From the IMG/VR virus record IMGVR_UViG_3300036801_000212, positions 1 through 64,000 of that record: a stretch of 64,000 bases of DNA; one strand, written 5' to 3'. This DNA is from a virus. Lineage: Duplodnaviria; Heunggongvirae; Uroviricota; Caudoviricetes. Positions 1-64,000 of the stretch are shown piece by piece (the first letter of the stretch is position 1; the number at the start of each line of letters is the position of its first letter). The notes beneath the pieces were generated by a model. The model had not been told where the DNA came from. It made no database searches and was given only the letters and a program-made list of their open reading frames with translations. The position numbers and the translations under genes were made by a program.

Positions 1-2
1 AC

Positions 3-614
3 GTCACCTCAAGCGACTCGTCCACGGTGACGGCCTACGACTCGTCCACGGTGAGGGCCTACGGCTCGTCCACGGTGACGGCCTGCGGCTCGTCCACGGT
101 GACGGCCTACGACTCGTCCACGGTGAGGGCCTACGACTCGTCCACGGTGAGGGCCTACGACTCGTCCACGGTGACGGCCGGAAGTCGCACGGCGGTTCAT
201 CTGCACTCTGGAGAGGCCCGCATTGAGGGTGGCGTCCTGATCGATCACACGACCATTGATGAGTCCATCCCGTCCACTTGGGTCGACTACCACGGCGCGG
301 AGATCATCGAAGAGATCGTCACCCTTTACAAGGCGGTTCGCGCCGACCTAACGTCCGCGCACGGCACCCTGTACGAGATCGGGTCCGAAGTGTCGTGTGA
401 CGACTGGCGCGACACCGATGAGTGCGGCGGCGGATTGCATTTCTGTCCCTCCCCAGTGCAAGCATCGGCTTACGACTTGGACGCAACACGCTGGCTGGAA
501 TGCACAGTCGCGCTGTCCGATTTGCGTCCCCTGACGGATTCGTCCACTGCCAAGGCAAAAGCACCTCGAGCTCGAGTGGTGCGCGAGGTTGATATAGCCG
601 GCCGACCTATCTAG
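3..614 (+). CDS. C-terminal portion of a repeat-containing protein (5-prime truncated by window edge)
   Basis: Frame open from window start; seven tandem 8-aa repeats STV(T/R)A(Y/C)(D/G)S followed by ~140-aa Cys-containing C-terminal domain; stop at 612-614. Confidence 0.5.
   Translation, partial: VTSSDSSTVTAYDSSTVRAYGSSTVTACGSSTVTAYDSSTVRAYDSSTVRAYDSSTVTAGSRTAVHLHSGEARIEGGVLIDHTTIDESIPSTWVDYHGAEIIEEIVTLYKAVRADLTSAHGTLYEIGSEVSCDDWRDTDECGGGLHFCPSPVQASAYDLDATRWLECTVALSDLRPLTDSSTAKAKAPRARVVREVDIAGRPI
16..183 (+). repeat. 24-bp tandem repeat x7 (gactcgtccacggtgacggcctac and variants) inside coding sequence
   Basis: Direct reading of sequence; unit repeated head-to-tail with 1-3 substitutions per copy. 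Confidence 0.85.
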
Positions 615-633
615 TTGAGTTTGGAGTGAGAGT

Positions 634-951
634 GTGTCCGAGTACGAACTAATGTTGCGTGCGCTAGCTAATCATATATGCATGTTCGGTACACCTTCAG
701 ATCATTGTGGTGCGCCGGCGGATATCCATGCGAAATTCCACGAGAACAAGGAGATCATGATCTGCCAGGATCATTTGCTTGACCTCATGTTCCACGGCTT
801 CCGGGATGCACATCCAGTACAAGAATCATGTGGCATGGCTGGGATGGGTTGGTGGCCCTCCTGTGGACATGGTCCCGGGTATTGCTACAACCTTCTGAGT
901 CTCCCCTCCTTGGGTTCACGTATTCTGGCGTTGGAGTCTGACTGTGGGTGA
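634..951 (+). CDS. hypothetical protein (Cys/His-rich, lower GC than neighbours)
   Basis: ORF with GTG start; GTGGGTGA overlap with downstream ligase gene. Confidence 0.35.
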   Translation: MSEYELMLRALANHICMFGTPSDHCGAPADIHAKFHENKEIMICQDHLLDLMFHGFRDAHPVQESCGMAGMGWWPSCGHGPGYCYNLLSLPSLGSRILALESDCG

Positions 952-2044
952 TGTTTACTTGAGTGATCTGTTCGCTGAGGGTGACCTCCAGAAGGCTATC
1001 GACGACGGATATGTGCGGACCCAGACGCATCCCACGCTCCCCTATGTGATCTTCAACTACACGGAATTGGCCCAGTTCGCGCGGCACTGGACTCCGGTGA
1101 CTCGCCAGTGTCGTGGCCTGATCGTGAACGTCAGCTCCCGCGAGGTCTTGGCACGACCGTTCCCCAAAGTCCATAACTACAATGAGCCCGATGCACCCAA
1201 GATTGCATTAGACGAGCCGATTGTCGCCACGGACAAAGTGGACGGCTCGCTAGGGATTTCCTATCCGATCGGCGATGGTGAATACGCGATCGCCACTCGT
1301 GGTTCATTCGCCTCTGACCAGGCGACACACGCCACTGAAGTTTGGCGTAGTCGATATCGCGATCGCACCTCCATTCCCGATGGAGTCACGGCACTGTGGG
1401 AAATATTGTTCCCATCCAACAGAATCGTAATCGACTACGGTTCCACTGATGACATCATTCTCCTCGGCGGGATTTGTGTTGCATCTGGGGACTTCATTTC
1501 GGCGGACGATCTTTCGGAAATGATGTCCTGGTTCGGTCCTATCGCTCAGACGTTCCCCTTCAAGACGTTCGGTGAAATGCTCGCCGCGCCATCAAGGGAG
1601 AATAGGGAAGGATTCGTAGTCCGCTCTATTCCAACCGGTGCGACCGTCAAGTTTAAATACGAAGATTATGTCGCCTTGCATAAGCTTATCTTCGGGATGA
1701 ACGAACGCGTCGTCTGGGAACACCTCGGCGAAGGCAGGCCACTTCAAGAGCTCATCGAACCGCTCCCCGATGAATTTCACGCATGGTTGATGAGGGTCGC
1801 GGACCGCCTCTACGCCGAGGAGGCGCAAGCTGTGACCGCGGTAGAGCATGCCTACGACGAGCTCCTCGCCTCCCTCCCGCAGAACTGGACACGCAAGGAC
1901 TACGCCTTGGCTGCGATGCGATATGACGTGCTGTGGCCGTACCTGTTCAACCTTTTGGACGGGAAAGACCCACGTCCGGGGATTTGGAAGACGCTTCGTC
2001 CATCTGGTGCGGTGACCATGTCTTCTACCGAGGAGTCAGCGTGA
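944..2044 (+). CDS. ATP-dependent RNA ligase, Rnl1 (T4 RnlA)-like
   Basis: Nucleotidyltransferase motif I KVDGSLG (lysine adenylation), motif IV EGFVVRS, motif V VKFKYEDY; N-terminal VIFNYTE...QCRGLIV resembles T4 Rnl1 IFSYNYAS...ECRGIMF. Confidence 0.8.
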   Translation: MGDVYLSDLFAEGDLQKAIDDGYVRTQTHPTLPYVIFNYTELAQFARHWTPVTRQCRGLIVNVSSREVLARPFPKVHNYNEPDAPKIALDEPIVATDKVDGSLGISYPIGDGEYAIATRGSFASDQATHATEVWRSRYRDRTSIPDGVTALWEILFPSNRIVIDYGSTDDIILLGGICVASGDFISADDLSEMMSWFGPIAQTFPFKTFGEMLAAPSRENREGFVVRSIPTGATVKFKYEDYVALHKLIFGMNERVVWEHLGEGRPLQELIEPLPDEFHAWLMRVADRLYAEEAQAVTAVEHAYDELLASLPQNWTRKDYALAAMRYDVLWPYLFNLLDGKDPRPGIWKTLRPSGAVTMSSTEESA

Positions 2045-2967
2045 TCGGGAAACTGACAATCACCAGAGGTCTGTCCGGTAGCGGGAAGACCACCATCGCA
2101 CGGGAGATGGTTGACTCCCGTCCAACTGGGGAGATCGTTCGTCTCAATCGTGACGACCTCCGCGCGATGCTTCTACCTTCCTATTACCGCCAACCCGAGT
2201 ACCGTCCCGAACAGATCGTCACCCGAATTCAGCACGGTCCGATCACCGCGCTCCTCACTGAGGGAGTTGATGTTATTGTCGACGATACCAATCTTCGACT
2301 CCGCACGGTACGAGAATTAGCACAGCTCGCGGAACGTGCCAATGCTGAGTGGGAATGCATGGACACTTGTCTTGCGGTCCCGCTAGAGGAGTGTATCCGA
2401 AGGGATACCGGGAGGGAGAAGCCTGTAGGTGAGGATCTGATCCGCCGGCAGTGGCGGAAGTATCTGTCTCACGGGCGGACGCTCGAGGTGCCGGTGTTGG
2501 ATGCACCGGTGGTGGGGAAGCCGTACACAGCACCAGAAGGTGGGCAGCTGGCGATTATCGTGGATATAGACGGTACAGTTGCAATCTGCGGTGACCGTGA
2601 TATCTACGATGGCTCTCGTGCTCACCTGGATACGCCGAACGTTCCTGTTGTCAATGCCGTCTTTAGGGAGTGGGAAGATGGCTATCACATCATATTCTGC
2701 TCCGGCCGGGATGAGCAGTTCCGCAATGTCACTGACAAATGGATTCGGGACAACATTTTCCCGGACATAGAGTTCCCGTGCTTTGATCTATTCATGAGGC
2801 CGGCGGGAGATCGTCGCAAAGATTCCGTAGTCAAAAGTGAGCTGTTCGACCAATACATCCGCCACACGTACGATGTGGAACGAATTTACGACGACCGTGC
2901 GTCCGTCTGTAAAATGTGGAGGTCGCTCGGTCTCACTGTCCTGCAATGTGACGAAGGGAACTTCTAA
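2041..2967 (+). CDS. pnk: polynucleotide kinase-phosphatase (Pnkp): N-terminal P-loop 5-prime kinase + C-terminal HAD 3-prime phosphatase
   Basis: GTG start overlapping upstream stop (GTGA); Walker A GLSGSGKTT; HAD motif I DIDGTVA and downstream D-rich motifs; same architecture as T4/mycobacteriophage Pnkp. Confidence 0.85.
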   Translation: MIGKLTITRGLSGSGKTTIAREMVDSRPTGEIVRLNRDDLRAMLLPSYYRQPEYRPEQIVTRIQHGPITALLTEGVDVIVDDTNLRLRTVRELAQLAERANAEWECMDTCLAVPLEECIRRDTGREKPVGEDLIRRQWRKYLSHGRTLEVPVLDAPVVGKPYTAPEGGQLAIIVDIDGTVAICGDRDIYDGSRAHLDTPNVPVVNAVFREWEDGYHIIFCSGRDEQFRNVTDKWIRDNIFPDIEFPCFDLFMRPAGDRRKDSVVKSELFDQYIRHTYDVERIYDDRASVCKMWRSLGLTVLQCDEGNF

Positions 2968-3054
2968 ATGAACACCAATCCCCATTGTCCCGATTGCGGC
3001 GGAGTAGGTTCTGAAAATTGCGTGCGCTGTAAGCATGCTGGAGGTCAATAACAA

Positions 3055-4137
3055 GTGAGCACCTTTAAGGTCACGATCGAGAGACTAACTGTGACACCAC
3101 ATCCGAATGCGGATCGTCTAGAGCTAGCGCAGGTAGGTCTCTACCGCGCCGTGGTTCCCAAGGGGGAGTACGAAACCGGCGATTGCGCGATCTATATCCC
3201 CGAGGCGGCGATTCTCCCCGATGACTTGATCGAAGAACTCGGCCTCACAGGAAAGCTCGCCGGCAAGGAGAAGAACCGAGTCAAGGCGGTACGTCTTCGG
3301 GGCGAGCTGAGTCAGGGGATCGTGTGTCAGCCCGCGAAGTTCTCCGACTGGGAATACGACCTCATGGAGAGCAGCGGGATCGACTTCGCACCCGAGCTCG
3401 GCATCACAAAGTGGGTCCCCGAGATTCCCACTCACATGTCCGGGAAGGTCATCCCCGCTCCTGACCTCATCCGGTGGGTAGATATCGAGAACCTCAAAAG
3501 ATACCCAGACATTTTCTCCCCGGGGGAAATGATTACAGCGAGTGAGAAGGTGCACGATTCTGCCTGTCTAACGACGTACCACGTTGACTCAGATACGCTT
3601 TATGTCACGAGCAAAGGCTATGGCGAAAAGAACCTCGCATTAGAAGAAAACGGCGCAAACATCTACTGGCGTGCCGTGGAGAAATTCGAACTCAAGAAGA
3701 ACTTACAGCTGATGGCCGTCGGGTTGGACGCAGTCTCGGTGGCGATCTTCGGTGGGGTCTACGGTCAAGGTGTGCAAGACTTGCACTACGGAAAGTCGGC
3801 TCGTCACAACGACACATTAGGTTACGTAGCTTTCGACGTTGCCTGGGTGAGTCGGGTGACGGGAAAAACTTGGATGAACCCCACAGACTTCGCTCAGGTG
3901 ATGACAGGATTCCACATTCCCACCGCCCCGATTCTCTACGAAGGTCCGTTCGACCTCGAGAAGCTCACCAAGGTTGCTTCCGGACCGACCGTCCTAGGAA
4001 ATGGTGTACACATCAGGGAAGGAATTGTCATCCGTCCACAAGAGGAAAGTCACAGTGACATCCTCGGGGGAAGAAAGATCGCGAAACTCGTCTCCGATGA
4101 GTATGTGCTGCGCAAGGATGGAACGGAGTTTGAGTAA
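3055..4137 (+). CDS. RNA ligase with N-terminal OB/tRNA-binding-like domain and C-terminal nucleotidyltransferase domain (Rnl5/DraRnl-like architecture)
   Basis: N-terminus HPNADRLELAQVG...GDCAIYIPEAAILP resembles Trbp111/PheT-type OB tRNA-binding fold; C-terminal motifs EKVHDSA (motif I, Rnl2-like KIHGTN variant), EGIVIRP (motif IV), RKIAKLVS (motif V). Confidence 0.6.
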   Translation: MSTFKVTIERLTVTPHPNADRLELAQVGLYRAVVPKGEYETGDCAIYIPEAAILPDDLIEELGLTGKLAGKEKNRVKAVRLRGELSQGIVCQPAKFSDWEYDLMESSGIDFAPELGITKWVPEIPTHMSGKVIPAPDLIRWVDIENLKRYPDIFSPGEMITASEKVHDSACLTTYHVDSDTLYVTSKGYGEKNLALEENGANIYWRAVEKFELKKNLQLMAVGLDAVSVAIFGGVYGQGVQDLHYGKSARHNDTLGYVAFDVAWVSRVTGKTWMNPTDFAQVMTGFHIPTAPILYEGPFDLEKLTKVASGPTVLGNGVHIREGIVIRPQEESHSDILGGRKIAKLVSDEYVLRKDGTEFE

Positions 4138-4525
4138 TAGCTTTCACCACGCTCAATCTTCGGCGAGGAGGTGGGGTGGTACTCCGGAAATCTATCTCCC
4201 AATCCATGAGTTCATCGACGGCAGTAAGAGAACATTCGGAGACGTCCGTCACAGAGCCCTGCTGCACAACACTTGGGGTGTGTGGGTGGCACAGGAAGTC
4301 TTCGGGAGAATCCTCCATGTTCCGTTTGAAGACTCAGAGAGATTCAAACCAATCCCCGTGAGGGAGATAGCTGAGCGTCACATCGAAGAGGATTTAGGAT
4401 TCATTCCTTCTCCTGGCGATTGGTTACAGCATATGAATGTCGTCACGTGGATGGGCGGCCGGAGGCATACGTTTATCGGCCGGGAAGAACTTCTCAACCA
4501 GATCGTCAAGGACGGTAAGAAATGA
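4118..4525 (+). CDS. hypothetical protein
   Basis: ORF; ATG at 4118 overlaps end of ligase gene by 20 nt; no recognisable motif. Confidence 0.4.
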   Translation: MERSLSNSFHHAQSSARRWGGTPEIYLPIHEFIDGSKRTFGDVRHRALLHNTWGVWVAQEVFGRILHVPFEDSERFKPIPVREIAERHIEEDLGFIPSPGDWLQHMNVVTWMGGRRHTFIGREELLNQIVKDGKK

Positions 4526-4986
4526 CTGAGGTTTGTGGTCGTCCCGTTACCGGTGAGATCAGTCGCTATGGACGCGCCCAGTGCGAGCAGTGGTCGGGCG
4601 AGAAGTTCATGGAAATGCTTGACGCCGTGCTAAATCAGCCCGGGATCGAGTCAGTTAGATGGAGTCAGGGTACGCCGAGCTGGAACGACGGTGAGCCTTG
4701 CACCTTCGGCATTAATGAGTTCCTCGCCAAGCTTGCAGACGGAGAGGAAGACGCGGGCGACAACGAGGACGGCTTCCTGGACTACTACTCCCTTGAGCAA
4801 ATGAAGGCGGGGGCTCAATCGGGTATCGATTTCACATCTCTCCACGCGGCAGGCCACGCTCTCCGCGAGCTGGCAATTAGTAGTGGCCGTTTCGAAGAAT
4901 TCCTCGAAGAATCCTTCGGGGACCCCGCTGAGATCACAGCGACTAAAGACGGCTTCCACGTCGCCGAATACAACATCTATGACTGA
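4522..4986 (+). CDS. hypothetical protein (acidic)
   Basis: ORF with ATGA overlap to upstream gene. Confidence 0.5.
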   Translation: MTEVCGRPVTGEISRYGRAQCEQWSGEKFMEMLDAVLNQPGIESVRWSQGTPSWNDGEPCTFGINEFLAKLADGEEDAGDNEDGFLDYYSLEQMKAGAQSGIDFTSLHAAGHALRELAISSGRFEEFLEESFGDPAEITATKDGFHVAEYNIYD

Positions 4987-5143
4987 AACGAGGAATCTCC
5001 CCCGAGGGGTGGAGCGTCGTCACAAAAGATTCCGTGCACGAATCTGGATTGAGAACCGTCAGATCAACATCGGAACCTACGACACGCCAGAAGAAGCACA
5101 CGAAGCGTACAAATCTCGACACGAGGCGTGGCATGGAAGCTGA
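4979..5143 (+). CDS. AP2-domain DNA-binding protein (small)
   Basis: RGVERRHKRFRARIWIENRQINIGTYDTPEEAHEAYKSRHEAW matches AP2/ERF-like domain pattern common in phage HNH-associated proteins; ATGACTGA overlap. Confidence 0.55.
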   Translation: MTETRNLPRGVERRHKRFRARIWIENRQINIGTYDTPEEAHEAYKSRHEAWHGS

Positions 5144-5393
5144 AGGTACATTCTTGGTCCCAGTCCGTATCTATTCTTGCGGGAACACGAGATGCCAGAA
5201 CTTCGGTCCCGACCTCGAACATCAGGTATGGCCACATCGCAGGGGTAGTCAATTTGTATTCGAAGACCACAAGTCTTGCGCGTGTGGGAAGGTGTTCACT
5301 CTCTATCAGACGAAGGAAATCGAACCTTCCGGCGCCTGGGTTCCGGGGGTTCATGAGGACAACCCGAGGATTGATTTTTTGGGGAAGTCATGA
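5133..5393 (+). CDS. hypothetical protein with Cys cluster (possible Zn-binding)
   Basis: ATG overlapping upstream stop; C..C..C.C pattern. Confidence 0.4.
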   Translation: MEAEGTFLVPVRIYSCGNTRCQNFGPDLEHQVWPHRRGSQFVFEDHKSCACGKVFTLYQTKEIEPSGAWVPGVHEDNPRIDFLGKS

Positions 5394-6178
5394 CTGAGCC
5401 GGAGAAGGTTCTCATCGCCGGCGACTGGCACGGCAACGGCGCGTTCGCTACGGCAGTCATCGATCACCTCCCGGACTTTATACCCAATGGTCCACGCATC
5501 CTTCTGCATGTCGGAGACTTCGGAATCTGGCCGGGAGATGCTTTCTATCTGTCCGCAGTGGATGAAGCACTTGAAGAGGTTGATGCTGAGTTGTGGTTTG
5601 TGGACGGCAACCACGAATGTCACGATCGACTCACGGGGCTGATGCAGCAACGCGAACTGGAAGACCGCCGCACCTCTCCCTACAGAATCAACAGTCGAAT
5701 CAAGTGGCTACCTCGCGGCTATCGCTGGCAGTGGCATGGTCGGACATGGTTGGCGCTGGGTGGGGCCACCTCCGTCGACCGTCCCATCCGAACCCCCGGT
5801 AGAGACTGGTGGCCGCAGGAGTCCATCTCGTACGACGACTTCCTCGCCGCGACTTCTCGAGGAAAAGCGGACGTCATGGTTGCACACGACTGTCCAAAAG
5901 GTGTTCCACTTCCGCTGCCCACGTTGATCCCGCACTGGTGGGAACTTGGCCCAGCGGAGGAGCACAGAAGAGTGCTTCGCCAGGTCGCATTGGAGGTCAA
6001 ACCCGAATGGCTGTTCCACGGTCACTATCACCTCTACCACGACACCACCGTAGATTTAGGTTGGGGTGACATGCGCACCATCGGTCTGGACTGTGACGGC
6101 GCATACACGGGACAAAGTGTCCTATGCGACGTCCGCACGATGGAAATCACAAACCCATGGCAGGAGGGTCATGGCTGA
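5390..6178 (+). CDS. metallophosphoesterase (calcineurin-like Ser/Thr phosphatase family)
   Basis: Motifs GDWHGN, HVGDFG, VDGNHE, AHDCP, HGHYH in canonical order. Confidence 0.85.
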   Translation: MTEPEKVLIAGDWHGNGAFATAVIDHLPDFIPNGPRILLHVGDFGIWPGDAFYLSAVDEALEEVDAELWFVDGNHECHDRLTGLMQQRELEDRRTSPYRINSRIKWLPRGYRWQWHGRTWLALGGATSVDRPIRTPGRDWWPQESISYDDFLAATSRGKADVMVAHDCPKGVPLPLPTLIPHWWELGPAEEHRRVLRQVALEVKPEWLFHGHYHLYHDTTVDLGWGDMRTIGLDCDGAYTGQSVLCDVRTMEITNPWQEGHG

Positions 6179-6482
6179 GCCAATGCCGAAGATTTGGTGG
6201 TCGAACGGTTCGCAGGGTTGGTTCTCTCAAGACGATGGAGGTATCTATCGGCTCCTCGGCGGGTTAAAAGTCCACACTCTCCCGCCGGATATTGACGAGC
6301 TTCAGATCGCCGGCGAGGTTGAGTGGGGTTTGAGTTACGGCAACGGCGCCCCTGGGTTGGATACGAAGGATCATGTTCGCCGACGTGTCGGTTACGTAAG
6401 GGAGTTTGCGCCGCAGGTTGAAGTACATGCGTGGCGTCGCACAATCGGTCGGTCGGAATGGGAGGAAGTGAAGGATGTCTAA
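6171..6482 (+). CDS. hypothetical protein
   Basis: ATG overlapping upstream TGA; ORF. Confidence 0.45.
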   Translation: MAEPMPKIWWSNGSQGWFSQDDGGIYRLLGGLKVHTLPPDIDELQIAGEVEWGLSYGNGAPGLDTKDHVRRRVGYVREFAPQVEVHAWRRTIGRSEWEEVKDV

Positions 6483-6708
6483 CGAAGACCGAGGACTCAC
6501 CTATGCCGACCTACTCAATGAACTTTCGGGGCTGCACTATGGACTCGAACGACTACAGAAAGAATGGAAACGTCACGCCGACCGGAGCGAGACGCCATCT
6601 TCACGTCTGACGGAGATGGGGCGGATGGCGCTGATGATCGAGGCGAAGACCCTACGTGGTTGCGGGGAGGATATTCGTGCACTCGTGGAGCGGTGCGATG
6701 CCGACTGA
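6475..6708 (+). CDS. hypothetical protein
   Basis: ORF, start-stop overlap. Confidence 0.45.
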   Translation: MSNEDRGLTYADLLNELSGLHYGLERLQKEWKRHADRSETPSSRLTEMGRMALMIEAKTLRGCGEDIRALVERCDAD

Positions 6709-6856
6709 CGATCAAGTCAACCACGCTCTTATTGTCGTTGCTGGGGTATTCGCGCTCGTTCTCCCCTGGCCGTTTCAGTCTCTCTACGCGGGCTGGACTC
6801 TCCCTCATTGGTATCGGACGGTTCGTGCATCTCAAAGACGCCGGGAGGAGCGATGA
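6698..6856 (+). CDS. small membrane protein
   Basis: ATG overlapping upstream stop; single hydrophobic helix LIVVAGVFALVLPWPF. Confidence 0.4.
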   Translation: MPTDDQVNHALIVVAGVFALVLPWPFQSLYAGWTLPHWYRTVRASQRRREER

Positions 6857-7083
6857 GATACGCAACCTATCCCCCCGTCTCCGCGGATGTAGTGCTCAGC
6901 GTAATCCCCGGTTACTTCTATCCGTGTCCCGACGTTTCCACGGTGGACCGTTTTTTGGCTAATCTCCAAGCGAATTTTCTGCGGCCGGATTCTAACGCCA
7001 CCGAGGAGTACAAGGCGAAAGTTCGGATGGACATCGACCAGCTTCTTTTGCGGCGAGTGTATCTAGAGACGGTGCGAGGATGA
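6853..7083 (+). CDS. hypothetical protein
   Basis: ATGA overlap; ORF. Confidence 0.45.
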   Translation: MRYATYPPVSADVVLSVIPGYFYPCPDVSTVDRFLANLQANFLRPDSNATEEYKAKVRMDIDQLLLRRVYLETVRG

Positions 7084-7292
7084 TGTACGGCCCCGGCTAC
7101 ACTCCTTCCCCTTCTTTCCGTGCTCACATCGCCGCGGATGAGGCGCGGAAAGCTTTGATAGATTTCCCGATCCTCTCCAGCATCCTCTTTCAAGGACTTA
7201 CGTGGATGGCTGATGCTACGTGGATGGGGAATCCGATCCGATCCGCTGAGGCCGCAGCCGAGGTAAAGAAACTAGCGGAGAGGTTGAGATGA
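7080..7292 (+). CDS. hypothetical protein
   Basis: ATGATG start overlapping upstream stop. Confidence 0.45.
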   Translation: MMYGPGYTPSPSFRAHIAADEARKALIDFPILSSILFQGLTWMADATWMGNPIRSAEAAAEVKKLAERLR

Positions 7293-7582
7293 TTGGAACG
7301 TCGGTTGTCGCTGAGCTGCGTAATCGAATGACGGGTAGGGACAACTTTGACCGAGTATGTGTCCCGGTGGGACAGTTACGGGAGTTGATTTCGGACTACG
7401 ACCGAAGTAGGCATGACGTTCAGTGGTTGCGATCGGAACTAATGTTACCGACTGAAGCTTTAGTGTTGATCGTCGAGATGATTACTGGACCACCCCATCT
7501 AATGATCTCCGAACATATCGATTGGGAAAAGTCTCTCTGGTCGCGTGCCGACGATATTGCAAGACGCGCGGCGCAGGCATGA
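7289..7582 (+). CDS. hypothetical protein
   Basis: ATGA overlap; ORF. Confidence 0.45.
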   Translation: MIGTSVVAELRNRMTGRDNFDRVCVPVGQLRELISDYDRSRHDVQWLRSELMLPTEALVLIVEMITGPPHLMISEHIDWEKSLWSRADDIARRAAQA

Positions 7583-7938
7583 ACTATGAGCAGATGATCA
7601 AGGAACGCCTCTACGACATTGAAGATGCCCGTCAAGAGCTGAGAAGGTGCCACCGAATCAAACGGTGGCTGATCGCTGGCGTCGTCCTCGGCATCCTTGC
7701 CGTGACGGGTGCGATAGCGATCCCGATCCTGGTGCAGGCCGTTGGACACGGTTCGCGATGTGCCGGGAATGCCGCCGAACATGACGGCTTGATCCCACTC
7801 CTGTGGGTCGCTGGGATTCTCCTGGTCATCTGCTTCGGACCACCCGCTGCTGTCGTGGCGCTTAGCGAGATCGGCTACCGCGAGAGAATGCTCCGTGCGG
7901 CTCAGTGTGACTACGAGCAAGCGCTTGATGCCGAATGA
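7579..7938 (+). CDS. membrane protein (two predicted TM helices)
   Basis: ATGA overlap; hydrophobic segments LIAGVVLGILAVTGAIAIPILV and LLWVAGILLVICFGPPAAVVAL. Confidence 0.5.
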   Translation: MNYEQMIKERLYDIEDARQELRRCHRIKRWLIAGVVLGILAVTGAIAIPILVQAVGHGSRCAGNAAEHDGLIPLLWVAGILLVICFGPPAAVVALSEIGYRERMLRAAQCDYEQALDAE

Positions 7939-8120
7939 GCTGCGCGAAACAAATGCACACCACCCGTGAAGACGCATATCGCTCCTACTGTAGAACCAAA
8001 CACAACTCTATATGGCCTTCTATAAATTTGTACCAATGCAACGAGTGCAAATTCCCCGGCGGGAAACGTGCTTGGCACTGGGGACATGTTCGTCCGTTCA
8101 AAGTTGGGAGAAGACCGTGA
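7935..8120 (+). CDS. small Cys-containing protein
   Basis: ATGA overlap; C..C...C.C pattern. Confidence 0.4.
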   Translation: MSCAKQMHTTREDAYRSYCRTKHNSIWPSINLYQCNECKFPGGKRAWHWGHVRPFKVGRRP

Positions 8121-8380
8121 GTCTGAAGACTCGCTTGCATGCTTGGCTGCTGGAGAAGACGGCACCGGAAGGTCATCCGTCGGCTTCTCGACAGAGCTAC
8201 AACCCTGGGATCAGCTTGGTACCGAGCGACGAGCTGCCTCCCAACTTCCCGCTCCCAGCGGCCGCCCCGGATCGAGCTGTGCATCCGGTGTGCCGTCCCA
8301 CTCGGAGTTTCGCTGACATCGATGATTATGACGACGGCCCTTACGTCGCCGATGACCCGTGGGACTCCAGTGGCATCTGA
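8117..8380 (+). CDS. hypothetical Pro/Ala-rich acidic protein
   Basis: GTGA overlap with upstream gene; low-complexity composition makes coding status uncertain. Confidence 0.3.
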   Translation: MSLKTRLHAWLLEKTAPEGHPSASRQSYNPGISLVPSDELPPNFPLPAAAPDRAVHPVCRPTRSFADIDDYDDGPYVADDPWDSSGI

Positions 8381-8585
8381 CAAATACGCCCGCTACCTCC
8401 TCCATGCTCGTCTGTATCTCTTCGACAGCCTGGATCAGCGTAGAGGTCAGGCCTTCATGAACTACCTGCACATGTTTGATCCAGACGCCTACGAGCTTCT
8501 CCCCGAGGCGCTCAACCCGTTCGAGCGGGAGGTTGTCTTCCATGACTTCCTGGCGTACTTGAAGGATGCGTGGACAGGGTCTTGA
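8322..8585 (+). CDS. hypothetical protein (start ambiguous: ATG 8322, 8328 or 8352)
   Basis: ORF with three in-frame ATGs; downstream portion YARYLLHARLYLFDSLDQRRGQAFMNYLHMF looks protein-like. Confidence 0.35.
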   Translation: MIMTTALTSPMTRGTPVASDKYARYLLHARLYLFDSLDQRRGQAFMNYLHMFDPDAYELLPEALNPFEREVVFHDFLAYLKDAWTGS

Positions 8586-8627
8586 CGGACACTCTTTCTT
8601 GCCATATACGATTCCCGGAGAGGCCTG

Positions 8628-8810
8628 ATGGAGACTTGGATAACCTGGACGTCGCGGTACAGCAAAAAGCAGACAGAGACGGCTCATCAAGTGAGGGGCA
8701 TGTTCGATACCGCGATTCAGATGCGAACTCGATGTGGCGAGCGAGTCGCTGGCCGACGCGCAACCCTGGCAAGTTCCGGTGTTCCCCGCTGCAGAAAATG
8801 CTCGTGGTGA
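8628..8810 (+). CDS. hypothetical small protein
   Basis: ATG preceded by GGAGAGG Shine-Dalgarno-like sequence. Confidence 0.35.
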   Translation: METWITWTSRYSKKQTETAHQVRGMFDTAIQMRTRCGERVAGRRATLASSGVPRCRKCSW

Positions 8811-8830
8811 AACGTTTTTAGGAGTGTGAA

Positions 8831-9394
8831 TTGGCTCCAGCCCACCGTCGACAGTATCCGCTAGACAACTTCAACCGAGCATCGAATCGATCTTGGCTTG
8901 TGAAGATAGGCGCAGTGGGATGTGCCTTGGGGTGTTTGGTTGTTGTAGGCGAAAGACCGAGTTCAGTGGCGGTCGCTGCTCCCCAGCGGCTGTATCCAGC
9001 TCCCGTACTTCAGGTTCCCGCGCTCATCGTTCCGAGGTTGAAGGCTCCTCTCCTTCAAGACGTGGTTGACGTTCACCCGTTGAGTTCTGTAGATCATCTG
9101 CACGCCTTTTCCTGGCACGAAGCGATCCCTTCTACGATCGGACGGCATCGTTCTCACGCATCATCTGAGGGAGCTTTTTCTAGGGATTTTTCCCGGGGCG
9201 AAGATCATCACGAGGCGGACCGCGAGAGCCACGAAGGTGATCACCATGAAAGTCACCACGAGAGCCATCACGAGAGCCATGATCACGGTGGCCATCACGG
9301 TGGTGGTCACAGTGGTGGTCACGGAAGTCACGGTGGCCATAGCGGAGGTCACGGGGGTCACGGCGGCGGAGGTGGTCATGGCCACGGTCGATGA
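8831..9394 (+). CDS. secreted/membrane-anchored histidine-rich protein
   Basis: N-terminal hydrophobic segment IGAVGCALGCLVVVG; C-terminal HE/HG-rich tract (HHESHHESHHESHDHGGHHGGGHSGGHGSHGGHSGGHGGHGGGGGHGHG); TTG start after AGGAG. Confidence 0.55.
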   Translation: MAPAHRRQYPLDNFNRASNRSWLVKIGAVGCALGCLVVVGERPSSVAVAAPQRLYPAPVLQVPALIVPRLKAPLLQDVVDVHPLSSVDHLHAFSWHEAIPSTIGRHRSHASSEGAFSRDFSRGEDHHEADRESHEGDHHESHHESHHESHDHGGHHGGGHSGGHGSHGGHSGGHGGHGGGGGHGHGR

Positions 9395-9395
9395 G

Positions 9396-9737
9396 ATGAA
9401 CCCCGATTCCTGGTACGAACTCAAGCTCTGTGCCGGGTGCGGGAAGCGCATGGAGATCGGCGCAAGTAGAGGCCGGATCGAATCTAAACACAACTATAAC
9501 AACCGCAACTTCCACAATGCCATGTGCGAAACTCTGATCCGCGTGGAAGCTCCGATCAAGCATGGAACCGTCTGGGGATACGAACGCTGCCACGAACGTC
9601 CCGGCGGTGCCTGTAGTGAATGTCGGAGACGAAACTCTGACCGCGCCAGAAAACGTCTAGACAGAGTCACCACTCGAGCACTGCAAAGACTAGCTGAAGA
9701 GTATCCCGACAAATTCACGGAACTCTTGGAAACGTGA
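9396..9737 (+). CDS. Zn-finger protein, paralog of 9977..10414
   Basis: Shares CAGCG...IES...GT.GYERC..RP.GAC..CR pattern with gene downstream of WhiB. Confidence 0.5.
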   Translation: MNPDSWYELKLCAGCGKRMEIGASRGRIESKHNYNNRNFHNAMCETLIRVEAPIKHGTVWGYERCHERPGGACSECRRRNSDRARKRLDRVTTRALQRLAEEYPDKFTELLET

Positions 9738-9976
9738 CGCATGACTGGATGTCATCAGCGCCATGCGCGACAGTCGACCCGGAGCTGTTCTTTCCTGAGG
9801 AGGGTGACTACATCAAATCCCGGGCGGCGAGACGAATCTGCGGGGCCTGTCCCTACAAAGCGCCCTGTGTGCTGATGGCAATCCGGAACGACGTCAAGTT
9901 CGGCATTTTCGGGGGATTGAATCCTCCCGGCCGGAAACGACTTGCGCAGGAATTGAACCTCAAGGTGGAGGCGTAG
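9734..9976 (+). CDS. whiB: WhiB-family transcription factor (Fe-S cluster, 4 Cys)
   Basis: C-x24-CGAC-x5-C arrangement and GIFGG (G[VI]WGG-like) turn motif; basic C-terminus. Confidence 0.8.
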   Translation: MTHDWMSSAPCATVDPELFFPEEGDYIKSRAARRICGACPYKAPCVLMAIRNDVKFGIFGGLNPPGRKRLAQELNLKVEA

Positions 9977-10414
9977 GTGCAGACCTATCATCTTCACGAC
10001 TGCGCCGGCTGTGGCACTCGAATCCAGATCAGGGAAACCCAAAAAGGTATCGAGTCTCCCGCCGCCTACCGTCACCGTACATTCCACGGTTCCGAATGTC
10101 GCGAGCTGGCACACGTCTATCCGTCGGATGCGTCAACGAAATACCGACATGGCACTCCCGGTGGATACGAGAGATGTCGAAACCGACCGGAAGGTGCATG
10201 TCCGCTGTGTCGTGATGCCAACGCTTTCCACTTCAAGCTGGAGGTGTTGAAGCAGCTGGCGAAACTTCACCCCCATGACTATGCGGAAGTTATGAAGCAG
10301 TGTTTCACAAGAAGGGAATCGGATGGCGAACATCGAAAAGCTGGAAGCTGTACTCGACCACATCAAGATGCACCCGGAAAGTCACAACCAGGAAGTCTGG
10401 GCAGAGAAAACTGA
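9977..10414 (+). CDS. Zn-finger protein, paralog of 9396..9737 (3-prime end overlaps first family-A gene)
   Basis: Same Cys pattern as 9396..9737; GTG start directly after WhiB stop. Confidence 0.5.
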   Translation: MQTYHLHDCAGCGTRIQIRETQKGIESPAAYRHRTFHGSECRELAHVYPSDASTKYRHGTPGGYERCRNRPEGACPLCRDANAFHFKLEVLKQLAKLHPHDYAEVMKQCFTRRESDGEHRKAGSCTRPHQDAPGKSQPGSLGREN

Positions 10415-10709
10415 GTGTGGTACCGCCTACTGCATGGCCGGTTGGGCTGTGGCTCTAGCCGGTTACGAGTTTTGCTGGCGCAGCGACGGCACCACAAGCA
10501 GTGTGATAACTGAACGCACCGCGACTTCGACCCACTGTGAACTCATCGAGGAGATCGCGACAGCTGTTCTAGGTCTTGACTTCCGCGACGCCGATGACCT
10601 TTTTCATTCACTCAACACCGTCGATGACCTGGAACTCATGGTGAAGAATCTCTCGAACGGAGAGCCGATCCGTGATGGCGTTCCGATGCGCATTGAAAAG
10701 GGTCTCTGA
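10323..10709 (+). CDS. tandem paralog family A, copy 1 (uncharacterised ~120-aa protein)
   Basis: Consensus N-term MAN[IVL]EK[LC]E.VL..I+.HPE.H[DN]Q..W......CGT..C.AGW and C-term DDLE[LR].VK[ND]I[SA]N shared by six consecutive genes. Confidence 0.6.
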   Translation: MANIEKLEAVLDHIKMHPESHNQEVWAEKTECGTAYCMAGWAVALAGYEFCWRSDGTTSSVITERTATSTHCELIEEIATAVLGLDFRDADDLFHSLNTVDDLELMVKNLSNGEPIRDGVPMRIEKGL

Positions 10710-11083
10710 TGGCGAACATCGAAAAGCTCGAGGCCGTCCTGGGTCAGATCAAGGCTCACCCGGAGCAGCACAATCAGCGGGAATGGGCGGAACGCAATGA
10801 GTGTGGGACTTCATATTGTCTCGCTGGCTGGGCAGTCGTTCTCGAAGGCCACGAAATCCTGTGGGACGAGGTCGCTGAAGGAGTCTACTGTGCCCTCGAC
10901 GAGAACGGAAATATTGACAGCATCAAGAGACTCGCTGGTCGCATTCTCGACTTGTCCCCGTATCAGCGAGCGCAGATATTTTACCGTTACAACACTGTCG
11001 ACGACATCGAACTGATGACGAAGAATCTCGCAAATGGAAATCCCATCCACGCTGACATTCCGGGGCGTAGGTTTACTTTCTGA
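10709..11083 (+). CDS. tandem paralog family A, copy 2
   Basis: Same consensus; TGATGG stop-start overlap with copy 1. Confidence 0.6.
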   Translation: MANIEKLEAVLGQIKAHPEQHNQREWAERNECGTSYCLAGWAVVLEGHEILWDEVAEGVYCALDENGNIDSIKRLAGRILDLSPYQRAQIFYRYNTVDDIELMTKNLANGNPIHADIPGRRFTF

Positions 11084-11463
11084 TGGCCAACGTCGAAAAG
11101 TGTGAAGAAGTCCTCCAGTTCATCAAGGACCACCCCGAGAAGCACGACCAGAGAACGTGGGGCTACAAGAGCGACTGCGGCACGACTGCATGTTTTGCCG
11201 GCTGGACTGCCGTTCTGAACGGATACGAGTTCTATTTCGGTAGGATGGTATTCGAAAGGTATTATTCCGGGGTGAAGTCATTGAAAACCGGTGTGCATAG
11301 TTCCACCTCCACCGCTGCAGCGGTGGTTCTCGAACTCACCTGCGACGAAGCAATGATGCTCTTCGATGGCGGCAACACCTTCGAAGAGCTTGAGCAGATG
11401 GTCAAAAACATCTCAAACGGTGACCCGATCGAACGCAACACCCGCCACGACGAGGAAGACTGA
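11083..11463 (+). CDS. tandem paralog family A, copy 3
   Basis: Same consensus (MANVEKCEEVLQFIKDHPEKHDQRTW...CGTTACFAGW). Confidence 0.6.
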   Translation: MANVEKCEEVLQFIKDHPEKHDQRTWGYKSDCGTTACFAGWTAVLNGYEFYFGRMVFERYYSGVKSLKTGVHSSTSTAAAVVLELTCDEAMMLFDGGNTFEELEQMVKNISNGDPIERNTRHDEED

Positions 11464-11801
11464 TGGCTAATCTAGCGAAGATCGAAGCTGTCCTGGATTA
11501 CATTCGCACCCATCCCGAGGAGCACGACCAGAACACTTTCGCCTACCGGAATGCTTGTGGCACCCAAATGTGCTTCGCGGGGACAGCTGTTCATCTTTCT
11601 GACCAGTACAAGATCGTGTGGAGTGGTCGGGAATCCGCGGGGTGTGTCGACGCGAACGGGAATCTTGAGTCCATGCCGGACGCTGCTACAGAGATTCTCG
11701 GTCTGACCGATCAGCAGTCTTTCCAGCTTTTCCACGTCGCGCGGAACCTCGACGACCTTGAGCGCGTGGTCAAAGACATCACCAACGAGCAGGTGGCGTG
11801 A
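11463..11801 (+). CDS. tandem paralog family A, copy 4
   Basis: Same consensus (MANLAKIEAVLDYIRTHPEEHDQ...CGTQMCFAG). Confidence 0.6.
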   Translation: MANLAKIEAVLDYIRTHPEEHDQNTFAYRNACGTQMCFAGTAVHLSDQYKIVWSGRESAGCVDANGNLESMPDAATEILGLTDQQSFQLFHVARNLDDLERVVKDITNEQVA

Positions 11802-12145
11802 TGGCCAATGTCGATCTTCTTTACAAAGTTCTGGATCACATCCGTGAAAATCAAGACCAGCACGATCAGTCCAGCTGGGCGCGGAAGACGGACTGTGGAT
11901 CTAGTTTCTGCTTCGCCGGCTGGACGGTACAGCTCAGTGACTACGAGATTGTCTGGAATCAGCGGTTTCAGCAGGAGGGAGCTGACTTCTGCACCGCCCC
12001 GGGTGGTGACTACTTTTACAGCATTGAGCACGTGGCCCAGTCGCTCCTTGGGCTCGACATCCTGCAGAAGCAAGCACTGTTCTTCACTTCACAGACCTTC
12101 GATGATGTCGAGTCTGTAGTCAAGGACATAGCGAATGAGGCCTGA
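11798..12145 (+). CDS. tandem paralog family A, copy 5
   Basis: Same consensus (MMANVDLLYKVLDHIRENQDQHDQ...CGSSFCFAGW). Confidence 0.6.
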   Translation: MMANVDLLYKVLDHIRENQDQHDQSSWARKTDCGSSFCFAGWTVQLSDYEIVWNQRFQQEGADFCTAPGGDYFYSIEHVAQSLLGLDILQKQALFFTSQTFDDVESVVKDIANEA

Positions 12146-12501
12146 TGGCTGACGTTGCGAAGTTGGAAGCGGTGTTGGACTACATCCGGATGCACCCGGA
12201 GGAGCATGACCAGGGCGATTGGGCGCGACGCACCGACTGTGGCACTACTTTGTGCTTCGCCGGGACTGCCGTAGTTCTGGCTGGGTACCAGCTCGACTGG
12301 ACTAACCACTCCGACAGGACGGGACGCTGTGTGACTTCAGCGGGTGACCCGCTCTCTTTGGCGGGGACAGCTTCTATCTCTGCCGTCGCCGCGCGGGAGC
12401 TGTGCTTGGCCCCTGAGCAGGTCGAAGCCCTCTTTTGGGCCGCTGACAGCCTCGATGACTTGGAACGTATAGTCAAAGACATCGCTAACGAGGCTGCCTA
12501 A
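12145..12501 (+). CDS. tandem paralog family A, copy 6
   Basis: Same consensus (MADVAKLEAVLDYIRMHPEEHDQ...CGTTLCFAG). Confidence 0.6.
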   Translation: MADVAKLEAVLDYIRMHPEEHDQGDWARRTDCGTTLCFAGTAVVLAGYQLDWTNHSDRTGRCVTSAGDPLSLAGTASISAVAARELCLAPEQVEALFWAADSLDDLERIVKDIANEAA

Positions 12502-12504
12502 CCG

Positions 12505-12657
12505 TGGCTCAGGATTGTCCGGTCTGCCGAGGTGGCTCTCTCCACTGGGTTAGCAGCGGCACCGACGTTTCCGATTGTCCCCATTGTGTATTGGGTATGC
12601 CAGTTGTTTATCTACGGTGGTATGAAGACGAGGAAGTGAATGGTCCAGCAAGCGCCT
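12505..12657 (+). CDS. possible small Zn-ribbon protein (CPVC...CPHC)
   Basis: GTG-initiated 50-codon ORF not in track; overlaps start of exonuclease gene by 18 nt. Confidence 0.25.
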
Positions 12658-13455
12658 AAGCGTTCAAAAGGGTGGTACGAATTACCTTCGGGGGAGAAGC
12701 TTCTCTCGGTCACGACAATAAAATCTCTTGGCATTCCCCTTGATTTGACTGGGTGGGCTGGCTGGGAAGCTGGCTGGTGCGCGATGGAAAGCCTTCCGAG
12801 GCTTGTTCGCACCCGGGGATACACGCCGCGGCGGAAGATGGCGTACTGGCTGGGCCAGGCCTCGGAGAGGAAGAAGTCCGAGGCTGGTGCATTAGGCTCC
12901 TCTATCCACAAAAAGATCGAAGCCTTCATCCTGGGGAAACCGGTCGCGGAGCCGACCGAAGAAGAGGCTCCTTTCGTGGCCGCTTTTCACAAATTCATGG
13001 AAATTGAACAACCCGCCTTTGAAGCCGTGGAACTGGTGGTAGCAAACCCTGAGGATGGTTGGGCTGGGACCGCGGATGCTTTCTTGACTTTGCCGAATAT
13101 CGGACCAGCATTACTGCTCGGGGACCACAAAACCGGGAACTCGATCCACTCCGAGTTTGCATTGCAGCTGTCGGCCTATAGGCGAGCGACGGTCGGTTGG
13201 CTGAGCGACGGGACCCAGGTCGAACCCCCGAAGACTGACGGTGCCGTGGCGATCCATTTCCGGCCCGAGAAATATCCGGACACCGGGTACCGCATCTATC
13301 CGCTGGACACATCCGATGCTGTCTACGACTGTTTTTTGACGGCGAGGAAGACCGCCTTGGAATGGGCACTTGGATTGGAGAAGACGGCGGTAGGCGAACC
13401 CTATGAGCCGGGTCAACCAGTGCTGGATGCAGAAGTTGTTGAGGAGGTGGCGTAG
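12640..13455 (+). CDS. Cas4-family PD-(D/E)xK exonuclease (RecB-like nuclease domain)
   Basis: GWYELPSG...SVTT N-terminus typical of phage Cas4-like exonucleases; catalytic-type motifs GTADAF, LGDHKTG (D/ExK), QLSAYR. Confidence 0.75.
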   Translation: MVQQAPKRSKGWYELPSGEKLLSVTTIKSLGIPLDLTGWAGWEAGWCAMESLPRLVRTRGYTPRRKMAYWLGQASERKKSEAGALGSSIHKKIEAFILGKPVAEPTEEEAPFVAAFHKFMEIEQPAFEAVELVVANPEDGWAGTADAFLTLPNIGPALLLGDHKTGNSIHSEFALQLSAYRRATVGWLSDGTQVEPPKTDGAVAIHFRPEKYPDTGYRIYPLDTSDAVYDCFLTARKTALEWALGLEKTAVGEPYEPGQPVLDAEVVEEVA

Positions 13456-14604
13456 GTGGCCGGTCGTATCTTAAGCATGCAGGCCCAGCTAAAAGAGCTG
13501 GGGCGACTACGCAGCGGTCTGTACGACGTCTCGGGGCGTAAGGGGCGCCCGGCGAGGTCGGAGACGTGGATTCTCACTTCCCATGCTCAACACTACGTCC
13601 AGGCCGCGGCTGATGCGTGGGGTGGGAGCGTAGAGAAGTGGCAGCCACAAGGTGGTGGCGCTGCGCAGTGGCGGGTTATAACTGAGCAGATCACACTGGA
13701 TGCGATTCTGCCGCCCGGCGACCCTCTCTCGCAAGCGCTCGAGCTTTGGTCCGGGGGGGGATGCAAACGGCGCTGCACGGGTGTGACGGAGATGCTGTCC
13801 GACTCGCCATGCATCTGCCAGTCGAAGTTCGGTGCTCAATTCCATGAGCAGCCGGCGGGGACTGTGTGCTCGGCCACGACACGTCTGAATGTTCTCCTGC
13901 CGGACATGCCAGACATTGGTCAGTGGATTCTCGTCACTCATTCGTGGTATGCCGCGATGGAGATCGCCGGGGCTGTAGACCTCATCAAGGCCGCGGTGGG
14001 ACATGAGGCGACGATCCCAATTCGTCTGAGAATTGAACAGCGGCAACGCAAGTCCGACGGTCAGACCAAAAAGTTCCAGGTGATCGTGGTTGAGTCGAGG
14101 GGTCTCAACACCGGTGATCTGCTGAATGGTTCCGTGGTCAAGGCGATTGAAGCTGCCGCCAAGCCGGCCATCACGGCTCCGGAACCCAAGGTCCAGATCG
14201 ACATCGACTCTCTTCATGACGCTCTCTTCGCGGTCGAATCTCTGGAGGATTGGTCGGAAGTCTGGCCGATGATCAAAGAAGCTGGGGACGCAGAACTCAC
14301 AGAGGAGGCCGAAACGATCGCCAAGGACTTTCTCGAGCGAACTACCTCAGTGGATGAGTTGAAGAGTCTCTGGAAGTTCGCGGTAACGCAGAAGTTGAAG
14401 GATGCCGCCACATCTCATGCCGGGACGTTGAAGGCTAAAAAGTCCGACGAGTCTCCGAATCAAGTGTGGTCGAAGATCATGGAGACAGTTCCGGAATCGT
14501 GGCCAACGTCGAAGGTGGAACAGGAGTTCGAAAGGTTCGCTAAGACGACAGTGCAGGAGGCCACCCGTCCGCAGATGGAGGCTTATCTGGAGACTCTCGC
14601 ATGA
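13456..14604 (+). CDS. hypothetical protein with 4-Cys cluster and acidic helical C-terminal half; possible recombination partner of the exonuclease
   Basis: GTG start immediately after exonuclease stop; CKRRC...CIC...C cluster; position suggests recombination function but no family assignable. Confidence 0.5.
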   Translation: MAGRILSMQAQLKELGRLRSGLYDVSGRKGRPARSETWILTSHAQHYVQAAADAWGGSVEKWQPQGGGAAQWRVITEQITLDAILPPGDPLSQALELWSGGGCKRRCTGVTEMLSDSPCICQSKFGAQFHEQPAGTVCSATTRLNVLLPDMPDIGQWILVTHSWYAAMEIAGAVDLIKAAVGHEATIPIRLRIEQRQRKSDGQTKKFQVIVVESRGLNTGDLLNGSVVKAIEAAAKPAITAPEPKVQIDIDSLHDALFAVESLEDWSEVWPMIKEAGDAELTEEAETIAKDFLERTTSVDELKSLWKFAVTQKLKDAATSHAGTLKAKKSDESPNQVWSKIMETVPESWPTSKVEQEFERFAKTTVQEATRPQMEAYLETLA

Positions 14605-14969
14605 GTGCGGCGCTTCTACATTTGGGGAAGGTCTCTCGAGCCTACGAGGCCAAGGCGGACGAGTACATCACGGCCTGTGGTGATGCCGCGATGGCGAAGG
14701 CGGCGTTCACCAAAGCTAAGGCTGTATTCAAGGTGGAGGCCAGGTTCAATAGCGACAAGGTCAGCGATGTGGAGCTCGAAAGCAGAGCTCACGCCGATGA
14801 CAGAATCTCCTCTCTGTACGAGGACATGCTCCTCAAGGAATCGACCGAAAAGTCGATGTATGAGAAGCTTCGCCAGCTTCGTGAGCAGCAGGCCAATGGC
14901 AGAACCAGTGTTGTGGAGAGTAGAGCTATTGATCAACTGCACGCACAGGGCTTGACTGGTGCGGCGTAG
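14601..14969 (+). CDS. hypothetical alpha-helical protein
   Basis: ATGA overlap; ORF. Confidence 0.45.
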   Translation: MSAALLHLGKVSRAYEAKADEYITACGDAAMAKAAFTKAKAVFKVEARFNSDKVSDVELESRAHADDRISSLYEDMLLKESTEKSMYEKLRQLREQQANGRTSVVESRAIDQLHAQGLTGAA

Positions 14970-15305
14970 TTGAATGAACGTCTCGCTCGGGAGATCGTCG
15001 CGGAAAGGGCGGACGGAATTTGCGAGCGCTGCCGAGGTGCAAGACAATCGAATTGTCACCATCGTAAGCCGCGGTCGCAGGGAGGGTTGTGGACGCCGTC
15101 CAATTTACTAGCGCTTTGTGGAAGTGGCACTACCGGATGTCACGGTGAGGTGGAGTCGCGGCGCACGGTGAGTTACGAACAGGGCTGGCTAGTTCGCCGA
15201 AATCACATCCCAGCCGATGTCCCGGTTTGGATGTTCGGATGGGGTTTCGTTCTACTCGATGACAGTGGCCAAATCATAAGATTGGATGACGATGACGTTT
15301 ACTAG
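14970..15305 (+). CDS. HNH endonuclease
   Basis: CERC...CHHRKPRSQGG...N...ALC..C H arrangement (HNH beta-beta-alpha metal finger). Confidence 0.7.
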   Translation: MNERLAREIVAERADGICERCRGARQSNCHHRKPRSQGGLWTPSNLLALCGSGTTGCHGEVESRRTVSYEQGWLVRRNHIPADVPVWMFGWGFVLLDDSGQIIRLDDDDVY

Positions 15306-15630
15306 ATACGCCCCACCACAGCAGGTAAGGATGGCCCTAGAGCCATACATAGCAAAGCTGAGTTCGTTCACCACCGCGGATGAGATCAGATCTTTCCTTC
15401 AAGACGAAGGTGTGAAAGGTAAGTGTAAGGCAGTAAGTGAATGCGCATTAGCCGAGTATATTCTCAGGGAGAGTGGGTATTCGGTTCACGTTGGCAAGTA
15501 CCAGATCGACAGTGTCCTTCCGATCAACGACAGAATGCCGTTTGGGAGACTGTGCAAAACGACGAATGCTATGCATGACTTTATCCGCATGTTCGATTAC
15601 GGTTTCTACCCGGAGTTGATGAAGAAGTGA
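15286..15630 (+). CDS. amplified family B, copy 1 (uncharacterised ~100-120-aa protein)
   Basis: Family consensus ..[LV]EPYI.KL..F.T.[ED]EIR.FL..EG[IV]KA.......CA[IL]AEY[IV].RE.G..V.V ... FI..FD.G[FY]YPEL. Confidence 0.55.
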   Translation: MTMTFTRYAPPQQVRMALEPYIAKLSSFTTADEIRSFLQDEGVKGKCKAVSECALAEYILRESGYSVHVGKYQIDSVLPINDRMPFGRLCKTTNAMHDFIRMFDYGFYPELMKK

Positions 15631-15942
15631 ACCTCGAAGATATGCGTCTGGCCGTGGAACCCCTATATAGGTAAGCTCGCGGGATTCAGTTCCGCGCAAG
15701 AAGTGAGAGAGTTCCTCGCCGGCGAAGGGGTGAAGGCGACACCGAAACAAGCCGACAGCTGCGCCATCGCTCACTATCTACACCGTGAGACTGAGCAGAT
15801 CGTCTCTGTTCACCATAATGGCGTCATGGTCTGGGAAAAGGCGCTCATGTTCAACGGCACGGAGGTTGCACAGCACACCGAGGCCACGCTCGACTTCATC
15901 AACCACTTCGACCAGGGCGACTACCCGGAGCTGGTTGCGTGA
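15627..15942 (+). pseudogene. amplified family B, copy 2, disrupted by +1 frameshift in a CCCC run (15660-15663)
   Basis: GTG 15627 reads VNLEDMRLAVEPLYR then stop; shifting one base restores EPYIGKLAGFSSAQEVREFLAGEGVKAT... through FDQGDYPELVA. Confidence 0.5.
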
Positions 15943-16241
15943 TGGAAATCGAAGAGCTGAAGCTGACGGTCGAACCTTACCTCAATAAACTTGCCGGATT
16001 CGATTCCCCAGATGAGATCGCAACGTTCCTCGCCGGCGAAGAAATCCAAGCCATCCCCGGGAAGGCCAAGTACTGTGCTATTGCGGAGTACTTCCATCGC
16101 GAAACCGGCCAAGAGTTTGACGTGAGCTACGACACCCTAAGGACCCTGGGATATGTGGGACTCGGTGAACACACGGATGCCATGCGTGCGTTTATTGAGC
16201 GATTCGACAACGGGTTCTATCCGGAGCTGGAGGCGAAGTAA
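15939..16241 (+). CDS. amplified family B, copy 3
   Basis: MMEIEELKLTVEPYLNKLAGFDSPDEIATFLAGEEIQA...CAIAEYFHRETGQ...FIERFDNGFYPELEAK. Confidence 0.55.
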   Translation: MMEIEELKLTVEPYLNKLAGFDSPDEIATFLAGEEIQAIPGKAKYCAIAEYFHRETGQEFDVSYDTLRTLGYVGLGEHTDAMRAFIERFDNGFYPELEAK

Positions 16242-16654
16242 TGGAGTACATCGACCCGGAGAAGCTGGCGGGGATTAGGCTGGATCACGGTGCGCATTCC
16301 ACTCGGGAAATGGGACTCTGCTTAATGGAGGCGGTTTCTTTTCTGGCTGGTGAGATGCATTCTGACCATCCGGAGTGCGTTTCCCGTATTCTCACGAGTT
16401 TTGGCATCTCGATCAACGACAGATGCACGAACGACCTGCGTCAGCAGCTTATCCCGCTCATCCCATCTTTGATTGGAACTCGGGGTGACGGCCTCGACGA
16501 AGAGCGACGCGAGATGGTAATTAACTCGTCAGTCGTGCAGGACACCTCCCCCTGTGGCACCCCTTTCACGAGCAGACTCCGGGGTCGCTTCGAAGAGGTA
16601 CTCCAGTTCTACACCGATCTCATCAAAGTCCCCGAGGCGAAGCGATGCAACTAA
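16241..16654 (+). CDS. family C, copy 1 (uncharacterised; paralog of N-terminal domain of 33463..34290)
   Basis: Shares GAHS..EMGLCLME.....AGE.HSD.P.CVS..L..FG.S.ND....DLRQ.L..LIPSL.GT..DG.DERR with 33463 gene. Confidence 0.5.
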   Translation: MEYIDPEKLAGIRLDHGAHSTREMGLCLMEAVSFLAGEMHSDHPECVSRILTSFGISINDRCTNDLRQQLIPLIPSLIGTRGDGLDEERREMVINSSVVQDTSPCGTPFTSRLRGRFEEVLQFYTDLIKVPEAKRCN

Positions 16655-17004
16655 ACGAAATCCGCACCATTGTTGAACCCTACATCGGGAAGTTGTCCGC
16701 TTTTCAAACCGCTGAAGATATTCGAGAGTTCCTCAAGGGGGAAGAGATTCTCGCCGAGGAGAGAAGGCCTATGCATTGCGCGATTGCGCAGTACATTCAC
16801 AAGGAAACCGGACAGGTGGTCCGCGTGGGACGGCGAGAAACTAAAGCAGCTTGTGAAGACGGAACTGAGCCGCTTATCTATTTCCCGACAGATAGCGACT
16901 TTCCGAAGATTGTGAAATTCGCGGAGGTTGGGAAACACACTTCGGCGATGACCACTTTTATCGACAACTTCGACGACGGATATTACCCGGAGCTGGTGAA
17001 ATAA
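16645..17004 (+). CDS. amplified family B, copy 4
   Basis: MQLNEIRTIVEPYIGKLSAFQTAEDIREFLKGEEI...CAIAQYIHKETGQ...FIDNFDDGYYPELVK. Confidence 0.55.
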   Translation: MQLNEIRTIVEPYIGKLSAFQTAEDIREFLKGEEILAEERRPMHCAIAQYIHKETGQVVRVGRRETKAACEDGTEPLIYFPTDSDFPKIVKFAEVGKHTSAMTTFIDNFDDGYYPELVK

Positions 17005-17339
17005 TGGACTTCGAAGACATCAGGCTCGCGGTTACACCCTATCTGGAGAAGCTGGCTGAATTTGAGACCGCGGAACAGATTCGGGACTTTCTCGTGGTCG
17101 AGGGGATTAAGGCCACGAGAGGAAACCCATACAGCTGTGCTATCGCGGAATACGTTTACCGTGGCAGTGAGGTGCCGGTGAGGGTGAGTAGCGGTTGGAC
17201 CTCAAGCGCCTCCGTCCTCAGCTCTGCGCCCCTCAGCTCTGCGCCCCTCATCTCTGCGCCCCTCGGATTGCACACGGACGCGATGTGCGAGTTCGTTGGC
17301 AACTTCGATCAGAATCATTACCCGGAACTTGTCGCGTGA
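17004..17339 (+). CDS. amplified family B, copy 5 (contains internal SSAPL x3 tandem repeat)
   Basis: MDFEDIRLAVTPYLEKLAEFETAEQIRDFL...CAIAEYVYRGSE...FVGNFDQNHYPELVA; 3 x 15-bp repeat ctcagctctgcgccc. Confidence 0.55.
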   Translation: MDFEDIRLAVTPYLEKLAEFETAEQIRDFLVVEGIKATRGNPYSCAIAEYVYRGSEVPVRVSSGWTSSASVLSSAPLSSAPLISAPLGLHTDAMCEFVGNFDQNHYPELVA

Positions 17340-17362
17340 GTGACGAGAGAGAAGAGTGAATA

Positions 17363-17800
17363 ATGTCCCAAGGGGATGTAGCAGTAACAGTGATCGGCAA
17401 TTTGACGGCGGACCCCGAGATTCGCTTCATCTCGTCCGGCGCCGCGGTAGCAAACTTTACCGTGGCTGCGACACCGCGGACCTTCGACAAGCAGCGCAAC
17501 GAGTTTGTCGACGGTGAAGCTCTGTTCATGCGCTGCTCAATCTGGCGTGACGCGGCGGAGAACGTGGCCAACAGCCTCACCAAAGGCGCGAGGGTGATCG
17601 TCCAAGGACGTCTGCAGTCCCGCTCCTACGAGAAGGACGGACAAAAACACACCATCATTGAGTTGGCCGTGGATGAGATCGGTCCCTCCTTGAGGTACGC
17701 CAAGGCTGACGTACAGAAAGTTTCCAACGGCGCGGCTAATCGGGGTCGGGGTCAGCAGCAGGAAGAATGGGGACCTTCGGAGGAAGCACCGCCGTTCTAA
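17363..17800 (+). CDS. ssb: single-stranded DNA-binding protein
   Basis: OB-fold SSB signature ([13 protein letters not shown]...G.AVANFTVA...[12 protein letters not shown]) and acidic C-terminal tail EEAPPF. Confidence 0.9.
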
Positions 17801-17846
17801 GTCGTTGGTCTGTCTCCTCGTTGCGATATATTTAGGAGTTCAGTAA

Positions 17847-19442
17847 GTGTCAGAACCAAAGTTGGAATATATTCCGATCGGCGATCTCGTGCCGCATCCG
17901 GACAATCCACGGCTGACCCTTCGTGAAGATGTGGTAGCACAACTCGCGGCCGAGATCGAACGCGTCAGGTTCGGCGCGCAACACGCGATTCTCGTACGTC
18001 CGCTCGGTGACAAGTATCAGATCGTCTCCGGCCATCACCGAGTCGAAGCTGCGTCTCGTGCTGGCGTCGACGTGGCGCCAGCGTGGGTCAACGAAGACAT
18101 GGACGACGATGAAGCGTTCATGCAGCTGGTGCTGTCCAACTCGCAAGGCGAGTTGTCGTCGCTGGAGATCGGCATGCACGCGTTGAAGGCCGTGCCGCTC
18201 GGCAAGCGTGGCCGCGGGAACCTCGGCGGAATTGCCGACTATTCCCGACGCATCGGATGGTCAGACGACTCAGTGCGTCAATGGCGTGCGGCGGCCGAGG
18301 TCGCCTCTGAAAATCCCGACACGTGTCGGGATTTTACGGACAGGGCTCGAAATCTTTTCGAGATCAGCAAGGCTCGCCGCGAGGTGTGGCACTTACTGGT
18401 GGATGCGCTGAAGTCGAAGGAGTGGACGGTCGCGCAGACGGCTGCCGCAGTCGGCAGGGTCGGCGAGTTCGCCAGCCATCTGACTAGCGACAACGCCAGC
18501 TGGTTGCCCATGGTGGACGTCATCGCCAAGCATCTCGCTCAGCCGGAGCGGTTCACGCCCACCACGGTGACCAGACTCCTCAACGCGGCGGCGCAGGTCG
18601 ACGACTGGATCAGTAGTAGTGGCACCAGCGCCGACGCCAACGCGTTCGATTCTTGGCTCACCGATAACAGTGGCGGAGATTCGTGGGACTACCGCAAGAT
18701 CATCAACTACCGCGCTGAGCTTGTGGCAGCAGCGGCCGCCAAGGCTGACGCGGAGAAGACCACTGCGAAGCTAGAGGTCCCCGACTGGCACCTCGGTTCG
18801 TGGGAAACCCACATTGACAATCTCTCTGACGGTTCGGTGTCTCTACTGCTGACCGACCCTCCATACGGGATGGACTACCAGTCCGACTACCGAGTTGACC
18901 GAACCGTTGAGCACCGACACGAGGTGCTCGAAGGTGACAGCAATCTCGCCGACGCGATGGCAACGCTGTGTGACTGTGCCGAGCGCATGCATCCCAAGCT
19001 AGCGGAAGATGCTCATCTCCTAGTGTTCTGTACGGCTCGCACCGAGCCTGTCACTCGCAACGCCCTTGAAGAGGCTGGCTACACCTTCCGCAGCTCTCTG
19101 ATCTGGGTGAAGAACAACACCGGCATGGGAGACCCGTCGACCACGTTCGCACCGAAGCATGAACGGATCATGCACTACGTCAAGGGGTCTCCAAAACTGC
19201 TGCGCCGGGAGCCCGACGTCCTTGAGGCAGACCGGATTAAGACCGATCGGCACCCGACCGAAAAACCGGTCGACCTACTGGAGCGCCTCATTGAGGCGTG
19301 CACCTCGCGCGGCCAGCGAATAGCCGACCCGTTCGCCGGCGTGGCTTCTACGTGTGTGGCAGCGAAGAGCACGGGTCGCACGTGGTGGGGTTGCGAGATC
19401 AATGAAACCTACTGGCGACACGGAGAGGAGCGACTGTCGTGA
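17847..19442 (+). CDS. ParB-like nuclease domain fused to DNA methyltransferase (N6-adenine/N4-cytosine type)
   Basis: N-terminal ParB/Srx motif ILVRPLGDKYQIVSGHHRVEAA; C-terminal MTase motifs DPPYGMDY (motif IV) and TEKPVDLLERLIEACTSRGQRIADPFAGVAST (AdoMet binding). Confidence 0.8.
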   Translation: MSEPKLEYIPIGDLVPHPDNPRLTLREDVVAQLAAEIERVRFGAQHAILVRPLGDKYQIVSGHHRVEAASRAGVDVAPAWVNEDMDDDEAFMQLVLSNSQGELSSLEIGMHALKAVPLGKRGRGNLGGIADYSRRIGWSDDSVRQWRAAAEVASENPDTCRDFTDRARNLFEISKARREVWHLLVDALKSKEWTVAQTAAAVGRVGEFASHLTSDNASWLPMVDVIAKHLAQPERFTPTTVTRLLNAAAQVDDWISSSGTSADANAFDSWLTDNSGGDSWDYRKIINYRAELVAAAAAKADAEKTTAKLEVPDWHLGSWETHIDNLSDGSVSLLLTDPPYGMDYQSDYRVDRTVEHRHEVLEGDSNLADAMATLCDCAERMHPKLAEDAHLLVFCTARTEPVTRNALEEAGYTFRSSLIWVKNNTGMGDPSTTFAPKHERIMHYVKGSPKLLRREPDVLEADRIKTDRHPTEKPVDLLERLIEACTSRGQRIADPFAGVASTCVAAKSTGRTWWGCEINETYWRHGEERLS

Positions 19443-20038
19443 GCCGAAAGGTTCACGACCTCTCGTTGGCACGCAAGCTTGGAGAGCGCTGGGAGCGCCA
19501 CTTCGGGACCATGGCCGCGTCACATGGACTGGTCTTCACTCCGCATCAGATCGTGTGCGGCACTGGTGAGTCGGCGGCGGCATACGGCCAAGAGAACGGC
19601 CAATGGAAGACGTACCTTCTACCAGACGTGACGGTATGGACGGCGCCCGGTGAGCACCACGAGATCAAACATAAGGAACGCGACAACCAGTTCTGCTACG
19701 GGTTGGAGCGATACCGGCTGGATGCCTTGGTCGGGTGGGCCAACAAGACACGTCAACGAGTCTGCTACACGATCCATGATTACAACGACGCATGCGGCCA
19801 GCTACAGTATTACCCGATCGCGGCGGAGACTGACACCCCCAACGACATTCGTCACTGGTGGTGTGCCGACATCCTCAATCTCGCCCAGAAGAACACCAGG
19901 GTCAATCCGAACGACACGTCGTTGATCAACGGCCGGCTGAGATCGCCAGTGGAGGTTGTGTACTGGCGACGAAGCGAATTCTTCCGGCCGCTCCGGGAGC
20001 TGTGGACTCCGCCGGACATTCCGCGCCAACGGAGATAG
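19439..20038 (+). CDS. hypothetical protein with possible PD-(D/E)xK nuclease core
   Basis: GTGA overlap with MTase gene; LLPDVTVW...GEHHEIKHK fits PD...ExK spacing; otherwise unassigned. Confidence 0.45.
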   Translation: MSRKVHDLSLARKLGERWERHFGTMAASHGLVFTPHQIVCGTGESAAAYGQENGQWKTYLLPDVTVWTAPGEHHEIKHKERDNQFCYGLERYRLDALVGWANKTRQRVCYTIHDYNDACGQLQYYPIAAETDTPNDIRHWWCADILNLAQKNTRVNPNDTSLINGRLRSPVEVVYWRRSEFFRPLRELWTPPDIPRQRR

Positions 20039-20251
20039 ACCATGACATCCGACGAGAGCAACTGTTGGTTCAATAATTTTGGGACGGTGATGAGCGTCCA
20101 GCGAACTGGCCGGACGCCATCCCGTGGCCAACGCAGATAGAAGAGCTTCCGCTAGATTGGGTTCAACAGCGCAGAGAAGAACTCGGCTTGAAAGTATCTA
20201 AGCCGTCCAAGTAGTCCCCGGAAGGAGGTCCGCCGTGGCATCTCGGCGTGC

Positions 20252-20671
20252 TTGGGTATGACGTGGCTTCAGGTCGATGATCACCTTTCGGATCATTACA
20301 AGGTGGTGGCCCTGGGCGCGGACCAGATGGTCGGCATTGGATTGCTGACACTTTGCGGCGCGTGGTGTGCAGACCGTCAGTCCGAGGGGTTCGTGCCGCA
20401 ACAGGTCGCCGATAGGTACGACCCCGGACTTCAGGTAGCGCGCCGACTCGTAGAAGTTGAATTATGGGATGACGCGTCCCTGGACGGCATTGTTGGCTAT
20501 CGGTTCTGCGACTGGGCCGACTACCATCTCGGCGCCGCCCCAGGTCTCAACAGGAAGTCGACTATCCGCGCGGCCGGAAGAGAGCGTCAGCGACGGTACC
20601 GCCAGCGTCGCAGCGCGGAACTCTCGGAAGTGTTTGACGATTCAGCTCAGTCGGGACGGGACTCACGGTGA
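20252..20671 (+). CDS. hypothetical protein; N-terminal domain paralogous to 20668..21654
   Basis: Shared W.KVDD....H.KV...G....G...L.CGAWCA....EGF.PQQV pattern. Confidence 0.45.
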   Translation: MGMTWLQVDDHLSDHYKVVALGADQMVGIGLLTLCGAWCADRQSEGFVPQQVADRYDPGLQVARRLVEVELWDDASLDGIVGYRFCDWADYHLGAAPGLNRKSTIRAAGRERQRRYRQRRSAELSEVFDDSAQSGRDSR

Positions 20672-21654
20672 GCTGGTTCAAGGTGGACGACTGCTTTCAT
20701 TCACATCCAAAAGTCTTAGATGCCGGGAACGAAGCCGTGGGGCTATACGTCAGGTGTGGGGCGTACTGCGCACAACACTTGACGGATGGGTTCATCCCGC
20801 AGCAGATTGTGTTGCTCTACGGCTCGAAGACGTTGGCGCAAAAGTTGGTGGATGCTCGGCTGTGGCGAGCCGTTGTGGATGGTTGGGAAATGAACGATTT
20901 TTTGACGTACAACAAGTCTCGATCGCAAGTCTTGGCGGAGCGCGCTGATAGTGCCGAACGGCAACGGCGATTGAGGGCGCGACGCGACCCCGGAACCGAG
21001 GAACTCGATTTCGCCACCGCCGACAGTAACGATGTTAGTCACGGTGTGACCGAGCCTTCTGAGTCCCCGAGTAACACCGTGACAAATGAAATGTCACACC
21101 TGCCCCGTCCCGTACTACCTTTAAGTACTAAAGAATCCAACATAACTTGTGCACAAGGTAAATCCAGCGATCCCTTCGACGAGTTCTGGTCCAGCTACCC
21201 GAGAACGGTCCAGAAGCAGGACGCCAGGAAGGCTTGGACGCAACAACTGCGCAAAAATGTCACTCCCGAGCAGATGACTACCGGGGCCAAGGGCTACGCG
21301 GCCTACCACCAACGCCGGAACACCGATCAGGAGTTCATCAAGCACCCGGCATCTTGGCTCCGAGCCGGCGGATACGAGGACTTCCAGCCGGAAGCTCCGC
21401 CCGAGATGGACGCCCGGACGCCAGTGGAGATTCTGCGTGACCTCTGGCGTGCCGCCGATGCTCAAGCCGTAGCTCGCATCTTGCGCGTCCCCTACTCCGA
21501 CCCAGGGCAGCCGCCGTCGGACCCCACTCCGCACGCAAAGTGGATTCGAGCAAGGCATCAAGAGTGGATTGAGGAACATCGGGATACCGCCATCAAGGTC
21601 CTCACCGAGAAAGCCGCTGAGATGGCCGCAGAGGAAACGGAGGGTCATGTCTAG
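20668..21654 (+). CDS. putative replication initiation/replisome-organiser-like DNA-binding protein
   Basis: N-terminal domain paralogous to upstream gene; C-terminal FDEFWSSYPR...KAW...GAKGYAAY...HPASWLRAGGYEDF resembles phage replication-protein DNA-binding motifs (inference). Confidence 0.5.
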   Translation: MSWFKVDDCFHSHPKVLDAGNEAVGLYVRCGAYCAQHLTDGFIPQQIVLLYGSKTLAQKLVDARLWRAVVDGWEMNDFLTYNKSRSQVLAERADSAERQRRLRARRDPGTEELDFATADSNDVSHGVTEPSESPSNTVTNEMSHLPRPVLPLSTKESNITCAQGKSSDPFDEFWSSYPRTVQKQDARKAWTQQLRKNVTPEQMTTGAKGYAAYHQRRNTDQEFIKHPASWLRAGGYEDFQPEAPPEMDARTPVEILRDLWRAADAQAVARILRVPYSDPGQPPSDPTPHAKWIRARHQEWIEEHRDTAIKVLTEKAAEMAAEETEGHV

Positions 21655-22048
21655 CCACGGACACGAGGGTTCCCACTCTGAGTCGTTAGCGTTGAATCTG
21701 GGCGGCAAAGAGACGGCACTGCGAGACGACAGTGGAAGCCTTGATGGCTTCAGGGTCGATTCCCCGCGGTACGTGTACTTCATTCGCGCCGTGAACGGTG
21801 GTCCCATCAAGATCGGTTCCGCCAACTATCCCGGCCAACGACTGAGTCAACTACAGACAGGTAACCCGATGGAGTTGACGATAGTTGGGTTGATTCCCTT
21901 GGACGACAACCCCGCGCTGGAGCAACGGCTCCATGTGAAGTTCGGCCGGATGCGACTACTGGGTGAATGGTTCGCTCCGAGCAACTCGCTTCTGCGCTAC
22001 ATCCAGTCGAACGCCGCATCCCCCTCTCGGCTGGGAGTGGACTGGTGA
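21647..22048 (+). CDS. T5orf172 (MUG113-like, GIY-YIG-related) domain protein
   Basis: YVYFIRAVNGGPIKIGSANYPGQRLSQLQTGNP..L.IVG...D...LEQRLHVKFGRMRLLGEWF matches T5orf172 domain pattern. Confidence 0.55.
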   Translation: MSSHGHEGSHSESLALNLGGKETALRDDSGSLDGFRVDSPRYVYFIRAVNGGPIKIGSANYPGQRLSQLQTGNPMELTIVGLIPLDDNPALEQRLHVKFGRMRLLGEWFAPSNSLLRYIQSNAASPSRLGVDW

Positions 22049-23330
22049 CCGACTTCACCGAACTCGAATTACGCTCAGACCCCGCTGAGTCTTGTCTTCT
22101 AGGCGCTCTTGGATACCACGCCGAGTCCATGCGTCACGTCCTCGAATCCGTCTCCCCTCAAGACTTCTTCAAGCCCGCGAGAGAATCGGTCTGGTCCGCC
22201 GCTAGGAAACTTCTCGCGGACGGGAAACCCATCGACCCCGTGGCTATTGCAAGACAGTTGCACTCCGATGGACAGTACAACAACGCGGTTGAGCGTTTGA
22301 TCTCAACGGAGATGTCCTCCCCGTACTCGGTTGATCTTGCGTCTAGGTACGCTGAGACCGTTGTCGATCTCGCTCACAAGAGAAAACTCCTCCGCGCCTG
22401 TCAAAAGGCCATCGACATTGTCGGCACCCATCCGGGTCAGTGGTCCGAGGCACTCTCTGCGGTCAAGGCGCAGTTCGATGGCTTCAACACTGACAAAGAT
22501 GAGCCTTCAACGCTCAACTGGTCACAGTTGGTGGACGAGTTTGAAGTCACCCACGCTCCGGGCGGCTCCCGTCCGCCGACACCGTCGCCGTGGTGGCAGT
22601 TAGATCAACTTATCGGCGGGTTCTTCGGCTCACGCGTCTACGTGATAGGCGGGAGGCCTGGTACGGGAAAAGTTCGGCGGCCATAATGGCCGGCACCCAC
22701 GCAGCTAGAGAATCCAACAAACAGGTACTGATCTTCTCGAAGGAAATGCCGACAATCGACGTCACCGGCAGAATCGTATCCGCCGGCGCGGAGATTCCGT
22801 TGCAGGAAATCGCGGAAAGAAGGTTGAACGACGAAGCGAGACAACGTATCAGAGCGTGGACGAGGAAGATCGGCAACATCCCACTTCGAGTCAACGCACG
22901 GCCGTGTAATCTTTCCCAGATCAAAAATCAAGCTCGAGCTCAGCATGCTCGTGTCGGGTTAGATTTCCTCGTCGTTGACTATGTCCAATTGGTGCGGACC
23001 GGGTCTTCTTCGCAGAGTCAGGAGCAAGAAGTCGCCGAGGTGTCAAAGCAGATGAAAGCTTTGGCGATGGAGCTGGACATCCCCGTTGTCCTCCCGGCGC
23101 AGTTGAATCGCCAGTCGGTGAACCGTACCGATCCGCGTCCCACCATGGCCGACCTTCGTAACAGCGGACAACTTGAACAGGACGCTGACGTGGTGATACT
23201 CCTGTACCGGCCGCCGGATGAGCACGGTCAGCCGACCCGAGGGATTGAGTTGCTTGTCGACAAGAACCGTCACGGCCCTACGGGGACTGTCGAACTCGAT
23301 TGGTACGGAGCCTACGGGGTGATCAAGTGA
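22045..23330 (+). CDS. dnaB: DnaB-like replicative helicase, reading frame interrupted by 1-nt shift in A-run at 22668-22671 (frameshift/pseudogene/sequencing error)
   Basis: N-terminal DnaB domain (AESCLLGALGYHAESM); Walker A GGRPGTGK continues in +1 frame as SSAAIMAG; downstream motifs DFLVVDYVQL, SGQLEQDAD, KNRHGPTG. Confidence 0.7.
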
Positions 23331-23602
23331 CCCGTCCCTCCCTAGATAAAACAATAGAAGCCATGACGGAAATGGCCAAAACCAACCAAAGTCCAGAACT
23401 CCACGACCTCCTAGCGGCAGCGGAATACATAAACTTCGACCACCAATCACAAGACGAATACTCCACGAAAAAAGGTTGGGGTAAATGTGAAACATGCAAT
23501 ACAAAGTGGCCGTGCATTGCGTGGAAGACAACAGAAATGGCGATCGTCGAGTGGTTGATCAAATCTAGCACTTGCTTGATTGAGACATGGAGGGATAGAT
23601 GA
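23327..23602 (+). CDS. hypothetical protein
   Basis: GTGA overlap with helicase stop; ORF. Confidence 0.4.
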   Translation: MTRPSLDKTIEAMTEMAKTNQSPELHDLLAAAEYINFDHQSQDEYSTKKGWGKCETCNTKWPCIAWKTTEMAIVEWLIKSSTCLIETWRDR

Positions 23603-23793
23603 GCATCTACACAGTAGAGACTCGAAAGTGGCGGCACCTTTGGGAACTAACCATCTTTGACCCCGACGGTAAGGAGATCGGAGTTACCGCCTCCACATCT
23701 CTTCTTCGCGCCGATAAAATGGTGAGAGATTACCTTCGACTGGACGGTATATATGACGCTGAGATCATCATTCGTGGGGATACCGACCAATGA
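23599..23793 (+). CDS. hypothetical protein
   Basis: ATGA overlap; ORF. Confidence 0.45.
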   Translation: MSIYTVETRKWRHLWELTIFDPDGKEIGVTASTSLLRADKMVRDYLRLDGIYDAEIIIRGDTDQ

Positions 23794-23912
23794 GTTGGGA
23801 CCCGGTCCACATCTGTTACATATGTAATCTCGAAGTGGACGAGCACTGTCGAAAATGCGACGCGTGCCATCACGAACCGTGTCCCCTCCCGGAGGAATGT
23901 GAGAACTCGTGA
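23790..23912 (+). CDS. small Cys-rich protein (40 aa; CYIC...HCRKCDACHHEPC)
   Basis: ATGA overlap with upstream stop; not in 60-aa ORF track; part of coupled chain. Confidence 0.3.
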   Translation: MSWDPVHICYICNLEVDEHCRKCDACHHEPCPLPEECENS

Positions 23913-24073
23913 CGACCGACATTCAACGCATCAAGAATATTCTTCGAGCCAATGATATGCACGAAGAAGCTTGTGCGAGACGCCAGGAGGTGAAGATTCG
24001 CCAGCTGTCGGATGTCCTATATATACAGAACCTGCCACCATGCGATTGCCTGCTAGTGGAGGAGAATCAATGA
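23909..24073 (+). CDS. small hypothetical protein (54 aa)
   Basis: GTGA overlap upstream and ATGA overlap downstream link it into the coupled gene chain. Confidence 0.3.
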   Translation: MTTDIQRIKNILRANDMHEEACARRQEVKIRQLSDVLYIQNLPPCDCLLVEENQ

Positions 24074-24264
24074 TCGTTCTGGACGTGTTCGCGGGGATAC
24101 TCATCTTCGTGATGTTGTTGATCGTGGCGGTGGGTCCGATGAATTGGTTCTCTCGTCTACCTCTCCCAGAGTTCGTCAAATTTTCCATCTACATTGGTTG
24201 GATTCTTGCGAGCGGGGCGGGAGTTCCGGTAACAATCATCTATTTCCTCGGTTGGTTGCGATGA
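24070..24264 (+). CDS. small membrane protein (two TM helices)
   Basis: ATGA overlap; hydrophobic segments GILIFVMLLIVAVG and IYIGWILASGAGVPVTIIYFLGWL. Confidence 0.4.
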   Translation: MIVLDVFAGILIFVMLLIVAVGPMNWFSRLPLPEFVKFSIYIGWILASGAGVPVTIIYFLGWLR

Positions 24265-24671
24265 TCGAGTACGACTGGTCCCTTTTCATTCCCGGGCGGC
24301 CAGCTCCACAGGGGTCGAAACGTCATGTCGGCAACGGAGTCTTGGTGGAGTCATCGAAGGCATTGGCTCCGTGGCGAACGCTGGTGGCGTGGAGTGCCGC
24401 ACAGCATTGGCGTGAGGCTCCCCTTCTGGGCGCGGTGTGGGTGCAGTTGCAATTCGTGATGCCGCGACCGTTGTCCACCCCGAAGAAAGCCACCCCCCCG
24501 GCGATTAAGAAGCCGGATGCGGACAAGCTCACCCGCGCCATCTTTGACGCTCTAAGCGGAGTGTGCTGGAAGGACGACTCCCAGATCGTCGATCTTCATG
24601 CTTCTAAGCGGCTTGCGGAGCTTGATGAACTGCCGGGAGTCCAGATCGACATTGGAGAGCCTGATGGGTGA
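24261..24671 (+). CDS. rusA: RusA-family Holliday-junction resolvase
   Basis: IPGRPAPQGSKRH...PW...A........P.WVQLQFVMPRP.S...PDADKLTRAIFDALSGV.WKDDSQIVDLHASK matches RusA motifs. Confidence 0.8.
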   Translation: MIEYDWSLFIPGRPAPQGSKRHVGNGVLVESSKALAPWRTLVAWSAAQHWREAPLLGAVWVQLQFVMPRPLSTPKKATPPAIKKPDADKLTRAIFDALSGVCWKDDSQIVDLHASKRLAELDELPGVQIDIGEPDG

Positions 24672-24719
24672 CCGTAGACGCCATCTCGTTTTCGCTGACC
24701 AAAATGCGTAGCGCGCAAG

Positions 24720-25988
24720 CCCCCGGATTTATCCGTGGGGTTAGCGCATCAAGTGACAGCGCAGTCGGGTACGCTGTCACCCATGAGCGGTCGGGTGGTG
24801 AAGCGGGCGTACCGCTACCGCTTCTACCCGACCGACGATCAGGCTCAACAGCTCGCCCGCACCTTCGGTTGCGTCCGCTACGTCTACAACCGTGCCCTCG
24901 CCGAACGGTCCCGGGCGTGGACGCAGGAGCAGCGGCGGGTCACCCACGCGGAGACCGACAAGATGCTCACCGCATGGAAACGCGACCCGGAAACCGAGTG
25001 GCTCACCGAGCCGTCGAAAGGGCCTCTGCAGGCCACGCTGCGGAACCTACAGACCGCCTATGTCAACTTTTGGGGCAAGCGGGCGAAGTACCCGACGTTC
25101 AAGAAGCGCGGCAAGACGACCGACGCGGCAACGTACTTCCGGAACTGCTTCACCTTCCGCGAAGGCGTGCTCACACTGGCCAAGCAGGACCAGTCGCTGC
25201 GGATCGTGTGGTCGAGACCGTTGCCCGAGGGTGCGGCGCCGTCGCAGGTGACGGTGTCCCGGAACTCGCGGGGCCAGTACCACATCTCGATCCTGTGCGA
25301 GTCGATCGTGCACGACGGGCCGACCACGGGCACGTCGGTGGGTGTGGACGCCGGGATCACCTCGCTGGTGACCCTGTCCACCGGGGAAAAGATCACCAAC
25401 CCGAAGCACGAGAAACGGGATCGAGCCCGGCTCGCGCTCGTGCAACGGCGGTTGTCCCGGAAGGCGAAAGGCTCCGCGAACCGGACGAAGGCTCGGCTCA
25501 AGGTAGCGAAGATCCACGGCCGTATCCGCGACCGCAGGCTCGACGTCCTCCACAAATTATCGACTCGTCTCGTTCACGAGAACCAAGTGATCGTCATCGA
25601 GGACTTAGCAGTACGCAACATGGTGAAGAACCACAGCCTGGCCCGCTCAATCTCCGACGCGAGTTGGTCGGAGTTGCGGCGCCAACTGGAGTACAAGGCC
25701 GACTGGTACGGCCGGACCGTGATAGCCATCGACCGGTGGTATCCGTCGAGCAAAACATGCTCGACCTGTGGGGCGATCGTCGAATCTCTGCCGTTGAACA
25801 TCCGCGAGTGGACGTGCACCTGTGGCGCGACCCACGACCGGGATGTGAATGCGGCGCGCAACATACGAGCGCTCGGGCTGAGCGTGCTCGCCTCTGGAGA
25901 TGGTGTGAGACCGCCTCGCGTCTAGCGCGAGGAGGCAGCCGTTGATGAACGAGGAATCCCCCGGCTTCAGCCGTGGGGAGCAAGTCAA
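24720..25988 (+). mobile_element. IS200/IS605-family insertion sequence carrying tnpB only (IS1341-like), ~1.27 kb
   Basis: Left-end hairpin CCCCCGGATTTATCCGTGGGG (24720-24740) and right-end hairpin CCCCCGGCTTCAGCCGTGGGG followed by AGCAAGTCAA; same termini as second element at 40409-41705. Confidence 0.65.
24783..25925 (+). CDS. tnpB: TnpB (IS605 OrfB-family RNA-guided nuclease-like transposon protein)
   Basis: KRAYRYRFYPTDDQAQQLARTFGCVRYVYNRAL N-terminus, RuvC-like core, C-terminal Zn finger CSTCG...CTCG, NAARNI motif. Confidence 0.85.
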   Translation: MSGRVVKRAYRYRFYPTDDQAQQLARTFGCVRYVYNRALAERSRAWTQEQRRVTHAETDKMLTAWKRDPETEWLTEPSKGPLQATLRNLQTAYVNFWGKRAKYPTFKKRGKTTDAATYFRNCFTFREGVLTLAKQDQSLRIVWSRPLPEGAAPSQVTVSRNSRGQYHISILCESIVHDGPTTGTSVGVDAGITSLVTLSTGEKITNPKHEKRDRARLALVQRRLSRKAKGSANRTKARLKVAKIHGRIRDRRLDVLHKLSTRLVHENQVIVIEDLAVRNMVKNHSLARSISDASWSELRRQLEYKADWYGRTVIAIDRWYPSSKTCSTCGAIVESLPLNIREWTCTCGATHDRDVNAARNIRALGLSVLASGDGVRPPRV

Positions 25989-26373
25989 CGAATCGGTTCG
26001 GACGGACTGGCCGGAACTGGCGGACGCATTGGATGAGTTAGTGGGGTGCACAACTTTCTCACTGGACCGGATCGAGACCGCAGGAAACGCTGCCAAGATG
26101 CGGTTCAACTTTGGCGAGAAAGGTGAACCTACTGACGACATGTGGCGTGGTGTAGCTCGTGCCGTTGCCGAGGCGTTTGGATATAGGGAAGCGGCTGGAG
26201 TGATCGGAAGCTTGACGGCCGAGAACGAGAAGCTACTGACACGCGCTGAGCATGCCGAGTCCGAGCTAGCACGGACACGGGAAGAGCGCGACCGGTTCAA
26301 GCTCATTGCCGACCTGGCCATCGACTCGTGGAATCGTCTCGCCCGTTACCCGACGGAATACGAGAGTGAGTGA
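25942..26373 (+). CDS. hypothetical protein (N-terminal codons lie within IS right end)
   Basis: ORF; first ~15 codons coincide with IS right-end hairpin, so true start uncertain. Confidence 0.35.
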   Translation: MMNEESPGFSRGEQVNESVRTDWPELADALDELVGCTTFSLDRIETAGNAAKMRFNFGEKGEPTDDMWRGVARAVAEAFGYREAAGVIGSLTAENEKLLTRAEHAESELARTREERDRFKLIADLAIDSWNRLARYPTEYESE

Positions 26374-26545
26374 GCGGTGCATGAACTCTGGCTGGCGGCG
26401 GAGAACGAATGGCTTCGCGCAGTGCGTGAACTTTTGACAGAGATCGTCGATGAATGTCTTGAGTTGGACGGTAGGAAAGAGTTGGTGATCCCAGTTTCGC
26501 TTCGCTGGAAGATAGTTACCGCACGTGATGCGTTGGGGATGTGAT

Positions 26546-27670
26546 ATGACGCTTACCGCTCGAAGCTACTGCTCTGGGTATCTCGGGTTGGATCGTGCCG
26601 TCCGTGATGCATTCGGCGACTTCGAGGTGCTTAGCCATTCCGACATCAAGCCCGCTTCGATGGCACTCTTGGACTATCACTACCCCGACGTTCCGAATCT
26701 TGGCGACATGCGCAAGATTGACTACGACAGCTTAGAGCCAGCAGATTTGTGGATCGGTTCATGGCCATGCGTCGGTGAATCCGTCGCCGGGAAAAGACTA
26801 GGAGAGGACGACCCCCGTGATCTCTGGCCCGAGTACTACCGAGGCATCAAAGCCACGCGGCCGAAAATCTTCTTCGGCGAGAACGTTGCCCGAATCACCT
26901 CAAGTGGTGGCCTTCGCCGAGTTGTCCAAGGTCTTGCCGAACTCGGGTATGTGGGGTGTTGGCGGGTGCTCAGCGCTGCCGACGTCGGAGCATGTCATCT
27001 GCGGAAGAGATGTTTTGTCGTTGCTGCCGACGCCGACGGCGAAGTTGGGTGGTCCCCGCGGAACACCAAGTCAGGAGACGGCGAGAGCGCGGATGGCTTC
27101 CGGTCGAAGGAATCTGGACGACGCGATCATGGCGCTGGATTGACGCTCCTCCCGACTCCCCGAGAGTCTGACGGCACCAAGGGCGGTCCGGGGATGCGCG
27201 GATCGTCCGGGGACTTGATGTTGCCGTCTGCGGTGATGTTGCTGCCTACTCCGACTGTCAACGACTCACGTGGTGGCCGGAACGCTACAGCTAACCGCTC
27301 GCCGGGGATGGATCATCACCATTCTGGCTGGACGCTCTCCGACATTGCACATGCTGAACGGTGGGGAATCTATGCCGAGGCGATCGCTCGACACGAGGGG
27401 GTCCTCGGTAGGCCCGCGCCGACGCCGACGCAGCTCAGTGAACGCAATGGAAAACCACAATTGAGCAGTCGCTTCGTCGAGTTCATGATGATGCTCCCAG
27501 AAGGTTGGGTAACCGACGTTCCTAACCTGGTCGATAGTCCCCGTAAGCCTGTGCGAAATGCGCAGCTCTCCCTTCTTGGCGATGGCGTTGTCCCACCTCA
27601 AGCCACTGCGGCGTTCCGCTTCCTACTCGATCATCTCGCTCAGCGTCTGGGATCGGAGATAGCAGCATGA
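26546..27670 (+). CDS. DNA cytosine-5 methyltransferase
   Basis: Motif I-like YCSGYLGLD, catalytic motif IV GSWPCVGES (PC), motif VI ENV, motif VIII HLRKRCFVVA. Confidence 0.8.
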   Translation: MTLTARSYCSGYLGLDRAVRDAFGDFEVLSHSDIKPASMALLDYHYPDVPNLGDMRKIDYDSLEPADLWIGSWPCVGESVAGKRLGEDDPRDLWPEYYRGIKATRPKIFFGENVARITSSGGLRRVVQGLAELGYVGCWRVLSAADVGACHLRKRCFVVAADADGEVGWSPRNTKSGDGESADGFRSKESGRRDHGAGLTLLPTPRESDGTKGGPGMRGSSGDLMLPSAVMLLPTPTVNDSRGGRNATANRSPGMDHHHSGWTLSDIAHAERWGIYAEAIARHEGVLGRPAPTPTQLSERNGKPQLSSRFVEFMMMLPEGWVTDVPNLVDSPRKPVRNAQLSLLGDGVVPPQATAAFRFLLDHLAQRLGSEIAA

Positions 27671-28257
27671 TCAGGTACCGGACGCTGGTCGTCGACCCTC
27701 CCTGGCCACAGAAAGGCGGAGGTCCGCTGAAGGGCGGACACGGCGAGGGATTCGTTGGAACCACCGGGTCGCAGCCGATGCCGTACCGGACAATGTCCAT
27801 CGCTGAAATCAAGGCACTGCGCGTGGCCGATGTGGCCGATGCTGGATGTCACCTCTATCTGTGGACCACGAACGGCTTCCTTCGTGACGCGTTTGATGTT
27901 GTCAAGGCGTGGGGATTCACCTTTTCCACTCTCCTGACCTGGGCGAAGAAGCCAATGGGTGGTGGACTGGGTGGCGCCTACGGTATCTCTTCTGAGTACA
28001 TCCTTTTCGCCCGGCGGGGAACTCTTCCTGCGCTGTCCCGGGTTAGTGGAACGTGGTTCAACTGGAAGCGTCCGTATGATAAGCGTGGGAAGCCGATGCA
28101 TTCGGGGAAGCCGCCGGAGTTCTTTGAGATGGTCGAGACGGTTAGCCCGGGTCCGAGGCTAGAGATGTTCGCTCGCAGGTCTCGGGAGGGTTGGGATTCG
28201 TGGGGAGACCAGGCTCCCGCTTCTGTTGATCTGTCAGCTTTGGACGGTGCGGCATGA
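27667..28257 (+). CDS. MT-A70-family N6-adenine DNA methyltransferase
   Basis: VVDPPWP (DPPW catalytic motif) and LYLWTTN...WGF.F......W.K pattern; ATGA overlap. Confidence 0.8.
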   Translation: MIRYRTLVVDPPWPQKGGGPLKGGHGEGFVGTTGSQPMPYRTMSIAEIKALRVADVADAGCHLYLWTTNGFLRDAFDVVKAWGFTFSTLLTWAKKPMGGGLGGAYGISSEYILFARRGTLPALSRVSGTWFNWKRPYDKRGKPMHSGKPPEFFEMVETVSPGPRLEMFARRSREGWDSWGDQAPASVDLSALDGAA

Positions 28258-28658
28258 CATTCCGCATCCTTCTAACTGGCTCAAGGCTTTGGCTAGATCG
28301 TCCAGCCATCATTCGTGGTCTATGCGACTCCCTCCGCAACTCTCCCGAAGACGAACCCGCCGTCCTCGTCCACGGTGCCGCGGTTGGTGCAGACTCTATC
28401 GCTCACTCAATCTGGTGTGGTTGGGGTCAAGCGTTCGGAGACCCCTATCTTCCCCCGGAAAAATATCCTTCGAAAGACTTCCAAACTCCGCTCGAACGCA
28501 ACAAGTACATGGTCAGTCTAGGTGCTGACGTCTGCGTAGTTTTCGCCATGAAATGGTCCTCGGGCTCTGGTCACTGTGCACGTCTAGCACGTGCCGTCAA
28601 GATTCCCGTTCTCGACTTTGGCGTGTCCACTGCATATTCCGACCGCGCTGTACTGTAG
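28254..28658 (+). CDS. DUF2493 (SLOG/DprA-like Rossmann) family protein
   Basis: ILLTGSRLWLDRPAI...LVHGAAVGADSIAHSIW pattern typical of phage DUF2493 proteins. Confidence 0.55.
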   Translation: MTFRILLTGSRLWLDRPAIIRGLCDSLRNSPEDEPAVLVHGAAVGADSIAHSIWCGWGQAFGDPYLPPEKYPSKDFQTPLERNKYMVSLGADVCVVFAMKWSSGSGHCARLARAVKIPVLDFGVSTAYSDRAVL

Positions 28659-28829
28659 GGAGTTAGAGTTGACATGCTATGAGAGACCTTTCCTCGACTA
28701 CACCGGTCCCCTGCCGGATTCGCAGCTTCGCGCAGCTGCGGGGTTTGTCAGTCGGAAGCTTGCGAACGATCCGTGGATGAGCGAGGCGCTGGAGATGTTG
28801 GGTCTTGACGGGATAGAACTGGAGGCGTA

Positions 28830-29045
28830 GTGACAACTGACCGTTCTCATTCTCAGTGTTGGGTAGACGACCACTACGAACACCAATGCCAAGAACCGTC
28901 TGGTCGGACATGTATTGACTGCGATGAGACTGCCGGTACGTGGTGGGGACCGTATTGGTGTCCAGACTGCGATGTCAAACGTCTGGACAGGTGCAGTGCT
29001 GGGTTCGCTGAGATCGCGGCGGTGTTCGCCAAGGAAGTCGATTGA
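28830..29045 (+). CDS. small Cys-rich (Zn-ribbon-like) protein
   Basis: GTG start overlapping TAG; multiple CxxC pairs (CIDCDE, CPDCD). Confidence 0.4.
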   Translation: MTTDRSHSQCWVDDHYEHQCQEPSGRTCIDCDETAGTWWGPYWCPDCDVKRLDRCSAGFAEIAAVFAKEVD

Positions 29046-29093
29046 ACATTTGTGCAACTGTGAAGCTTGCCAAGCTCTCGCCGAGGAGATGCG

Positions 29094-29801
29094 ATGAGTA
29101 TTGATCTACCAGACGAGGTGCGGGAACGAGCAGCCAAGGCTGGATGGCGCGCCTACTGGGAAAACGAGCGCGGTCCCGAAGAGGACCTTTGGGGACGGCG
29201 GTATTGGCTTGCCGCCGCGGATGCCGTAGCCGAGGTACTAGCCGAACACGCCCATGTGGAACGCAACGAGATGAAGGCCGAGATGGCCACGAAAGCTGAG
29301 GCCGCGCGCAAGTGGGAGCGCATGGCCGAGAGTAGTCGCGCTGAGCGAGATGCATTGCGACGCAAGCTACGGAAGGCGAACAAGCACCGTAAGCGTCTCG
29401 AAGCACGCGCAGACAAGCTCGCCGATGAGTTGGACCTCGTCTCTAGAGGCTGGGAAGCGCGCGTGGCTGCCCGAGATAAGCGACATGAGGAGCACAGCGC
29501 TGTAACCGAGGAACGCGACCAGCTTCGGCTGAAGGTCGCCGAGCAGGCCAACCAGTGCGATGCCATGTCTCAGATGCTGCGTCGGATGGCACGGAAGCGC
29601 ACCGCGGATCGCGGCATGGCGCGTCTAAGCCTCAGCTACTGGACTTCCGCGAGGGATTTAGCCGTGGAGCAGCGGGACAAGCTCCGTGACGAGATGGTGT
29701 CAGCTCTGGGACTGCCGCCCATGTCGACCCCATGGGAGTGGGGATACGCACATAAAGTGGTGATTGACCGGATCAAGAAACTCCAGTCACAGTCGTCGTG
29801 A
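29094..29801 (+). CDS. coiled-coil protein (Arg/Glu/Ala-rich)
   Basis: ATG after GAGGAG; long heptad-like charged helices. Confidence 0.5.
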   Translation: MSIDLPDEVRERAAKAGWRAYWENERGPEEDLWGRRYWLAAADAVAEVLAEHAHVERNEMKAEMATKAEAARKWERMAESSRAERDALRRKLRKANKHRKRLEARADKLADELDLVSRGWEARVAARDKRHEEHSAVTEERDQLRLKVAEQANQCDAMSQMLRRMARKRTADRGMARLSLSYWTSARDLAVEQRDKLRDEMVSALGLPPMSTPWEWGYAHKVVIDRIKKLQSQSS

Positions 29802-29804
29802 ACT

Positions 29805-30020
29805 ATGAGTGAGACTTCCTGGCTGGCTCAAGCGGATCAATATAGACACCCTTACGAGATCAAGCTAACTGAATGGGTGGCCGCGACGAAGGTACGTCTG
29901 GCTCAAGGCGAGGATTCAACTCGGGTGTGGAACACGGTGGCGTTGGATTTGTACCAGGCCATAGGTATTCCCGCTCCGTGGCTGGCTTCAGCGTTGATCA
30001 GATTGGCGAGGCAGCCGTGA
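29805..30020 (+). CDS. hypothetical protein
   Basis: ORF. Confidence 0.4.
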   Translation: MSETSWLAQADQYRHPYEIKLTEWVAATKVRLAQGEDSTRVWNTVALDLYQAIGIPAPWLASALIRLARQP

Positions 30021-30202
30021 AGACACTGCCGGTCGTAGTCAAGGGCGTGCTCACGTTCCTCACCGTTCTGCTCGCCTTCGTGGCTTCCGGTGCTATTCGA
30101 CATGCACTTGGACTTGGCAGCGACACTCCGTTTTCGTTGATCATCGTGTTTTGTTGCAGTTTCGGGTTCACGTACTTCGCCTTACATCTCTTCTGGGGGT
30201 GA
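30017..30202 (+). CDS. small membrane protein
   Basis: GTGA overlap; two hydrophobic helices. Confidence 0.35.
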   Translation: MKTLPVVVKGVLTFLTVLLAFVASGAIRHALGLGSDTPFSLIIVFCCSFGFTYFALHLFWG

Positions 30203-30207
30203 CACTT

Positions 30208-30390
30208 ATGAAAGACATAGCAAACTCACACATGCTGGGTTATGCACTCAGCGTAACCGCGATCGTCTTCACGGGATGGTATCTGGTCTCAGGTGACGTC
30301 AAGATTGAGTTCTCCGCAATTTGGTGGCAACTTACCCAACTCAACTTTTGGTTGTGGATTGTATCGCACGAGTGGTTGGAGACGAAGTGA
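30208..30390 (+). CDS. small membrane protein
   Basis: ATG after GGGGG; hydrophobic helices; Trp-rich. Confidence 0.4.
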   Translation: MKDIANSHMLGYALSVTAIVFTGWYLVSGDVKIEFSAIWWQLTQLNFWLWIVSHEWLETK

Positions 30391-31070
30391 GCGACCTGTT
30401 GTGGAAGGCGACCCGCCCGGATGGCACGACCCGGGGTGGTGTGCGGTGGACGGTCGGTGAGGTGACGACTCATCCCACTTCGACCGTGATGGTGCGGGAT
30501 CGTGCGGAAACGTATTTGTCGCTAAGTTCCGAGCCGGGCGAGACGCTGATCGGCGGCAGCTGGCCGTGCCGGCTTTTCAGAGTCGAACCGGTCGGCGACG
30601 TGACCACCTCGGACGAGCACGCGCACAAGCGGTGCGTGCTGGCGGCGCGGGTGGTGGAGGAGGTGCCGGCGCATCTGGCGCTTGGCCCGATGGGTGTGCA
30701 CGTCGCCGCGCTGATCGCCCGCGCGAAGACGCTCACGGAAGCGGAGGTACGGAATCTGGCCGCCGCCTGGTCCGCCGCCGGGTCCGCCGCCTGGTCCGCC
30801 GCCGGGCACGCCAGGCACGCCGCCGGGTCCGCCGCCTGGTCCGCCGCCCGGTACGCCGCCTGGTCCGCCGCCTGGTCCGCCGCCCGGTACGCCGCCCGGT
30901 GCGCCGCCCGGTGCGCCGCCGAGTCCGCCGCCGTGGCTCTTGTGGTGCGCGGCCTCATCGGTGCCCCCGGATGGGACCAGGCCGCCTACGACCTGCTGAC
31001 TGGAACCTGGGCACGGGTGATCGGCCCGGCGCACCCGGATGACGCGCCTGTCCGAGCATGGACGGAATGA
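30387..31070 (+). CDS. hypothetical protein with ATRPDG N-terminal motif and AAWSAAG low-complexity repeat tract
   Basis: GTGA overlap; LWKATRPDGTTRGGVRWTVGEV...; nucleotide-level tandem repeats gccgcctggtccgccgccggg between 30770 and 30930. Confidence 0.5.
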   Translation: MSDLLWKATRPDGTTRGGVRWTVGEVTTHPTSTVMVRDRAETYLSLSSEPGETLIGGSWPCRLFRVEPVGDVTTSDEHAHKRCVLAARVVEEVPAHLALGPMGVHVAALIARAKTLTEAEVRNLAAAWSAAGSAAWSAAGHARHAAGSAAWSAARYAAWSAAWSAARYAARCAARCAAESAAVALVVRGLIGAPGWDQAAYDLLTGTWARVIGPAHPDDAPVRAWTE

Positions 31071-31300
31071 CGGCCGGAATGAGGATGCGTAACTTCTTCT
31101 GGTTCACCGTAGGCGTTGTCACCGGAGTGATGTCGCTGTGTGCCTACGCTATGTACTGGGCGAAGGCACGCACCAAGATTGCTTCGTTGCGCTGTCCTTA
31201 CTGCGACAAAAGATTCACTTGTCGTCACGGGGAAACTGACGCCGCGATCCAGTATCACCAAGAATTTGATTGTCCCGAGTACGAAAGTGAGATGGATTGA
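31067..31300 (+). CDS. membrane protein with C-terminal Zn-finger (CPYC...C..H...C)
   Basis: ATGA overlap; TM helix FFWFTVGVVTGVMSLCAYAMYW. Confidence 0.45.
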   Translation: MTAGMRMRNFFWFTVGVVTGVMSLCAYAMYWAKARTKIASLRCPYCDKRFTCRHGETDAAIQYHQEFDCPEYESEMD

Positions 31301-31489
31301 ATGCGTATCGCTGGTCGTCGGATGCGGGCACGCGTATACAAACTGTCGGACGGCTGGTATTGGTGGTGTCCGAGTCCTTGCGCTCGCGGCGGGGATAAGG
31401 TCCGGACTTTTGACGGCGCCATGGAAGAGTTGTTGATACATTTTCGCGAGCATCGCGTGTTTGGTTTCCAGACTGGGAGGAAGAAGTAG
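31301..31489 (+). CDS. small hypothetical protein
   Basis: ATG directly after upstream TGA. Confidence 0.4.
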   Translation: MRIAGRRMRARVYKLSDGWYWWCPSPCARGGDKVRTFDGAMEELLIHFREHRVFGFQTGRKK

Positions 31490-32373
31490 TGCTCTGGTTC
31501 ATCATTGCGATGTTGGTGGCGTGCATCGCTGTCGTATTGATCGTGGTAGATAGGGGGTTGGAGTCCGGTCACGAGATGAAGAGCGCTGGGACCCTCGCCG
31601 GAATCTCCCTCTTGGTGATCGCTGCCGTCGTGACCCTCTGCGACATGGCCACCGCGGTCTCGGCGAATTCGGTGGGCATCGAAACCAAGTTCGGTCGGCC
31701 GGTTGGCACCTTGCAATCCGGTCTGCATTTCCTCGCGCCGTGGGCGGACGTACAAGAATTCAGTACGCGGGTGCAAGTGACCGACCGTCAGCAGAGCGCC
31801 CAAGGTGATGTGCCCGGTGCCGATTGCGTGCAAGTGAACTTGAAGGGCGGAGCGTCCGCGTGCGCTGATGTGGCGGTCCGGTACGTGATCAACCCGACTG
31901 ATGCGATTGACCTGTGGCGTCGGTATGGTGATTTCGACACGGTTCGGGACCGGTTGCTGCGAACGGCGACGGACAACGCGGCGAAGTTGGTTTACGGACA
32001 GTTTGACCCGCAGTCCGCAATCTCTGGGGATGCGTTGCCGCAGCTCACTGCCGGGTTGACCAAGGAGTTGACCAACCAGTTGGCATCTTCTGGGCTGACC
32101 TTGGTGGCTATCGCTCCCGGTCAACTGCATCTGTCACCGGACGTGCAGCAGCGGATCAACGACGTGCTCAACGCGGCCACCCAGACGCAGATCGCGCAGC
32201 AAACCCTGGCGCGCAACCAGGCGCAAGCGGCGGCCAACCAGGCGTTGCAGGGGTCACTGTCCCAGCAGGTGTTGATCCAGCAGTGCATCGAGGCGGCGAA
32301 GGAGATTCACCCAGCGGTTTTCGACTGTTGGCCTGGCAATGCCGCCACGCCACTCGTGAATGTGAGTCGGTGA
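31489..32373 (+). CDS. SPFH/band-7 (stomatin/prohibitin-like) membrane protein
   Basis: N-terminal TM helix, core IETKFGRPVGTLQSGLHFLAPWADV resembling band-7 GLHFK/PF motif, followed by Gln-rich coiled coil. Confidence 0.6.
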   Translation: MLWFIIAMLVACIAVVLIVVDRGLESGHEMKSAGTLAGISLLVIAAVVTLCDMATAVSANSVGIETKFGRPVGTLQSGLHFLAPWADVQEFSTRVQVTDRQQSAQGDVPGADCVQVNLKGGASACADVAVRYVINPTDAIDLWRRYGDFDTVRDRLLRTATDNAAKLVYGQFDPQSAISGDALPQLTAGLTKELTNQLASSGLTLVAIAPGQLHLSPDVQQRINDVLNAATQTQIAQQTLARNQAQAAANQALQGSLSQQVLIQQCIEAAKEIHPAVFDCWPGNAATPLVNVSR

Positions 32374-32996
32374 TGCTGAGCCACCAGGAGTACTCCGATA
32401 AGGCTCACAAAGCCTCCCACGTCGCCGCGGGGGAAACAAACACCTTCCAGCAGCAACAGTCTTGGGCTCATCGAACTACCTGCTTCCACCGTACCAACGG
32501 TAAGGAAGAGAAGTGGAGTAGGGAGAAGTCCCCGAGAGGGGTTTACTCCACGTGGTTGCGGGGTGACATTGCGGTGCTGAACCCAGACCTAGACCCCCAA
32601 GGTCTCGCCTACCTCATTGGCCGGAAGATCGTCGGTGTCGACATGACTGAAGGTGAGCTGAGGTTCCACACCGACAGTGAGACTCTGACCTATGCGGTAG
32701 ATGGCGACTGCTGTTCCCGTAGTTACTTCTACGATATGCACGGCAAAGAGAAGCTACTCGAGAACGGTCCCGTTGTTTCCATCGGAACGATCGAGCTTGA
32801 CAAACCTGACGACAAAGACCCAGACGACGACTACGAGTCTCACTACGTCCAGGCTTATGGTTTCGAGATTGTCACTAAACATCCCAAGTGGGGAGAGCAA
32901 ACTACTACGTTCTCTTTCCGCAACGACTCGAACGGTTGCTACGGCGGCGAGATGCACTTCGTCGGAGAAAGCCGGCGGAAAATTGGCCAAACGTAA
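32370..32996 (+). CDS. hypothetical protein
   Basis: GTGATG start overlapping upstream stop; ORF. Confidence 0.45.
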   Translation: MMLSHQEYSDKAHKASHVAAGETNTFQQQQSWAHRTTCFHRTNGKEEKWSREKSPRGVYSTWLRGDIAVLNPDLDPQGLAYLIGRKIVGVDMTEGELRFHTDSETLTYAVDGDCCSRSYFYDMHGKEKLLENGPVVSIGTIELDKPDDKDPDDDYESHYVQAYGFEIVTKHPKWGEQTTTFSFRNDSNGCYGGEMHFVGESRRKIGQT

Positions 32997-33024
32997 AGAT
33001 TATGGACGCGGAGGAAGAGGACAA

Positions 33025-33288
33025 ATGACCGAACAGGAATGTAATCACATTCCGGGCAGCGGATATGGGAGCGGCGTAGCTCGGGGCAGAGCTGAACTAA
33101 GGGCGTGGGCGACCGACACAACCCTGGAAGGTCATGTCTGTGAGGTCACCATTTCACGGTGCACTGATTGCGGGCAACTCGTGATTTTCGCGCAGGTCAA
33201 CGAGGACAAGTTTCCCGTATGGAAGGGCTGGATCACCTTCCCCACCACGCTTGTTGAGATGAAGATGGACCTGAGGAAGAAAAAGTAA
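33025..33288 (+). CDS. small Cys-containing protein
   Basis: ATG after GGAGGAAGAGG; C..H...C..CTDCG. Confidence 0.4.
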   Translation: MTEQECNHIPGSGYGSGVARGRAELRAWATDTTLEGHVCEVTISRCTDCGQLVIFAQVNEDKFPVWKGWITFPTTLVEMKMDLRKKK

Positions 33289-33462
33289 GCGCCGGCGGAA
33301 AATAATCCCTTCCCCCAAAAGGAAAATCGATGGAAGACGAACCCGAAGAGGTCACCTGCAAAGTATGTGGCTGTCTAGGTCTACGTCACGAAGAGGACGA
33401 GACTCTAGTTGTGCATCCAAGAAGTCTAGTTCCCTGTCGGGAGTCTGAATGAAAGGTACAAA

Positions 33463-34290
33463 GTGAGTATTTACGACTATGACGCCTACTACCTGACCGA
33501 TCTAGCCAAGGGCGCCCACAACAGCCCAGACGAAGGGTTGTGCCTGATGGAGTTGACGGCGATGTTCGCCCGGGAGCAGCACTCTGACAGTCCGCGGTGT
33601 GTGTCACCCGTGTTGGGCGAATTCGGCCGGAGCTTGAACGATGTGTTGCCGGACGGTCTGCGGCAGGAGTTGAAGGGACTGATCCCGTCGCTGCCCGGTA
33701 CTGCAAACGATGGCTGGGATGAGCGGCGGAGCTTTATGGCGTTGGATTGGCTGATCCGGACGTGGCTGCCGGCGTGGCTGGACCTTTCGCCTCAGTGCCG
33801 CGAGGGCGCCCGGAGGGTGCGTGAACTGGGTCGGATCGTTGACTTGGTTTCAGCTGAGCGTGCCGGATCGATCGTGCGGGAGGCGCAGAAGGGCGCGGCT
33901 GCCGCTCGGGCTGCCGTTCGGGATGCCGCTTGGAATGCCGCTTGGAATGCCGCTCGGGATGCCGCTGGGGATGCCGCTAGCGCTGCCGCTCGGGCTGCCG
34001 CTTGGGATGCCGCTCGGGATGCCGCTCGGGCTGCCGCTCGGGCTGCCGCTCGGGCTGCCGCTGGGGATGCCGCTCGGGATGCCGCTTGGGCTGCCGCTTG
34101 GGATGCCGCTGGCGCTGCCGCTTGGGATGCCGCTTGGGATGCCGCTTGGGATGCCGCTGGCGCCGCCGCTTGGGATGCCGCTCGGGATGCCGCTGGGGCT
34201 GCCGCTGGGGCAGCTTTAAGTCCCACGGTTCATGGGTTGCAGCTATCTGCAATCGATCTGTTCGCCGAGATGATTAAGAACCCGCGGTGA
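33463..34290 (+). CDS. family C copy 2 fused to AAW[DN]AA low-complexity repeat tract
   Basis: N-terminal ~110 aa paralogous to 16241..16654; C-terminal repeats encoded by tandem gatgccgct(c/t)gg(g/a) units 33900-34200. Confidence 0.5.
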   Translation: MSIYDYDAYYLTDLAKGAHNSPDEGLCLMELTAMFAREQHSDSPRCVSPVLGEFGRSLNDVLPDGLRQELKGLIPSLPGTANDGWDERRSFMALDWLIRTWLPAWLDLSPQCREGARRVRELGRIVDLVSAERAGSIVREAQKGAAAARAAVRDAAWNAAWNAARDAAGDAASAAARAAAWDAARDAARAAARAAARAAAGDAARDAAWAAAWDAAGAAAWDAAWDAAWDAAGAAAWDAARDAAGAAAGAALSPTVHGLQLSAIDLFAEMIKNPR

Positions 34291-34325
34291 CGCTGCCGTG
34301 AGCCGACGGAGAAGGAAAGTGAGCA

Positions 34326-34685
34326 TGGATTTCAATGATGCAGAGCCCTATATCAACAAGTTGAAGGCGTTCCAAACTTCACGGGAGATCGCGAAGTTCC
34401 TGATTGGAGAGGGGATCAAGGCTGAACAGCGGCGGAATATGTCTTGTGCTCTCGCCGAGTAACATTCATGAGGGTTCCGGCACTTACGTGTCAGTCAGCT
34501 ACGAGAACATCTGCTCGTCCTCTGTGCGCCTAGACAGCACAAATCCCCGCTCCCGGCAGTGTTACCTCGAAGACGATGGAACGCTGAGTTGGGTCGAGAG
34601 TGAAGTTCTCGCCGTCCCCACCGCGGCGATGAAAAAGTTCATCAGGGACTTTGACCTGGGCGAGTACCCCGAACTCATCGGGTAG
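34326..34685 (+). pseudogene. amplified family B, degraded copy 6 (N-terminal 45 codons then frame change)
   Basis: MDFNDAEPYINKLKAFQTSREIAKFLIGEGIKAEQRRNMSCALAE stop; C-terminal FIRDFDLGEYPELIG in another frame ending 34685. Confidence 0.4.
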
Positions 34686-35918
34686 ATGATCAATCCTCAA
34701 TGGGTTGCCGATGCCACCGGAGTTGTATCTCTGGTGGCTATCGTGCTTGCCTTGGTGGCGGCGGCGAGGGTGAAATCTTTAACCCGGGTGTTCGGGATCG
34801 AACTGTATTCGGTCCATCGGTGGCTGGGGATCATCTCCGTTCTGGGGGTGGTAGGTCATATCGTTTTTGTTCTTCTGATGTCCAGTTCGAATCTTGGAAA
34901 ACTGTTCATCTGGGACGGAACGTTAGCTTCGAAAGCCGCTGATGTCTCAACGTATTCTTTGATTGCTTTGCTTCTCTGGCGACAGAAACAAAACTACGAG
35001 CAGTGGCGACGGTGGCATCTTGTTTTAGCTTCCGCTGTTGCCTTGGCGGGCTTTATTCACATCATTCTGTTGGCGCATCTTATAAAGCACACATCTTTCG
35101 CCGGCTCAATCACGGTTCTAGGGTGTGTTGTTGTGATAGCCGCTTTCTATAGACTGACCTCTTCACCTTATTCCGTGATAGGTGTACATCCAGAATCCCC
35201 CACTGTTTCCACCGTGACCTTAGCTCCGAAATGCGGTAAGCATCGTCCCACGCAGAGAAGGAAACGATTCCAACCGGGACAGTTCGGGTGGTTACGTCTC
35301 CATGGACAGCCAGGGAACGATCATCCTTATTCTTTCTCATCCTCGGCGAACAACAGTCAAGAGATACAGGTAACGGTAAGAAAGACCGGGAACTTCACCG
35401 ACAAGTTAACAGATTCTGTCCCCGGAAGAACCATCTGGGTGGATGGTCCCCACGGGAGTTTCTCCCCACCAGACTCCGCGCCAGGATTAGTTCTGATCGG
35501 AGCCGGAGTAGGGATGACACCGATGATGTCCATTCTTAGAACCTGCGCGGATCAACAAGACACGCGATCTATCAGGTTGATACAGTCCGCCGAATCCCCC
35601 GAAGAATTGTTATACTTCGAGGAGGTGAATCAACTTCCGTTGAATCTGGAGATCACGAGAGTGATAACTCGACCCCGCCCAGGGTGGGTGGGGAAAGTGG
35701 GGAGGATTGACATTGCGTTGTTGCATCAAGTTCTCCCGGGGAGACCGGTGAGAGAAAACCAAAGTTTCTTCCTCTGCGGGCCTCCGATGATGGTGGTTGA
35801 TACGGAATGCGCCTTGGTTTCCCTTGGTATCCCCGCGATAAATATCCACACCGAAAGATTCAACATGTCCCCCACGAAAGGTAAACCTAAACACGCATTG
35901 GAGGTAGAGCGTGGATAA
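34686..35918 (+). CDS. ferric-reductase/NOX-like transmembrane flavohaemoprotein (ferric reductase TM domain + FAD/NAD(P)H-binding FNR-like domain)
   Basis: Six hydrophobic helices with His pairs (HRWLG..H, HIIL..H); FNR-type motifs HPYSF (FAD), GPHG, LIGAGVGMTP (NAD), FLCGP; region AT-richer than surroundings. Confidence 0.75.
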   Translation: MINPQWVADATGVVSLVAIVLALVAAARVKSLTRVFGIELYSVHRWLGIISVLGVVGHIVFVLLMSSSNLGKLFIWDGTLASKAADVSTYSLIALLLWRQKQNYEQWRRWHLVLASAVALAGFIHIILLAHLIKHTSFAGSITVLGCVVVIAAFYRLTSSPYSVIGVHPESPTVSTVTLAPKCGKHRPTQRRKRFQPGQFGWLRLHGQPGNDHPYSFSSSANNSQEIQVTVRKTGNFTDKLTDSVPGRTIWVDGPHGSFSPPDSAPGLVLIGAGVGMTPMMSILRTCADQQDTRSIRLIQSAESPEELLYFEEVNQLPLNLEITRVITRPRPGWVGKVGRIDIALLHQVLPGRPVRENQSFFLCGPPMMVVDTECALVSLGIPAINIHTERFNMSPTKGKPKHALEVERG

Positions 35919-36123
35919 AATCTTGATGACGGAACATCGAACCACGGTAAAGAAGATCAGCGAGGCATGGGTGGTGACCTGCAATAACTCCGACTGTCCC
36001 TTCTACGACACTCCCTCTTTGTTTATGAACTGGGGGAACGCTGTGCACGCCGGGAATTTGCACGCGTGGCACGGAGTGAAAGCTCTTCCGGTGGACTATT
36101 CCGTAGCGTTGAGGTGGAGGTGA
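35911..36123 (+). CDS. hypothetical protein
   Basis: GTG start overlapping upstream stop. Confidence 0.4.
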   Translation: MDKILMTEHRTTVKKISEAWVVTCNNSDCPFYDTPSLFMNWGNAVHAGNLHAWHGVKALPVDYSVALRWR

Positions 36124-36244
36124 TCACCCCGCGTGCACGACAGATCATCTGGGAACACATCGTTAGTTTCGGGTGGAATATCTTCTTCTTCCTTGCTGGC
36201 GTTGTGTTTTTGGTGGTTAGCATCCATCTAGCAGTGAGGTACTG

Positions 36245-36787
36245 GTGATGGTAGAGACATTCCCTCCGCATTCTGATCAGCCGATCGAACCTCGAGCGCT
36301 GACCAACGAAGAGACCGACCTCGTGCTGTGGTTGATTGCCGAACGCGGGTGGCAGTCCGAGGAACTTGGTCGTATTGCGGCGAGGGAGCTGCGGGACCGA
36401 AAGAAGAACGAAGCTGAAGCTGCGAAGCGGAAGACATTGGACGCACACAGCGCACTCGTGGAGTCCGCGTCGGGGTTCCGTCGCGCCGTACTGGAAAAGC
36501 ACGGGCCATACGCGCCGTGGGCCCACGATGACCTAGTCCTGTGTTTCGTTTGTGGGGACAACCAGGGGAGCTTTGATTTTCCGTGCGACGAGTACGAGTT
36601 CGCCCGCGATTGGCGTGACGACCATTCCGGGTCTGACTGTTCCGACACATGCACGTTAGCCGTCCTAAAGGAACTCGCTGAGTTTGTCTGCGAACAATGC
36701 CCGGTTGGCCACTGTCAAGACTCCGACGACCGCACGACATGGTGTCTGTCTTGCCGTGCACGAGGACTGGTCGCCGGCGGAAAATAA
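36245..36787 (+). CDS. Cys-rich hypothetical protein
   Basis: ORF; several CxxC/CxC clusters in C-terminal half. Confidence 0.45.
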   Translation: MMVETFPPHSDQPIEPRALTNEETDLVLWLIAERGWQSEELGRIAARELRDRKKNEAEAAKRKTLDAHSALVESASGFRRAVLEKHGPYAPWAHDDLVLCFVCGDNQGSFDFPCDEYEFARDWRDDHSGSDCSDTCTLAVLKELAEFVCEQCPVGHCQDSDDRTTWCLSCRARGLVAGGK

Positions 36788-37036
36788 TCCCTGAAAAAAA
36801 TTCCAAAGTGACCTGAAACGAGACGGTCCGCCCTCGACCTATTGTAAGAGAGCGAGGACGGACCGGGTAGAAAACCTACCGCTTAGAATCCTAACGCGGA
36901 GGTTAAGATTAACGACGACTTTGATCGACCAATAGGGGCGTGTCTCACCTGTCGTCCCCCAAAAAACTACGCCTGGAATAGAGCAGACGAAAACTACCAC
37001 ACCTGTGGACTCTGTAGAGACAACCTCCGCAAAGGT

Positions 37037-37762
37037 TTGAACGAGATCGCGGAACGATATCTCATGCTCGACCCCACCCCCAGTAGCGGAGGATGGGACG
37101 GTAGCAGAGGTTCCCCCGGTTTCGGTTCTCGCTCCCCCGCCAGTGACCACATTATTGCGATGATGGATCGTAGGTCCAGTTCCGACGCTCGAGTATGGGT
37201 TGGTGGGGATGGGAGGGTTCATCGGGAGGCGACGAATCCTCCGCTGTCGGTGTTCTCCGTGCTTGATACATGGGCGTGGGATGTGGCGGAACAAAGAGGC
37301 TTCGACCATCGACAGCTGGTTTCCGTCGAGGCTGTCTGTCGCTGGCTGGACAATCAACTCGACTGGATTTGCCGGCATGAAGCTGTCGCGGACTTCCATG
37401 AGGATGTGCGGAAGCTTCTGGGACAGTTGAGGCCAGTCACTGGGGATCGCTGTATCCAGATTGGGGACTGTCCCGAGTGTGACACTGCACTTTTCGCTCC
37501 CCTTCAAGGTGACACCATCACCTGTGTGGAGTGTGGCGAGAGCTGGAACAAAGACCGCTGGCTGGCGCTAGCGGAACGGATGGGCGTCGATCAGGATGAT
37601 TTCGTGAGCACTGCTGGGGTGAGTGTTCGTTACAACATCACGATCAGCGCTGTTCGGTCTAGGGCAAGCAGGGAGAAGTGGACTCCGTACGGTCCGCCAA
37701 GGGAGCGATTCTGGTCTCTGAAGGAGGTCAGAAAATCTTTCGAAGAAATCCCAGAGCGGTAA
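37037..37762 (+). CDS. hypothetical protein with C-terminal Zn-ribbon (CPECD...CVECG); possible N-terminal extension to ~36890
   Basis: TTG start in track; same frame is open upstream and encodes a second Zn-ribbon (CLTCR...CGLC) without canonical start codon. Confidence 0.5.
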   Translation: MNEIAERYLMLDPTPSSGGWDGSRGSPGFGSRSPASDHIIAMMDRRSSSDARVWVGGDGRVHREATNPPLSVFSVLDTWAWDVAEQRGFDHRQLVSVEAVCRWLDNQLDWICRHEAVADFHEDVRKLLGQLRPVTGDRCIQIGDCPECDTALFAPLQGDTITCVECGESWNKDRWLALAERMGVDQDDFVSTAGVSVRYNITISAVRSRASREKWTPYGPPRERFWSLKEVRKSFEEIPER

Positions 37763-37987
37763 ATTTATATACTTAGAATGTAGGCGGCGGGTAAGGGATA
37801 CTCTACGCCGAAAATCTTAAGCACCGTAAAATCCCAGACGGCCAGCGGGCAAACGAACATCTCGAAGATGTAAACATAAGCTGGGTCGGTGCGAGGGGCT
37901 AGTTGCGATCCCGTCGTAAACTAGCGAACGTAAACCCCGGGTCCGTTAGGTCGGACACCGGGGTTTACTGCATGTCAGAGAGGTTTC

Positions 37988-38695
37988 GTGCTGAAGCTCT
38001 GTCTAAGATGTGGCCAGTTCAAGTCCCACGGTGTTCGTCTCAACGGTGATTTTCAAAGCGCCTGCGTCGACTGCATCGGGGACGTTCACCTCCCGGTGGA
38101 AGAGGTGGACATCCTTCCTGTCTCCCTCAACAACGCGCACATCTACTTCGCTCAAGGCGTTTCTGGCGGGCCGGTTAAAATCGGTCGTACAGTTTGCCTG
38201 TCGGCACGATTGAAGTCGTTGCAGACCGGGAGTCCGCTGACGCTCAAGTTCGTCGGGGTCATCCCGTTCGGCGGTGCTGCGACCGAGAAGACTCTCCACA
38301 AGAAATTCGCTAACCTCCATGCCCACGGTGAGTGGTTCCACCCGGGAGAAGAGTTGCTTGAGTACATCAAGACCTACTCCTCCGCGCCGGCGGATGTCCC
38401 AGATAGGGTCCCGCCGGAAGAGCCGAGTCCCTCTCGATACGTGGGTCTCACGCGAGAGTTCGCCTCGGATCACGAGGAAGATATCGCACTTCTCAAGGGG
38501 CTCGTGAGGTTCATCCGCCTCGGAGGAGAAGCGGGACGTAGCCATGGCGAGATCAGTAAAGATCATTTTGACAGCAGCGTGAAGAAGAATGAGATCGACG
38601 GCCTCCTAGCTAACCTTCTTTGCGAAGGTAGGGTCAAGAAGGCACTGACCGCTCGTGGTAGCGTGAAGTATCTTTATCCTCGCGTTGTTGTGTGA
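37988..38695 (+). CDS. T5orf172-domain protein with N-terminal Zn-ribbon (second copy in window)
   Basis: CLRCG...C.DC then IYFAQGVSGGPVKIGRT...RLKSLQTGSPL.L...IPF...EK.LHKKFANLHAHGEWF. Confidence 0.55.
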   Translation: MLKLCLRCGQFKSHGVRLNGDFQSACVDCIGDVHLPVEEVDILPVSLNNAHIYFAQGVSGGPVKIGRTVCLSARLKSLQTGSPLTLKFVGVIPFGGAATEKTLHKKFANLHAHGEWFHPGEELLEYIKTYSSAPADVPDRVPPEEPSPSRYVGLTREFASDHEEDIALLKGLVRFIRLGGEAGRSHGEISKDHFDSSVKKNEIDGLLANLLCEGRVKKALTARGSVKYLYPRVVV

Positions 38696-38700
38696 GGCTC

Positions 38701-38772
38701 AGAGCGGGATGGCGCAGTAGTAGCGCGTTGGGCTCATATCCCAAAGGTCGTGGGTGCGACTCCCACTCCCGC
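38701..38772 (+). tRNA. tRNA-Met (anticodon CAU; could alternatively be lysidine tRNA-Ile)
   Basis: Cloverleaf folded by hand: acceptor AGCGGGA/TCCCGCC (1:72 A-C mismatch), D-stem GCGC/GCGC, anticodon stem TTGGG/CCCAA loop CTCATAT, T-arm GTGGG-TGCGACT-CCCAC; no encoded CCA. Confidence 0.7.
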
Positions 38773-38824
38773 CACGTGTCACGCCCGGACAATGGGTTCC
38801 TCACGGTTCGCCCGTCCGGGTTAT

Positions 38825-38899
38825 CTGCTCGTGGGCCAATCTGGTTAAGCCACTGCTTTTGGGAAGCAGACAGTGGAAGTTCGAATCTTCCCGAGCAGA
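38825..38899 (+). tRNA. tRNA-Pro (anticodon UGG)
   Basis: Acceptor CTGCTCG/CGAGCAG perfect, anticodon stem CTGCT/AGCAG loop TTTGGGA, T-arm GGAAG-TTCGAAT-CTTCC; discriminator A, no encoded CCA. Confidence 0.75.
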
Positions 38900-38923
38900 C
38901 GCGATTTGAGGAGGTGAGCGCCG

Positions 38924-39061
38924 ATGAAGATGTCCCGTAAACATCTAGACGTAGTGCAGCAGCGACGTTCAAGTAACGCCTCCGGTCCTCACCAGGATAA
39001 GAGGCAAAGGCGAGCCCGAACAAGGTCGGCAACGTTGAAGAGGGAGCTAGAGCGACAGTGA
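38924..39061 (+). CDS. small basic protein (45 aa)
   Basis: ATG 6 nt after GAGGAGG; GTGA overlap with next gene; not in 60-aa track. Confidence 0.35.
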   Translation: MKMSRKHLDVVQQRRSSNASGPHQDKRQRRARTRSATLKRELERQ

Positions 39062-39291
39062 AGGTCTATCTCGTCCTCGTCGAAGATCGCCACACGGGGA
39101 TTGACGTCACCCCATTCGCCACTCTCGAGGCCGCACTTGATCATGCCAAGTCAGAGGTGCTCTCTTTCTTCGACGACGAAGACGAGATCGAGTGGCCAGA
39201 TGATCCTTCGGAGGAGAGAGTTAGCTGGTGGGTGAGTTGCTCCCCCGAGAGTGATTACGTCAGTCTGATCAGTCGAGAGATGCACTCGTGA
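39058..39291 (+). CDS. hypothetical acidic protein
   Basis: GTG start; ORF. Confidence 0.45.
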   Translation: MKVYLVLVEDRHTGIDVTPFATLEAALDHAKSEVLSFFDDEDEIEWPDDPSEERVSWWVSCSPESDYVSLISREMHS

Positions 39292-39428
39292 CCTGGACTA
39301 TCGTCGTTCTCCTCCTGGCTGTCGGTGTCTGGATTGGCTACCGTCTCGGCCGATGGAATGCTGAGGCTGGTAGAGCAACTCACGATATGTCGAAGACCTG
39401 GGAGCGTCGCTCGGACTACCGAAGCTAA
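39288..39428 (+). CDS. small membrane peptide (46 aa)
   Basis: GTGA overlap; TM helix TWTIVVLLLAVGVWIGY. Confidence 0.3.
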   Translation: MTWTIVVLLLAVGVWIGYRLGRWNAEAGRATHDMSKTWERRSDYRS

Positions 39429-39493
39429 GTCGTGTCACACAACGCTCCGCCATATTTTTCGCCGCCTCGCGCGGCCGTGCCTGAAAGAAGATC

Positions 39494-40195
39494 ATGACCT
39501 GCTCCCGTCCTTGGCGTTCTACCGCTCGCAAGAATCAAATCCCACCTGAGGGTGACTGGCTTGTGTTCTTGATGTGTTTCGGCAGGGGCGCGGGAAAAAC
39601 GTGGGCCGCATCAAACTGGATCGCCGAGCAAGCCGCTGCTCGTCCAGGCACGCACTGGGCTATCGTGGCACCTACCTGGCGCGATCTACGACTAGTCTGC
39701 ATCGAGGGCAGTTCAGGCATCCTCAGGGCTCTCCAGTCGGGCGAACTTGACAGCTTCAACCATAGCGACATGAGTGTGCGTTTGAAGAATGGCTCACAGA
39801 TTCACGGCTACTCCAACGATGGGGTCGAACGCATCACCGGTCAGTACGCCGGCGCGTGGATCGAGGAGCTTCGCGGCATGGAGAACGCGGAGAAGATGTG
39901 GCGTGAGCATCTCCTCCCGACGATGGCGAAGATGGTTCAGCCGAGAGTTTTTGTGACCACCACACCAGAGAATCCCGATCTCCCACTGGAGTGTCCAACG
40001 CAGGGTCCGTTCCGGCCGAATGCTCTGCAGAAGACTTTCATGAACGACACCAGTGGCATGGTGGCCAAGGTCCTCGGTAGCACCTGGGACAATGTGGAGA
40101 ATCTGTCACCTTGCGCGGTTGAGGAGTTGAAGAAGCGCTACGGCAACACTCTCGCGGGCCGTACTCAGCTTGAGGGTATCTCTCTCCCCATGTGA
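39494..40195 (+). CDS. terminase large-subunit-like ATPase domain only (no nuclease domain)
   Basis: Walker A FGRGAGKTWAAS, Walker B YAGAWIEEL, terminase-type coupling motif VFVTTTPENPD; ORF ends 200 nt before IS element. Confidence 0.6.
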   Translation: MTCSRPWRSTARKNQIPPEGDWLVFLMCFGRGAGKTWAASNWIAEQAAARPGTHWAIVAPTWRDLRLVCIEGSSGILRALQSGELDSFNHSDMSVRLKNGSQIHGYSNDGVERITGQYAGAWIEELRGMENAEKMWREHLLPTMAKMVQPRVFVTTTPENPDLPLECPTQGPFRPNALQKTFMNDTSGMVAKVLGSTWDNVENLSPCAVEELKKRYGNTLAGRTQLEGISLPM

Positions 40196-40408
40196 ATAAC
40201 TGGTAGGCTCAAGCTACATCCCAGGTGATGCGGATCGCCTGAGCTGGCACGGTTGTCGGCCATACCGTGAGGATTAGGGAGTGTCGGGTAATCGACCAGG
40301 TCCAGGGACAGCCAGCAAAAGCCACCGGTTCCGGTCATCACAGCAAGGCCGGCTTCTGGAACCAACGGTATCCGCACCCTAACTTCACCCGAGAAAGCTC
40401 CGAGGAAG

Positions 40409-41705
40409 CCCCCGGATTTATCCGTGGGGAGGAATCGGAGTGCCGTGCCTTACTCATGTCGTGCCCTCTGGTAAAGTGGATGTCGTGAGGACGGCGTACA
40501 AGGTTCGTGCCTACCCCGACACTGAGCAGGCGACGCTGCTGCGTCGCACCTTCGGGTGTGTGCGCCTGGTATGGAACAAGACCCTCGCCGATCGGCAATG
40601 CCGCTACACCGTCGAGCAGCGCAGCACTCCGTATAAGGAGACTGACGCCGCCCTCGCTGCGTGGAAACACACCGACGAGCTGGCGTTTCTGTCCGAGGTG
40701 TCCTCGGTTCCGTTGCAGCAGACGTTGCGGCATCAGCACACCGCGTTCCAAAACTTCTTCGCCAAACGAGGCCGCTACCCGAAGTTCAAGTCCCGCAACT
40801 CGCGCCAGTCCGCGCACTACACCCGGTCGGCGTTCCGCATCAAACCCGATGGATTGTGGCTGGCTAAAACCACTGCGCCGTTGAAAGTGGCGTGGTCGTG
40901 GCCCGACATTGACATGACCGGACTCGACCCGACGATGGTCATCGTCAGCGTCGAACCCGACGGCCGCTGGTACGTCACCTTCGCCGTGGACGTTTCCGCT
41001 CCGGCTCCGCTGCCCGCCGTCGGCGAGACGGTCGGAGTCGACGTCGGGTTGAAGGACTTCGCTGTCCTGTCCACCGGGGAGCGCATCGCCAACCCACGGC
41101 ATCTAGCCAAGCGCGCCCGGAACTTGGCCCGCTACCAGCGACGCATGACCCGCTGTAAGCGTGGCTCCGCGAACCGAGCCAAGGCCAAACTGAAGGTCGC
41201 TCGGGCACACTCGAAGGTCCGCGCTGCACGAAACGACTTCCTGCACAAGACCAGCACCACATTGGTCCGCCGGTTCGATCGGGTCGGCATCGAAGATCTG
41301 AACGTATCCGGCATGGTCCGCGATCACCCGCTCGCCAAGGCGATTTCCGACGTTGGGTGGGGCGAGTTCCGGTCCATGCTCGAATACAAGGCGCAACGCG
41401 CCGGACGTCAGATGATCGCCATCGACCGCTGGTACCCGTCGAGCAAGACATGCAGTTCGTGTGGCCACCTGCTGACCTTCCTTTCCCTTGGTACGCGTCA
41501 GTGGACGTGTCCCGGATGCGGCACCCGACATGATCGGGACTTGAACGCCGCGAAGAACATCGATACGGCGGCCGGGCTGGTCGCTGCTGCCTCCGGAGGG
41601 CCGGTGAGACCTGTGCAGGCAACTGCTGGGCACGGCCCAGCGAAAGAGGAACCCCGACTCGTGAGGGTTGGAATCCCCCGCCTTTAGGCGTGGGGAGGAA
41701 GTCAA
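40409..41705 (+). mobile_element. second IS200/IS605-family tnpB-only element, ~1.3 kb
   Basis: Left-end hairpin CCCCCGGATTTATCCGTGGGG identical to first element; right-end hairpin CCCCCGCCTTTAGGCGTGGGG followed by AGGAAGTCAA. Confidence 0.65.
40485..41687 (+). CDS. tnpB: TnpB (diverged paralog of 24783..25925)
   Basis: RTAYKVRAYPDTEQATLLRRTFGCVRLVWNKTL; RuvC-like motifs; CSSCG...CPGCG Zn finger; NAAKNI. Confidence 0.85.
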   Translation: MRTAYKVRAYPDTEQATLLRRTFGCVRLVWNKTLADRQCRYTVEQRSTPYKETDAALAAWKHTDELAFLSEVSSVPLQQTLRHQHTAFQNFFAKRGRYPKFKSRNSRQSAHYTRSAFRIKPDGLWLAKTTAPLKVAWSWPDIDMTGLDPTMVIVSVEPDGRWYVTFAVDVSAPAPLPAVGETVGVDVGLKDFAVLSTGERIANPRHLAKRARNLARYQRRMTRCKRGSANRAKAKLKVARAHSKVRAARNDFLHKTSTTLVRRFDRVGIEDLNVSGMVRDHPLAKAISDVGWGEFRSMLEYKAQRAGRQMIAIDRWYPSSKTCSSCGHLLTFLSLGTRQWTCPGCGTRHDRDLNAAKNIDTAAGLVAAASGGPVRPVQATAGHGPAKEEPRLVRVGIPRL

Positions 41706-41824
41706 GTAGACCTCTACACTGAGCCGAGAGACGGTCCCGTTCTTGTTGAGCACATCCGCTTTCCCCTCGAATTCTGAAGAGAAACCCCCGAAGTTTCTGA
41801 AGAAGGAATCGTGAGTCCCTGCGC

Positions 41825-42112
41825 ATGAGAAAGAGTTTCGGCTTCTACTACACCCGCGAAGACGAGGTACGTCTTCGGATCCGAGAGTATCCGTGGCGCT
41901 GGCACTTTCTTGCTTACGCAGCTGACGTCGTCTGCGCCATGACTCGTCACCGACTGTGTAACAGTCTTGTTTCGTGGGCTTATGACAAGGCCGATGGCCA
42001 CGTGGGCTACAAGGAAGAGTTCCCCGCCTCGAAGGAACAATGGGTGGAGTTCGCTAAGGCTACCGGCGGCGAGGACCCTTCGTGGTGGTGGACTGAAGAA
42101 GAGGAATCGTGA
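41825..42112 (+). CDS. hypothetical protein
   Basis: ORF; Trp-rich acidic C-terminus. Confidence 0.45.
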   Translation: MRKSFGFYYTREDEVRLRIREYPWRWHFLAYAADVVCAMTRHRLCNSLVSWAYDKADGHVGYKEEFPASKEQWVEFAKATGGEDPSWWWTEEEES

Positions 42113-42537
42113 AGATTTACCGCGAACATAACGTCGGCTACTCCTGTAGAGGTTTCGCACTCTTCATCACGGAATTCCCTATGCACCGTTGGGCTTTGGG
42201 TGAGGTCGGATACAACCTTATCGGACGTTTGAGGTGTTCCGAACTTTCCCACCGTGCGTTGAATGCGATCATCGACTGGCAGCATAAATACACGTTCACT
42301 GTGGCGGAAATTCCGTTGACGACGGAACAAGCGTTGATTCTATGTCCCAGCTATGAGGACGAGATCGAACCTGAGGGTTGGATCACAGTTAACGGCGCTG
42401 ATGAGCATGGGGATATCTACGAGGACGCGGCGTTGACCGTCGCTAGGTGTAGGGAATGTGGTCAGATGCTCCCCGCGAATGGTCGTTGGTGGCAGAAGAT
42501 CATTGATGAACACCGACCTTTTTGCGCGGCGAGTTGA
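42109..42537 (+). CDS. hypothetical protein
   Basis: GTGA overlap; ORF. Confidence 0.5.
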   Translation: MKIYREHNVGYSCRGFALFITEFPMHRWALGEVGYNLIGRLRCSELSHRALNAIIDWQHKYTFTVAEIPLTTEQALILCPSYEDEIEPEGWITVNGADEHGDIYEDAALTVARCRECGQMLPANGRWWQKIIDEHRPFCAAS

Positions 42538-42743
42538 TGACCGACGAATACTGGGGTGGGGAACTAGCTCCCGCTGATAGATGGGGTAGATGTCCCATCC
42601 GTGGCAATGCGGTGAAGATCGTTCACGAAACTCTATGTGATCACGCTGAGTTCGAAGATGCCGCACTGTGTGGTCCGACGGCTTCGTTGGTCGTCGATAG
42701 GTTGATTGAGGCTGAGATTTTGCCGGACGAGATGGCCGAATGA
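42537..42743 (+). CDS. hypothetical protein
   Basis: TGATG stop-start overlap. Confidence 0.4.
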   Translation: MTDEYWGGELAPADRWGRCPIRGNAVKIVHETLCDHAEFEDAALCGPTASLVVDRLIEAEILPDEMAE

Positions 42744-43093
42744 GACGCTTCGATAGCATCGGTATCGGCGAAGACTACTTGGCGATCGACCGGTATCCGT
42801 GGTACTGGTGGCCAGTCAAAGAGTTCCTCCACCTCTTCTGCAAGGCGACTGGCTGTCGTTTCTGCATGTCGCACCTGGTGTGGAAGTTGGACCACAAGTT
42901 TCTCAATTCCCCGCACCAGACCTTGAAGATTCCGATGTCTCCCGAGTTGCGGGTTGAGATTGCCAAGGCATACGGCATTGAGTTGACGTGTCATACGTGG
43001 CTCGACGACGAAGAAGACGATCAACTGTGTGAGCTTCCGGCTCTGCATGAGGGTGAACATTTCGACTCGGACACCGGCCGGCGGTGGACGTGA
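42740..43093 (+). CDS. hypothetical protein
   Basis: ATGA overlap. Confidence 0.45.
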   Translation: MRRFDSIGIGEDYLAIDRYPWYWWPVKEFLHLFCKATGCRFCMSHLVWKLDHKFLNSPHQTLKIPMSPELRVEIAKAYGIELTCHTWLDDEEDDQLCELPALHEGEHFDSDTGRRWT

Positions 43094-43560
43094 GCTTCGG
43101 AATCGCGGGTGAAGACGAAACCTTCGACACTCTCGAAGAGCTTCATGCGCACTGCTGGAACAAGAAGACGACTCTTGAGAAGATGAAGCTTCAGATCAGA
43201 CGTCGTTACCTTTGGTGGTTCCGGAACCCGATCCGTGACGCACACTATGCCGTGAAGTGGGCTTGGCAACGAGTCTTTCGTGGCTGGGATGACCGTGCGA
43301 TCTCGAACCTTGACTGTCACCTAGGCGAGACCCTCGGTGCGCAGCTAGTTAAATTGGCCGAAGAAGGCCACGTTTGGCCGGGTGAAGAGTGGGGAACCGT
43401 CGAGCAGTGGGACACTGACCTAAAGAGGCACGGTGAGGCGCTCTTGGCGTACTGTGGACTATGGGAGGCCGAGACCCGCGAAGAAGAAGAAGTCCTCGTC
43501 AAGGCCGCGCAGGAAGCTATGCACTGGGTGGCAGAGAATCTAGGGAGTCTGTGGGACTGA
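43084..43560 (+). CDS. hypothetical protein
   Basis: ORF overlapping upstream stop. Confidence 0.45.
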   Translation: MDVSFGIAGEDETFDTLEELHAHCWNKKTTLEKMKLQIRRRYLWWFRNPIRDAHYAVKWAWQRVFRGWDDRAISNLDCHLGETLGAQLVKLAEEGHVWPGEEWGTVEQWDTDLKRHGEALLAYCGLWEAETREEEEVLVKAAQEAMHWVAENLGSLWD

Positions 43561-43787
43561 TGGTCGCGGTGATTGACCCTTGGGATTACACCTCCCTAGC
43601 TCACCACTATCCCTGGGTGCGAAATCTCGGCTACGACGATGTTGTCACTTTCGCCTACGAACTTTCATCCTTCCATGCTGATGATCATCAAGGTCGTCAA
43701 CAGTGCATCCTTGAGTGGAAGAATACGGCGGAGATTCTAGCCGACCCCGAGTTGACCAAGCTGCTGACTACTCCCGTCGATGAGTGA
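43560..43787 (+). CDS. hypothetical protein
   Basis: TGATG overlap. Confidence 0.4.
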   Translation: MVAVIDPWDYTSLAHHYPWVRNLGYDDVVTFAYELSSFHADDHQGRQQCILEWKNTAEILADPELTKLLTTPVDE

Positions 43788-44010
43788 CGACATCTCTTTC
43801 CTGGTGGACTTCAATGAGCTTGACGACGACGGCATTCTGAGTGCGTTCGCATCTACAAATGCACTCAAGGGTCGCAAGGTGCACATGTATGACGACGACG
43901 GGAATGCGTGCATTGGGGAGATCGTGTCCTGCACTGGAAGACTCGTGAAAGTGTGTCCGGATTTTTCGTACTGGATGCCAGCGAGTCCCGAGTTCGCCGC
44001 TCATGAGTGA
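43780..44010 (+). CDS. hypothetical protein
   Basis: ORF. Confidence 0.45.
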   Translation: MSDDISFLVDFNELDDDGILSAFASTNALKGRKVHMYDDDGNACIGEIVSCTGRLVKVCPDFSYWMPASPEFAAHE

Positions 44011-44299
44011 AGCTGACGACGCTGCCGCCGCATTCTATGAGGACCCAGCGAACAGGGTAGCGGTCGGTCCCGGTCGCAAGCGTCGCCCCAAGCGCATGGA
44101 ACCTGAGCGCACCCCCGAGTCCTTCAAGGGTCATGAGGGTGAATGGCTGGCGGTGAAGAACGGTCACGAGATTGTGGCTACCGGGAAGACTCCATTTGAG
44201 GTCACCCGCAAGGTGATGGCCGGTGGTGACGAGATGAAAGACGTTGTGATCCGATACCACCCGGAGTACTCGGACGTAATCGTGATTGGTCTTGGCTAA
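44003..44299 (+). CDS. hypothetical protein
   Basis: ORF. Confidence 0.45.
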   Translation: MSEADDAAAAFYEDPANRVAVGPGRKRRPKRMEPERTPESFKGHEGEWLAVKNGHEIVATGKTPFEVTRKVMAGGDEMKDVVIRYHPEYSDVIVIGLG

Positions 44300-44329
44300 T
44301 GTCTCGCCGCCGGAAAAGGGGAGGTTCTG

Positions 44330-44626
44330 ATGGACGGCCGATTCTTCGACCTGCTCGGAATCGACCCGACCGACCCCACCCAACAGCTCGCCCTGGAGCT
44401 CGTTGACTCCGACGATCGCCTTTTGCAGGGGCTCGTCGCGTTGCGCGGCGCCAAGCACCTGAGCCAGGCAGAGGTTGGTCGGCGGATGGGGGTCACCCAG
44501 CCGGCGGTGGCCGCTTTCGAACGCGCCGACGCTGACCCGAAGCTCTCCACGATCCGCCGCTACGCCCTCGCAGTGGGTGCGATGGTGCACCATGTGACGC
44601 TAACGAAGCCCGGAGTGGATACGTGA
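44330..44626 (+). CDS. XRE-family helix-turn-helix transcriptional regulator
   Basis: LSQAEVGRRMGVTQPAVAAFERADADPKLSTIRRYALAVG matches HTH_XRE. Confidence 0.6.
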   Translation: MDGRFFDLLGIDPTDPTQQLALELVDSDDRLLQGLVALRGAKHLSQAEVGRRMGVTQPAVAAFERADADPKLSTIRRYALAVGAMVHHVTLTKPGVDT

Positions 44627-44699
44627 GCCTACTTGTAGCATTAACAGTTGCGGCCGGTATTCTTTTTCTGTGGCTCCTGGCGATGAGACTTTGAGGGAA

Positions 44700-44987
44700 A
44701 TGTCTGACACGCAAATCAAGATCACGTTCACGACCATCCCGGAGACTTCCCGTGTCCTCAATGCGACCGCAATTCACGTGATGAACGGTGGCCTCGACAT
44801 CTATCGAGAATCCCGCAAGATCGCGCACATCGTCGAGGGTCATTGGAAATCGTGGGAGATCGTCGAAGCGAACGCCAGTATTGCCGTCTCTGTCGATGGT
44901 AAGCCGTTGCGCACCGTGGGCTCTGTCGATGGTAAGCCGTTGCGCGTCGTGGCGATCCTCAAAGACTCTACGGACTCCATTGGCTGA
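44700..44987 (+). CDS. hypothetical protein with 33-bp internal tandem duplication (SVDGKPLR x2)
   Basis: ORF; duplicated segment tctgtcgatggtaagccgttgcgc. Confidence 0.4.
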   Translation: MSDTQIKITFTTIPETSRVLNATAIHVMNGGLDIYRESRKIAHIVEGHWKSWEIVEANASIAVSVDGKPLRTVGSVDGKPLRVVAILKDSTDSIG

Positions 44988-44998
44988 TTTCGCAAATT

Positions 44999-45478
44999 TT
45001 ATTTCCCTCGCGCGGCCGTACGCTCCGACCTTATCGCCATTGCTTCCTTCTTGAGTTGAGCTGGGGTTTTATTCCCCACCTCTTTTTGGACAAGTGCCGC
45101 TCGTGCCTGTCGTGGAGTGATTTTCCCGTGTCCGGGTTTGAGGGTGTACATTTCCCCGTCTGGACCTTTCTTGTAGTCCGGCCGGGCGGAAATGAACTCC
45201 AAGATAGTTCTCGCTCCACGTCGGATGGCATGCCAGTACTCAAGTCTGTACACGAGGTTGCATGAGGTACAGGGTTTCCTACTCACCAGGTACCCCTCGT
45301 CGGTGAAGTCGGTGAACACTCTTTCACTCCCCCGCGTGGGTGCATAGAGATGCCTACCCCTCTCCCGACATGCGGCTACACCGTCACTGGCCGAGTCCAT
45401 GTACTCGAGGACGTCTACTTCTTCGGCGCGGGTGACTTTGGGGCGCTCGTTCTCGCCTTGGATGCTTCGTAGGGTCAT
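44999..45478 (-). CDS. hypothetical protein (leftward island)
   Basis: Minus-strand ORF; first of three consecutive leftward genes. Confidence 0.45.
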   Translation of the reverse strand: MTLRSIQGENERPKVTRAEEVDVLEYMDSASDGVAACRERGRHLYAPTRGSERVFTDFTDEGYLVSRKPCTSCNLVYRLEYWHAIRRGARTILEFISARPDYKKGPDGEMYTLKPGHGKITPRQARAALVQKEVGNKTPAQLKKEAMAIRSERTAARGK

Positions 45479-45528
45479 AACGTTTCCTTCCGTTGGAGCT
45501 TGTTGCTCGGGATGGGTAGATCGCTGCG

Positions 45529-45990
45529 TTAAGCCAGCCGCCGACGAGGCCTACCGCCTCTACCCATGGGAACATTTGCCAAGAGACCGGCGGCACGTGC
45601 TTCGTTGATCCAGCGGGCGGCGGTGGAAGTGGCCACGCCGAATGAATCTGCCACCAACTTACGTGGCGGCGCGCACATACTTTCGGCCATCTGATACATC
45701 AGCGCCACGATGCGGACGCGTGGCGCGTCAAGCTTCGCCAGGGTGTCCCGTGCGAACGTCTCGACTGCGACCTGCATCAGTGCAGCGGTTGGCAAGTCTG
45801 GTGGCTCCGTCTGGGTCGGTGTGTTGAGCGTCAAATTGATTACCTGGGGATGGTACCTGTCAAACATGCGCTCAAGCCGCATTGAGACGGCATAGCCGCA
45901 CCAATCGGGGATGTCCACGATGAGCACCGACGGCAGCCTCAGGTTCTCGCTCAGCCAGTCGTCATTTACCGTGGTGACAGTTGCGTCCAC
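45529..45990 (-). CDS. putative DNA-binding protein with C-terminal HTH
   Basis: C-terminal VADSFGVATSTAARWINEARAAGLL resembles resolvase/sigma-r4-type HTH. Confidence 0.5.
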   Translation of the reverse strand: MDATVTTVNDDWLSENLRLPSVLIVDIPDWCGYAVSMRLERMFDRYHPQVINLTLNTPTQTEPPDLPTAALMQVAVETFARDTLAKLDAPRVRIVALMYQMAESMCAPPRKLVADSFGVATSTAARWINEARAAGLLANVPMGRGGRPRRRLA

Positions 45991-46000
45991 TACTTGGTCC

Positions 46001-46387
46001 TCAGCCTCGTTGACCGCACTCGTTGCAGGTGAATCCTGCTGGCGGGTTGTCGTGGCACACGGGACACTCTGGCTCCAGTTTGATCACGGGGATGAGCGCG
46101 GCAAGCTTGCTGACGTCGACCTGCAGCAGTCCCGTGAGGGTCAGCGCTTCCTGGATGGGAATCGGTCGTGCCGCATGTTCGTTCTTGGCGATTGTCGACT
46201 GAGGCGACCTGAACCCCAGCTGCTGCATCTTCTGGGCGAGCTTCCTCTGGGACCAGCCGAGGTTCACCCGAGCATCCCTCACGAGCTTACCAAACTGGGC
46301 TTCTATGCTCATACCCGAGGAGCCTACCCCACGCCGGGTTCGTCGAGCAAATCCTTGTGGGGACTCATGATCGAACCTCAGGAGCAT
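46001..46387 (-). CDS. XRE-family repressor-like regulator with C-terminal Zn-ribbon
   Basis: HTH LGWSQRKLAQKMQQLGFRSPQSTIAKNE; C-terminal CPVCH...CNECG. Confidence 0.6.
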   Translation of the reverse strand: MLLRFDHESPQGFARRTRRGVGSSGMSIEAQFGKLVRDARVNLGWSQRKLAQKMQQLGFRSPQSTIAKNEHAARPIPIQEALTLTGLLQVDVSKLAALIPVIKLEPECPVCHDNPPAGFTCNECGQRG

Positions 46388-46742
46388 ACCCGAAGACTCT
46401 CAAGATCGCGAACCGCGCTTGGAAGGGGTGTGCTGTGGCTAAAGTCAAGGAGCTTCCTGAGTACAGCTACAGAGGATTCGGCGGGGAAATCTACGACTGT
46501 CCCACCATCAAAGCAGTCGACGCCTACCTTGTGCAAAACTCTGCCTCCATCAAAAAGTGCTCACCACTGCTGGTGAACAAACTTAAAGTGCTACAGCTAG
46601 ATCGAGATTTGCTTTTAGATCTCAGATGGTTGCTGGCACCAAATGCTTCGTCCTCTTGAGTCCTAACACCGCACTTAAATTCTAATTCCCGGCGGACTTC
46701 ATAGAGACTCTAGAGGACGATCCCTTTCCCGATGTCGAACGG

Positions 46743-46786
46743 GATAAAGGTGTTATGTCAGTCGGCGTTGATGTAACACCTTTATC
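46743..46786 (+). promoter_or_regulatory. perfect 13-bp inverted repeat GATAAAGGTGTTA-n18-TAACACCTTTATC in divergent intergenic region (operator or hairpin)
   Basis: Seen directly; lies between leftward repressor-like gene and RBS (GAGGAG) of rightward gene 46803. Confidence 0.4.
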
Positions 46787-46802
46787 CTCCCGAGGAGTAA
46801 AA

Positions 46803-47045
46803 ATGCGTTGGCGTTGGGAACTGGTTAAGGCTGCGTTCGGACGTACACCACCCACTTCGGAAATGCTCGTCAATGTCGACCTGACGCTGTCTCCGAAACA
46901 GCTCCGAGAGTATGAAGCTGTCTTTAATGACTGCTTGGAGCATCCGACTGAACGTCACCGTGCCAAGTTCCTTGAGCCACCCAGCGTTGGACTCTCCATT
47001 GGTGACATCTGGAGTCAGTCTGCGATTGAGCGGCCAGTCGACTAA
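46803..47045 (+). CDS. hypothetical protein
   Basis: ATG after GAGGAG; ORF. Confidence 0.4.
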   Translation: MRWRWELVKAAFGRTPPTSEMLVNVDLTLSPKQLREYEAVFNDCLEHPTERHRAKFLEPPSVGLSIGDIWSQSAIERPVD

Positions 47046-47170
47046 TGAGGATAGCTCTATCTGTTCTCGGCTTTGAGCTCTGGTGTCTATCTGTCGAACC
47101 GGGTGAATGCGGCGAGGACGATATTCCGTCGATCCGTCTCGGTTTTCAAGGAAGTGCACCCTCAGAGGTT

Positions 47171-47207
47171 GACGACGAATAGGTCGTTCCGGGCATTTTT
47201 TCTTTTC
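47171..47207 (+). terminator. possible intrinsic terminator (imperfect hairpin followed by TTTTTTCTTTT)
   Basis: gacgacgaataggtcgtt stem-loop then T-run, 130 nt downstream of 47045 stop. Confidence 0.3.
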
Positions 47208-47274
47208 CTCGCGCGGGCGAGCGAGTGCCATATTTCATGGACGTTTGCGTCCACCAACAAATAAGGACGTATCC

Positions 47275-47577
47275 ATGACTGCTACTAACTATTTGCCTCT
47301 ATCTGAGGTGGCGAAGGTTCAGCCCTTCGTCCAGTTCTCAAGCACCACTACCGCTTTGGCCACTGCGCTGAATACTGCATTTGCCGCCGCCGCTGGATTC
47401 ATTCAGGTCACGGCGGATGCCACGACGGGGCAAACGACCAACGCTCTAGTCGTGGCGTCGGATGTTGTGGTGTTCAGCGTGCCGGTTAACAACTGGGTCA
47501 CGTTTTTTAACGGCACGTGGAGCCAACTGACTCCTACTCAGCTTGCGGCGTCGTATGCCCAGTACTTCACCAGCTGA
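47275..47577 (+). CDS. hypothetical Ala/Thr-rich protein
   Basis: ATG after AAGGA; ORF. Confidence 0.45.
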   Translation: MTATNYLPLSEVAKVQPFVQFSSTTTALATALNTAFAAAAGFIQVTADATTGQTTNALVVASDVVVFSVPVNNWVTFFNGTWSQLTPTQLAASYAQYFTS

Positions 47578-47634
47578 CCGTTTTACTTGCTAACTACATG
47601 CCGCTGCTTAGTAGTCTAAAAGGGAGTTTTACCG

Positions 47635-48705
47635 GTGTCTTCCGTTAGTTATATCCGTCGTCCACACGCCGCCGCTTCGGGGTATAACGCCCGCCAGGTC
47701 GCGACCGCATACAACTGTCCCATTACTCAATACGACGGTACCGGTATCACTGTAGGCGTCATCGAACTTGGTGGCGCCTGGAATCCGTCCGACTTCCAGG
47801 CTCTTGGTCTAAGCACCGCGAATGTCACGGTTGTGTCCGTGGATGGTTCGCAGCCGGTGTCCGATGGTCCGAATGGTGCCGACGGGGAGGTGGCTTTGGA
47901 CCTGGAGGTTATAGCTGGGGTCGCCCCGGGCGCGAAGATCAGGTGTTATTTCAGTGCCAATACCGATCAGGGCTTCCTAGACGGCATCAACCAGGCTGTG
48001 ACCGATGGTTGCGACTTTATCTCGATCAGCTGGGGTGGTCCGGAATCGCAGTGGCCAGCGTCGACTATCCAGTCCTTCGATGCCGCATTCGCCGCGGCAA
48101 AGGCCAAAGGCGTCCTAGTGTTCGTGGCGTCGGGGGATTCTGGTCCCGATGACGGCACCCGTAGGCGCACCGTGGATTTCCCGTCCAGTGACCCGAATGT
48201 GGTGGGCTGCGGCGGTACTCGACTTGTGTTGAATTCCTCCGGTGGCCGGCAGTCCGAGACGGTGTGGGATGACAATCCGTCCAGCGATGCTAGTGGCGGC
48301 GGTGTCAGTGGGGTTTTCCCCGGCCGCAAGGTACCTGATGTCTCTGGTTGCGGTGATCCGGTGACCGGCTACGAGGTGGAAATCGATGGCGAGTCTGGGG
48401 TGATCGGCGGCACTAGCGCGGTCGCTCCGCTGTACGCGGCGATGTGCGCGGTAACCAAGCAGGCCCTCGGCAAGAACTTCGACCTGGTGGCGACCGTGAC
48501 GGCCAACCCGTCGATCTGTTTCATTCCCACGGCGGCCAGCGATGGCGTCACCGGCGGTTTGGGAGTTGTCGACTTCGGCAAGCTCCTCGCCGTACTGCAG
48601 GGTGGAACGGTAACCCCTCCCCCGCCTCCGTCGGGTGATACCGATCCCAGCGATGTGGCCGTGGCAAGCGCGATGCACACCTGGCTTTCTGCCAAGGGGC
48701 TGTAG
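47635..48705 (+). CDS. S53 (sedolisin/kumamolisin-like) serine peptidase
   Basis: VGVIELGG, DLEVIAGVAPGA, ISWGGPE, and catalytic-Ser motif GGTSAVAPLYAAM in subtilase-like order. Confidence 0.7.
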   Translation: MSSVSYIRRPHAAASGYNARQVATAYNCPITQYDGTGITVGVIELGGAWNPSDFQALGLSTANVTVVSVDGSQPVSDGPNGADGEVALDLEVIAGVAPGAKIRCYFSANTDQGFLDGINQAVTDGCDFISISWGGPESQWPASTIQSFDAAFAAAKAKGVLVFVASGDSGPDDGTRRRTVDFPSSDPNVVGCGGTRLVLNSSGGRQSETVWDDNPSSDASGGGVSGVFPGRKVPDVSGCGDPVTGYEVEIDGESGVIGGTSAVAPLYAAMCAVTKQALGKNFDLVATVTANPSICFIPTAASDGVTGGLGVVDFGKLLAVLQGGTVTPPPPPSGDTDPSDVAVASAMHTWLSAKGL

Positions 48706-48708
48706 ACA

Positions 48709-48972
48709 ATGCCGAACTTTAACCTCGAATTCACTGGTGACGCTTCGAAGCTTCTGAAGACTATCGACGAAGCCAAGGCTGCACTCAAAGAGCTGGAAGT
48801 GGCGGCCGCGAAGGTTTCCTCAGCGAAGATCACCAAGATCGAGGTTGACGGTCTCCGCGTAGAGTTCGATAAGCCAATCTCGCAGGATGAAGCCGATGCG
48901 TGGATTTCGAGGTATCGGAAGGCATATCAGTTCGGTACTGATATTTTTATGGCGGCCGGCGTGCCCAGTTAA
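48709..48972 (+). CDS. hypothetical protein
   Basis: ORF immediately after peptidase. Confidence 0.45.
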   Translation: MPNFNLEFTGDASKLLKTIDEAKAALKELEVAAAKVSSAKITKIEVDGLRVEFDKPISQDEADAWISRYRKAYQFGTDIFMAAGVPS

Positions 48973-49038
48973 TTCGTGCTGTGCAATTAGTTGGAGGTTG
49001 AACGCACGATTTTCAGCTCCGATCCATCGGAGGCGGTT

Positions 49039-49437
49039 ATGTCCGAACCTGACAACCATATTCAATACGTTACTCAAGGTGAACTCATCTCTAGCCTTGA
49101 GCCCATCTACACCTACATCATCGAGCTCGTCGATGGCTACAACGCGCTAAACACTGAACTACAGACCTTGAAGGAGAAACAAGTGGCTACTCAGGCCGAT
49201 GTTGACGCTCTCACCTCCGCTCTCCAGGCGGAGGACTCTGAACTGTCCACTGCCGTGTCTGGCCTCCAGACTTCTGTGACCGCCATCCAGGCGGAGATTG
49301 TGCAGTTGCAGCAGGCTAACCCGACTCTGGACTTGTCCGCGCTGACCGCTGAGGTCGCTAACTCGCAGGCTCAGGCCGATGCAGTGCAGTCCGCTGTAGC
49401 CGCGGCTGCGGCGCTCGTCCCGCCGCCGGCCAGCTAA
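49039..49437 (+). CDS. coiled-coil protein (Ala/Gln-rich)
   Basis: ATG after GGAGG; heptad-like LQTLKEKQVATQADVDALTSALQ... Confidence 0.45.
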   Translation: MSEPDNHIQYVTQGELISSLEPIYTYIIELVDGYNALNTELQTLKEKQVATQADVDALTSALQAEDSELSTAVSGLQTSVTAIQAEIVQLQQANPTLDLSALTAEVANSQAQADAVQSAVAAAAALVPPPAS

Positions 49438-49516
49438 TTTCGTGTACGATAGGGGGAACTCGATATCCTGGGTTCCCCCTATCGACCATATATCCCAACG
49501 CCGAGGGAAAAAGACG

Positions 49517-50233
49517 TTGTTCGAACGCTTCACAGATAGAGCGAGAAGGTGCGTAATCCTCTCTCAAGAGGAGGCTAGACTCCTCAACCACAGTTATATC
49601 GGCACAGAGCACATCCTTCTAGGCCTCATCCAGGAGGGTGAAGGTGTAGGAGCACTTGCTCTAAAGTCGATGGGTATCGAACTTGAGAACGTTCGTAAAC
49701 ATGTTGAGGAAGTCATCGGCCGGGGACAGCAGGTAACTTCCGGACATCTCCCGTTCACTTCCCGAGCGAAGAAGGTGGTCCTAGAACTGGCCTCGAGGGA
49801 AGCGCTTCAACTGGGACACAACTATATTGGCACAGAGCATCTCCTCCTTGCGTTGATCCGTGAAGGGGAAGGTGTTGGTGCGCAGACTTTGGTGAAGTTG
49901 GGTGCTGATCTAAACCGTGCACGTCGGGAAGTTTTACAGCTGTTGAACCCGCCGCGGAAAAAAGACGCCGAGAAGAAGGACCCCCCATTCACTGTCGCGG
50001 TTGACGGCCACTTATTGACTCCCAATCAGGTCCGCGAGAACCTCTCCGGCACCCCGGCTGGCGATGATGTCCAGGTTAAGCAATCCCCCTCCGTCCGTCT
50101 TCTGCACTTGTGTCAGCGTCTTGGACATTATCAGATTTCGGGTATGGAATTGGATGGATACGACTTCAACACTAGTGACGTTGATGGCTTGCTTGAGGAG
50201 CGACTCACTATCAGGTGGCGACCGACGACGTGA
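49517..50233 (+). CDS. stand-alone Clp N-terminal domain protein (two Clp_N repeats, no AAA+ module)
   Basis: TTG start gives MFERFTDRARR as in ClpC; repeats ...LLNHSYIGTEHILLGLIQEGEGVGA... and ...LQLGHNYIGTEHLLLALIREGEGVGA... Confidence 0.65.
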   Translation: MFERFTDRARRCVILSQEEARLLNHSYIGTEHILLGLIQEGEGVGALALKSMGIELENVRKHVEEVIGRGQQVTSGHLPFTSRAKKVVLELASREALQLGHNYIGTEHLLLALIREGEGVGAQTLVKLGADLNRARREVLQLLNPPRKKDAEKKDPPFTVAVDGHLLTPNQVRENLSGTPAGDDVQVKQSPSVRLLHLCQRLGHYQISGMELDGYDFNTSDVDGLLEERLTIRWRPTT

Positions 50234-50239
50234 AGCGCG

Positions 50240-50443
50240 ATGACTGAACCGATCAAATTCGACCTGGAAGTTCGACCCGGCTATCTAGGCGAGTACGTGA
50301 TCACGCACTACCTCAAGGGCGACGTCTTCCTACTCCAACAGCCCGGCGCCGACAAGTCCAAGGGGATTCCGCTGACCCGTGAGCAACTGGTCGGGGTGCG
50401 CGACACGATCAACCGGGCACTCGGAGACGGAGAAGCCGAGTGA
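50240..50443 (+). CDS. hypothetical protein
   Basis: ORF. Confidence 0.4.
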   Translation: MTEPIKFDLEVRPGYLGEYVITHYLKGDVFLLQQPGADKSKGIPLTREQLVGVRDTINRALGDGEAE

Positions 50444-50700
50444 CGGAAGCATGGGATATCTACTGGCACCTCATCTTGCCGCTCGCCATCGCTGGCGTCT
50501 TAATCTGGCCTCCCCTGGTCGTCTGGACGAAGATTCAGAGCGACAAGCTAGCCGCGTTGTTTATCTTTGTTTTCACGTTCGTCTATCTGCCGCTACTGCT
50601 TACCGGTTTCGGCATCCTCGCATCCGTGGGTGCTGCCGTGAGCTACGAGGCTGCCCGCCGCGCGAGTCAAATCTTGGGATGCTCTGCCAGCCATGACTGA
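50440..50700 (+). CDS. membrane protein (two TM helices)
   Basis: ATGA overlap; hydrophobic helices. Confidence 0.45.
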   Translation: MTEAWDIYWHLILPLAIAGVLIWPPLVVWTKIQSDKLAALFIFVFTFVYLPLLLTGFGILASVGAAVSYEAARRASQILGCSASHD

Positions 50701-50926
50701 CCCGGTCGACTTCCTACGCGCCAAGCTGGACGAGGTTGAAGCTCCGAGCGAAGGAAGCTGGCGAGCGACTCGGAAGATGCTAGAGATTCACTATCCGACC
50801 CTTCCCGGCACTGAGTGCACGCTCTGCGGGTGGGGTGAACCCGACGATGGCCGAGACCCGTCCGAGGGTTACTGGCCGTGCCCGACACTGAGACTTGTCG
50901 CGGAAATGTGGGGTTGGCATGAGTGA
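50693..50926 (+). CDS. hypothetical protein
   Basis: ORF. Confidence 0.4.
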   Translation: MTDPVDFLRAKLDEVEAPSEGSWRATRKMLEIHYPTLPGTECTLCGWGEPDDGRDPSEGYWPCPTLRLVAEMWGWHE

Positions 50927-51227
50927 CGACAAGCCGAAATTCGTCCAGTACACGTGGGGGTGGACGAACAAGAACTACGATTCAATCACCGTGTACGAAA
51001 GCATGAACGGCCGAGTTACCGTAGCGGATCTACTTGAGTATCTACGCGAGGCCGCACCCGATGCGCCCGTGGACGACGTGCACATAAACGGCTCGATCAA
51101 CTGGAGACAGCCTCCATCGGAAGAACAAACCGCAAAACTCGTGGAGCATCAGCGTAAGAGTGATGAGCGTCACGAGAAATGGGAACGTGACATGTGGGAG
51201 AAGCTGAAGGCGAAGTACGGTGAGTGA
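50919..51227 (+). CDS. hypothetical protein
   Basis: ORF; 8-nt overlap. Confidence 0.4.
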   Translation: MSDDKPKFVQYTWGWTNKNYDSITVYESMNGRVTVADLLEYLREAAPDAPVDDVHINGSINWRQPPSEEQTAKLVEHQRKSDERHEKWERDMWEKLKAKYGE

Positions 51228-51372
51228 GTGTTCTCTCTATATCCGGACCTAGATTTCGGCTCCGTCCTCACCACTCATCAAAGAGTGAGAAAGTGGATAT
51301 TCCCGTTCTCCAGTTTCATGCTTCTCTCGACGAAAGAGTTAACGGACAGTCAACATCAGAGAGGAAGAGGCC

Positions 51373-52092
51373 GTGGGGCGTCACAGTAAGCCGTCTCAGT
51401 CTCATGCTGGACGCAACATCGCAGCCGTGGCTACTTCCGGAGCTTTTGTAGCGGTTCCACTGACACAGGGAACCGCGTTTGCAACTACAGAAGAAACGCA
51501 CCCGGCAATTGAATCAATTGCGCAAGCGGATGGTCCGCCACAAGGGTGGGGCGGCGTTGTGAAATGTGAATCCGGTGGCCGCATAGACGCGGTCAATCCG
51601 GAGAGCACGGCGAGTGGCGCTTTCCAGATACTGGATTCGACGTGGCGGTCGAACACTGGTTTGCAGTACTCCCGCCGCGCGAAAGATGCGACTTTTCAGC
51701 AGCAATTGAATGTCGCTAATCATATTTATGCGCAGTCGGGATTAGTCCCTTGGACTGCATCGAGGCATTGCTGGCGCCACATCCTCAGCACTCCCCTGCG
51801 GATCGTCGGCGGACTCCTGGGGATGGCTCAGCGGCAGCCCGAGGAGCGGCTCATCTCGGATGAGCACAGTACGGGCCGCCACCGCCGTTTCGGCCGCCAC
51901 CGTGCTATTCAGACCCCTGTAGCGCGGCCCCAGATCATTCAGGCCTCGCAGAGGTACACGGTCAAGCCGGGAGACACGTTGTCGGCCATCGCGACAGAGC
52001 ATGGTCACACCTGGCAACAACTGTTCGAGTCGAACCGTGCGACGGTCCATGACCCGAATTTAATCCACGTCGGTCAAATCCTGAGCCTGTAG
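51373..52092 (+). CDS. secreted Rpf-like lytic transglycosylase domain + C-terminal LysM
   Basis: Signal peptide; core CESGGRIDAVNPESTASGAFQILDSTW...SGLVPW resembles resuscitation-promoting-factor/transglycosylase-like domain; LysM YTVKPGDTLSAIA...NLIHVGQIL. Confidence 0.7.
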   Translation: MGRHSKPSQSHAGRNIAAVATSGAFVAVPLTQGTAFATTEETHPAIESIAQADGPPQGWGGVVKCESGGRIDAVNPESTASGAFQILDSTWRSNTGLQYSRRAKDATFQQQLNVANHIYAQSGLVPWTASRHCWRHILSTPLRIVGGLLGMAQRQPEERLISDEHSTGRHRRFGRHRAIQTPVARPQIIQASQRYTVKPGDTLSAIATEHGHTWQQLFESNRATVHDPNLIHVGQILSL

Positions 52093-52103
52093 GTGAGACG
52101 CCA

Positions 52104-52955
52104 ATGCTGCGTCATCGTTTAGTCGTCGCACTTCTCGTTGTAGTCGCGCTTGTCGGCTTAACGCTGCCCGCGGTAGCACGATCTCACCACCACAAGCACC
52201 ATCACCATCATAAGCACCACTCGTCAAGTCAGTTCGAGGATCACCACAAGAAGAGGCATCACCACGGGAGCAACATTTCCCTCGGAGGTGTCTCTAACGC
52301 GTCCGGTAGTACGGACAGCTCGGGCATTTCGAGTGGTGCGACCTCGAGCGGCTCTGACGCCAGCACGGATACCGGCAGTGCGGTACCCACCGCTAATACT
52401 CCCGCGGTGGCTCCCGCCACGGGCTTGACTGCGCCCGATGCGACGACCGCGACACCAGCTGCTGGCCTCGTCCCAGGCGGTACGCAGGAAACGATCATGA
52501 GAACGGGCTATGCGGCCGCCGACAATAATCCTGCTGGTTCAACCACAATTAGCCAACCGGTTATCCATTCAAAGGCCGGTGGGACCTGCACGAACTCAGA
52601 CCCGACAACTTTCGCATCCCCCGGAAGTGCCGGTTCAACGGAATTCCCTAAAGGTGAGCGCGTTTATTTTCCTGATCTACAATGCTACGGAATCAGTGAG
52701 GATAGCGGCGCAACTAAGGAATCGGTTAAACATATTGATTTGTGGTCCGGGAATCAAGCTAAGTCCATTACGGATAAATGCGAATCCGACATTACCGGCA
52801 GCACGACAATCATTGTGAATCCCCCGTCGAATGAGCCCGTTAACCCCGGAGCCTTGACTACAGCCTCAGGCTGTCACTTCCCGGCGGGGTTTAGTAGCGG
52901 TGGCTCAAGTGGTGGCGGCAAGAAGCATCACAAGAAGAAGAAGTCCGACAACTAG
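52104..52955 (+). CDS. secreted His-rich protein with Ser/Thr-rich linker and C-terminal domain
   Basis: Signal peptide LVVALLVVVALVGLTLPAVA; HHHKHHHHHKHH...HHKKRHHHG; low-complexity S/T/A tract. Confidence 0.55.
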   Translation: MLRHRLVVALLVVVALVGLTLPAVARSHHHKHHHHHKHHSSSQFEDHHKKRHHHGSNISLGGVSNASGSTDSSGISSGATSSGSDASTDTGSAVPTANTPAVAPATGLTAPDATTATPAAGLVPGGTQETIMRTGYAAADNNPAGSTTISQPVIHSKAGGTCTNSDPTTFASPGSAGSTEFPKGERVYFPDLQCYGISEDSGATKESVKHIDLWSGNQAKSITDKCESDITGSTTIIVNPPSNEPVNPGALTTASGCHFPAGFSSGGSSGGGKKHHKKKKSDN

Positions 52956-52973
52956 ACGCCGAAACGGACGGAC

Positions 52974-53255
52974 ATGCAGGAACCGGTAGCGATCAAGCCT
53001 AAGTTCGTATACACACCTCCGACTCATGCATGGCTTGTCACCGAGGACAACATGCAGCAGGTAGCGGACTGGTGTGGTGGGACGATACGTAGCGGCGGTG
53101 ACATGATCGTGTTCCCGATCCGTGATCCGTGGGCAGATGCAGACCCGTGTTGCAGCAGCGACGGTGCCGGACCTGGCGACTACATCGTCAAGTACCCCGA
53201 CGGTTTCGCGTCGTACGGCGCGTCCATCTTCGTCGATAGCTACGTGGCCACGTGA
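52974..53255 (+). CDS. hypothetical protein
   Basis: ORF. Confidence 0.4.
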   Translation: MQEPVAIKPKFVYTPPTHAWLVTEDNMQQVADWCGGTIRSGGDMIVFPIRDPWADADPCCSSDGAGPGDYIVKYPDGFASYGASIFVDSYVAT

Positions 53256-53364
53256 GCTGGATCGAAGTCCTATCGTCCCACGTTGAACTTCCCTGAAGTT
53301 AGCATGCGAAATCGGATTCCCGGTAAGGTTCATGGTCCGCACGAACTACGAGGGAAGAATCACT

Positions 53365-53577
53365 ATGGCCAAGAACCACAGACAGAGCATCTCGTTCTCT
53401 GACGAAGCGTTCGGATTTCTCAGCAAGCTAGCCGAGAAGCGCGGTGTTACGGTCTCCGAGGTAGTGCGAACGGCGATCAACCGCGAAGCGTGGTTTGACA
53501 ATGTCACCGAGAAAGGCCAGATCTACTACAAGCCAGATGACGCCGCGGCCCCGCATCCGGTGGAGTTCGTCGATTAG
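53365..53577 (+). CDS. ribbon-helix-helix (CopG/Arc-like) DNA-binding protein
   Basis: MAKNHRQSISFSDEAFGFLSKLAEKRGVTVSEVVRTAINRE fits RHH beta-strand + two helices. Confidence 0.5.
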   Translation: MAKNHRQSISFSDEAFGFLSKLAEKRGVTVSEVVRTAINREAWFDNVTEKGQIYYKPDDAAAPHPVEFVD

Positions 53578-53680
53578 CGTGCCTGAGCACTCCAGTTCTC
53601 AACCACCACAACATCTAAACAGGTTGCAGCGTTGGGTCAATCATCTAGCCGAACTGGAAGAGTTGCGGAAGAGGGAGTAA

Positions 53681-54055
53681 ATGCATCTCCACCCCGCGAT
53701 ACATAAAGTCCATCTTCGTCGCACCGCTAGTATCCAGCTTCGTGTAGCAGATTTGATCACCCGCTTTGCCGGGTCGATGAATTTCGTTTACCTTCACCTC
53801 GTTGCCTTCACTCTGTGGATGCTGTTCGCAGAGACAACCCCGTGGCCAACCTTAACTTTGGTCGTCTCCCTCGAGGCTATCTTTCTGTCAACGTTCGTGA
53901 TGGTGGGACAGAATAGAGCTCAGGAGCTGCAGCAGGCGAAAGCGAACCACGATTTCGTCGAGCAAGAGGCTGAGTTGAAAACCAACACCCAGTTGACGAG
54001 GGAAATTCACGCGTTGACTACGGAACTGCATAGAAGGACGGCGAGCAGCAAATGA
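53681..54055 (+). CDS. DUF1003-like membrane protein
   Basis: MNFVYLHLVAFTLWM...PWP.LTLVVSLEAIFLSTFVMVGQNRAQ pattern. Confidence 0.5.
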   Translation: MHLHPAIHKVHLRRTASIQLRVADLITRFAGSMNFVYLHLVAFTLWMLFAETTPWPTLTLVVSLEAIFLSTFVMVGQNRAQELQQAKANHDFVEQEAELKTNTQLTREIHALTTELHRRTASSK

Positions 54056-54062
54056 ACAAGCA

Positions 54063-54275
54063 TTGGTGACGAAGATTTCTGTCACGATTTCAGATGAAGC
54101 TCTCGAGGACCTCCGAACTTTAGCCGCAGAGCAGAATTTAACTTTCCGCGCGGCGGTGGAGCAATCTATTCAAACGATGAAGTTCCTTCACGACGATATG
54201 AAGAATGGCAGCAATCTGGTGCTGGAGAAACCTAACGGTAAGTTAGCGCGGATCATTTGGTCGGTACCGTGCTAG
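54063..54275 (+). CDS. possible RHH-type small DNA-binding protein
   Basis: KISVTISDEALEDLRTLAAEQN resembles RHH N-terminus. Confidence 0.4.
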   Translation: MVTKISVTISDEALEDLRTLAAEQNLTFRAAVEQSIQTMKFLHDDMKNGSNLVLEKPNGKLARIIWSVPC

Positions 54276-54508
54276 AACTTTCTTCTCTAGACCGTTTTTC
54301 CATCTCCGGTAGAGGTGACGCTGTCGTTGTCGAACTTGACTCCGAGTGGGTCGATCATAACGACCCCAAGTTCCTCCGCGGAATGTCAGTGATGGTCGAC
54401 GGGGTGATTCACATCGTGGCCGGGGTTGAGACTTCGCTCCATCCGTGGCGTCCGGACGAAGGTCATATTCTCTCCCGCCGGCGAGTTTCGTTGCTTCTTA
54501 GCGATTAG
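54257..54508 (+). CDS. hypothetical protein
   Basis: ORF. Confidence 0.35.
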   Translation: MVGTVLELSSLDRFSISGRGDAVVVELDSEWVDHNDPKFLRGMSVMVDGVIHIVAGVETSLHPWRPDEGHILSRRRVSLLLSD

Positions 54509-54567
54509 GTCTTACCCACGGAGTCTACGCCGATTTTAGGGAAAATCATGAATGGTGGGCCAGTCTT

Positions 54568-54852
54568 GTGACCGACGAAGAGGGTATGGCTCCCGTCTAT
54601 TCAGTAGACAGACTATCTTCGACGAATGCCGTGGTTCCCCCGGAGAAGCTCGACCCGTCGGAGAGGGTGCGTATTGACGCTGCTGCATCCCGTGCGAGAA
54701 AAGTTTTCGGAGGTCCGGTGGGGGAATTTCTCGAAACCGAGTTGAGGTCGTGGGTCGTGCTATCCCTTCGTCTGGATCAACGAGGTCTCGTCTCCCGTAT
54801 GGTCAACGCCATCCTTGACATGCCAATTCCCGAAACGCCGAAAGTGGTTTGA
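54568..54852 (+). CDS. hypothetical protein
   Basis: ORF. Confidence 0.4.
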   Translation: MTDEEGMAPVYSVDRLSSTNAVVPPEKLDPSERVRIDAAASRARKVFGGPVGEFLETELRSWVVLSLRLDQRGLVSRMVNAILDMPIPETPKVV

Positions 54853-55289
54853 ATGCCGTTCTTCCGCAAAGAGACCTACGAGCAGGCATGACCGTGGACT
54901 GGTTGGATTACGAAGTTGTCCCGCTGACTCCCCACATCCGCTATGTCGCGAGAAAAATCGTATGTCTGTATTACGACCATTTCGCCGGAGGGAAACTTTA
55001 CCCGCAAACGGAAAGATTCTGGCTGCGCGACCGTGACTTAGATGAATGCGAGTTGGATACTTTCGACGACGAGGAACTTTCTTGCTTCGAAGCTATCCGA
55101 GACTTGTCTTTAAATGAGCGTGCCACTTCGATGGCTTTGGGTCACGGTTTTTGGCGGGGCGTGGCTCACGTTAATGACGTCCGTGTGGAACACATGCTCC
55201 ACTGGCGGGAAGAGTCGAAGAATCTCGGTGGTGCGTATCCGAGGTTCACTATCTGCCAGTTCGGGACTTTTGCTAGTGGGTCGTCATAG
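54849..55289 (+). CDS. hypothetical protein
   Basis: ATGA overlap. Confidence 0.45.
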   Translation: MNAVLPQRDLRAGMTVDWLDYEVVPLTPHIRYVARKIVCLYYDHFAGGKLYPQTERFWLRDRDLDECELDTFDDEELSCFEAIRDLSLNERATSMALGHGFWRGVAHVNDVRVEHMLHWREESKNLGGAYPRFTICQFGTFASGSS

Positions 55290-55390
55290 GCTGCAAATGT
55301 GAACATTGCCTGCTGCGTAAAGAAGTGTTGCGTCGGTTGAGGCGTGAACAGTCTTTGTTTCGTAAGTTGTGGAAGAAACGAAAGTGAGCT

Positions 55391-55909
55391 ATGGATTCCA
55401 GGCTTAAGATTGTCAACACTGAAGGTGTTGGCTTCAAAACCAAGATTTTCATCGACGGCGAAGATGTTTCTTCTTGTTTCAAAGAAGCCAAGATCGGTAT
55501 CGCCTACGATGGAGCGGTTGAGGTTGAGCTCTCCCCCGTCCTGGCTGAGATCGAGATTGACAACGTGATGCAGTTGAAGATGCCAGTGGACGGCACTCGT
55601 GAACTGTTGGTGAAGCACGGTTGGACTCCCCCGGTGGAACCTAAGGTGGTGAAGGCGGTCAGGACCACGTTCCCGTACGAGCCATTGGATTTCGGCTTGG
55701 TGGAGGATGGGGAGTCTGTCGGCGGCGTTGAGCTCCTGAGTAGGTTCTTCTCCCGCGTCCAGGAAGAGTGGGAACCGAACGATGCCGACACTCTGACCAT
55801 GAGTCGAGTTTACGACGATCTTGGCCGTTCGATCCCGGGGAAGCGTAAATACCTTCTCGAGGTCACGATGGATTCGGCGGAAGAGTTCGCTCGGTCGGAT
55901 TGTGAATGA
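55391..55909 (+). CDS. hypothetical protein
   Basis: ORF. Confidence 0.45.
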   Translation: MDSRLKIVNTEGVGFKTKIFIDGEDVSSCFKEAKIGIAYDGAVEVELSPVLAEIEIDNVMQLKMPVDGTRELLVKHGWTPPVEPKVVKAVRTTFPYEPLDFGLVEDGESVGGVELLSRFFSRVQEEWEPNDADTLTMSRVYDDLGRSIPGKRKYLLEVTMDSAEEFARSDCE

Positions 55910-56226
55910 AAACTTCCCTCACCGCAGAATACGATACGGAACTTTCTCGTATGGTTTTGTCGTTGATGGCGGATGACGCAATCGGTTTTAGAGTTTTCCT
56001 CGTCAAAGACGGTGGTCGTGAACTTGTCCGTGGATGTCCCGGATATTGGCCGGCGGAAAAGAATTCCGCCACCGTGGTTTACGACTATGAGGTTCACGGG
56101 AAAGTTACGTATTCCGCGTTTGGTTATTTCGGGGAGTCTCTGTCTCCCGGGCCGTGGTCACGGAATGTCACGGTGAACACTTCTTGGCCTGCGCATTGGC
56201 TGTTGAGGGACGAAGAGTTTGAATAG
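55906..56226 (+). CDS. hypothetical protein
   Basis: ATGA overlap. Confidence 0.45.
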   Translation: MKTSLTAEYDTELSRMVLSLMADDAIGFRVFLVKDGGRELVRGCPGYWPAEKNSATVVYDYEVHGKVTYSAFGYFGESLSPGPWSRNVTVNTSWPAHWLLRDEEFE

Positions 56227-56231
56227 TGCTT

Positions 56232-56283
56232 TGGTCGCCAGGCTCGGACTTGAACCGAGCATTACCAGACCCAACGTCTGGCG
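56232..56283 (-). ncRNA. tRNA 3-prime-half-like element (acceptor-like stem + T-arm + discriminator A + CCA); possible att-core remnant or minihelix RNA
   Basis: Minus strand reads CGCCAGA-n17-CTCGG TTCAAGT CCGAG-CCTGGCG-A-CCA; T-loop and 6/7-bp acceptor pairing but no anticodon or D arm. Confidence 0.45.
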
Positions 56284-56420
56284 GGCTTGAAGCCTCACAG
56301 AACTTGACGCTGCCCGGTGCACTCGGGTCTGCCGTTGCTGTCACGCTGGTCACCGTTTCCGGTGCCGCCTTTACCCCACTGGCGATGACTCCACCCTACC
56401 AGCAAAGTCAGGATGTTGGC

Positions 56421-56705
56421 ATGACTTTCGAGCGAGCGCAGTGGCAGTACGACAACATGCTCCCGCCGGAAATCTGGTACTGCGATTGTGGGATTCGTAT
56501 CGACGAGGATGAAACGATGTGCGCGGATTGTGCCCAGCTTCAGGCGCTCCTTGCGGACGCTCAAGAGCTCGCAGACCACGGAGACTGGTACGACGACACC
56601 GCTGACGAGATCGAGGAACGGACCTCGATCACACAGGCGCTGATGCCAGCACAGCTCGCCACCGAGCTCTGGCAAGATCATTATTCGCTCGGGCGCCCCA
56701 TGTAG
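56421..56705 (+). CDS. hypothetical acidic protein with Zn-ribbon (CDCG...CADC)
   Basis: Internal ATG of track ORF 56226..56705; upstream part of that ORF overlaps the tRNA-like element. Confidence 0.4.
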   Translation: MTFERAQWQYDNMLPPEIWYCDCGIRIDEDETMCADCAQLQALLADAQELADHGDWYDDTADEIEERTSITQALMPAQLATELWQDHYSLGRPM

Positions 56706-57330
56706 CCACTGCGTGGGCGCCCAAGACTCGAACCTGGGTGTATGCCATTCGCCCATCTAACTTCCCTCGCCTCGCCTAGCCACGCCTCGCACTGCCGCGC
56801 CATGCCTGGCCTAGCCTTGCTTATGCCGTGCGTGGGTGCCGCAGACTCGAACCGCGGTGTATGCCGTTCACCCGCCAAACTCCCTCGCCTTGCCGTGCCC
56901 AGCCATGCCCAGCCCAGCCTCGCCATGCCAAGCCGCGCCTGGCCTCGCCAAGCGTTGCCGTGCGTGAGCGTCGAGGACCCGAACCTCGATGTATGCCGTC
57001 CGCTCTCCATCTATCCCTAGCCCTGCCACGCCGTGCCGTGCCCAGCCCAGCCACGCCGTGCGTGGGCGTTCGGGACTCGAACCCGAATGTGTGCCACTCG
57101 CCCTCCAACTATCCCTAGCCTCGCCTTGCCACGCCCGGCCCCGCCATGCCGCGCCCAGCCGTGCCTCGCCTTGCGTGAGTGCCGACGGCTCGCACGTCGG
57201 TGCCTGCTGGCCACTCAGTACTCCCCCTGCCTCGCCTAGCCGTGCCCAGCCATGCCCGGCCTCGCCGTGCCGCGCCACGCCGTGCCTTGCATTGCCGAGC
57301 CTAGCACTGCCAATGCCGTGCCACGCCCAG
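56706..57330 (-). repeat. array of five degenerate ~100-130-bp tandem repeats, each containing a tRNA top-half-like minihelix (minus strand; cores at 56711-56756, 56828-56875, 56960-57008, 57058-57105, 57175-57218) separated by GC-rich pentamer-like spacers
   Basis: Each core: 7-nt acceptor-like strand, conserved 11-nt linker (RAYGGCAYACA), 6-bp stem with loop TTCGAGT (TTCGGGT/TGCGAGC variants), complementary 7-nt strand, tail GCAC; compensatory substitutions between copies; all six reading frames open only because of repeats. Confidence 0.7.
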
Positions 57331-57390
57331 TCCCACGGGTTCGGCGCCCATCGGGTGCGTCAGCGGCGGGACTGGGTAGGCTGACGGATG

Positions 57391-57417
57391 CCGGAGCCAG
57401 TCACGAGCTGGCTCCGG
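57391..57417 (-). terminator. perfect 10-bp stem-loop CCGGAGCCAG-tcacga-GCTGGCTCCGG directly downstream of minus-strand gene 57420..57620
   Basis: Seen directly; no U-tract (common for actinobacterial terminators). Confidence 0.35.
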
Positions 57418-57419
57418 CC

Positions 57420-57620
57420 CTACAGCCCGAAGTAGTGCTTGCCTTGGTGACTGTGCGCCCGGAGGCAGAACAAGTTCCCCGAGCTGCTCTCGGCCATGCA
57501 CAGTCTAACCATCTTGTTGTTGATCACTCCATAGGCCCGCTCTCCGTCCTCGAAGTGATCCACACCGATCGCGTGGAACTTCATACCTAACCGCTGGTTG
57601 TAGTCGGACGATTTACTCAT
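57420..57620 (-). CDS. hypothetical protein
   Basis: Minus-strand ATG preceded by AAGGAGAGAAA Shine-Dalgarno-like sequence. Confidence 0.5.
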   Translation of the reverse strand: MSKSSDYNQRLGMKFHAIGVDHFEDGERAYGVINNKMVRLCMAESSSGNLFCLRAHSHQGKHYFGL

Positions 57621-57652
57621 TTTCTCTCCTTGTTTTTTCTTGCGAGGTTGTC

Positions 57653-58171
57653 ATGGAATTTCAAGACCTGAACTCTCTCCCTCCTCTCCCGCCGAAACGT
57701 CGTAGACGAAGCAACAATCAACGAACCGGCATGAACGCGCTCGAAACGTGGCAACGAGACTACAAATGTGTCCAGATGCGTAAAGCCGGCCACGATTGGG
57801 AATCCATTTGTGCCACTTTGGGATACTACGATCATTCCCACGCTTCTCGTAGGCTGATGGGTTTCCTTAAAGAAACCGTCCGCGAAGATGTCGACGAGTT
57901 GCGTGAGTTGGAAATGCAACGCCTTGACGAGAAGATTCTCCAGCTGGAAGACATCATTCTCCAAGGTGGTAACGGCGCCGCGAGAGCGATTGAGATTTGG
58001 AACAAACTTTCCGAGCGGCGGTCTAAGCTGATGGGTCTGGATCGCCCGGAGAAGAAAGAAGTCACCGTTCTCACCGCGGACACGATGGATGCGGCTATCG
58101 CGAAACTCAACACTGAGATGGAAATGAAGGCCCGGGAGGCCGGAGTTAATCTGGCGGAGTTGACAGAGTAA
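57653..58171 (+). CDS. putative DNA-binding protein (N-terminal HTH then coiled coil); terminase small-subunit-like architecture
   Basis: WESICATLGYYDHSHASRRLMGFL HTH-like, basic N-terminus KRRRRS; divergent from 57620 gene. Confidence 0.45.
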   Translation: MEFQDLNSLPPLPPKRRRRSNNQRTGMNALETWQRDYKCVQMRKAGHDWESICATLGYYDHSHASRRLMGFLKETVREDVDELRELEMQRLDEKILQLEDIILQGGNGAARAIEIWNKLSERRSKLMGLDRPEKKEVTVLTADTMDAAIAKLNTEMEMKAREAGVNLAELTE

Positions 58172-58228
58172 GACTCGCTACCGAAGGAATAGGCGTAGAT
58201 ACGAGTCACTCCGTGTCTACGCTTATTC

Positions 58229-58516
58229 CTACCTTTGCTCCTTCGTCAACTGCGCATCGATCGAGGCAAGCTGGTCGAGAAGTCGCTGACGTTCCGCCAT
58301 TAGCACGGTTTCTTCGTTGAGCATGTCGGCGAGCGACTTGCCAAGGACGTGCGAGATCGCTACGGCCAAGTTGAGTCGGATAGATCGGTTCCCCTTCTCG
58401 ATCTTCGTGATGGCGGTCGGGTCTAGCCCTACTTTCTCTGCCAGCGTGGACTGACTGAGTCCCTGCTGCTCACGGCTTGCGCGCAGCACGGCGGCGAACA
58501 CCTGCTCTGGCTCCAT
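58229..58516 (-). CDS. XRE-family HTH regulator (Cro/CI-like)
   Basis: LSQSTLAEKVGLDPTAITKIEKGNRSIRLNLAVAISHVL. Confidence 0.6.
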   Translation of the reverse strand: MEPEQVFAAVLRASREQQGLSQSTLAEKVGLDPTAITKIEKGNRSIRLNLAVAISHVLGKSLADMLNEETVLMAERQRLLDQLASIDAQLTKEQR

Positions 58517-58577
58517 CTACGCTCTCCAGGCTTGATAAATCGTGGCACGGTCCCTTCAGCGGCCGAGCATGGGCCGT

Positions 58578-58769
58578 TTAATCTTCGGGTCGATGGCTGC
58601 GCGGCATTCCATCCAATATATTCAGTATGGTGGTAATTGTCTCGCCTTGAGTGCGTTGGGTAGCTTCTAGGTGTTCGATCCGCTCCCGTAGTTCAGCGAC
58701 GATTGTGGCGTGGCGACCATCGCGAATTAATTTAACCGCTTTCCACGCGCTCATCAACGTTAGCTCCAA
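58578..58769 (-). CDS. small hypothetical protein
   Basis: Minus-strand ORF between regulator and recombinase. Confidence 0.4.
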   Translation of the reverse strand: MELTLMSAWKAVKLIRDGRHATIVAELRERIEHLEATQRTQGETITTILNILDGMPRSHRPED

Positions 58770-58797
58770 TATGTCGGGTCGGGTAGGGTGTGTCTGG

Positions 58798-59358
58798 TCA
58801 CTGCTGCTTCTGTAGCGCTCGGTAGATGGTAGCGCGGCTCACCTCCAAGGCTCCGGCGATCTCCTCGACCTGGTAGTCGTCACTGGCCATCATCGCACGT
58901 GCCAGCCTCACCTGATCTGGAGACAGCTTGGCCTTCCGACCGAGTTGCTTCCCGCTCCTCCTGGCCGTCCTTAAACCTTCATGGGTGCGCTCGACAATTA
59001 ACTCTCTCTCGAACTCCGCGAGAGCGCCTAGGATGGTGTAAAACATCCTCCCAATAGCAGTGTTGGTGTCAATCCCCTGATCCAAGATTCTTAAAGCTAT
59101 CCCACGCTCGGATAAATCCGCCGACAATTCCAGAAGATGCTTCACTGACCTCCCGGCTCTATCGAGTTTGGTCACAACCAAAGTGTCGCCTTGACGCAGA
59201 TATCCTAGACACGCGTCCCACTCTGGCCTTGACGCCAGCTTCCCCGATACTGCTTCGTCGGTGAAAACTTTTTCGCAGCCACACTCTTTCAAACGTGACA
59301 CCTGGTCTAGGACGTTCTGTTTGTCGGTTGAGCATCTTCCGTAGCCTATGAGTGCCAT
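58798..59358 (-). CDS. small serine recombinase (resolvase/invertase family)
   Basis: N-terminal MALIGYGRCSTDKQ (catalytic Ser), resolvase core, C-terminal HTH VEEIAGALEVSRATIYRAL. Confidence 0.8.
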   Translation of the reverse strand: MALIGYGRCSTDKQNVLDQVSRLKECGCEKVFTDEAVSGKLASRPEWDACLGYLRQGDTLVVTKLDRAGRSVKHLLELSADLSERGIALRILDQGIDTNTAIGRMFYTILGALAEFERELIVERTHEGLRTARRSGKQLGRKAKLSPDQVRLARAMMASDDYQVEEIAGALEVSRATIYRALQKQQ

Positions 59359-59361
59359 GGT

Positions 59362-59739
59362 TTACCCTCGATGATGTCGATGGTGATGTTTGTGGTGTTT
59401 GCGATGGTGATGTCTAACGTGGTGATGGTGCGTCTTATGTCCTTGAGCATGGCTGGTATGAGCAGAAACGTCGTGAAGTCGCCGCGAATGTAGAGAAACT
59501 CGAACGGCTCGCGCATGCCGCCGAATGCTGGTGTACACCGATCGCTTGCCTGACCGACGATGATCGAGCTTAGCTGGAATCCCATGGGCGGAGACCGGCA
59601 GCGTGTGAGCGGTTGGTGAATTTGTAGGTTGGATATCGTGTTGGGTAGTGGTTCCACTCGTTAAGAGGAGGAACACACCGACCAACATAGTTCCTACCGC
59701 TATAGCTAGTTTGTTTCTGGGTTGACTGTGCCGGCCCAT
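59362..59739 (-). CDS. secreted/membrane-anchored His-rich protein (third His-rich protein in window)
   Basis: N-terminal hydrophobic helix LAIAVGTMLVGVFLLLTSG; C-terminal HKTHHHHVRHHHRKHHKHHHRHH. Confidence 0.5.
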   Translation of the reverse strand: MGRHSQPRNKLAIAVGTMLVGVFLLLTSGTTTQHDIQPTNSPTAHTLPVSAHGIPAKLDHRRSGKRSVYTSIRRHARAVRVSLHSRRLHDVSAHTSHAQGHKTHHHHVRHHHRKHHKHHHRHHRG

Positions 59740-59820
59740 GGCTCCTCCTCTCTATGTAAAAGCGACACGCCGCATTTGAACTCACCAACTGCCCAGGTTC
59801 ACGAAGTAGCCTAAACCAGT

Positions 59821-60321
59821 GTGAGCGATCCACTACAGAAACTCCGTGAGTACCAAGACGGTAAGTGTGCCGTATGCGAGGAGCGAAAAGAACTCCTTGT
59901 CGATCATGACCACGACACAGGCTGGGTGCGTGGACTACTGTGCAACCGCTGCAACACAACCGAGGGGCAAAAGGACTGGCCCTGGCTTCGCGCGTATCGA
60001 GAGAATCCGCCAGCCAAGCGGATCGGACTTAAGGTTCGATACAGCGCCCACCAGGCACAAGGACTTCGGGAACACTTCCAACGCAAGCGCGAAGACCCCG
60101 CGACGCCGAAGACGCTCATCAAGCGCACGGCTGCCCGCGAGACACTCCGCTGTGAGGGTGGAGCGTGCGAGGTGTGGGGCTGCCGTTCCATTGCCTACCG
60201 TCTCGGATTGTGTACTTCTCATTACGAAGATGCTTGGCGTCATCCTCAGCACCCCGCCGCAAGTGTCGTAATGTGCGTCCAGAAGGCTAGCGGAGTTGTT
60301 CGGTCGGATGCGGCGGCCTAG
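59821..60321 (+). CDS. endonuclease VII-family (T4 gp49-like) recombination endonuclease with extra C-terminal Cys cluster
   Basis: GKCAVCEERKELLVDHDHDTGWVRGLLCNRCN matches Endonuclease_7 Zn-binding core. Confidence 0.7.
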   Translation: MSDPLQKLREYQDGKCAVCEERKELLVDHDHDTGWVRGLLCNRCNTTEGQKDWPWLRAYRENPPAKRIGLKVRYSAHQAQGLREHFQRKREDPATPKTLIKRTAARETLRCEGGACEVWGCRSIAYRLGLCTSHYEDAWRHPQHPAASVVMCVQKASGVVRSDAAA

Positions 60322-60422
60322 CGAAAACTCTCCATTTCGCAAACAAGCAAAGGCCCGCTCATCGATCGGCGACAGTGCAGCCGTCTACAGTTCTTGACTT
60401 CCGTAGGCGACCGTGCTGACCC

Positions 60423-61514
60423 TTATCGTCGTCCGTTGATCATCGCCGGCGAGTCACCGGTGATGACGATCCATGTTGCCTTCGTTGCTCCCCTACCGCC
60501 GGGCATGAGACTCCACAGGCCAGCCCGGACGAGATAAGGTTCCACATCCCGAGTCAGCTCGGTGATGTCCATACCCAAGGTTGAGGCCAACGGTGTTAAG
60601 CCTATGGGTCCACCATCGAAGTCTTGAAGCATGACAGTCATGACCCTTCTGTCCCTCTCTTCAAGGCCGTATGTATCCACACCGGCGAACTCTAAACCCT
60701 GCTTAGCGGTCTCGACATCAATCGGAGCATCAATATCTTTTGTGACGGTGAAGGCGTAATCTCTCACGCCACCCAACAGTTTGATGGCGATTCTCGGTGT
60801 GTATCTTGATGCGCCAGCGATGATTTCCGCCGCGTCGTCGTCTAGTTTCATTCCCGAACGCTCAGCGTAGGTTAACAAAACTAATTGAAGGTCGTCAAAG
60901 TCGTAGGGTTCCAAATGTCCCACGAACTTGAACCTGTCCCTCAAAGGTTGGCTTAACTTCCCGGGATGGGTTGTTGCAGCTATCAACGTGAAGGCCGGAA
61001 CCTCAAATCTAATCGCCGGGGATTTATTGTTTCCTTCGACGAACATGATTCCGTCTTCCATCACCCTCAAAAGGGCACACTGGACTGACGTTTTCATGGC
61101 CTGGATTTCGTCCACGAACAGAACATCACCGGTGGAGAGTTTCGAGAGCTCGACAGCCAACTTTCTCGGGTTCGAGATTGCATCGGCTGTTATTTCGTGA
61201 AAGCGGGATTCCACTCCCGCGGCGCAGAGTTCTCCCGCTACACCTTTGGCGATTGTCGTTTTACCCAATCCCGGACCCCCATCGAGCATGATGTGTCCGG
61301 GCTGTGACCCCCGGGCGATGGCGGCCTCTAGGTGGGTCTGCAATCTCCACAGAAGGCGGGTCTGTCCCACCATTGCGGAAAAGCGTACGGGTCGCTCTAC
61401 GTGGCTCTCAGACGCCTTTACAGGGGTGTCCGGGACGACATGTAGGTTAACTCGCCGCGTCGGCGGAGAAATAACCCCTCTCACCATTGCAACTCGTTCA
61501 AATGCGGACGACAT
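60423..61514 (-). CDS. RuvB-like AAA+ ATPase (Holliday-junction branch-migration helicase homolog)
   Basis: Walker A GGPGLGKTT, Walker B LFVDEIQA, sensor/arginine motifs LIAATTHPGKLSQPLRDRF in RuvB order. Confidence 0.7.
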   Translation of the reverse strand: MSSAFERVAMVRGVISPPTRRVNLHVVPDTPVKASESHVERPVRFSAMVGQTRLLWRLQTHLEAAIARGSQPGHIMLDGGPGLGKTTIAKGVAGELCAAGVESRFHEITADAISNPRKLAVELSKLSTGDVLFVDEIQAMKTSVQCALLRVMEDGIMFVEGNNKSPAIRFEVPAFTLIAATTHPGKLSQPLRDRFKFVGHLEPYDFDDLQLVLLTYAERSGMKLDDDAAEIIAGASRYTPRIAIKLLGGVRDYAFTVTKDIDAPIDVETAKQGLEFAGVDTYGLEERDRRVMTVMLQDFDGGPIGLTPLASTLGMDITELTRDVEPYLVRAGLWSLMPGGRGATKATWIVITGDSPAMINGRR

Positions 61515-61579
61515 GACACCTCCTATTTGTTGATCACTCAGGCTGCATCACCGACAGTCGATGACACAGACTCAAACGA

Positions 61580-61747
61580 TCAATCCGTGTGTTCGGCGAG
61601 GTAGTTTAATTCCTCCGCCGTGAGGTACAGCCGCACGTCAACCCGAAACGTGCCAGCGTAATGACCTTTGTCGCAGTAGTGATTCTGCGGTGCGAGGTTC
61701 ACTGCCTCGGCCAGCTTGCGGTAGATACCGCGCTCTGTGGTTTCCAT
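61580..61747 (-). CDS. small hypothetical protein (55 aa)
   Basis: Minus-strand ATG after GGGAGAGGAAAGAG; not in 60-aa track. Confidence 0.35.
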   Translation of the reverse strand: METTERGIYRKLAEAVNLAPQNHYCDKGHYAGTFRVDVRLYLTAEELNYLAEHTD

Positions 61748-62027
61748 GACTCTTTCCTCTCCCTTGACAAGCTCTCAGATCGTCTGTGCGGGATTCAGAT
61801 AGGGTGCATTCCCTACGATTGCGGAGAAACCCCGTAAGTCGCTCTAGCGGGCTCTCAGCCGTGTCTACGGCGGTCTGTGAGATGAGTTGTGCACCAAACA
61901 TTCCCGCCGGCGGAGAAAAAGCTCTTTCCCTCAAAGCAAAAACACTCTTAGACGACATAAAAGTCCTCCTGATCACTCAGTGAGCGCTACCTCTACAAGA
62001 GATAGCGCAAGACTCAATGATCAGTGA

Positions 62028-62270
62028 CTAAGACTTGCTTGCTTGATCCCGTTGGTACTGTCGTTCCGAGGCTTGACGTGTGATTGACTCGACCCTTTCC
62101 CCGTAGCGTCGGACGAGTTCGTCCTCTTCGGTAGTGATTTTCTCTGAAGGACGTTTGCTGGCCAACTCTTTGAGCTCTTCCATGATCAGTTGAACGTCAT
62201 CAAGTGGCAGACGTCGGGTTAGTACCTCGAGTATCTCAATTTCGCTGTAGAACATTTCTCTCCATTCCAA
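62028..62270 (-). CDS. hypothetical acidic helical protein
   Basis: Minus-strand ORF. Confidence 0.4.
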   Translation of the reverse strand: MEWREMFYSEIEILEVLTRRLPLDDVQLIMEELKELASKRPSEKITTEEDELVRRYGERVESITRQASERQYQRDQASKS

Positions 62271-62328
62271 ACTTTTTCACTGATAGTTCAGGACACGTCA
62301 CCAGTGGTGATGACGTGATACTCAACTA

Positions 62329-62571
62329 TCAGGCACGCTTCATATCCCACACGTGTCCAGCCTTGGTCGCGGTGAACCTCACCAGCTGGCCGATCAGGCT
62401 GTCAGGGCCGCCGTTGTAGTTGGAGACGCTGTAGCCGATTGAAGAGTCAGTCTGGGTGCGGTAGTTACCCTTGTCGGTCTTGAGCTCCCACGTAGGGTTG
62501 CCGTTGACGCTGTTGTTCTTCCTGGTCGCGCCGTGATATGTCGCGGTGAAAGTGATGTCTGTGCTGGTCAT
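62329..62571 (-). CDS. hypothetical protein
   Basis: Minus-strand ORF. Confidence 0.4.
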   Translation of the reverse strand: MTSTDITFTATYHGATRKNNSVNGNPTWELKTDKGNYRTQTDSSIGYSVSNYNGGPDSLIGQLVRFTATKAGHVWDMKRA

Positions 62572-62757
62572 GATCGTTTCCTTTCAGCGGTTGTTTTTAA
62601 GCCAACGTGCATAAGCGATCTTGTCTGACGGGTCCGGCATCTACCGTTCCCTCATGGTTGCATTTCCTCTTTCCGAGACGGCCTCGTGAATTAGCTTGCG
62701 GATCATCTCGGACACGTTCCGCCCGTCATCTCGGCCGCCTTGGACTTCACCCAATCT

Positions 62758-63051
62758 TCATCGTCTGGGTCGATTCGAAACACAACGAGCCTGGTGGCGC
62801 TTGGTTTCAAGACCGCACACTCGGCGCTGCCGTGCAGGACGTTGTACTTGGGGATCCTCAGTCTTAATGGCGACTCGCTCAGCCGTTTCCGCTTCGGCGA
62901 GTGTGGGATAGGACTCGGTCAAGACTGCCGTGATCGGTTCCTGCCACGCCTTTTCGAGCCGGTGTTGCTTTACGCGTCTTTCCGGGTTGTTGCTGCATCC
63001 GACGTAGAGCAGGTCGTCCCCGCTGTAGATTCGGTAGACGTAGTGAGTCAT
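62758..63051 (-). CDS. GIY-YIG nuclease domain protein
   Basis: MTHYVYRIYSGDDLLYVGCSNNPERRVKQHR matches GIY-x10-YIG + conserved Arg/His. Confidence 0.65.
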   Translation of the reverse strand: MTHYVYRIYSGDDLLYVGCSNNPERRVKQHRLEKAWQEPITAVLTESYPTLAEAETAERVAIKTEDPQVQRPARQRRVCGLETKRHQARCVSNRPRR

Positions 63052-63227
63052 GAATGCCAACCCCTCGGCATGTTCGATACCGCGTACTTGATCAACCTTC
63101 GTGCCGCTTCGGTCCATGACACACCATCACGATCGGCGATATCCTGGACAGCTTGAATGCCGCCGGGACGGAATCTGAGCGCCCGGACCTCGATCCGAGG
63201 CTCTGGCTTAGGTGGTTTCGTTGTCAT
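63048..63227 (-). CDS. possible ribbon-helix-helix DNA-binding protein
   Basis: Internal ATG of minus ORF gives MTTKPPKPEPRIEVRALRFRPGGIQAVQDIADRDGVSWTEAARRLIKYAV; ATGA overlap with GIY-YIG gene. Confidence 0.4.
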   Translation of the reverse strand: MTTKPPKPEPRIEVRALRFRPGGIQAVQDIADRDGVSWTEAARRLIKYAVSNMPRGWHS

Positions 63228-63437
63228 CGTGACTACGATTCTAGCACATTTTCGGCCAGCGTTGTCACTGTGACTACGCTGTGAACAGCGAGTATGTGAT
63301 CTTGAGTGCCACTCTCCCACCGGCCGGAGACCAACCGGGGAACGCTGTTCTTAAAAAAGAAAAAAACACTTCCAAAAAAACCCAACCAGTCGAGTAGCTG
63401 AAAGCGCGCACCTACTGGAGATGCGCACGACCGAAAC

Positions 63438-63611
63438 TCAACGAGCGTATTCATCCTGATGTGACTCAATCCCTGGCACCCAAATATGCCAGGACATTGA
63501 TTCACCACAAAAATAGGCTTCCAGCTTCCCTTGACTGTGGATGACGAAATTCATGGCACCTTTCTCGGGAAGTTCCCTCCGGTGACATCGAGGGCACATC
63601 GGTTGTTGCAT
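63438..63611 (-). CDS. small Cys-containing protein
   Basis: Minus-strand ORF from internal ATG; CPRCH...C. Confidence 0.3.
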   Translation of the reverse strand: MQQPMCPRCHRRELPEKGAMNFVIHSQGKLEAYFCGESMSWHIWVPGIESHQDEYAR

Positions 63612-63808
63612 CACTGTGTTCCACTCCCTCCGCACGACGGACAGACGGTCTGGCACGGCTCGACCGAGCCGGTGTCGCGGTTGAGGGTAGCCTGCCACAC
63701 CCACCCGTGACCACCGCACCCCGAGCAAGGTAGGGAGTGCTCTGACGGTTCGGGTTTAGGTGTGGTTTTCTTGCTGGCGTCCCAAGATTGTTTGTCGCGG
63801 TTACTCAT
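63611..63808 (-). CDS. small Cys-rich protein (CSGCGG...CPSCGGSG)
   Basis: Minus-strand ORF, Zn-ribbon-like. Confidence 0.35.
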   Translation of the reverse strand: MSNRDKQSWDASKKTTPKPEPSEHSLPCSGCGGHGWVWQATLNRDTGSVEPCQTVCPSCGGSGTQ

Positions 63809-64000
63809 GCGTCAGCTTGGGGTAGTTTGGACAAAACTTCCCCGCGGACTAGATCATGTGGTCCGCCGAGTAGTCCTCCGCAGATATCGCATACTTCGTC
63901 GCGGTTCATCCTAGCTTCCGGTAGAGGTTGATGTGCCGCTTGATTTTCTTAATCAACGGCGAGAGCATGTCGCCGCCGAGGTCGGTGTCTGCGTGCCTCT

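Follow-up and report, generated by a model that had tools for sequence, protein, structure and literature searches.

The window, i.e. the whole 64-kb stretch of DNA analysed here, is phage-like and has a GC content of 57%. It carries a gene for a 410-amino-acid NOX-like flavocytochrome (FRD + FNR) at positions 34686..35918 of the plus strand, the strand that also holds the two small flanking ORFs described below. The ORF call, the Pfam domains, a structural model and a fold match all point to this assignment. Transmembrane enzymes of the NOX/ferric-reductase type are known from eukaryotes and bacteria. The initial annotation had placed the protein in this class of flavohaemoproteins, and Pfam, the cofactor motifs and the fold match to SpNOX bear it out. 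The ORF, confirmed in the ORF list, is full length, with no internal stop and no frameshift, and its product is an intact fusion of a ferric-reductase-type bis-haem membrane domain and an FNR-type FAD/NAD(P)H module. The AlphaFold model of the 410-residue protein has a pLDDT of 91.8 and a pTM of 0.88.

The phage that carries the gene is putatively actinobacterial. Protein matches of the window to actinophages reach only 27-53% identity, and at the DNA level nothing matches but an IS element in Mycobacterium phage Llij. Three other metagenome contigs with the identical protein represent the same phage (99.7-100% DNA identity, with no substitutions in the gene), and the NOX-like gene was recovered unchanged from three metagenome samples.

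The membrane domain comprises residues 1-157 (34686..35156), as delimited by DSSP on the model, hydropathy, an alignment gap and the upstream stop. It matches the Pfam family Ferric_reduct (PF01794) at residues 11-121 with 29.8 bits against a cut-off of 28, a narrow score margin, with full-length coverage (profile positions 1-120 of 121). The cytoplasmic dehydrogenase (FNR-like) domain follows at residues 158-392 (35157..35861) and is defined by Pfam, NCBIfam and PDB matches and by motif checks. NAD_binding_1 (PF00175) matches residues 270-372 with 59.4 bits (cut-off 22), and two FAD-binding families match residues 192-259 marginally below threshold (FAD_binding_6, PF00970, 19.4 vs 21.1; FAD_binding_8, PF08022, 18.5 vs 22). 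The FNR fold is backed by FNR-family structure matches and by a beta-barrel at residues 160-256 of the AlphaFold model; the NCBIfam and PDB matches of this domain are FNR-family reductases. The four motifs named earlier are all present: HPYSF (213-217, the FAD motif), GPHG (254-257), LIGAGVGMTP (270-279, with the NAD(P)H motif GVGMTP at 274-279) and FLCGP (362-366, with CGP at 364-366). A terminal ERF lies at 390-392, and an 18-residue C-terminal tail (NMSPTKGKPKHALEVERG; 35862..35915) extends beyond it.

The gene is tightly packed with its neighbours. The TAG stop of a 65-residue upstream ORF (34488..34685; a JGI gene call, known from the sequence and from gene calls on the identical contigs) immediately precedes the ATG, and a 70-residue downstream ORF (35911..36123; found in the ORF list and in gene calls on the identical contigs) overlaps the NOX-like stop by 8 nt. 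Neither has a Pfam match. The abutting start and overlapping stop constitute operon-like packing. A scan of 5 kb, limited to promoters of the sigma-70 type, returned one promoter-like and three terminator-like sites, no more than expected from shuffled sequence. None of these sites brackets the gene on its own strand, and one plus-strand terminator-like site lies inside the ORF. These signals, none above chance, and the abutting and overlapping neighbours give no support to the initial annotation's view of the gene as a moron, and nothing indicates autonomous expression of the lysogeny type; the lateral origin that was part of the same proposal is supported by the phylogeny (see below).

The gene had been placed in an AT-richer stretch, and its own GC of 0.513 is indeed the lowest among 55 plus-strand ORFs (mean 0.582, sd 0.041). 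Repeat proteins and decayed paralogues had been described as neighbours. The repeat protein at 33463..34290 is a real ORF, but tblastn at E values up to 10 recovers nothing in the window besides the gene, neither a paralogue nor a decayed copy. The three His-rich ORFs reported for the window are also present (8831..9394, 52104..52955 and 59362..59739); their hydrophobic N-terminal segments make them putatively secreted or membrane-anchored proteins, and one of them adjoins an Rpf/LysM protein. A link to defence systems was considered and rejected: PADLOC gave no match for the NOX-like protein or its neighbours other than two weak, sub-threshold ones, both to the single neighbour at 37037..37762.

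Membrane domain and haem ligands

The membrane domain has five transmembrane helices (residues 4-26, 30-65, 80-97, 104-129 and 136-156) by DSSP on the AlphaFold model, and hydropathy agrees. They correspond to TM2-TM6 of NOX. TM1 is absent and appears as a gap in the alignment with bacterial relatives. Of the six-helix ferric-reductase domain with paired His that had been proposed, the domain (by Pfam) and the His pairs stand, but the helices number five. The reading frame holds no N-terminal extension and no miscalled start, because an in-frame TAG at 34683-34685 lies directly before the ATG; all members of the phage clade described below share the start position. Nor is the upstream ORF a detached TM1, because it is not hydrophobic. 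A natural five-helix version offers a test of how much of the NOX membrane domain can be dispensed with; TM1 lies at the edge of the TM2-5 bundle that binds the haems.

Four His residues, H44, H58, H111 and H125, are invariant in an alignment of 110 homologues. They form a TM3-equivalent pair (34815..34859), with H44 predicted to bind the inner and H58 the outer haem, and a TM5-equivalent pair (35016..35060), in which H111 and H125 would do the same. The assignments are based on invariance and on alignment with SpNOX, where the same four positions on TM3 and TM5 are the haem ligands. Each pair is spaced i+14 (H44-x13-H58 and H111-x13-H125), within the pattern of two plus two His, 12-14 apart, that marks a bis-haem FRD; the conserved spacing relative to ferric reductases, on which the first reading of the gene hinged, thus holds. 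A one-residue gap in the alignment places H111 and H125 opposite H129 and H142 of SpNOX.

In the model the outer loops measure only 3, 14 and 6 residues. The eukaryotic-type O2-reducing centre of NOX, which has a His four residues past the outer TM3 haem ligand, an Arg on TM2 close to the distal haem and capped extracellular loops (PMC11031084), is not present in the window's protein: the residue at H58+4 is Val, and Leu or Val across the family, and the outer half of the first helix carries no Arg that is conserved in the family alignment.

Relation to SpNOX and to bacterial long-form proteins

SpNOX, the NADPH oxidase of Streptococcus pneumoniae (PDB 8qq7, 8qt6, 8qta; Hajjar et al. 2017, PMC5676040; Petit-Hartlein et al. 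2024, PMC11031084), is the best fold match and the only full-length one with a TM-score above 0.7 (0.71-0.73, rmsd about 3.8 A). It is likewise a single chain of about 400 residues with FRD and FNR parts, and carries its four haem-ligand His on two helices; its extracellular loops are short, and it too lacks the O2-pocket His/Arg of the eukaryotic enzymes. On the other hand, sequence identity is only 17-19%, SpNOX has six TM helices, the His spacing on its TM5 is i+13 rather than i+14, and the phage-encoded protein has the 18-residue tail past the ERF motif.

The NOX family definition of Hajjar et al. (2017; PMC5676040) describes six TM helices with His pairs on the third and fifth, where the window's protein has five, with the pairs on the second and fourth; the software of these authors accepted 3-7 predicted helices. 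The cofactor motifs fall outside their regular expressions as well. HPYSF does not match the FAD motif H[PSA]F[TS][LIMV], which the HPFTI of the nearest bacterial relatives does, and in GVGMTP the Met at position 4 is outside the set allowed for the NADPH motif, whereas the GVGITP of most phage clade members passes. It should be pointed out that failure of these strict NOX motif filters counts against the reading favoured below.

Closer in sequence are the bacterial 'long-form' FRD proteins (bFRE long form; Zhang et al. 2013, PMC3591440), which are homologues with 30-40% identity over 94% of the length. Domain order, the four His at i+14 on both helices and the cofactor motifs are as in the window's protein. 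However, the bacterial relatives span the membrane with six TM helices, and 97 of 98 end exactly 3 residues past the conserved Phe. In Nocardia, Pseudonocardia, Paraburkholderia, Yersinia and others they bear the annotation 'ferredoxin reductase family protein' or 'ferric reductase-like transmembrane domain-containing protein'. Their genes are chromosomal with variable neighbours, whereas that of the window is in a phage. About 30 of 158 bacterial loci have apparent cytochrome oxidase genes, as judged by sequence motifs only and not by a family scan, and at two Actinobacteria loci examined genes for a DUF4142 protein and for a His-containing lipoprotein come after that of the relative; naive ORF calling at such loci is noisy in high-GC DNA. 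The neighbours are too heterogeneous for a conserved bacterial neighbour to serve as a functional clue.

E. coli MsrQ (YedZ) is an FRD with an exposed distal haem that feeds a secreted partner, MsrP, and offers a functional analogy for the pairing described in the next section. It has six helices and no fused FNR domain, being a 'short form' served by Fre in trans; short-form FRDs generally do not have all of the four conserved His (PMC3591440).

Phage clade and the u330 cassette

NOX/ferric-reductase-type proteins are rare in phages, as had been stated at the outset. PHROGs has no such family, BFVD no such structure and INPHARED nothing of the kind, 50,697 phage records give no full-length match, and the searched literature has no precedent for a phage-encoded transmembrane enzyme of this type. 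The window's gene nests, as sister to P0002, inside a monophyletic phage clade of FRD-FNR proteins without TM1 (P0002-P0012, L013, L015 and L095). Members are 46-60% identical to the window's protein and share its five-helix architecture. Loss of TM1 is specific to this rare monophyletic phage lineage: the first haem His is preceded by 36-57 residues in the clade and by 64-206 in 98 bacterial relatives. HPYSF is found in all members but one (P0012, with HPFTF), and the closest member, P0002, shares GVGMTP.

Nine other phage contexts were examined, eight of them from members of the TM1-less clade. In all nine the enzyme gene adjoins lysis genes, within a block of lysis and cell-envelope functions, and the next gene is always that of a secreted, Cys-rich protein, here termed u330, whose start overlaps the 3′ end of the enzyme gene. 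Beside the clade genes stand a GH25 endolysin gene and two small 2-TM holin-like genes. Where the contig is long enough, the downstream order is u330, a LysM protein, a protein of ~180 residues with a signal-peptide-like N-terminus, and a sortase. In L004 and L008 this LysM protein, whose gene comes second after that of the enzyme, has His-rich tracts; that of L006 has none. Loci that carry u330 have a GC of 62-66%, vs 51% for the window's gene.

u330 has a Sec-type signal peptide, and of the cassette genes compared it is the one with the highest identity between phages (53-85%). The protein belongs to no Pfam family, shows no redox cofactor motif that can be recognised, and is unrelated to the molybdoenzyme MsrP; its AlphaFold model (pLDDT 80.5) matches no fold in the PDB at E below 1. 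The family is large: at least 5,882 homologues can be detected, and among the top matches that carry a name are many Pseudonocardiaceae/Amycolatopsis genomes. At the one bacterial u330 locus examined there is no FRD gene next to it. In the cassette phages u330 is the probable physiological electron acceptor or co-worker of the enzyme. Such tight coupling to an abundant secreted actinobacterial family opens a way into the function of u330, and it possibly informs the physiological role of bacterial NOX-like proteins too.

No clade member other than the window's copy was found outside the cassette, and none of the cassette neighbours accompanies this copy in the 64 kb seen of a ~120-kb genome. 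No u330 is detected in the window by HMM search at maximum sensitivity, and tblastn with the cassette partners gives only a generic LysM-domain match at 51.9-52.1 kb. The absence of a partner that is invariably present elsewhere also counts against the reading favoured below; the partner could lie in the unseen ~56 kb.

The 18-residue tail is a trace of the missing junction. Related phage ORFs extend 46-144 residues past the DH domain, across the start of u330, and a +1-frame relic in the window's tail reaches a stop where the u330 signal peptide would begin. Tail lengths, the overlap analysis and this relic mark the tail as a remnant of the region that overlaps the u330 start in related phages, and the window's copy as a relocated solo version, cut at the NOX-u330 junction. 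Lateral origin of the gene is supported because it nests in a phage clade whose other members have a different, conserved cassette.

The relocated copy is well preserved. All 14 family-invariant residues are kept, as are 56 of the 59 residues with at least 90% conservation, and substitutions are conservative, e.g. R to K, V to I and F to Y. At clade-invariant positions 87.5% are kept, inside the range of other clade members. Relative to these members the copy is short by 3 residues in TM4 and by 6 at the TM6-DH linker, and the two deletions, together with the unusually low GC, could indicate relaxed selection.

Electron path, acceptor and alternative readings

From the conserved ligands and the fold, an electron path can be proposed. 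NAD(P)H would dock at the cytoplasmic FNR-like domain and reduce FAD, from which electrons would pass singly to the inner b-haem (H44/H111), on to the outer b-haem (H58/H125), and then to an acceptor on the outside of the host membrane. This architecture and direction of transfer, taken by themselves, are highly probable. Because the outer loops are short and the O2-pocket His/Arg are absent, the distal haem, like that of SpNOX and of MsrQ, is probably exposed and not selective. In an aerobic host the solo copy would by default carry out one-electron reduction of O2 to superoxide, or reduce another small oxidant, outside the cell. Host NAD(P)H would pay for this extracellular reduction during lytic growth, a timing suggested by the gene packing. 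The full reading, a phage-borne, five-helix member of the bacterial long-form FRD family, with SpNOX as its solved representative and O2 or another small oxidant as acceptor of the solo copy, has about an even chance of being right. A phage enzyme spending host NAD(P)H on outward electron transfer would be a new kind of auxiliary function, which during infection could bear on the chemistry of the envelope, on ROS, on metals or on membrane potential. Superoxide production, metal reduction tied to the His-rich proteins and a shift in host redox, the roles first put forward for the enzyme, are candidate functions.

A more far-reaching scheme, which we regard as doubtful, is that an actinobacterial phage lineage took over a host NOX-like enzyme and trimmed it to a five-helix electron exporter that acts with exported u330, LysM/His-rich proteins and sortase beside the lysis genes, as a phage-encoded redox system outside the cytoplasm. 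It might condition the envelope through ROS or reductive wall chemistry, or help to time lysis by electrogenic export that collapses the membrane potential on which holins rely. On this scheme the window's solo copy would show that the enzyme is of use to a phage that lacks the usual partner.

Perhaps the enzyme is not an oxidase and serves as a dedicated electron donor to an extracytoplasmic protein, on the MsrQ-MsrP pattern, the partner being u330 in related phages and here a protein from another part of the phage genome or from the host. This is possible, if on the unlikely side. The invariant pairing in nine other phage contexts and the high identity of u330 argue for it, the signal peptide and the start that overlaps the 3′ end of the enzyme gene suggest coupled expression of an exported protein, and FRDs with an exposed haem, such as MsrQ, are known to dock periplasmic partners (PMC11031084). 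A host-supplied partner is conceivable because the named top matches of the large u330 family include so many Pseudonocardiaceae and Amycolatopsis genomes. However, the window has no u330 and a GC well below that of u330-bearing phage loci, no FRD gene flanks the single bacterial u330 locus examined, and u330 itself offers neither cofactor motif nor Pfam family nor fold match. The family name and the STEAP/FRE precedents of metal reduction (PMC3591440) raise another prospect, that of a ferric or cupric reductase working with the phage's His-rich secreted proteins, either to provide extracellular metal for uptake or to load and unload metal-binders of the wall. The three His-rich ORFs, one of them beside the Rpf/LysM protein, fit such a role, as do the DUF4142 protein and the lipoprotein with His residues encoded after actinobacterial relatives, and the His-rich tracts in the cassette LysM protein of L004 and L008 keep the metal idea alive, if unproven. 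Yet these tracts are not universal, 16-26 kb separate the enzyme gene from the window's His-rich genes, with no co-localisation, no metal-transport genes are near the enzyme gene, and the bacterial neighbours vary between cytochrome oxidase-like, DUF4142 and others; metal reduction in concert with the His-rich proteins is improbable as the function.

The favoured reading of an active electron exporter must also be weighed against decay, i.e. a passenger that recombination cut from a functional cassette and that now drifts with no contribution to fitness. The lowest GC among 55 ORFs, the deletions in TM4 and at the TM6 linker, the loss of the partner, a junction relic that ends in a stop and the position of the gene as sole clade member outside the cassette are all consistent with a passenger of this kind. 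Nevertheless, we consider decay quite improbable: the full-length frame has neither frameshift nor internal stop, the invariant residues and nearly all highly conserved ones are kept with only conservative substitutions, the AlphaFold confidence is that expected of a native protein, and the same gene is found unchanged in three metagenome samples.

A five-helix NOX-like enzyme

The open reading frame at 34686..35918 (+ strand, ATG start) encodes 410 amino acids, as the initial annotation had it, and the four motifs named there are all found: HPYSF (residues 213–217), GPHG (254–257), LIGAGVGMTP (270–279) and FLCGP (362–366). The Pfam Ferric_reduct domain matches over its full length at residues 11–121, by a narrow pass (29.8 bits, cut-off 28), and NAD_binding_1 matches residues 270–372 strongly (59.4 bits); FAD_binding_6 and FAD_binding_8 matches at residues 192–259 lie slightly under threshold. 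NCBIfam and PDB sequence searches align residues 190–395 with many reductases of the FNR (FAD/NAD(P)H module) family. The sole solved protein that aligns over both halves (E = 5e-14) is a 399 aa ‘FAD-binding FR-type domain-containing protein’ (PDB 8qq7/8qt6/8qta), identified by Foldseek and the literature as SpNOX, the NADPH oxidase of Streptococcus pneumoniae.

The His pairs H44/H58 and H111/H125 show no variation across 110 aligned homologues, and the HMMER alignment places them opposite the four His of SpNOX TM3 and TM5. The haem ligands of SpNOX are H69/H129 (inner) and H82/H142 (outer) (PMC11031084). In 110/110 sequences both helices have an i+14 spacing, which falls inside the His-X12/14-His window that defines NOX (Hajjar et al., 2017; PMC5676040). 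The paired haem His first noticed in the sequence are therefore borne out, bis-haem spacing being present throughout rather than absent.

The AlphaFold2 model computed from the alignment of 110 sequences has high confidence (mean pLDDT 91.8, pTM 0.88), with disorder confined to the final 13 residues. It has five long helices (residues 4–26, 30–65, 80–97, 104–129 and 136–156), C-terminal to which are a beta-barrel and then a Rossmann-type domain. SpNOX is the only full-length PDB match with a good TM-score (0.71–0.73, rmsd 3.7–3.9 Å, ~400 columns; Foldseek), the remaining top matches covering the dehydrogenase half alone or superposing poorly. The six-helix membrane domain proposed initially is thus incorrect: the model has five TM helices, and TM1 is missing. 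Hydropathy gives four clear peaks, the short fourth helix (80–97) being under the cut-off, and mostly six in sampled bacterial relatives such as P0013. In the alignment, a TM1 block of ~28 residues found in the rest of the family is absent from this protein and its 11 closest relatives; 36–57 residues precede the first haem His in this clade, versus 64–206, mostly 75–80, in 98 bacterial relatives. A gene-calling artefact is ruled out as the cause by an in-frame TAG immediately 5′ of the ATG; this TAG also terminates the preceding ORF, the product of which is not hydrophobic.

The five helices are the counterparts of NOX TM2–TM6. Since TM2–5 hold the haems in SpNOX (PMC11031084), the cofactor-binding core is complete, and the protein represents a natural minimal NOX membrane domain. 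Arg/Lys clusters, read directly in loops 27–33 and 98–110, would fit an N-out/C-in topology, with the FNR domain staying cytoplasmic.

The Pfam domains, the four His and the SpNOX fold uphold the original assignment to the NOX/ferric-reductase family, and the enzyme would work like the bacterial NOX and long-form ferric-reductase-domain proteins to which it is homologous. It should be pointed out, however, that it falls outside the NOX definition of Hajjar et al. (2017), which has six helices with His pairs on TM3 and TM5 and an FAD motif H[PSA]F[TS][LIMV] that excludes HPYSF; GVGMTP also has a disallowed Met at position 4 of the NADPH motif. The nearest bacterial relatives, in contrast, pass all three tests. 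The enzyme is therefore classified as a phage-specific five-helix NOX-like flavocytochrome, the function and acceptor of which we infer.

Relatives and the lysis cassette

The enzyme has no PHROG family, no BFVD structure at E < 1e-3, no matching PADLOC model and no full-length INPHARED match, only the dehydrogenase half being matched there at ~25% identity; no paper on a phage-encoded ferric reductase or NOX was found in the literature searched. The rarity in phages suggested earlier is thus confirmed, and the gene represents a new type of phage auxiliary gene. A large-database search returned one identical cluster, 11 clusters at 46–60% identity and, beyond these, a broad family of bacterial proteins at ≤40%. 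An exhaustive HMMER scan of 1.84 billion representatives gave 256 proteins at E ≤ 1e-30, of which just three are more than 50% identical (the protein itself, the homologue P0009 and one fragment). One close member is present among GTDB species genomes, on a 24-kb contig placed in the bin of a Mycobacterium MAG, one in IMG/VR on a 100.5-kb viral genome, and one further in the JGI metagenome set.

All close relatives with readable surroundings are in phage DNA, in a single conserved block. Read across loci, the order is tail-fibre-like genes, a GH25 endolysin, two small two-TM holin-like proteins, the enzyme gene, u330 (a secreted Cys-rich protein), a LysM protein, a ~180-aa protein with a signal-peptide-like N-terminus, and a sortase. 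This order is a composite, as not every contig reaches all genes, but the enzyme-u330 pair is seen on every contig of close relatives read. The LysM protein has His-rich tracts in two phages (loci L004 and L008). A deeper-branching homologue of 41% identity, P0241, keeps TM1 and is flanked by an apparent amidase-type endolysin C-terminus and a u330 homologue; the pairing of enzyme and u330 beside lysis genes therefore predates the loss of TM1. In a neighbour-joining tree the TM1-less phage clade is monophyletic and adjoins a bacterial subfamily to which the Pseudonocardia MAG sequence P0013 belongs. Within the phage clade the window's protein is nested as sister to P0002, and therefore the cassette location is ancestral and that in the window derived.

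The close relatives appeared 40–140 residues longer than the window's enzyme, with a Pro/Arg-rich tail; 97 of 98 bacterial relatives stop exactly three residues past the conserved Phe in the ERF motif. Next-frame translation in the cassette phages shows the frame of u330 to be open from the end of the dehydrogenase domain: it opens 4 nt past the ExF codon in L004, L008 and L009, whereas in L005, L006 and L175 it is open as early as 44–140 nt 5′ of that point. The N-terminus of u330 is a typical Sec signal peptide (e.g. MRRSTLFVPLLAVLALVLSGGVAWA), followed by a conserved PNPNCT...GLATPYEL segment that is present in bacterial homologues too; u330 is thus a predicted exported protein of ~410–425 aa in which six Cys are conserved. 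The 5′ end of the gene, which codes for the signal peptide, overlaps the enzyme ORF by ~200–575 nt in a different frame, and the apparent tail reads as the part of the enzyme ORF shared with the start of u330. The region concerned is L004 10001–12470, with equivalents in L005, L006, L008, L009, L013, L015, L095 and L175. It has no Pfam match and, with a usable model (pLDDT 80.5), no structural relative in the PDB. The family is very large (at least 5,882 homologues, the named top hits being from Pseudonocardiaceae and Amycolatopsis), and the cassette relatives offer a lead on this uncharacterised group of secreted actinobacterial proteins.

In the one bacterial locus examined for this family, on a Pseudonocardiaceae chromosome (L177/L178 4865–7392), a u330-family gene is divergent to and adjoins an Fe/Mn superoxide dismutase gene, a suggestive adjacency that possibly links u330 to superoxide biology. 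The neighbours of the enzyme's own bacterial homologues vary (L011 9350–11209; L012 2328–4411; L016–L174). At the two Actinobacteria loci examined, a DUF4142 protein comes after the enzyme, together with a lipoprotein that has the conserved motifs GHFHTACR and GDGSHR; at about 30 of 158 bacterial loci it is 3′ of apparent haem-copper oxidase genes (CoxI/III, CoxII, CtaG-like), identified by motifs only. In the phage sortase region (L004 13005–14227; L005 13052–14310; L006 13053–14352; L008 14137–15436), the ~180-aa protein just 5′ of the sortase ends in a conserved (P/V)x(T/A)GDG(S/T)xxx motif, without the usual hydrophobic anchor, which may be an atypical sorting signal.

State and likely reaction of the solo copy

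u330 is absent from the 64-kb window. Of the tail, the enzyme there retains no more than the first 18 residues; the frame overlapping its 3′ end reads CPPRKVNLNTHWR-stop, resembles the L006 sequence just 5′ of the u330 start, and stops where the signal peptide should begin. The gene has the appearance of a copy cut out at the junction between enzyme and u330. The AT-richness remarked on previously is real, as the gene has the lowest GC among 55 ORFs (0.513 versus a window mean of 0.582, sd 0.041) and a GC3 of 0.552 (mean 0.648, sd 0.064). Relatives have 62–66% GC, in line with their own genomes, and therefore the gene was not recently imported from those phages.

This composition, together with deletions of three residues in TM4 and six at the TM6-dehydrogenase linker, might indicate that the solo copy is decaying. 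That reading is improbable, however, as 14/14 family-wide invariant residues are retained, along with 45/46 of those conserved at ≥95% and 56/59 at ≥90%, the departures being two F-to-Y changes and a single position that falls in the lost TM1 segment. Most substitutions are conservative and shifted towards AT (R to K, V to I, A to S), and the 105/120 otherwise-invariant positions kept within the phage clade (87.5%) are similar to the share in other divergent members (P0012, 85%; P0011, 91%). Three other metagenomic contigs with the enzyme are the same phage, at 99.7–100% DNA identity. On balance, the residues retained suggest a functional gene.

With a SpNOX-like fold and the full set of ligands and motifs for a pair of b-haems, for FAD and for NAD(P)H, the electron path would start at NAD(P)H, run through FAD, the inner haem (H44/H111) and the outer haem (H58/H125), and end at an external acceptor. 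In the cassette phages u330 is the obvious candidate for acceptor or co-worker, by analogy with MsrQ-MsrP. The outer loops of the model are short (3, 14 and 6 residues), the eukaryotic O2-pocket His has no equivalent (Val stands at H58+4, where the family as a whole has Leu or Val), and the outer half of the first helix has no conserved Arg in the 110-homologue alignment; SpNOX, MsrQ and CsNOX form the same group in these respects (PMC11031084). For the solo copy in an aerobic host, the most likely default reaction would be at the outer face, with O2 reduced to superoxide; it would consume host NAD(P)H and carry charge out of the cell. A weaker alternative is that the enzyme reduces metals in connection with the His-rich secreted proteins of the phage. 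It draws on three His-rich window ORFs with hydrophobic N-terminal segments (8831–9394 (+), 52104–52955 (+) and 59362–59739 (−)), putatively secreted or membrane-anchored, and on the His-rich LysM tracts of the L004 and L008 cassettes.

Genomic setting

The window's genes are nearly all small and on the same strand. Phage-type genes include two RNA ligases, a polynucleotide kinase, a metallophosphoesterase, an exonuclease, a ParB-methyltransferase fusion, another methyltransferase, a replication initiator, endonuclease VII, a T5orf172-like protein, a serine recombinase and the N-terminal part of a large terminase. As there are no virion genes within the 64 kb, the phage assignment depends on the genes for replication, nucleic-acid functions and packaging. 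Most of the best protein matches come from actinobacteriophages of Streptomyces, Arthrobacter, Rhodococcus, Clavibacter and Gordonia, with identities of only 27–53%, and the sole DNA match among 50,697 phage records is an IS element in common with Mycobacterium phage Llij. An identical enzyme protein is on a record from a 120-kb contig. The source is regarded as a novel actinophage.

The start codon of the enzyme gene directly follows the stop of the preceding ORF, and the next ORF overlaps the enzyme stop by 8 nt, an operon-like packing in a co-directional gene run towards the terminase-like gene. A consensus scan, which covers actinobacterial promoters poorly, gave no promoter or terminator signals above shuffle expectation in 33–38 kb, and no sites there bracketing the gene on its own strand. 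The packing favours expression during lytic growth over the lysogeny-expressed moron envisaged initially.

Other features of the region may be mentioned. The terminase-like ORF (233 aa; region 39494–41687) has only the N-terminal ATPase part (Terminase_6N), and the 64-kb window shows no terminase nuclease domain; next to the ORF, on its 3′ side, comes a TnpB/IS-type transposase gene (40440..41687) with 72.7% DNA identity to the IS of Llij gp82/83. The 275-aa protein encoded at 33463–34290 (+) contains an extended series of degenerate AAWDAARDAA-type repeats (phrog_8332, function unknown), across which all three frames are open on both strands. A 60-aa ORF with a hydrophobic C-terminal helix (36066–36248, +), two genes 3′ of the enzyme gene, is also called as a gene on identical Logan contigs. 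The adjacent small ORFs 41825..42112, 42109..42537 and 42740..43093 (+; region 41825–43093) have motifs in common, e.g. YPW(R/Y)WW, and may constitute a small paralogous family; they may be the ‘decayed paralogs’ of the initial annotation and are unrelated to the enzyme gene. Tracts in the three His-rich ORFs include HHHKHHHHHKHH and (HE/HG)n, and the one at 52104 is directly 3′ of an Rpf-like transglycosylase and LysM protein (51373..52092).

Follow-up and report, generated by a model that had tools for sequence, protein, structure and literature searches.

What does a bacteriophage gain from about 620 bases between a leftward operon and a convergent gene that encode no protein? The window, i.e. 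the whole stretch of DNA that was analysed here, comprises 64,000 nucleotides of the IMG/VR virus record IMGVR_UViG_3300036801_000212 (Caudoviricetes). A preliminary description, made from the letters alone, had noticed in it five minus-strand elements resembling the top half of a tRNA. Our analysis confirmed these five elements and unveiled that the non-coding minus-strand region in question (56711-57327) consists of five GGCNN runs alternating with five tRNA-like units of 46 nt. The locus is best explained as a minus-strand RNA array of two separable modules, tRNA mimics and pentamer tracks. Its features are given below in the 5' to 3' direction of the minus strand, together with the two preceding hairpins; bit scores refer to the covariance model R1 described further down.

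57390-57419, minus strand: hairpin of ~12 bp, one base past the stop of a leftward 66-aa ORF (57420-57620); from sequence and fold
57326-57376, minus strand: second hairpin, 11-bp stem (CCCAGUCCCGC / GUGGGACUGGG), directly 5' of pentamer track 1; from the fold
57227-57327, minus strand: pentamer track 1, 12 phased GGCNN units (57227-57286) and a looser GGC period up to 57327; terminal GGCAGGGGGAG
57173-57218, minus strand: tRNA-like unit 1 (variant), linker GCCAGCAGGCA, loop UGCGAGC; 23.6 bits, E 3e-5
57116-57170, minus strand: pentamer track 2, 11 GGCNN units, then the end motif AGGGAUAG at 57106-57115
57060-57105, minus strand: tRNA-like unit 2; 66.4 bits and fold
57018-57057, minus strand: pentamer track 3, 8 GGCNN units, then the end motif AGGGAUAG at 57008-57017
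56962-57007, minus strand: tRNA-like unit 3, loop UUCGGGU; 60.4 bits
56885-56949, minus strand: pentamer track 4, 13 GGCNN units, then GAGGGAG at 56876-56884
56830-56875, minus strand: tRNA-like unit 4, G-U pair in the 6-bp stem; 62.2 bits
56767-56816, minus strand: pentamer track 5, 5+4 GGCNN units, then GAGGGAAGUUAG at 56757-56766
56711-56756, minus strand: tRNA-like unit 5, G-U pair in the 6-bp stem; 64.2 bits

Unit 5 abuts the 3' end of a convergent plus-strand ORF (end at 56705), and the array forms the 3' trailer of the leftward operon, located behind two strong hairpins and opposite the convergent gene. The fold region of the first hairpin has an energy z-score of -3.3, and according to the fold this hairpin is terminator-like or stabiliser-like, with no U tail. 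The array is neighboured by genes for an HTH regulator, a resolvase, endonuclease VII and a RuvB-like protein. The adjacent ORF 57653-58171 matches phrog_645 and, judging from its sequence, could be small-terminase-like, so that one end of the genome may lie close by. A search of IMG/VR for relatives of the neighbouring gene gave none, and the region had no megablast match among 50,697 phage records. A scan for consensus promoters and terminators was uninformative. A coding reading of the array was rejected, since the ORFs across it overlap in differing frames and on both strands and the stems covary regardless of codons.

Each tRNA-like unit is composed of a 5-bp outer stem, an 11-nt linker and a 6-bp stem closed by a T-loop-like heptaloop. 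The minimum-energy fold reproduced this proposed two-helix structure in all five units. The folding-energy z-scores are unremarkable (-0.1 to -1.2), and the support for the structure is therefore covariation and not thermodynamics. Within the five window units alone, changes on both sides were found in 9 of the 16 tested pairs, the 6-bp stem and three linker contacts were 100% paired, and slid controls collapsed, which corroborates the compensatory stem changes reported before. The units share a mean identity of 81%, and their differences are compensatory. G-U pairs were confirmed to be limited to the minus strand, where they occupy one stem position in two units; the units are specific to the RNA strand. 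The assignment to an acceptor-like stem and a T-arm was likewise borne out, with two corrections: of the 7-nt acceptor-like strand proposed earlier 5 bp are consistently paired, the two further pairs forming in three and two of the five units only, and the supposed GCAC tail is replaced by a family-wide 3' tail R-C.

The covariance model R1 was built from 113 sequences, including the window's four strong units; the fifth (unit 1) was not part of the build. With filters off, R1 recovered the four units at 60-66 bits and the fifth at the score listed above, and no further match elsewhere in the 64 kb. The core pattern GGCAYACA-N6-TTCGRGTC occurs four times against 0.17 expected, and T-arm-like hairpins five times against 0.3. 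The window units carry the features of the family, namely the linker N-R-N-GGCA-Y/G-N-CA, a heptaloop of the UUCGAGU type and the R-C tail. All five have standard pairs at linker positions 2:8 and at linker 9:loop 7, and the changes at both contacts are two-sided. Unit 1 shows C-G at linker 2:8, G-C at 9:loop 7 and A..G at 4:loop 2, a minor variant of the family; obeying the rules of this compensated variant, it is not decayed. The units are no ordinary tRNA genes, as had been stated: neither ARAGORN nor the Rfam tRNA model called them, the former reporting in the window only tRNA-Met and tRNA-Pro at 38.7-38.9 kb and the latter giving no match within 54000-59500 at E<=10. Only 11 nt separate the acceptor strand from the T stem, and a cloverleaf is not formed. 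The earlier statement that the array is not CRISPR-like was also upheld, as the units differ in sequence and the spacers are low-complexity GGCNN runs.

What had been seen as a local array turned out to represent a widespread phage family. Some 190 distinct copies came to light among viral contigs and cultured actinophages, the carrier phages having hosts in Actinomycetota and Bacteroidota. For 113 distinct copies 99.3% of the cells were paired, 11 of 12 pairs showed two-sided changes, and the covariation score was 0.886, compared with 0.22 for shuffles and <=0.19 for slid controls. Perfect pairing was present in 134 of 161 pattern matches already before filtering. Furthermore, contacts within the linker and between linker and T-loop were counted over 189 distinct copies; the scan behind them left linker 2:8, 9:loop 7 and 4:loop 2 unconstrained. 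Linker 2:8 was A-U in 69, C-G in 67 and G-C in 47 copies; linker 9:T-loop base 7 was A-U in 150, G-C in 27 and C-G in 8; linker 4:T-loop base 2, which corresponds to the tRNA G18-psi55 position, was G..U in 178 or A..G in 10. Linker G5:loop C3, at the G19-C56 position, was imposed by the selection of the scan and is not independent evidence. Evidently, the linker is not a passive connector: it is a D-loop mimic whose contacts with the T-loop covary, which the preliminary description had missed. By this sequence evidence the units are elbow-containing tRNA top halves, their linker-T-loop contacts mirroring those of the tRNA elbow (G18-psi55, G19-C56).

In tRNA the acceptor and T stems stack as 7+5 = 12 bp. 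Throughout the family the length of the stack is constant at 11-12 bp and its split is variable (5+6, 6+6, 5+7, 7+5), with 11 bp in the window units and the commonest subfamily, and 12 bp in subfamily-2 relatives even though these divide it differently. In the 3' tail R (97%) is followed by C (95%), and C is nearly excluded at the next position. No conserved identity elements (G3:U70, encoded CCA) were seen in the units. Searches of Rfam 15 with the region at E<=10 and with five related loci at E<=1 yielded only noise and a sub-threshold match to mascRNA, for which one family copy reached 26 bits; the units remained below the Rfam thresholds and uncalled by ARAGORN. A literature search, with the name 'Vipr' outside its scope, found no description of the element. 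It is unmentioned in papers on Endor1/2, cluster J, Tweety and a 224-motif survey, as well as in the main text of a survey of 10,006 viral structured RNAs. The element is absent from Rfam 15 and seems to constitute an RNA family that has not been described before.

The second module had been taken for GC-rich pentamer-like spacers. The pentamer character holds and can be sharpened, as the spacers (52-127 nt) are strictly 5-nt-phased GGCNN runs of 12, 11, 8, 13 and 5+4 units, where a shuffled window is expected to contain 1.7, short ones. They are not mere spacers: they constitute a module which elsewhere is linked to the Cas7-fold 'Vipr' protein. Same-strand 5-nt-periodic tracks flank the gene of a protein X (phrog_4652) in the loci L223, L031, L040, L104, L118 and L002 and in the phages LittleE, Quico and MakoManhole; further tracks lie beside this gene in E. 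coli phage SUSP1 (GGTNN), Pseudomonas phage Medea1 and a Vibrio phage (NGCAN). Protein X is the protein of PDB 36pp, where it occurs in 6 chains and was named 'SUSP1 Vipr protein' by the depositor. Its structural model (pLDDT 90) matches subunits of the Csm3/Cas7 backbone in type III and type VII effectors; on this model it has the RNA-binding Cas7 fold. A partner gene, phrog_5926 (protein Y), usually accompanies phrog_4652; it is annotated as 'DNA binding protein' in MakoManhole and gives a weak winged-helix match. PADLOC contained no model matching protein X or Y. The window holds tracks of the Vipr type, i.e. several same-strand modules of ~8-15 units, and tblastn and profile HMMs in six frames found no gene for protein X or Y in it below E=1; the phrog_4652 gene could lie outside the 64 kb. 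Use of the spacers as RNase E shredding sites was left as a weak candidate, the transcribed strand being G-rich here. In mycobacteria RNase E has a preference for C-rich stretches, with cleavage 5' of C (PMC10641625).

In other phages the element follows nearly every small gene, in gaps of 70-100 nt, with up to 12 copies per locus, which all lie on one strand, the same as the genes. Between the end of the upstream stop codon and the stem there are 6-8 nt in 93 of 226 cases, and the distances have a sharply defined minimum of 6, which fits a structure kept outside the terminating ribosome. A ribosome-binding site and a start codon are located 20-50 nt beyond the element, and in Streptomyces phages a second small hairpin is often found 3' of the unit. 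In the window, L223, LittleE and MakoManhole the element separates pentamer tracks and not genes. The common denominator of its placement is a boundary between RNA segments.

The CCA-ended element mentioned in the preliminary description exists as well:

56232-56283, minus strand: orphan element resembling the 3' part of a tRNA, with an anticodon-arm-like hairpin, a T-arm (CUCGG UUCAAGU CCGAG) and CCUGGCG-A-CCA

On the minus strand this 52-nt element follows the array at a distance of ~430 nt, on its 3' (downstream) side; the upstream location given before is incorrect. It has tRNA proportions from position 27 to CCA and was called neither by ARAGORN nor by the Rfam tRNA model. Closure into a minihelix was rejected, the minimum-energy fold being two separate hairpins. 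The suggestion that it is an att core found no support: exact 22-mer matches were absent from 185,579 species genomes and from IMG/VR, and no tyrosine integrase adjoins it. Any connection with the array is putative.

For the array we favour a processing model, in which the units serve as RNase P/RNase Z marks and the tracks as ligand of a Cas7-fold protein, with a probability of roughly 0.5. The 11-nt D-loop-like linker would fold back on the T-loop and thereby rebuild the tRNA elbow over the stacked 5-bp and 6-bp stems. The tRNA mimics would then act as processing marks within a non-coding transcript: host RNase P would cut on their 5' side, and RNase Z, or trimming, at the R-C sequence conserved in the 3' tail. 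Five pentamer-track RNAs and five mini-tRNAs would arise in this way from the precursor, and in other phages the elements would separate cistrons. The five tracks, predicted to be single-stranded, of the form (GGCNN)8-13 and ending in a AGGGAUAG-like motif, may represent the RNA ligand of the Cas7-fold protein with 5 nt per subunit. Small RNAs processed by RNase P/tRNase Z, or transcript punctuation, had been among the roles suggested initially, and this is the candidate which the comparative sequence data favour. With respect to substrates of RNase P, RNase Z and the CCA-adding enzyme, the window units offer, in terms of geometry only, a stack of 11 bp, where ~12 bp were sought, and a single-stranded tail.

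Several observations count against this model. At 11 bp the stack of the commonest subfamily falls short of 12. Directly 5' of the stem A predominates, where bacterial RNase P prefers U at position -1. A conserved C follows the discriminator-like R, and such a C would disfavour RNase Z if R corresponds to position 73. Moreover, the window has no X or Y gene, so that its tracks lack a cognate protein in view, the array is a 3' trailer and neither a leader nor a spacer between genes, and the folding energies are not exceptional.

Known systems resemble the locus in parts. The closest likeness for the tracks is the Vipr locus of Escherichia phage phiSUSP1 (gp039, phrog_4652, PDB 36pp), where the gaps beside the gene hold several same-strand modules of 11-14 five-nt-periodic repeats. 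A GGGUAG-like motif terminates these modules and precedes a structured element; the window has tracks of this kind, GGCNN runs of 8-13 units with AGGGAUAG at their end. The window differs in having no gene for the Cas7-fold protein or its partner, in a repeat based on GGC instead of GGT, and in its punctuation, which is the tRNA-like unit here and an unrelated hairpin with no R1 match in SUSP1. Processing signals of tRNA-like character comprise mascRNA/menRNA (Rfam RF01684), the t-elements of plant mitochondria and mitochondrial tRNA punctuation. With tRNA and these signals the phage unit shares an 11-12-bp acceptor/T coaxial stack, the T-loop, G18/G19-like contacts and a position at the boundaries of polycistronic RNA segments; in contrast to them it has no D stem, anticodon arm or encoded CCA, and its linker forms a Watson-Crick pair with T-loop base 7. 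The tRNA-like domain of tmRNA consists of an acceptor stem and a T-arm, with a stem-less D-loop analogue touching the T-loop. The phage unit resembles it in all three respects, whereas it lacks the mRNA-like domain, the pseudoknots, G3:U70 and an encoded CCA, and neither a tmRNA call nor an Rfam match was obtained.

CRISPR arrays with a Cas7 backbone likewise alternate structured repeats with other segments, and in the relatives a Cas7/Csm3-fold protein is encoded alongside. The phage 'repeats', however, keep structure only, the 'spacers' are pentamer tracks instead of unique captured sequences, the period is 5 nt and not 6 nt, and there was no sign of genes for Cas6, Cas1, Cas2 or Cas10. Type III toxin-antitoxin systems include arrays of ToxI and phage pseudo-ToxI RNAs. 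The phage locus is reminiscent of them in its tandem series of small folded RNAs, which in relatives lies directly upstream of the gene of an RNA-binding protein, but the phage units are parted by long tracks, no ToxN-like gene was found among the neighbours and no ToxI match in Rfam, and protein X has, by its model, a Cas7 fold and no PADLOC match.

Other readings have to be weighed against processing. The mini-tRNA itself might be the product, with excised or unprocessed copies serving in trans as a decoy or sponge for some host factor that recognises the elbow or the acceptor end; acceptor-stem nucleases or nucleotidyltransferases of defence systems, RNase P and the CCA-adding enzyme were proposed as targets, and intergenic placement would provide cheap multi-copy expression. 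The high copy number (five in tandem here, up to 12 per genome), the existence of arrays without intervening genes, the retention of elbow contacts and R-C tail far beyond the strict needs of a cleavage mark, and the weak mascRNA likeness of one copy would agree with this. The lack of conserved identity elements, and of any partner protein co-occurring with the element across lineages, speaks against it, and the tight placement after stop codons and before ribosome-binding sites suits a role in cis better. We regard this reading as rather unlikely; it is compatible with the processing model and not exclusive of it. Less probable still is that the units remain uncleaved and insulate the transcript as exonuclease protectors, U-tail-less terminators or pause sites, stabilising the upstream cistron or track and blocking convergent read-through. 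Such a function would be in keeping with the position of the array, which closes a leftward operon behind two strong hairpins and opposite a convergent gene, and with the second hairpin of the Streptomyces phages. A plain GC hairpin would suffice for it, though, leaving the T-loop, the D-loop-like linker and the covarying tertiary contacts unexplained, and termination after nearly every small gene would need a promoter before each.

An element acting at the DNA level is improbable on several counts. Tracks and inverted repeats could bind a DNA-binding protein such as protein Y, or constitute a replication, recombination or packaging signal or a selfish satellite, and the annotation and winged-helix match of protein Y as well as the possible small terminase, with a genome end perhaps nearby, point in this direction. 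Against this stand the co-orientation with genes in every locus, the tolerance of G-U pairs on one strand only, the fixed distance from stop codons, the tRNA-like tertiary covariation and the association with a protein X of RNA-binding Cas7 fold. The least credible proposal sees in the units tRNA genes in decay, or remnants of integration events at the 3' ends of tRNAs, with the 52-nt element as attP core. It could draw on the excess of T-arm-like hairpins and on the tRNA proportions of the 52-nt element; decay, however, creates neither compensatory changes nor an 11-nt linker conserved across ~190 copies and several phyla, and neither an adjacent integrase nor an exact match of the 52-nt element was found. 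For the array this reading is largely refuted, and the repeated integration invoked in the preliminary description fails to explain the 5' complementary strand and the covariation. A link to the RNA-repair cassette, drawn there as well, was not found: the cassette is real but 52 kb away, and most element-carrying phages have no detected RNA-repair genes.

Beyond the window, we tentatively consider, at somewhat less than even odds, that the 46-nt element is a new minimal class of tRNA mimic, a universal mark by which phages of at least two bacterial phyla would recruit host tRNA-maturation enzymes for cutting their transcripts, so that operons and Vipr-type arrays are punctuated; the mini-tRNAs might double as decoys. 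The element provides a natural experiment on the minimum required for rebuilding a tRNA elbow. Its small size, its modularity and its tolerance of stem changes could make it a natural insulator or processing part in synthetic operons and guide-RNA arrays of high-GC hosts. Stretches of ~0.5 kb now annotated as 'hypothetical protein', such as LittleE gene 35, and the mis-called tRNAs of Sitrop (tRNA-Arg) and L002 (tRNA-Ala, an ARAGORN call) could be re-labelled. Should RNase P and RNase Z cleave the units, many well-studied cultured phages would follow a logic of tRNA punctuation that has hitherto been tied to organelles; R4-like Streptomyces phages and the mycobacteriophages of clusters H and J would be among them. 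By the same logic phages would mature a non-coding RNA feeding a Cas7-like protein.

As outlined in the feature list, the array lies on the minus strand, where a 66-aa ORF is followed by two hairpins and then by five modules, each consisting of a GGCNN run and a 46-nt tRNA-like unit.

Features of the window
944-2044: Rnl1-like RNA ligase, RNA-repair cassette (Pfam)
1933-2967: polynucleotide kinase-phosphatase (PNKP), RNA-repair cassette (Pfam)
3055-4137: second RNA ligase, OB-fold, RNA-repair cassette (Pfam)
56232-56283, minus: 52-nt element like the 3' part of a tRNA, with tRNA proportions from anticodon stem to A-CCA
56711-56756, minus: tRNA-like unit 5, adjoining the end of a convergent plus-strand ORF (56705)
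56830-56875, minus: tRNA-like unit 4
56962-57007, minus: tRNA-like unit 3
57060-57105, minus: tRNA-like unit 2
57173-57218, minus: tRNA-like unit 1 (linker AGCAGGCA, loop UGCGAGC)
57376-57326, minus: strong hairpin 2 (fold; region z-score -3.3)
57419-57390, minus: strong hairpin 1 (fold; region z-score -3.3)
57620-57420, minus: 66-aa leftward ORF, 5' of both hairpins and the array

The GGCNN runs are strictly phased (12, 11, 8, 13 and 5+4 pentamers; a shuffled window gives ~1.7 short runs), and each is closed by a AGGGAUAG-like motif ahead of the unit. Since the ORFs crossing the array overlap each other in several frames on both strands, the array was treated as non-coding. An RGGGAUAG-like motif ends every pentamer track (57106-57115, 57008-57017 and 56757-56766, and in relatives), with UAG 2-5 nt 5' of the unit even where no gene lies upstream; the tracks of E. 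coli phage SUSP1 show the same GGGUAG-like ending. Candidate roles for this motif are those of a 3' handle on the track RNA and of a stop codon shielding the unit from ribosomes. The ORF at 57653-58171, which adjoins the array, matches phrog_645, labelled 'Rnase E' (E 3e-23). Judging from its HTH region and coiled coil it may instead encode a small-terminase-like protein; if so, the array could lie close to a genome end or a packaging site.

Each unit comprises a 5-nt strand, an 11-nt linker, a 6-bp stem with a 7-nt loop (UUCGAGU, UUCGGGU or UGCGAGC), the complementary 5-nt strand and A-C. For all five units the minimum-energy structure is the two-stem fold proposed in the preliminary description, with folding energies ordinary for GC-rich RNA (z -0.1 to -1.2). 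Pairing of the 6-bp stem is complete (100%), two units having G-U at one of its positions; the acceptor-like stem is consistently paired as 5 bp, but its two extra outer pairs form in only 3/5 and 2/5 units. The reported covariation between copies was recovered, as 9 of 16 tested pairs changed on both sides in the five window units alone, and slid-structure controls collapse. Neither ARAGORN nor the Rfam tRNA model gives a tRNA call on the units, in agreement with the earlier view that they are not ordinary tRNA genes. The original observation is confirmed; its interpretation was right in part only.

Searching IMG/VR with the pattern GGCAYACA-N6-TTCGRGTC unveiled at least 119 loci, and perfect 6+5 pairing was present in 134 of 161 pattern matches prior to any filtering. 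Among 113 distinct copies 99.3% of cells are paired and 11 of 12 pairs show double changes, with a covariation score of 0.886 versus 0.22 for shuffles and ≤0.19 for slid structures. R1, the covariance model built for the family, matched exactly the five units in the 64-kb window. In 32 loci it detected 166 copies, at most 12 in any one of them and almost always all on the same strand. Cultured carriers are Streptomyces R4-like/Camvirus phages (one locus being Endor2, 100% identity), the mycobacteriophages Konstantine and Predator (cluster H) and LittleE (cluster J), and Microbacterium phage Wolfstar; low-GC copies occur in IMG/VR viral contigs, including human-microbiome samples, and in Bacteroidota genome assemblies. 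In Streptomyces phage Sitrop, where the copies occupy the 70-100 nt that separate small genes on the same strand, only one copy is annotated, being mis-called as tRNA-Arg. This call (1863-1945) overlaps a unit and is a probable annotation error, as are an ARAGORN 'tRNA-Ala' over a unit in locus L002 (6613-6706) and LittleE gene 35 (2744-3133), called on the strand opposite a pentamer/tRNA-like array. Because only ~18 of the 120 matches listed from 596 Gb of bacterial genomes are real, the remainder being chance, the element is virus-enriched.

For the tertiary contacts a relaxed scan, constrained at the helices and at just a few single bases, was used and yielded 189 distinct copies. Linker positions 2 and 8 covary (A-U 69, C-G 67, G-C 47), as do linker 9 and loop base 7 (A-U 150, G-C 27, C-G 8, U-A 2), and linker 4 with loop base 2 is either G..U (178) or A..G (10). 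Linker G5 and loop C3 are invariant, but this pair was imposed by the scan. In tRNA, the elbow is held by the G18-psi55 and G19-C56 contacts, to which, by our own mapping, linker 4/5 and loop 2/3 would correspond. The unit therefore has a tRNA elbow in addition to its two hairpins. Unit 1 in the window conforms to all three variant rules and so counts as a functioning variant rather than a product of decay. Read by eye, the window's tRNA-Met has the D-loop AGUAGUA and the T-loop UGCGACU, the same A..G combination as the minor variant; this gene (38703-38775) has an initiator-like A1-C72 mismatch, a D-loop without GG and A..G at the 18/55 positions. A second subfamily, with linker AAUGGUUGCA or GAUGGUCGCA and loop UUCGAYU, was found in LittleE, Gordonia phage MakoManhole, a Gordonia metagenome-assembled genome (L223) and locus L244. 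The lengths of its two stems vary (6+6, 5+7 or 7+5 bp) but invariably sum to 12, as in the 7+5 stack of tRNA; the window's subfamily has 11 bp.

With respect to genes, a stop codon ends 6-8 nt 5' of the stem in 93 of the 226 copies that have an upstream ORF, and almost never closer than 6 nt, in high-GC and low-GC phages alike. From what is known of ribosome footprints, the unit would sit at the shortest distance from the stop codon that a terminating ribosome leaves free. The 3' tail is R (97%) followed by C (95%), with C nearly excluded one base further, and a ribosome-binding site and start codon lie 20-50 nt 3' of the unit, often behind a small hairpin. In the window, L002, L038, L040, L068, L118, L223, LittleE and MakoManhole the element divides pentamer tracks, not genes. 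In R4-like Streptomyces phages (L018, L037, L048, L106, L109-L113) a promoter-like TTGACW-N17-TAGGGT, whose -10 box overlaps the first stem, precedes some units, and a repeated GTGTGACAGTGTGAG motif lies near units.

BLAST of flanking ORFs unveiled a conserved gene pair beside the arrays, X (~190 aa, phrog_4652) and Y (~180 aa, phrog_5926), adjoining them in L223, L031, L040, L104, L118, L002 and L038. The counterparts of the pair in LittleE are gp34/gp33; for X alone there is gp57 of Quico, which carries a 250-nt GGCNN run and no tRNA-like unit. All 872 relatives of X are labelled 'hypothetical', and X is present in 130 cultured phage records. X shares 47% identity with chain D of PDB 36pp, the 'SUSP1 Vipr protein' (gp039 of E. 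coli phage phiSUSP1, six copies in the entry). An AlphaFold model of X (pLDDT 90) matches the Csm3/Cas7 subunits that form the backbone of type III and type VII CRISPR effectors (Foldseek probability 1.0, E ~2e-5, TM ~0.5). Same-strand 5-nt-periodic tracks lie in non-coding gaps around X-Y in several lineages: (GGTNN)11-14 in phiSUSP1, which has a hairpin of its own and gives no R1 match, GGCNN with three tRNA-like units in MakoManhole, degenerate GGY in Pseudomonas phage Medea1 and (NGCAN)n in a Vibrio phage. Neither tblastn nor profile HMMs matched X or Y in the window, and R4-like phages carry units without X and, in the stretches inspected, without tracks; units and tracks are therefore separable modules. 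The X-Y cassette with its arrays (L244-L248, L241, L251) is often reversed or inserted within head/tail gene modules, a moron-like placement that suggests a mobile cassette.

The RNA-repair cassette of the preliminary description is present (944-4137), but it lies 52 kb from the array and no link was found. Elsewhere, a TnpB/IS605 OrfB-type gene (40440-41687; OrfB_IS605, Cas12f1-like TNB and HTH domains) lies just downstream of two tRNA genes, and the window encodes a Gp3-like recombination directionality factor (13456-14604) and a small serine resolvase/invertase (58798-59358); no large serine or tyrosine integrase was found among the ORFs scanned. T-arm-like hairpins number five in the window versus 0.3 expected. 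The 52-nt CCA-ended element exists and is tRNA-proportioned, but its suggested att-core role is unsupported, as searches of 185,579 species genomes and of IMG/VR gave no exact 22-mer match and no integrase is adjacent. At minimum energy it folds into two hairpins, neither ARAGORN nor the Rfam tRNA model calls it as tRNA, and a linker-plus-loop pattern search returned no matches; the element is real but orphan.

Common to all contexts is the position of the element at a boundary of RNA segments, cistrons or tracks, on the transcribed strand. Because it also retains the features gauged by tRNA-maturation enzymes (elbow, stack of 11-12 bp, single-stranded 3' tail), we propose cleavage by RNase P and RNase Z. 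RNase P would cut the 5' side of each unit and RNase Z or trimming would act at the 3' side, freeing five track RNAs (~50-125 nt) and five mini-tRNAs; the tracks could then be ligands of a Cas7-like filament with 5 nt per subunit. For the window, such a protein might come from outside it, from another element, or not be supplied at all.

Against processing count the 11-bp stack instead of 12, a base at -1 that is mostly A and the conserved C following R; the window without X and the array as a 3' trailer there also count against the proposal. Among the alternatives a trans-acting decoy ranks highest, ahead of an uncleaved stabiliser or terminator and, further down, a site acting at the DNA level; decayed tRNA or att relics come last.

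Rfam 15 holds no family matching the tRNA-like element and no description of it was found in the literature searched; it seems to represent a widespread family of phage RNAs that has so far gone undescribed. Through its pentamer tracks the locus is linked to the Cas7-fold 'Vipr' protein system, whose structure has been solved by at least one group.
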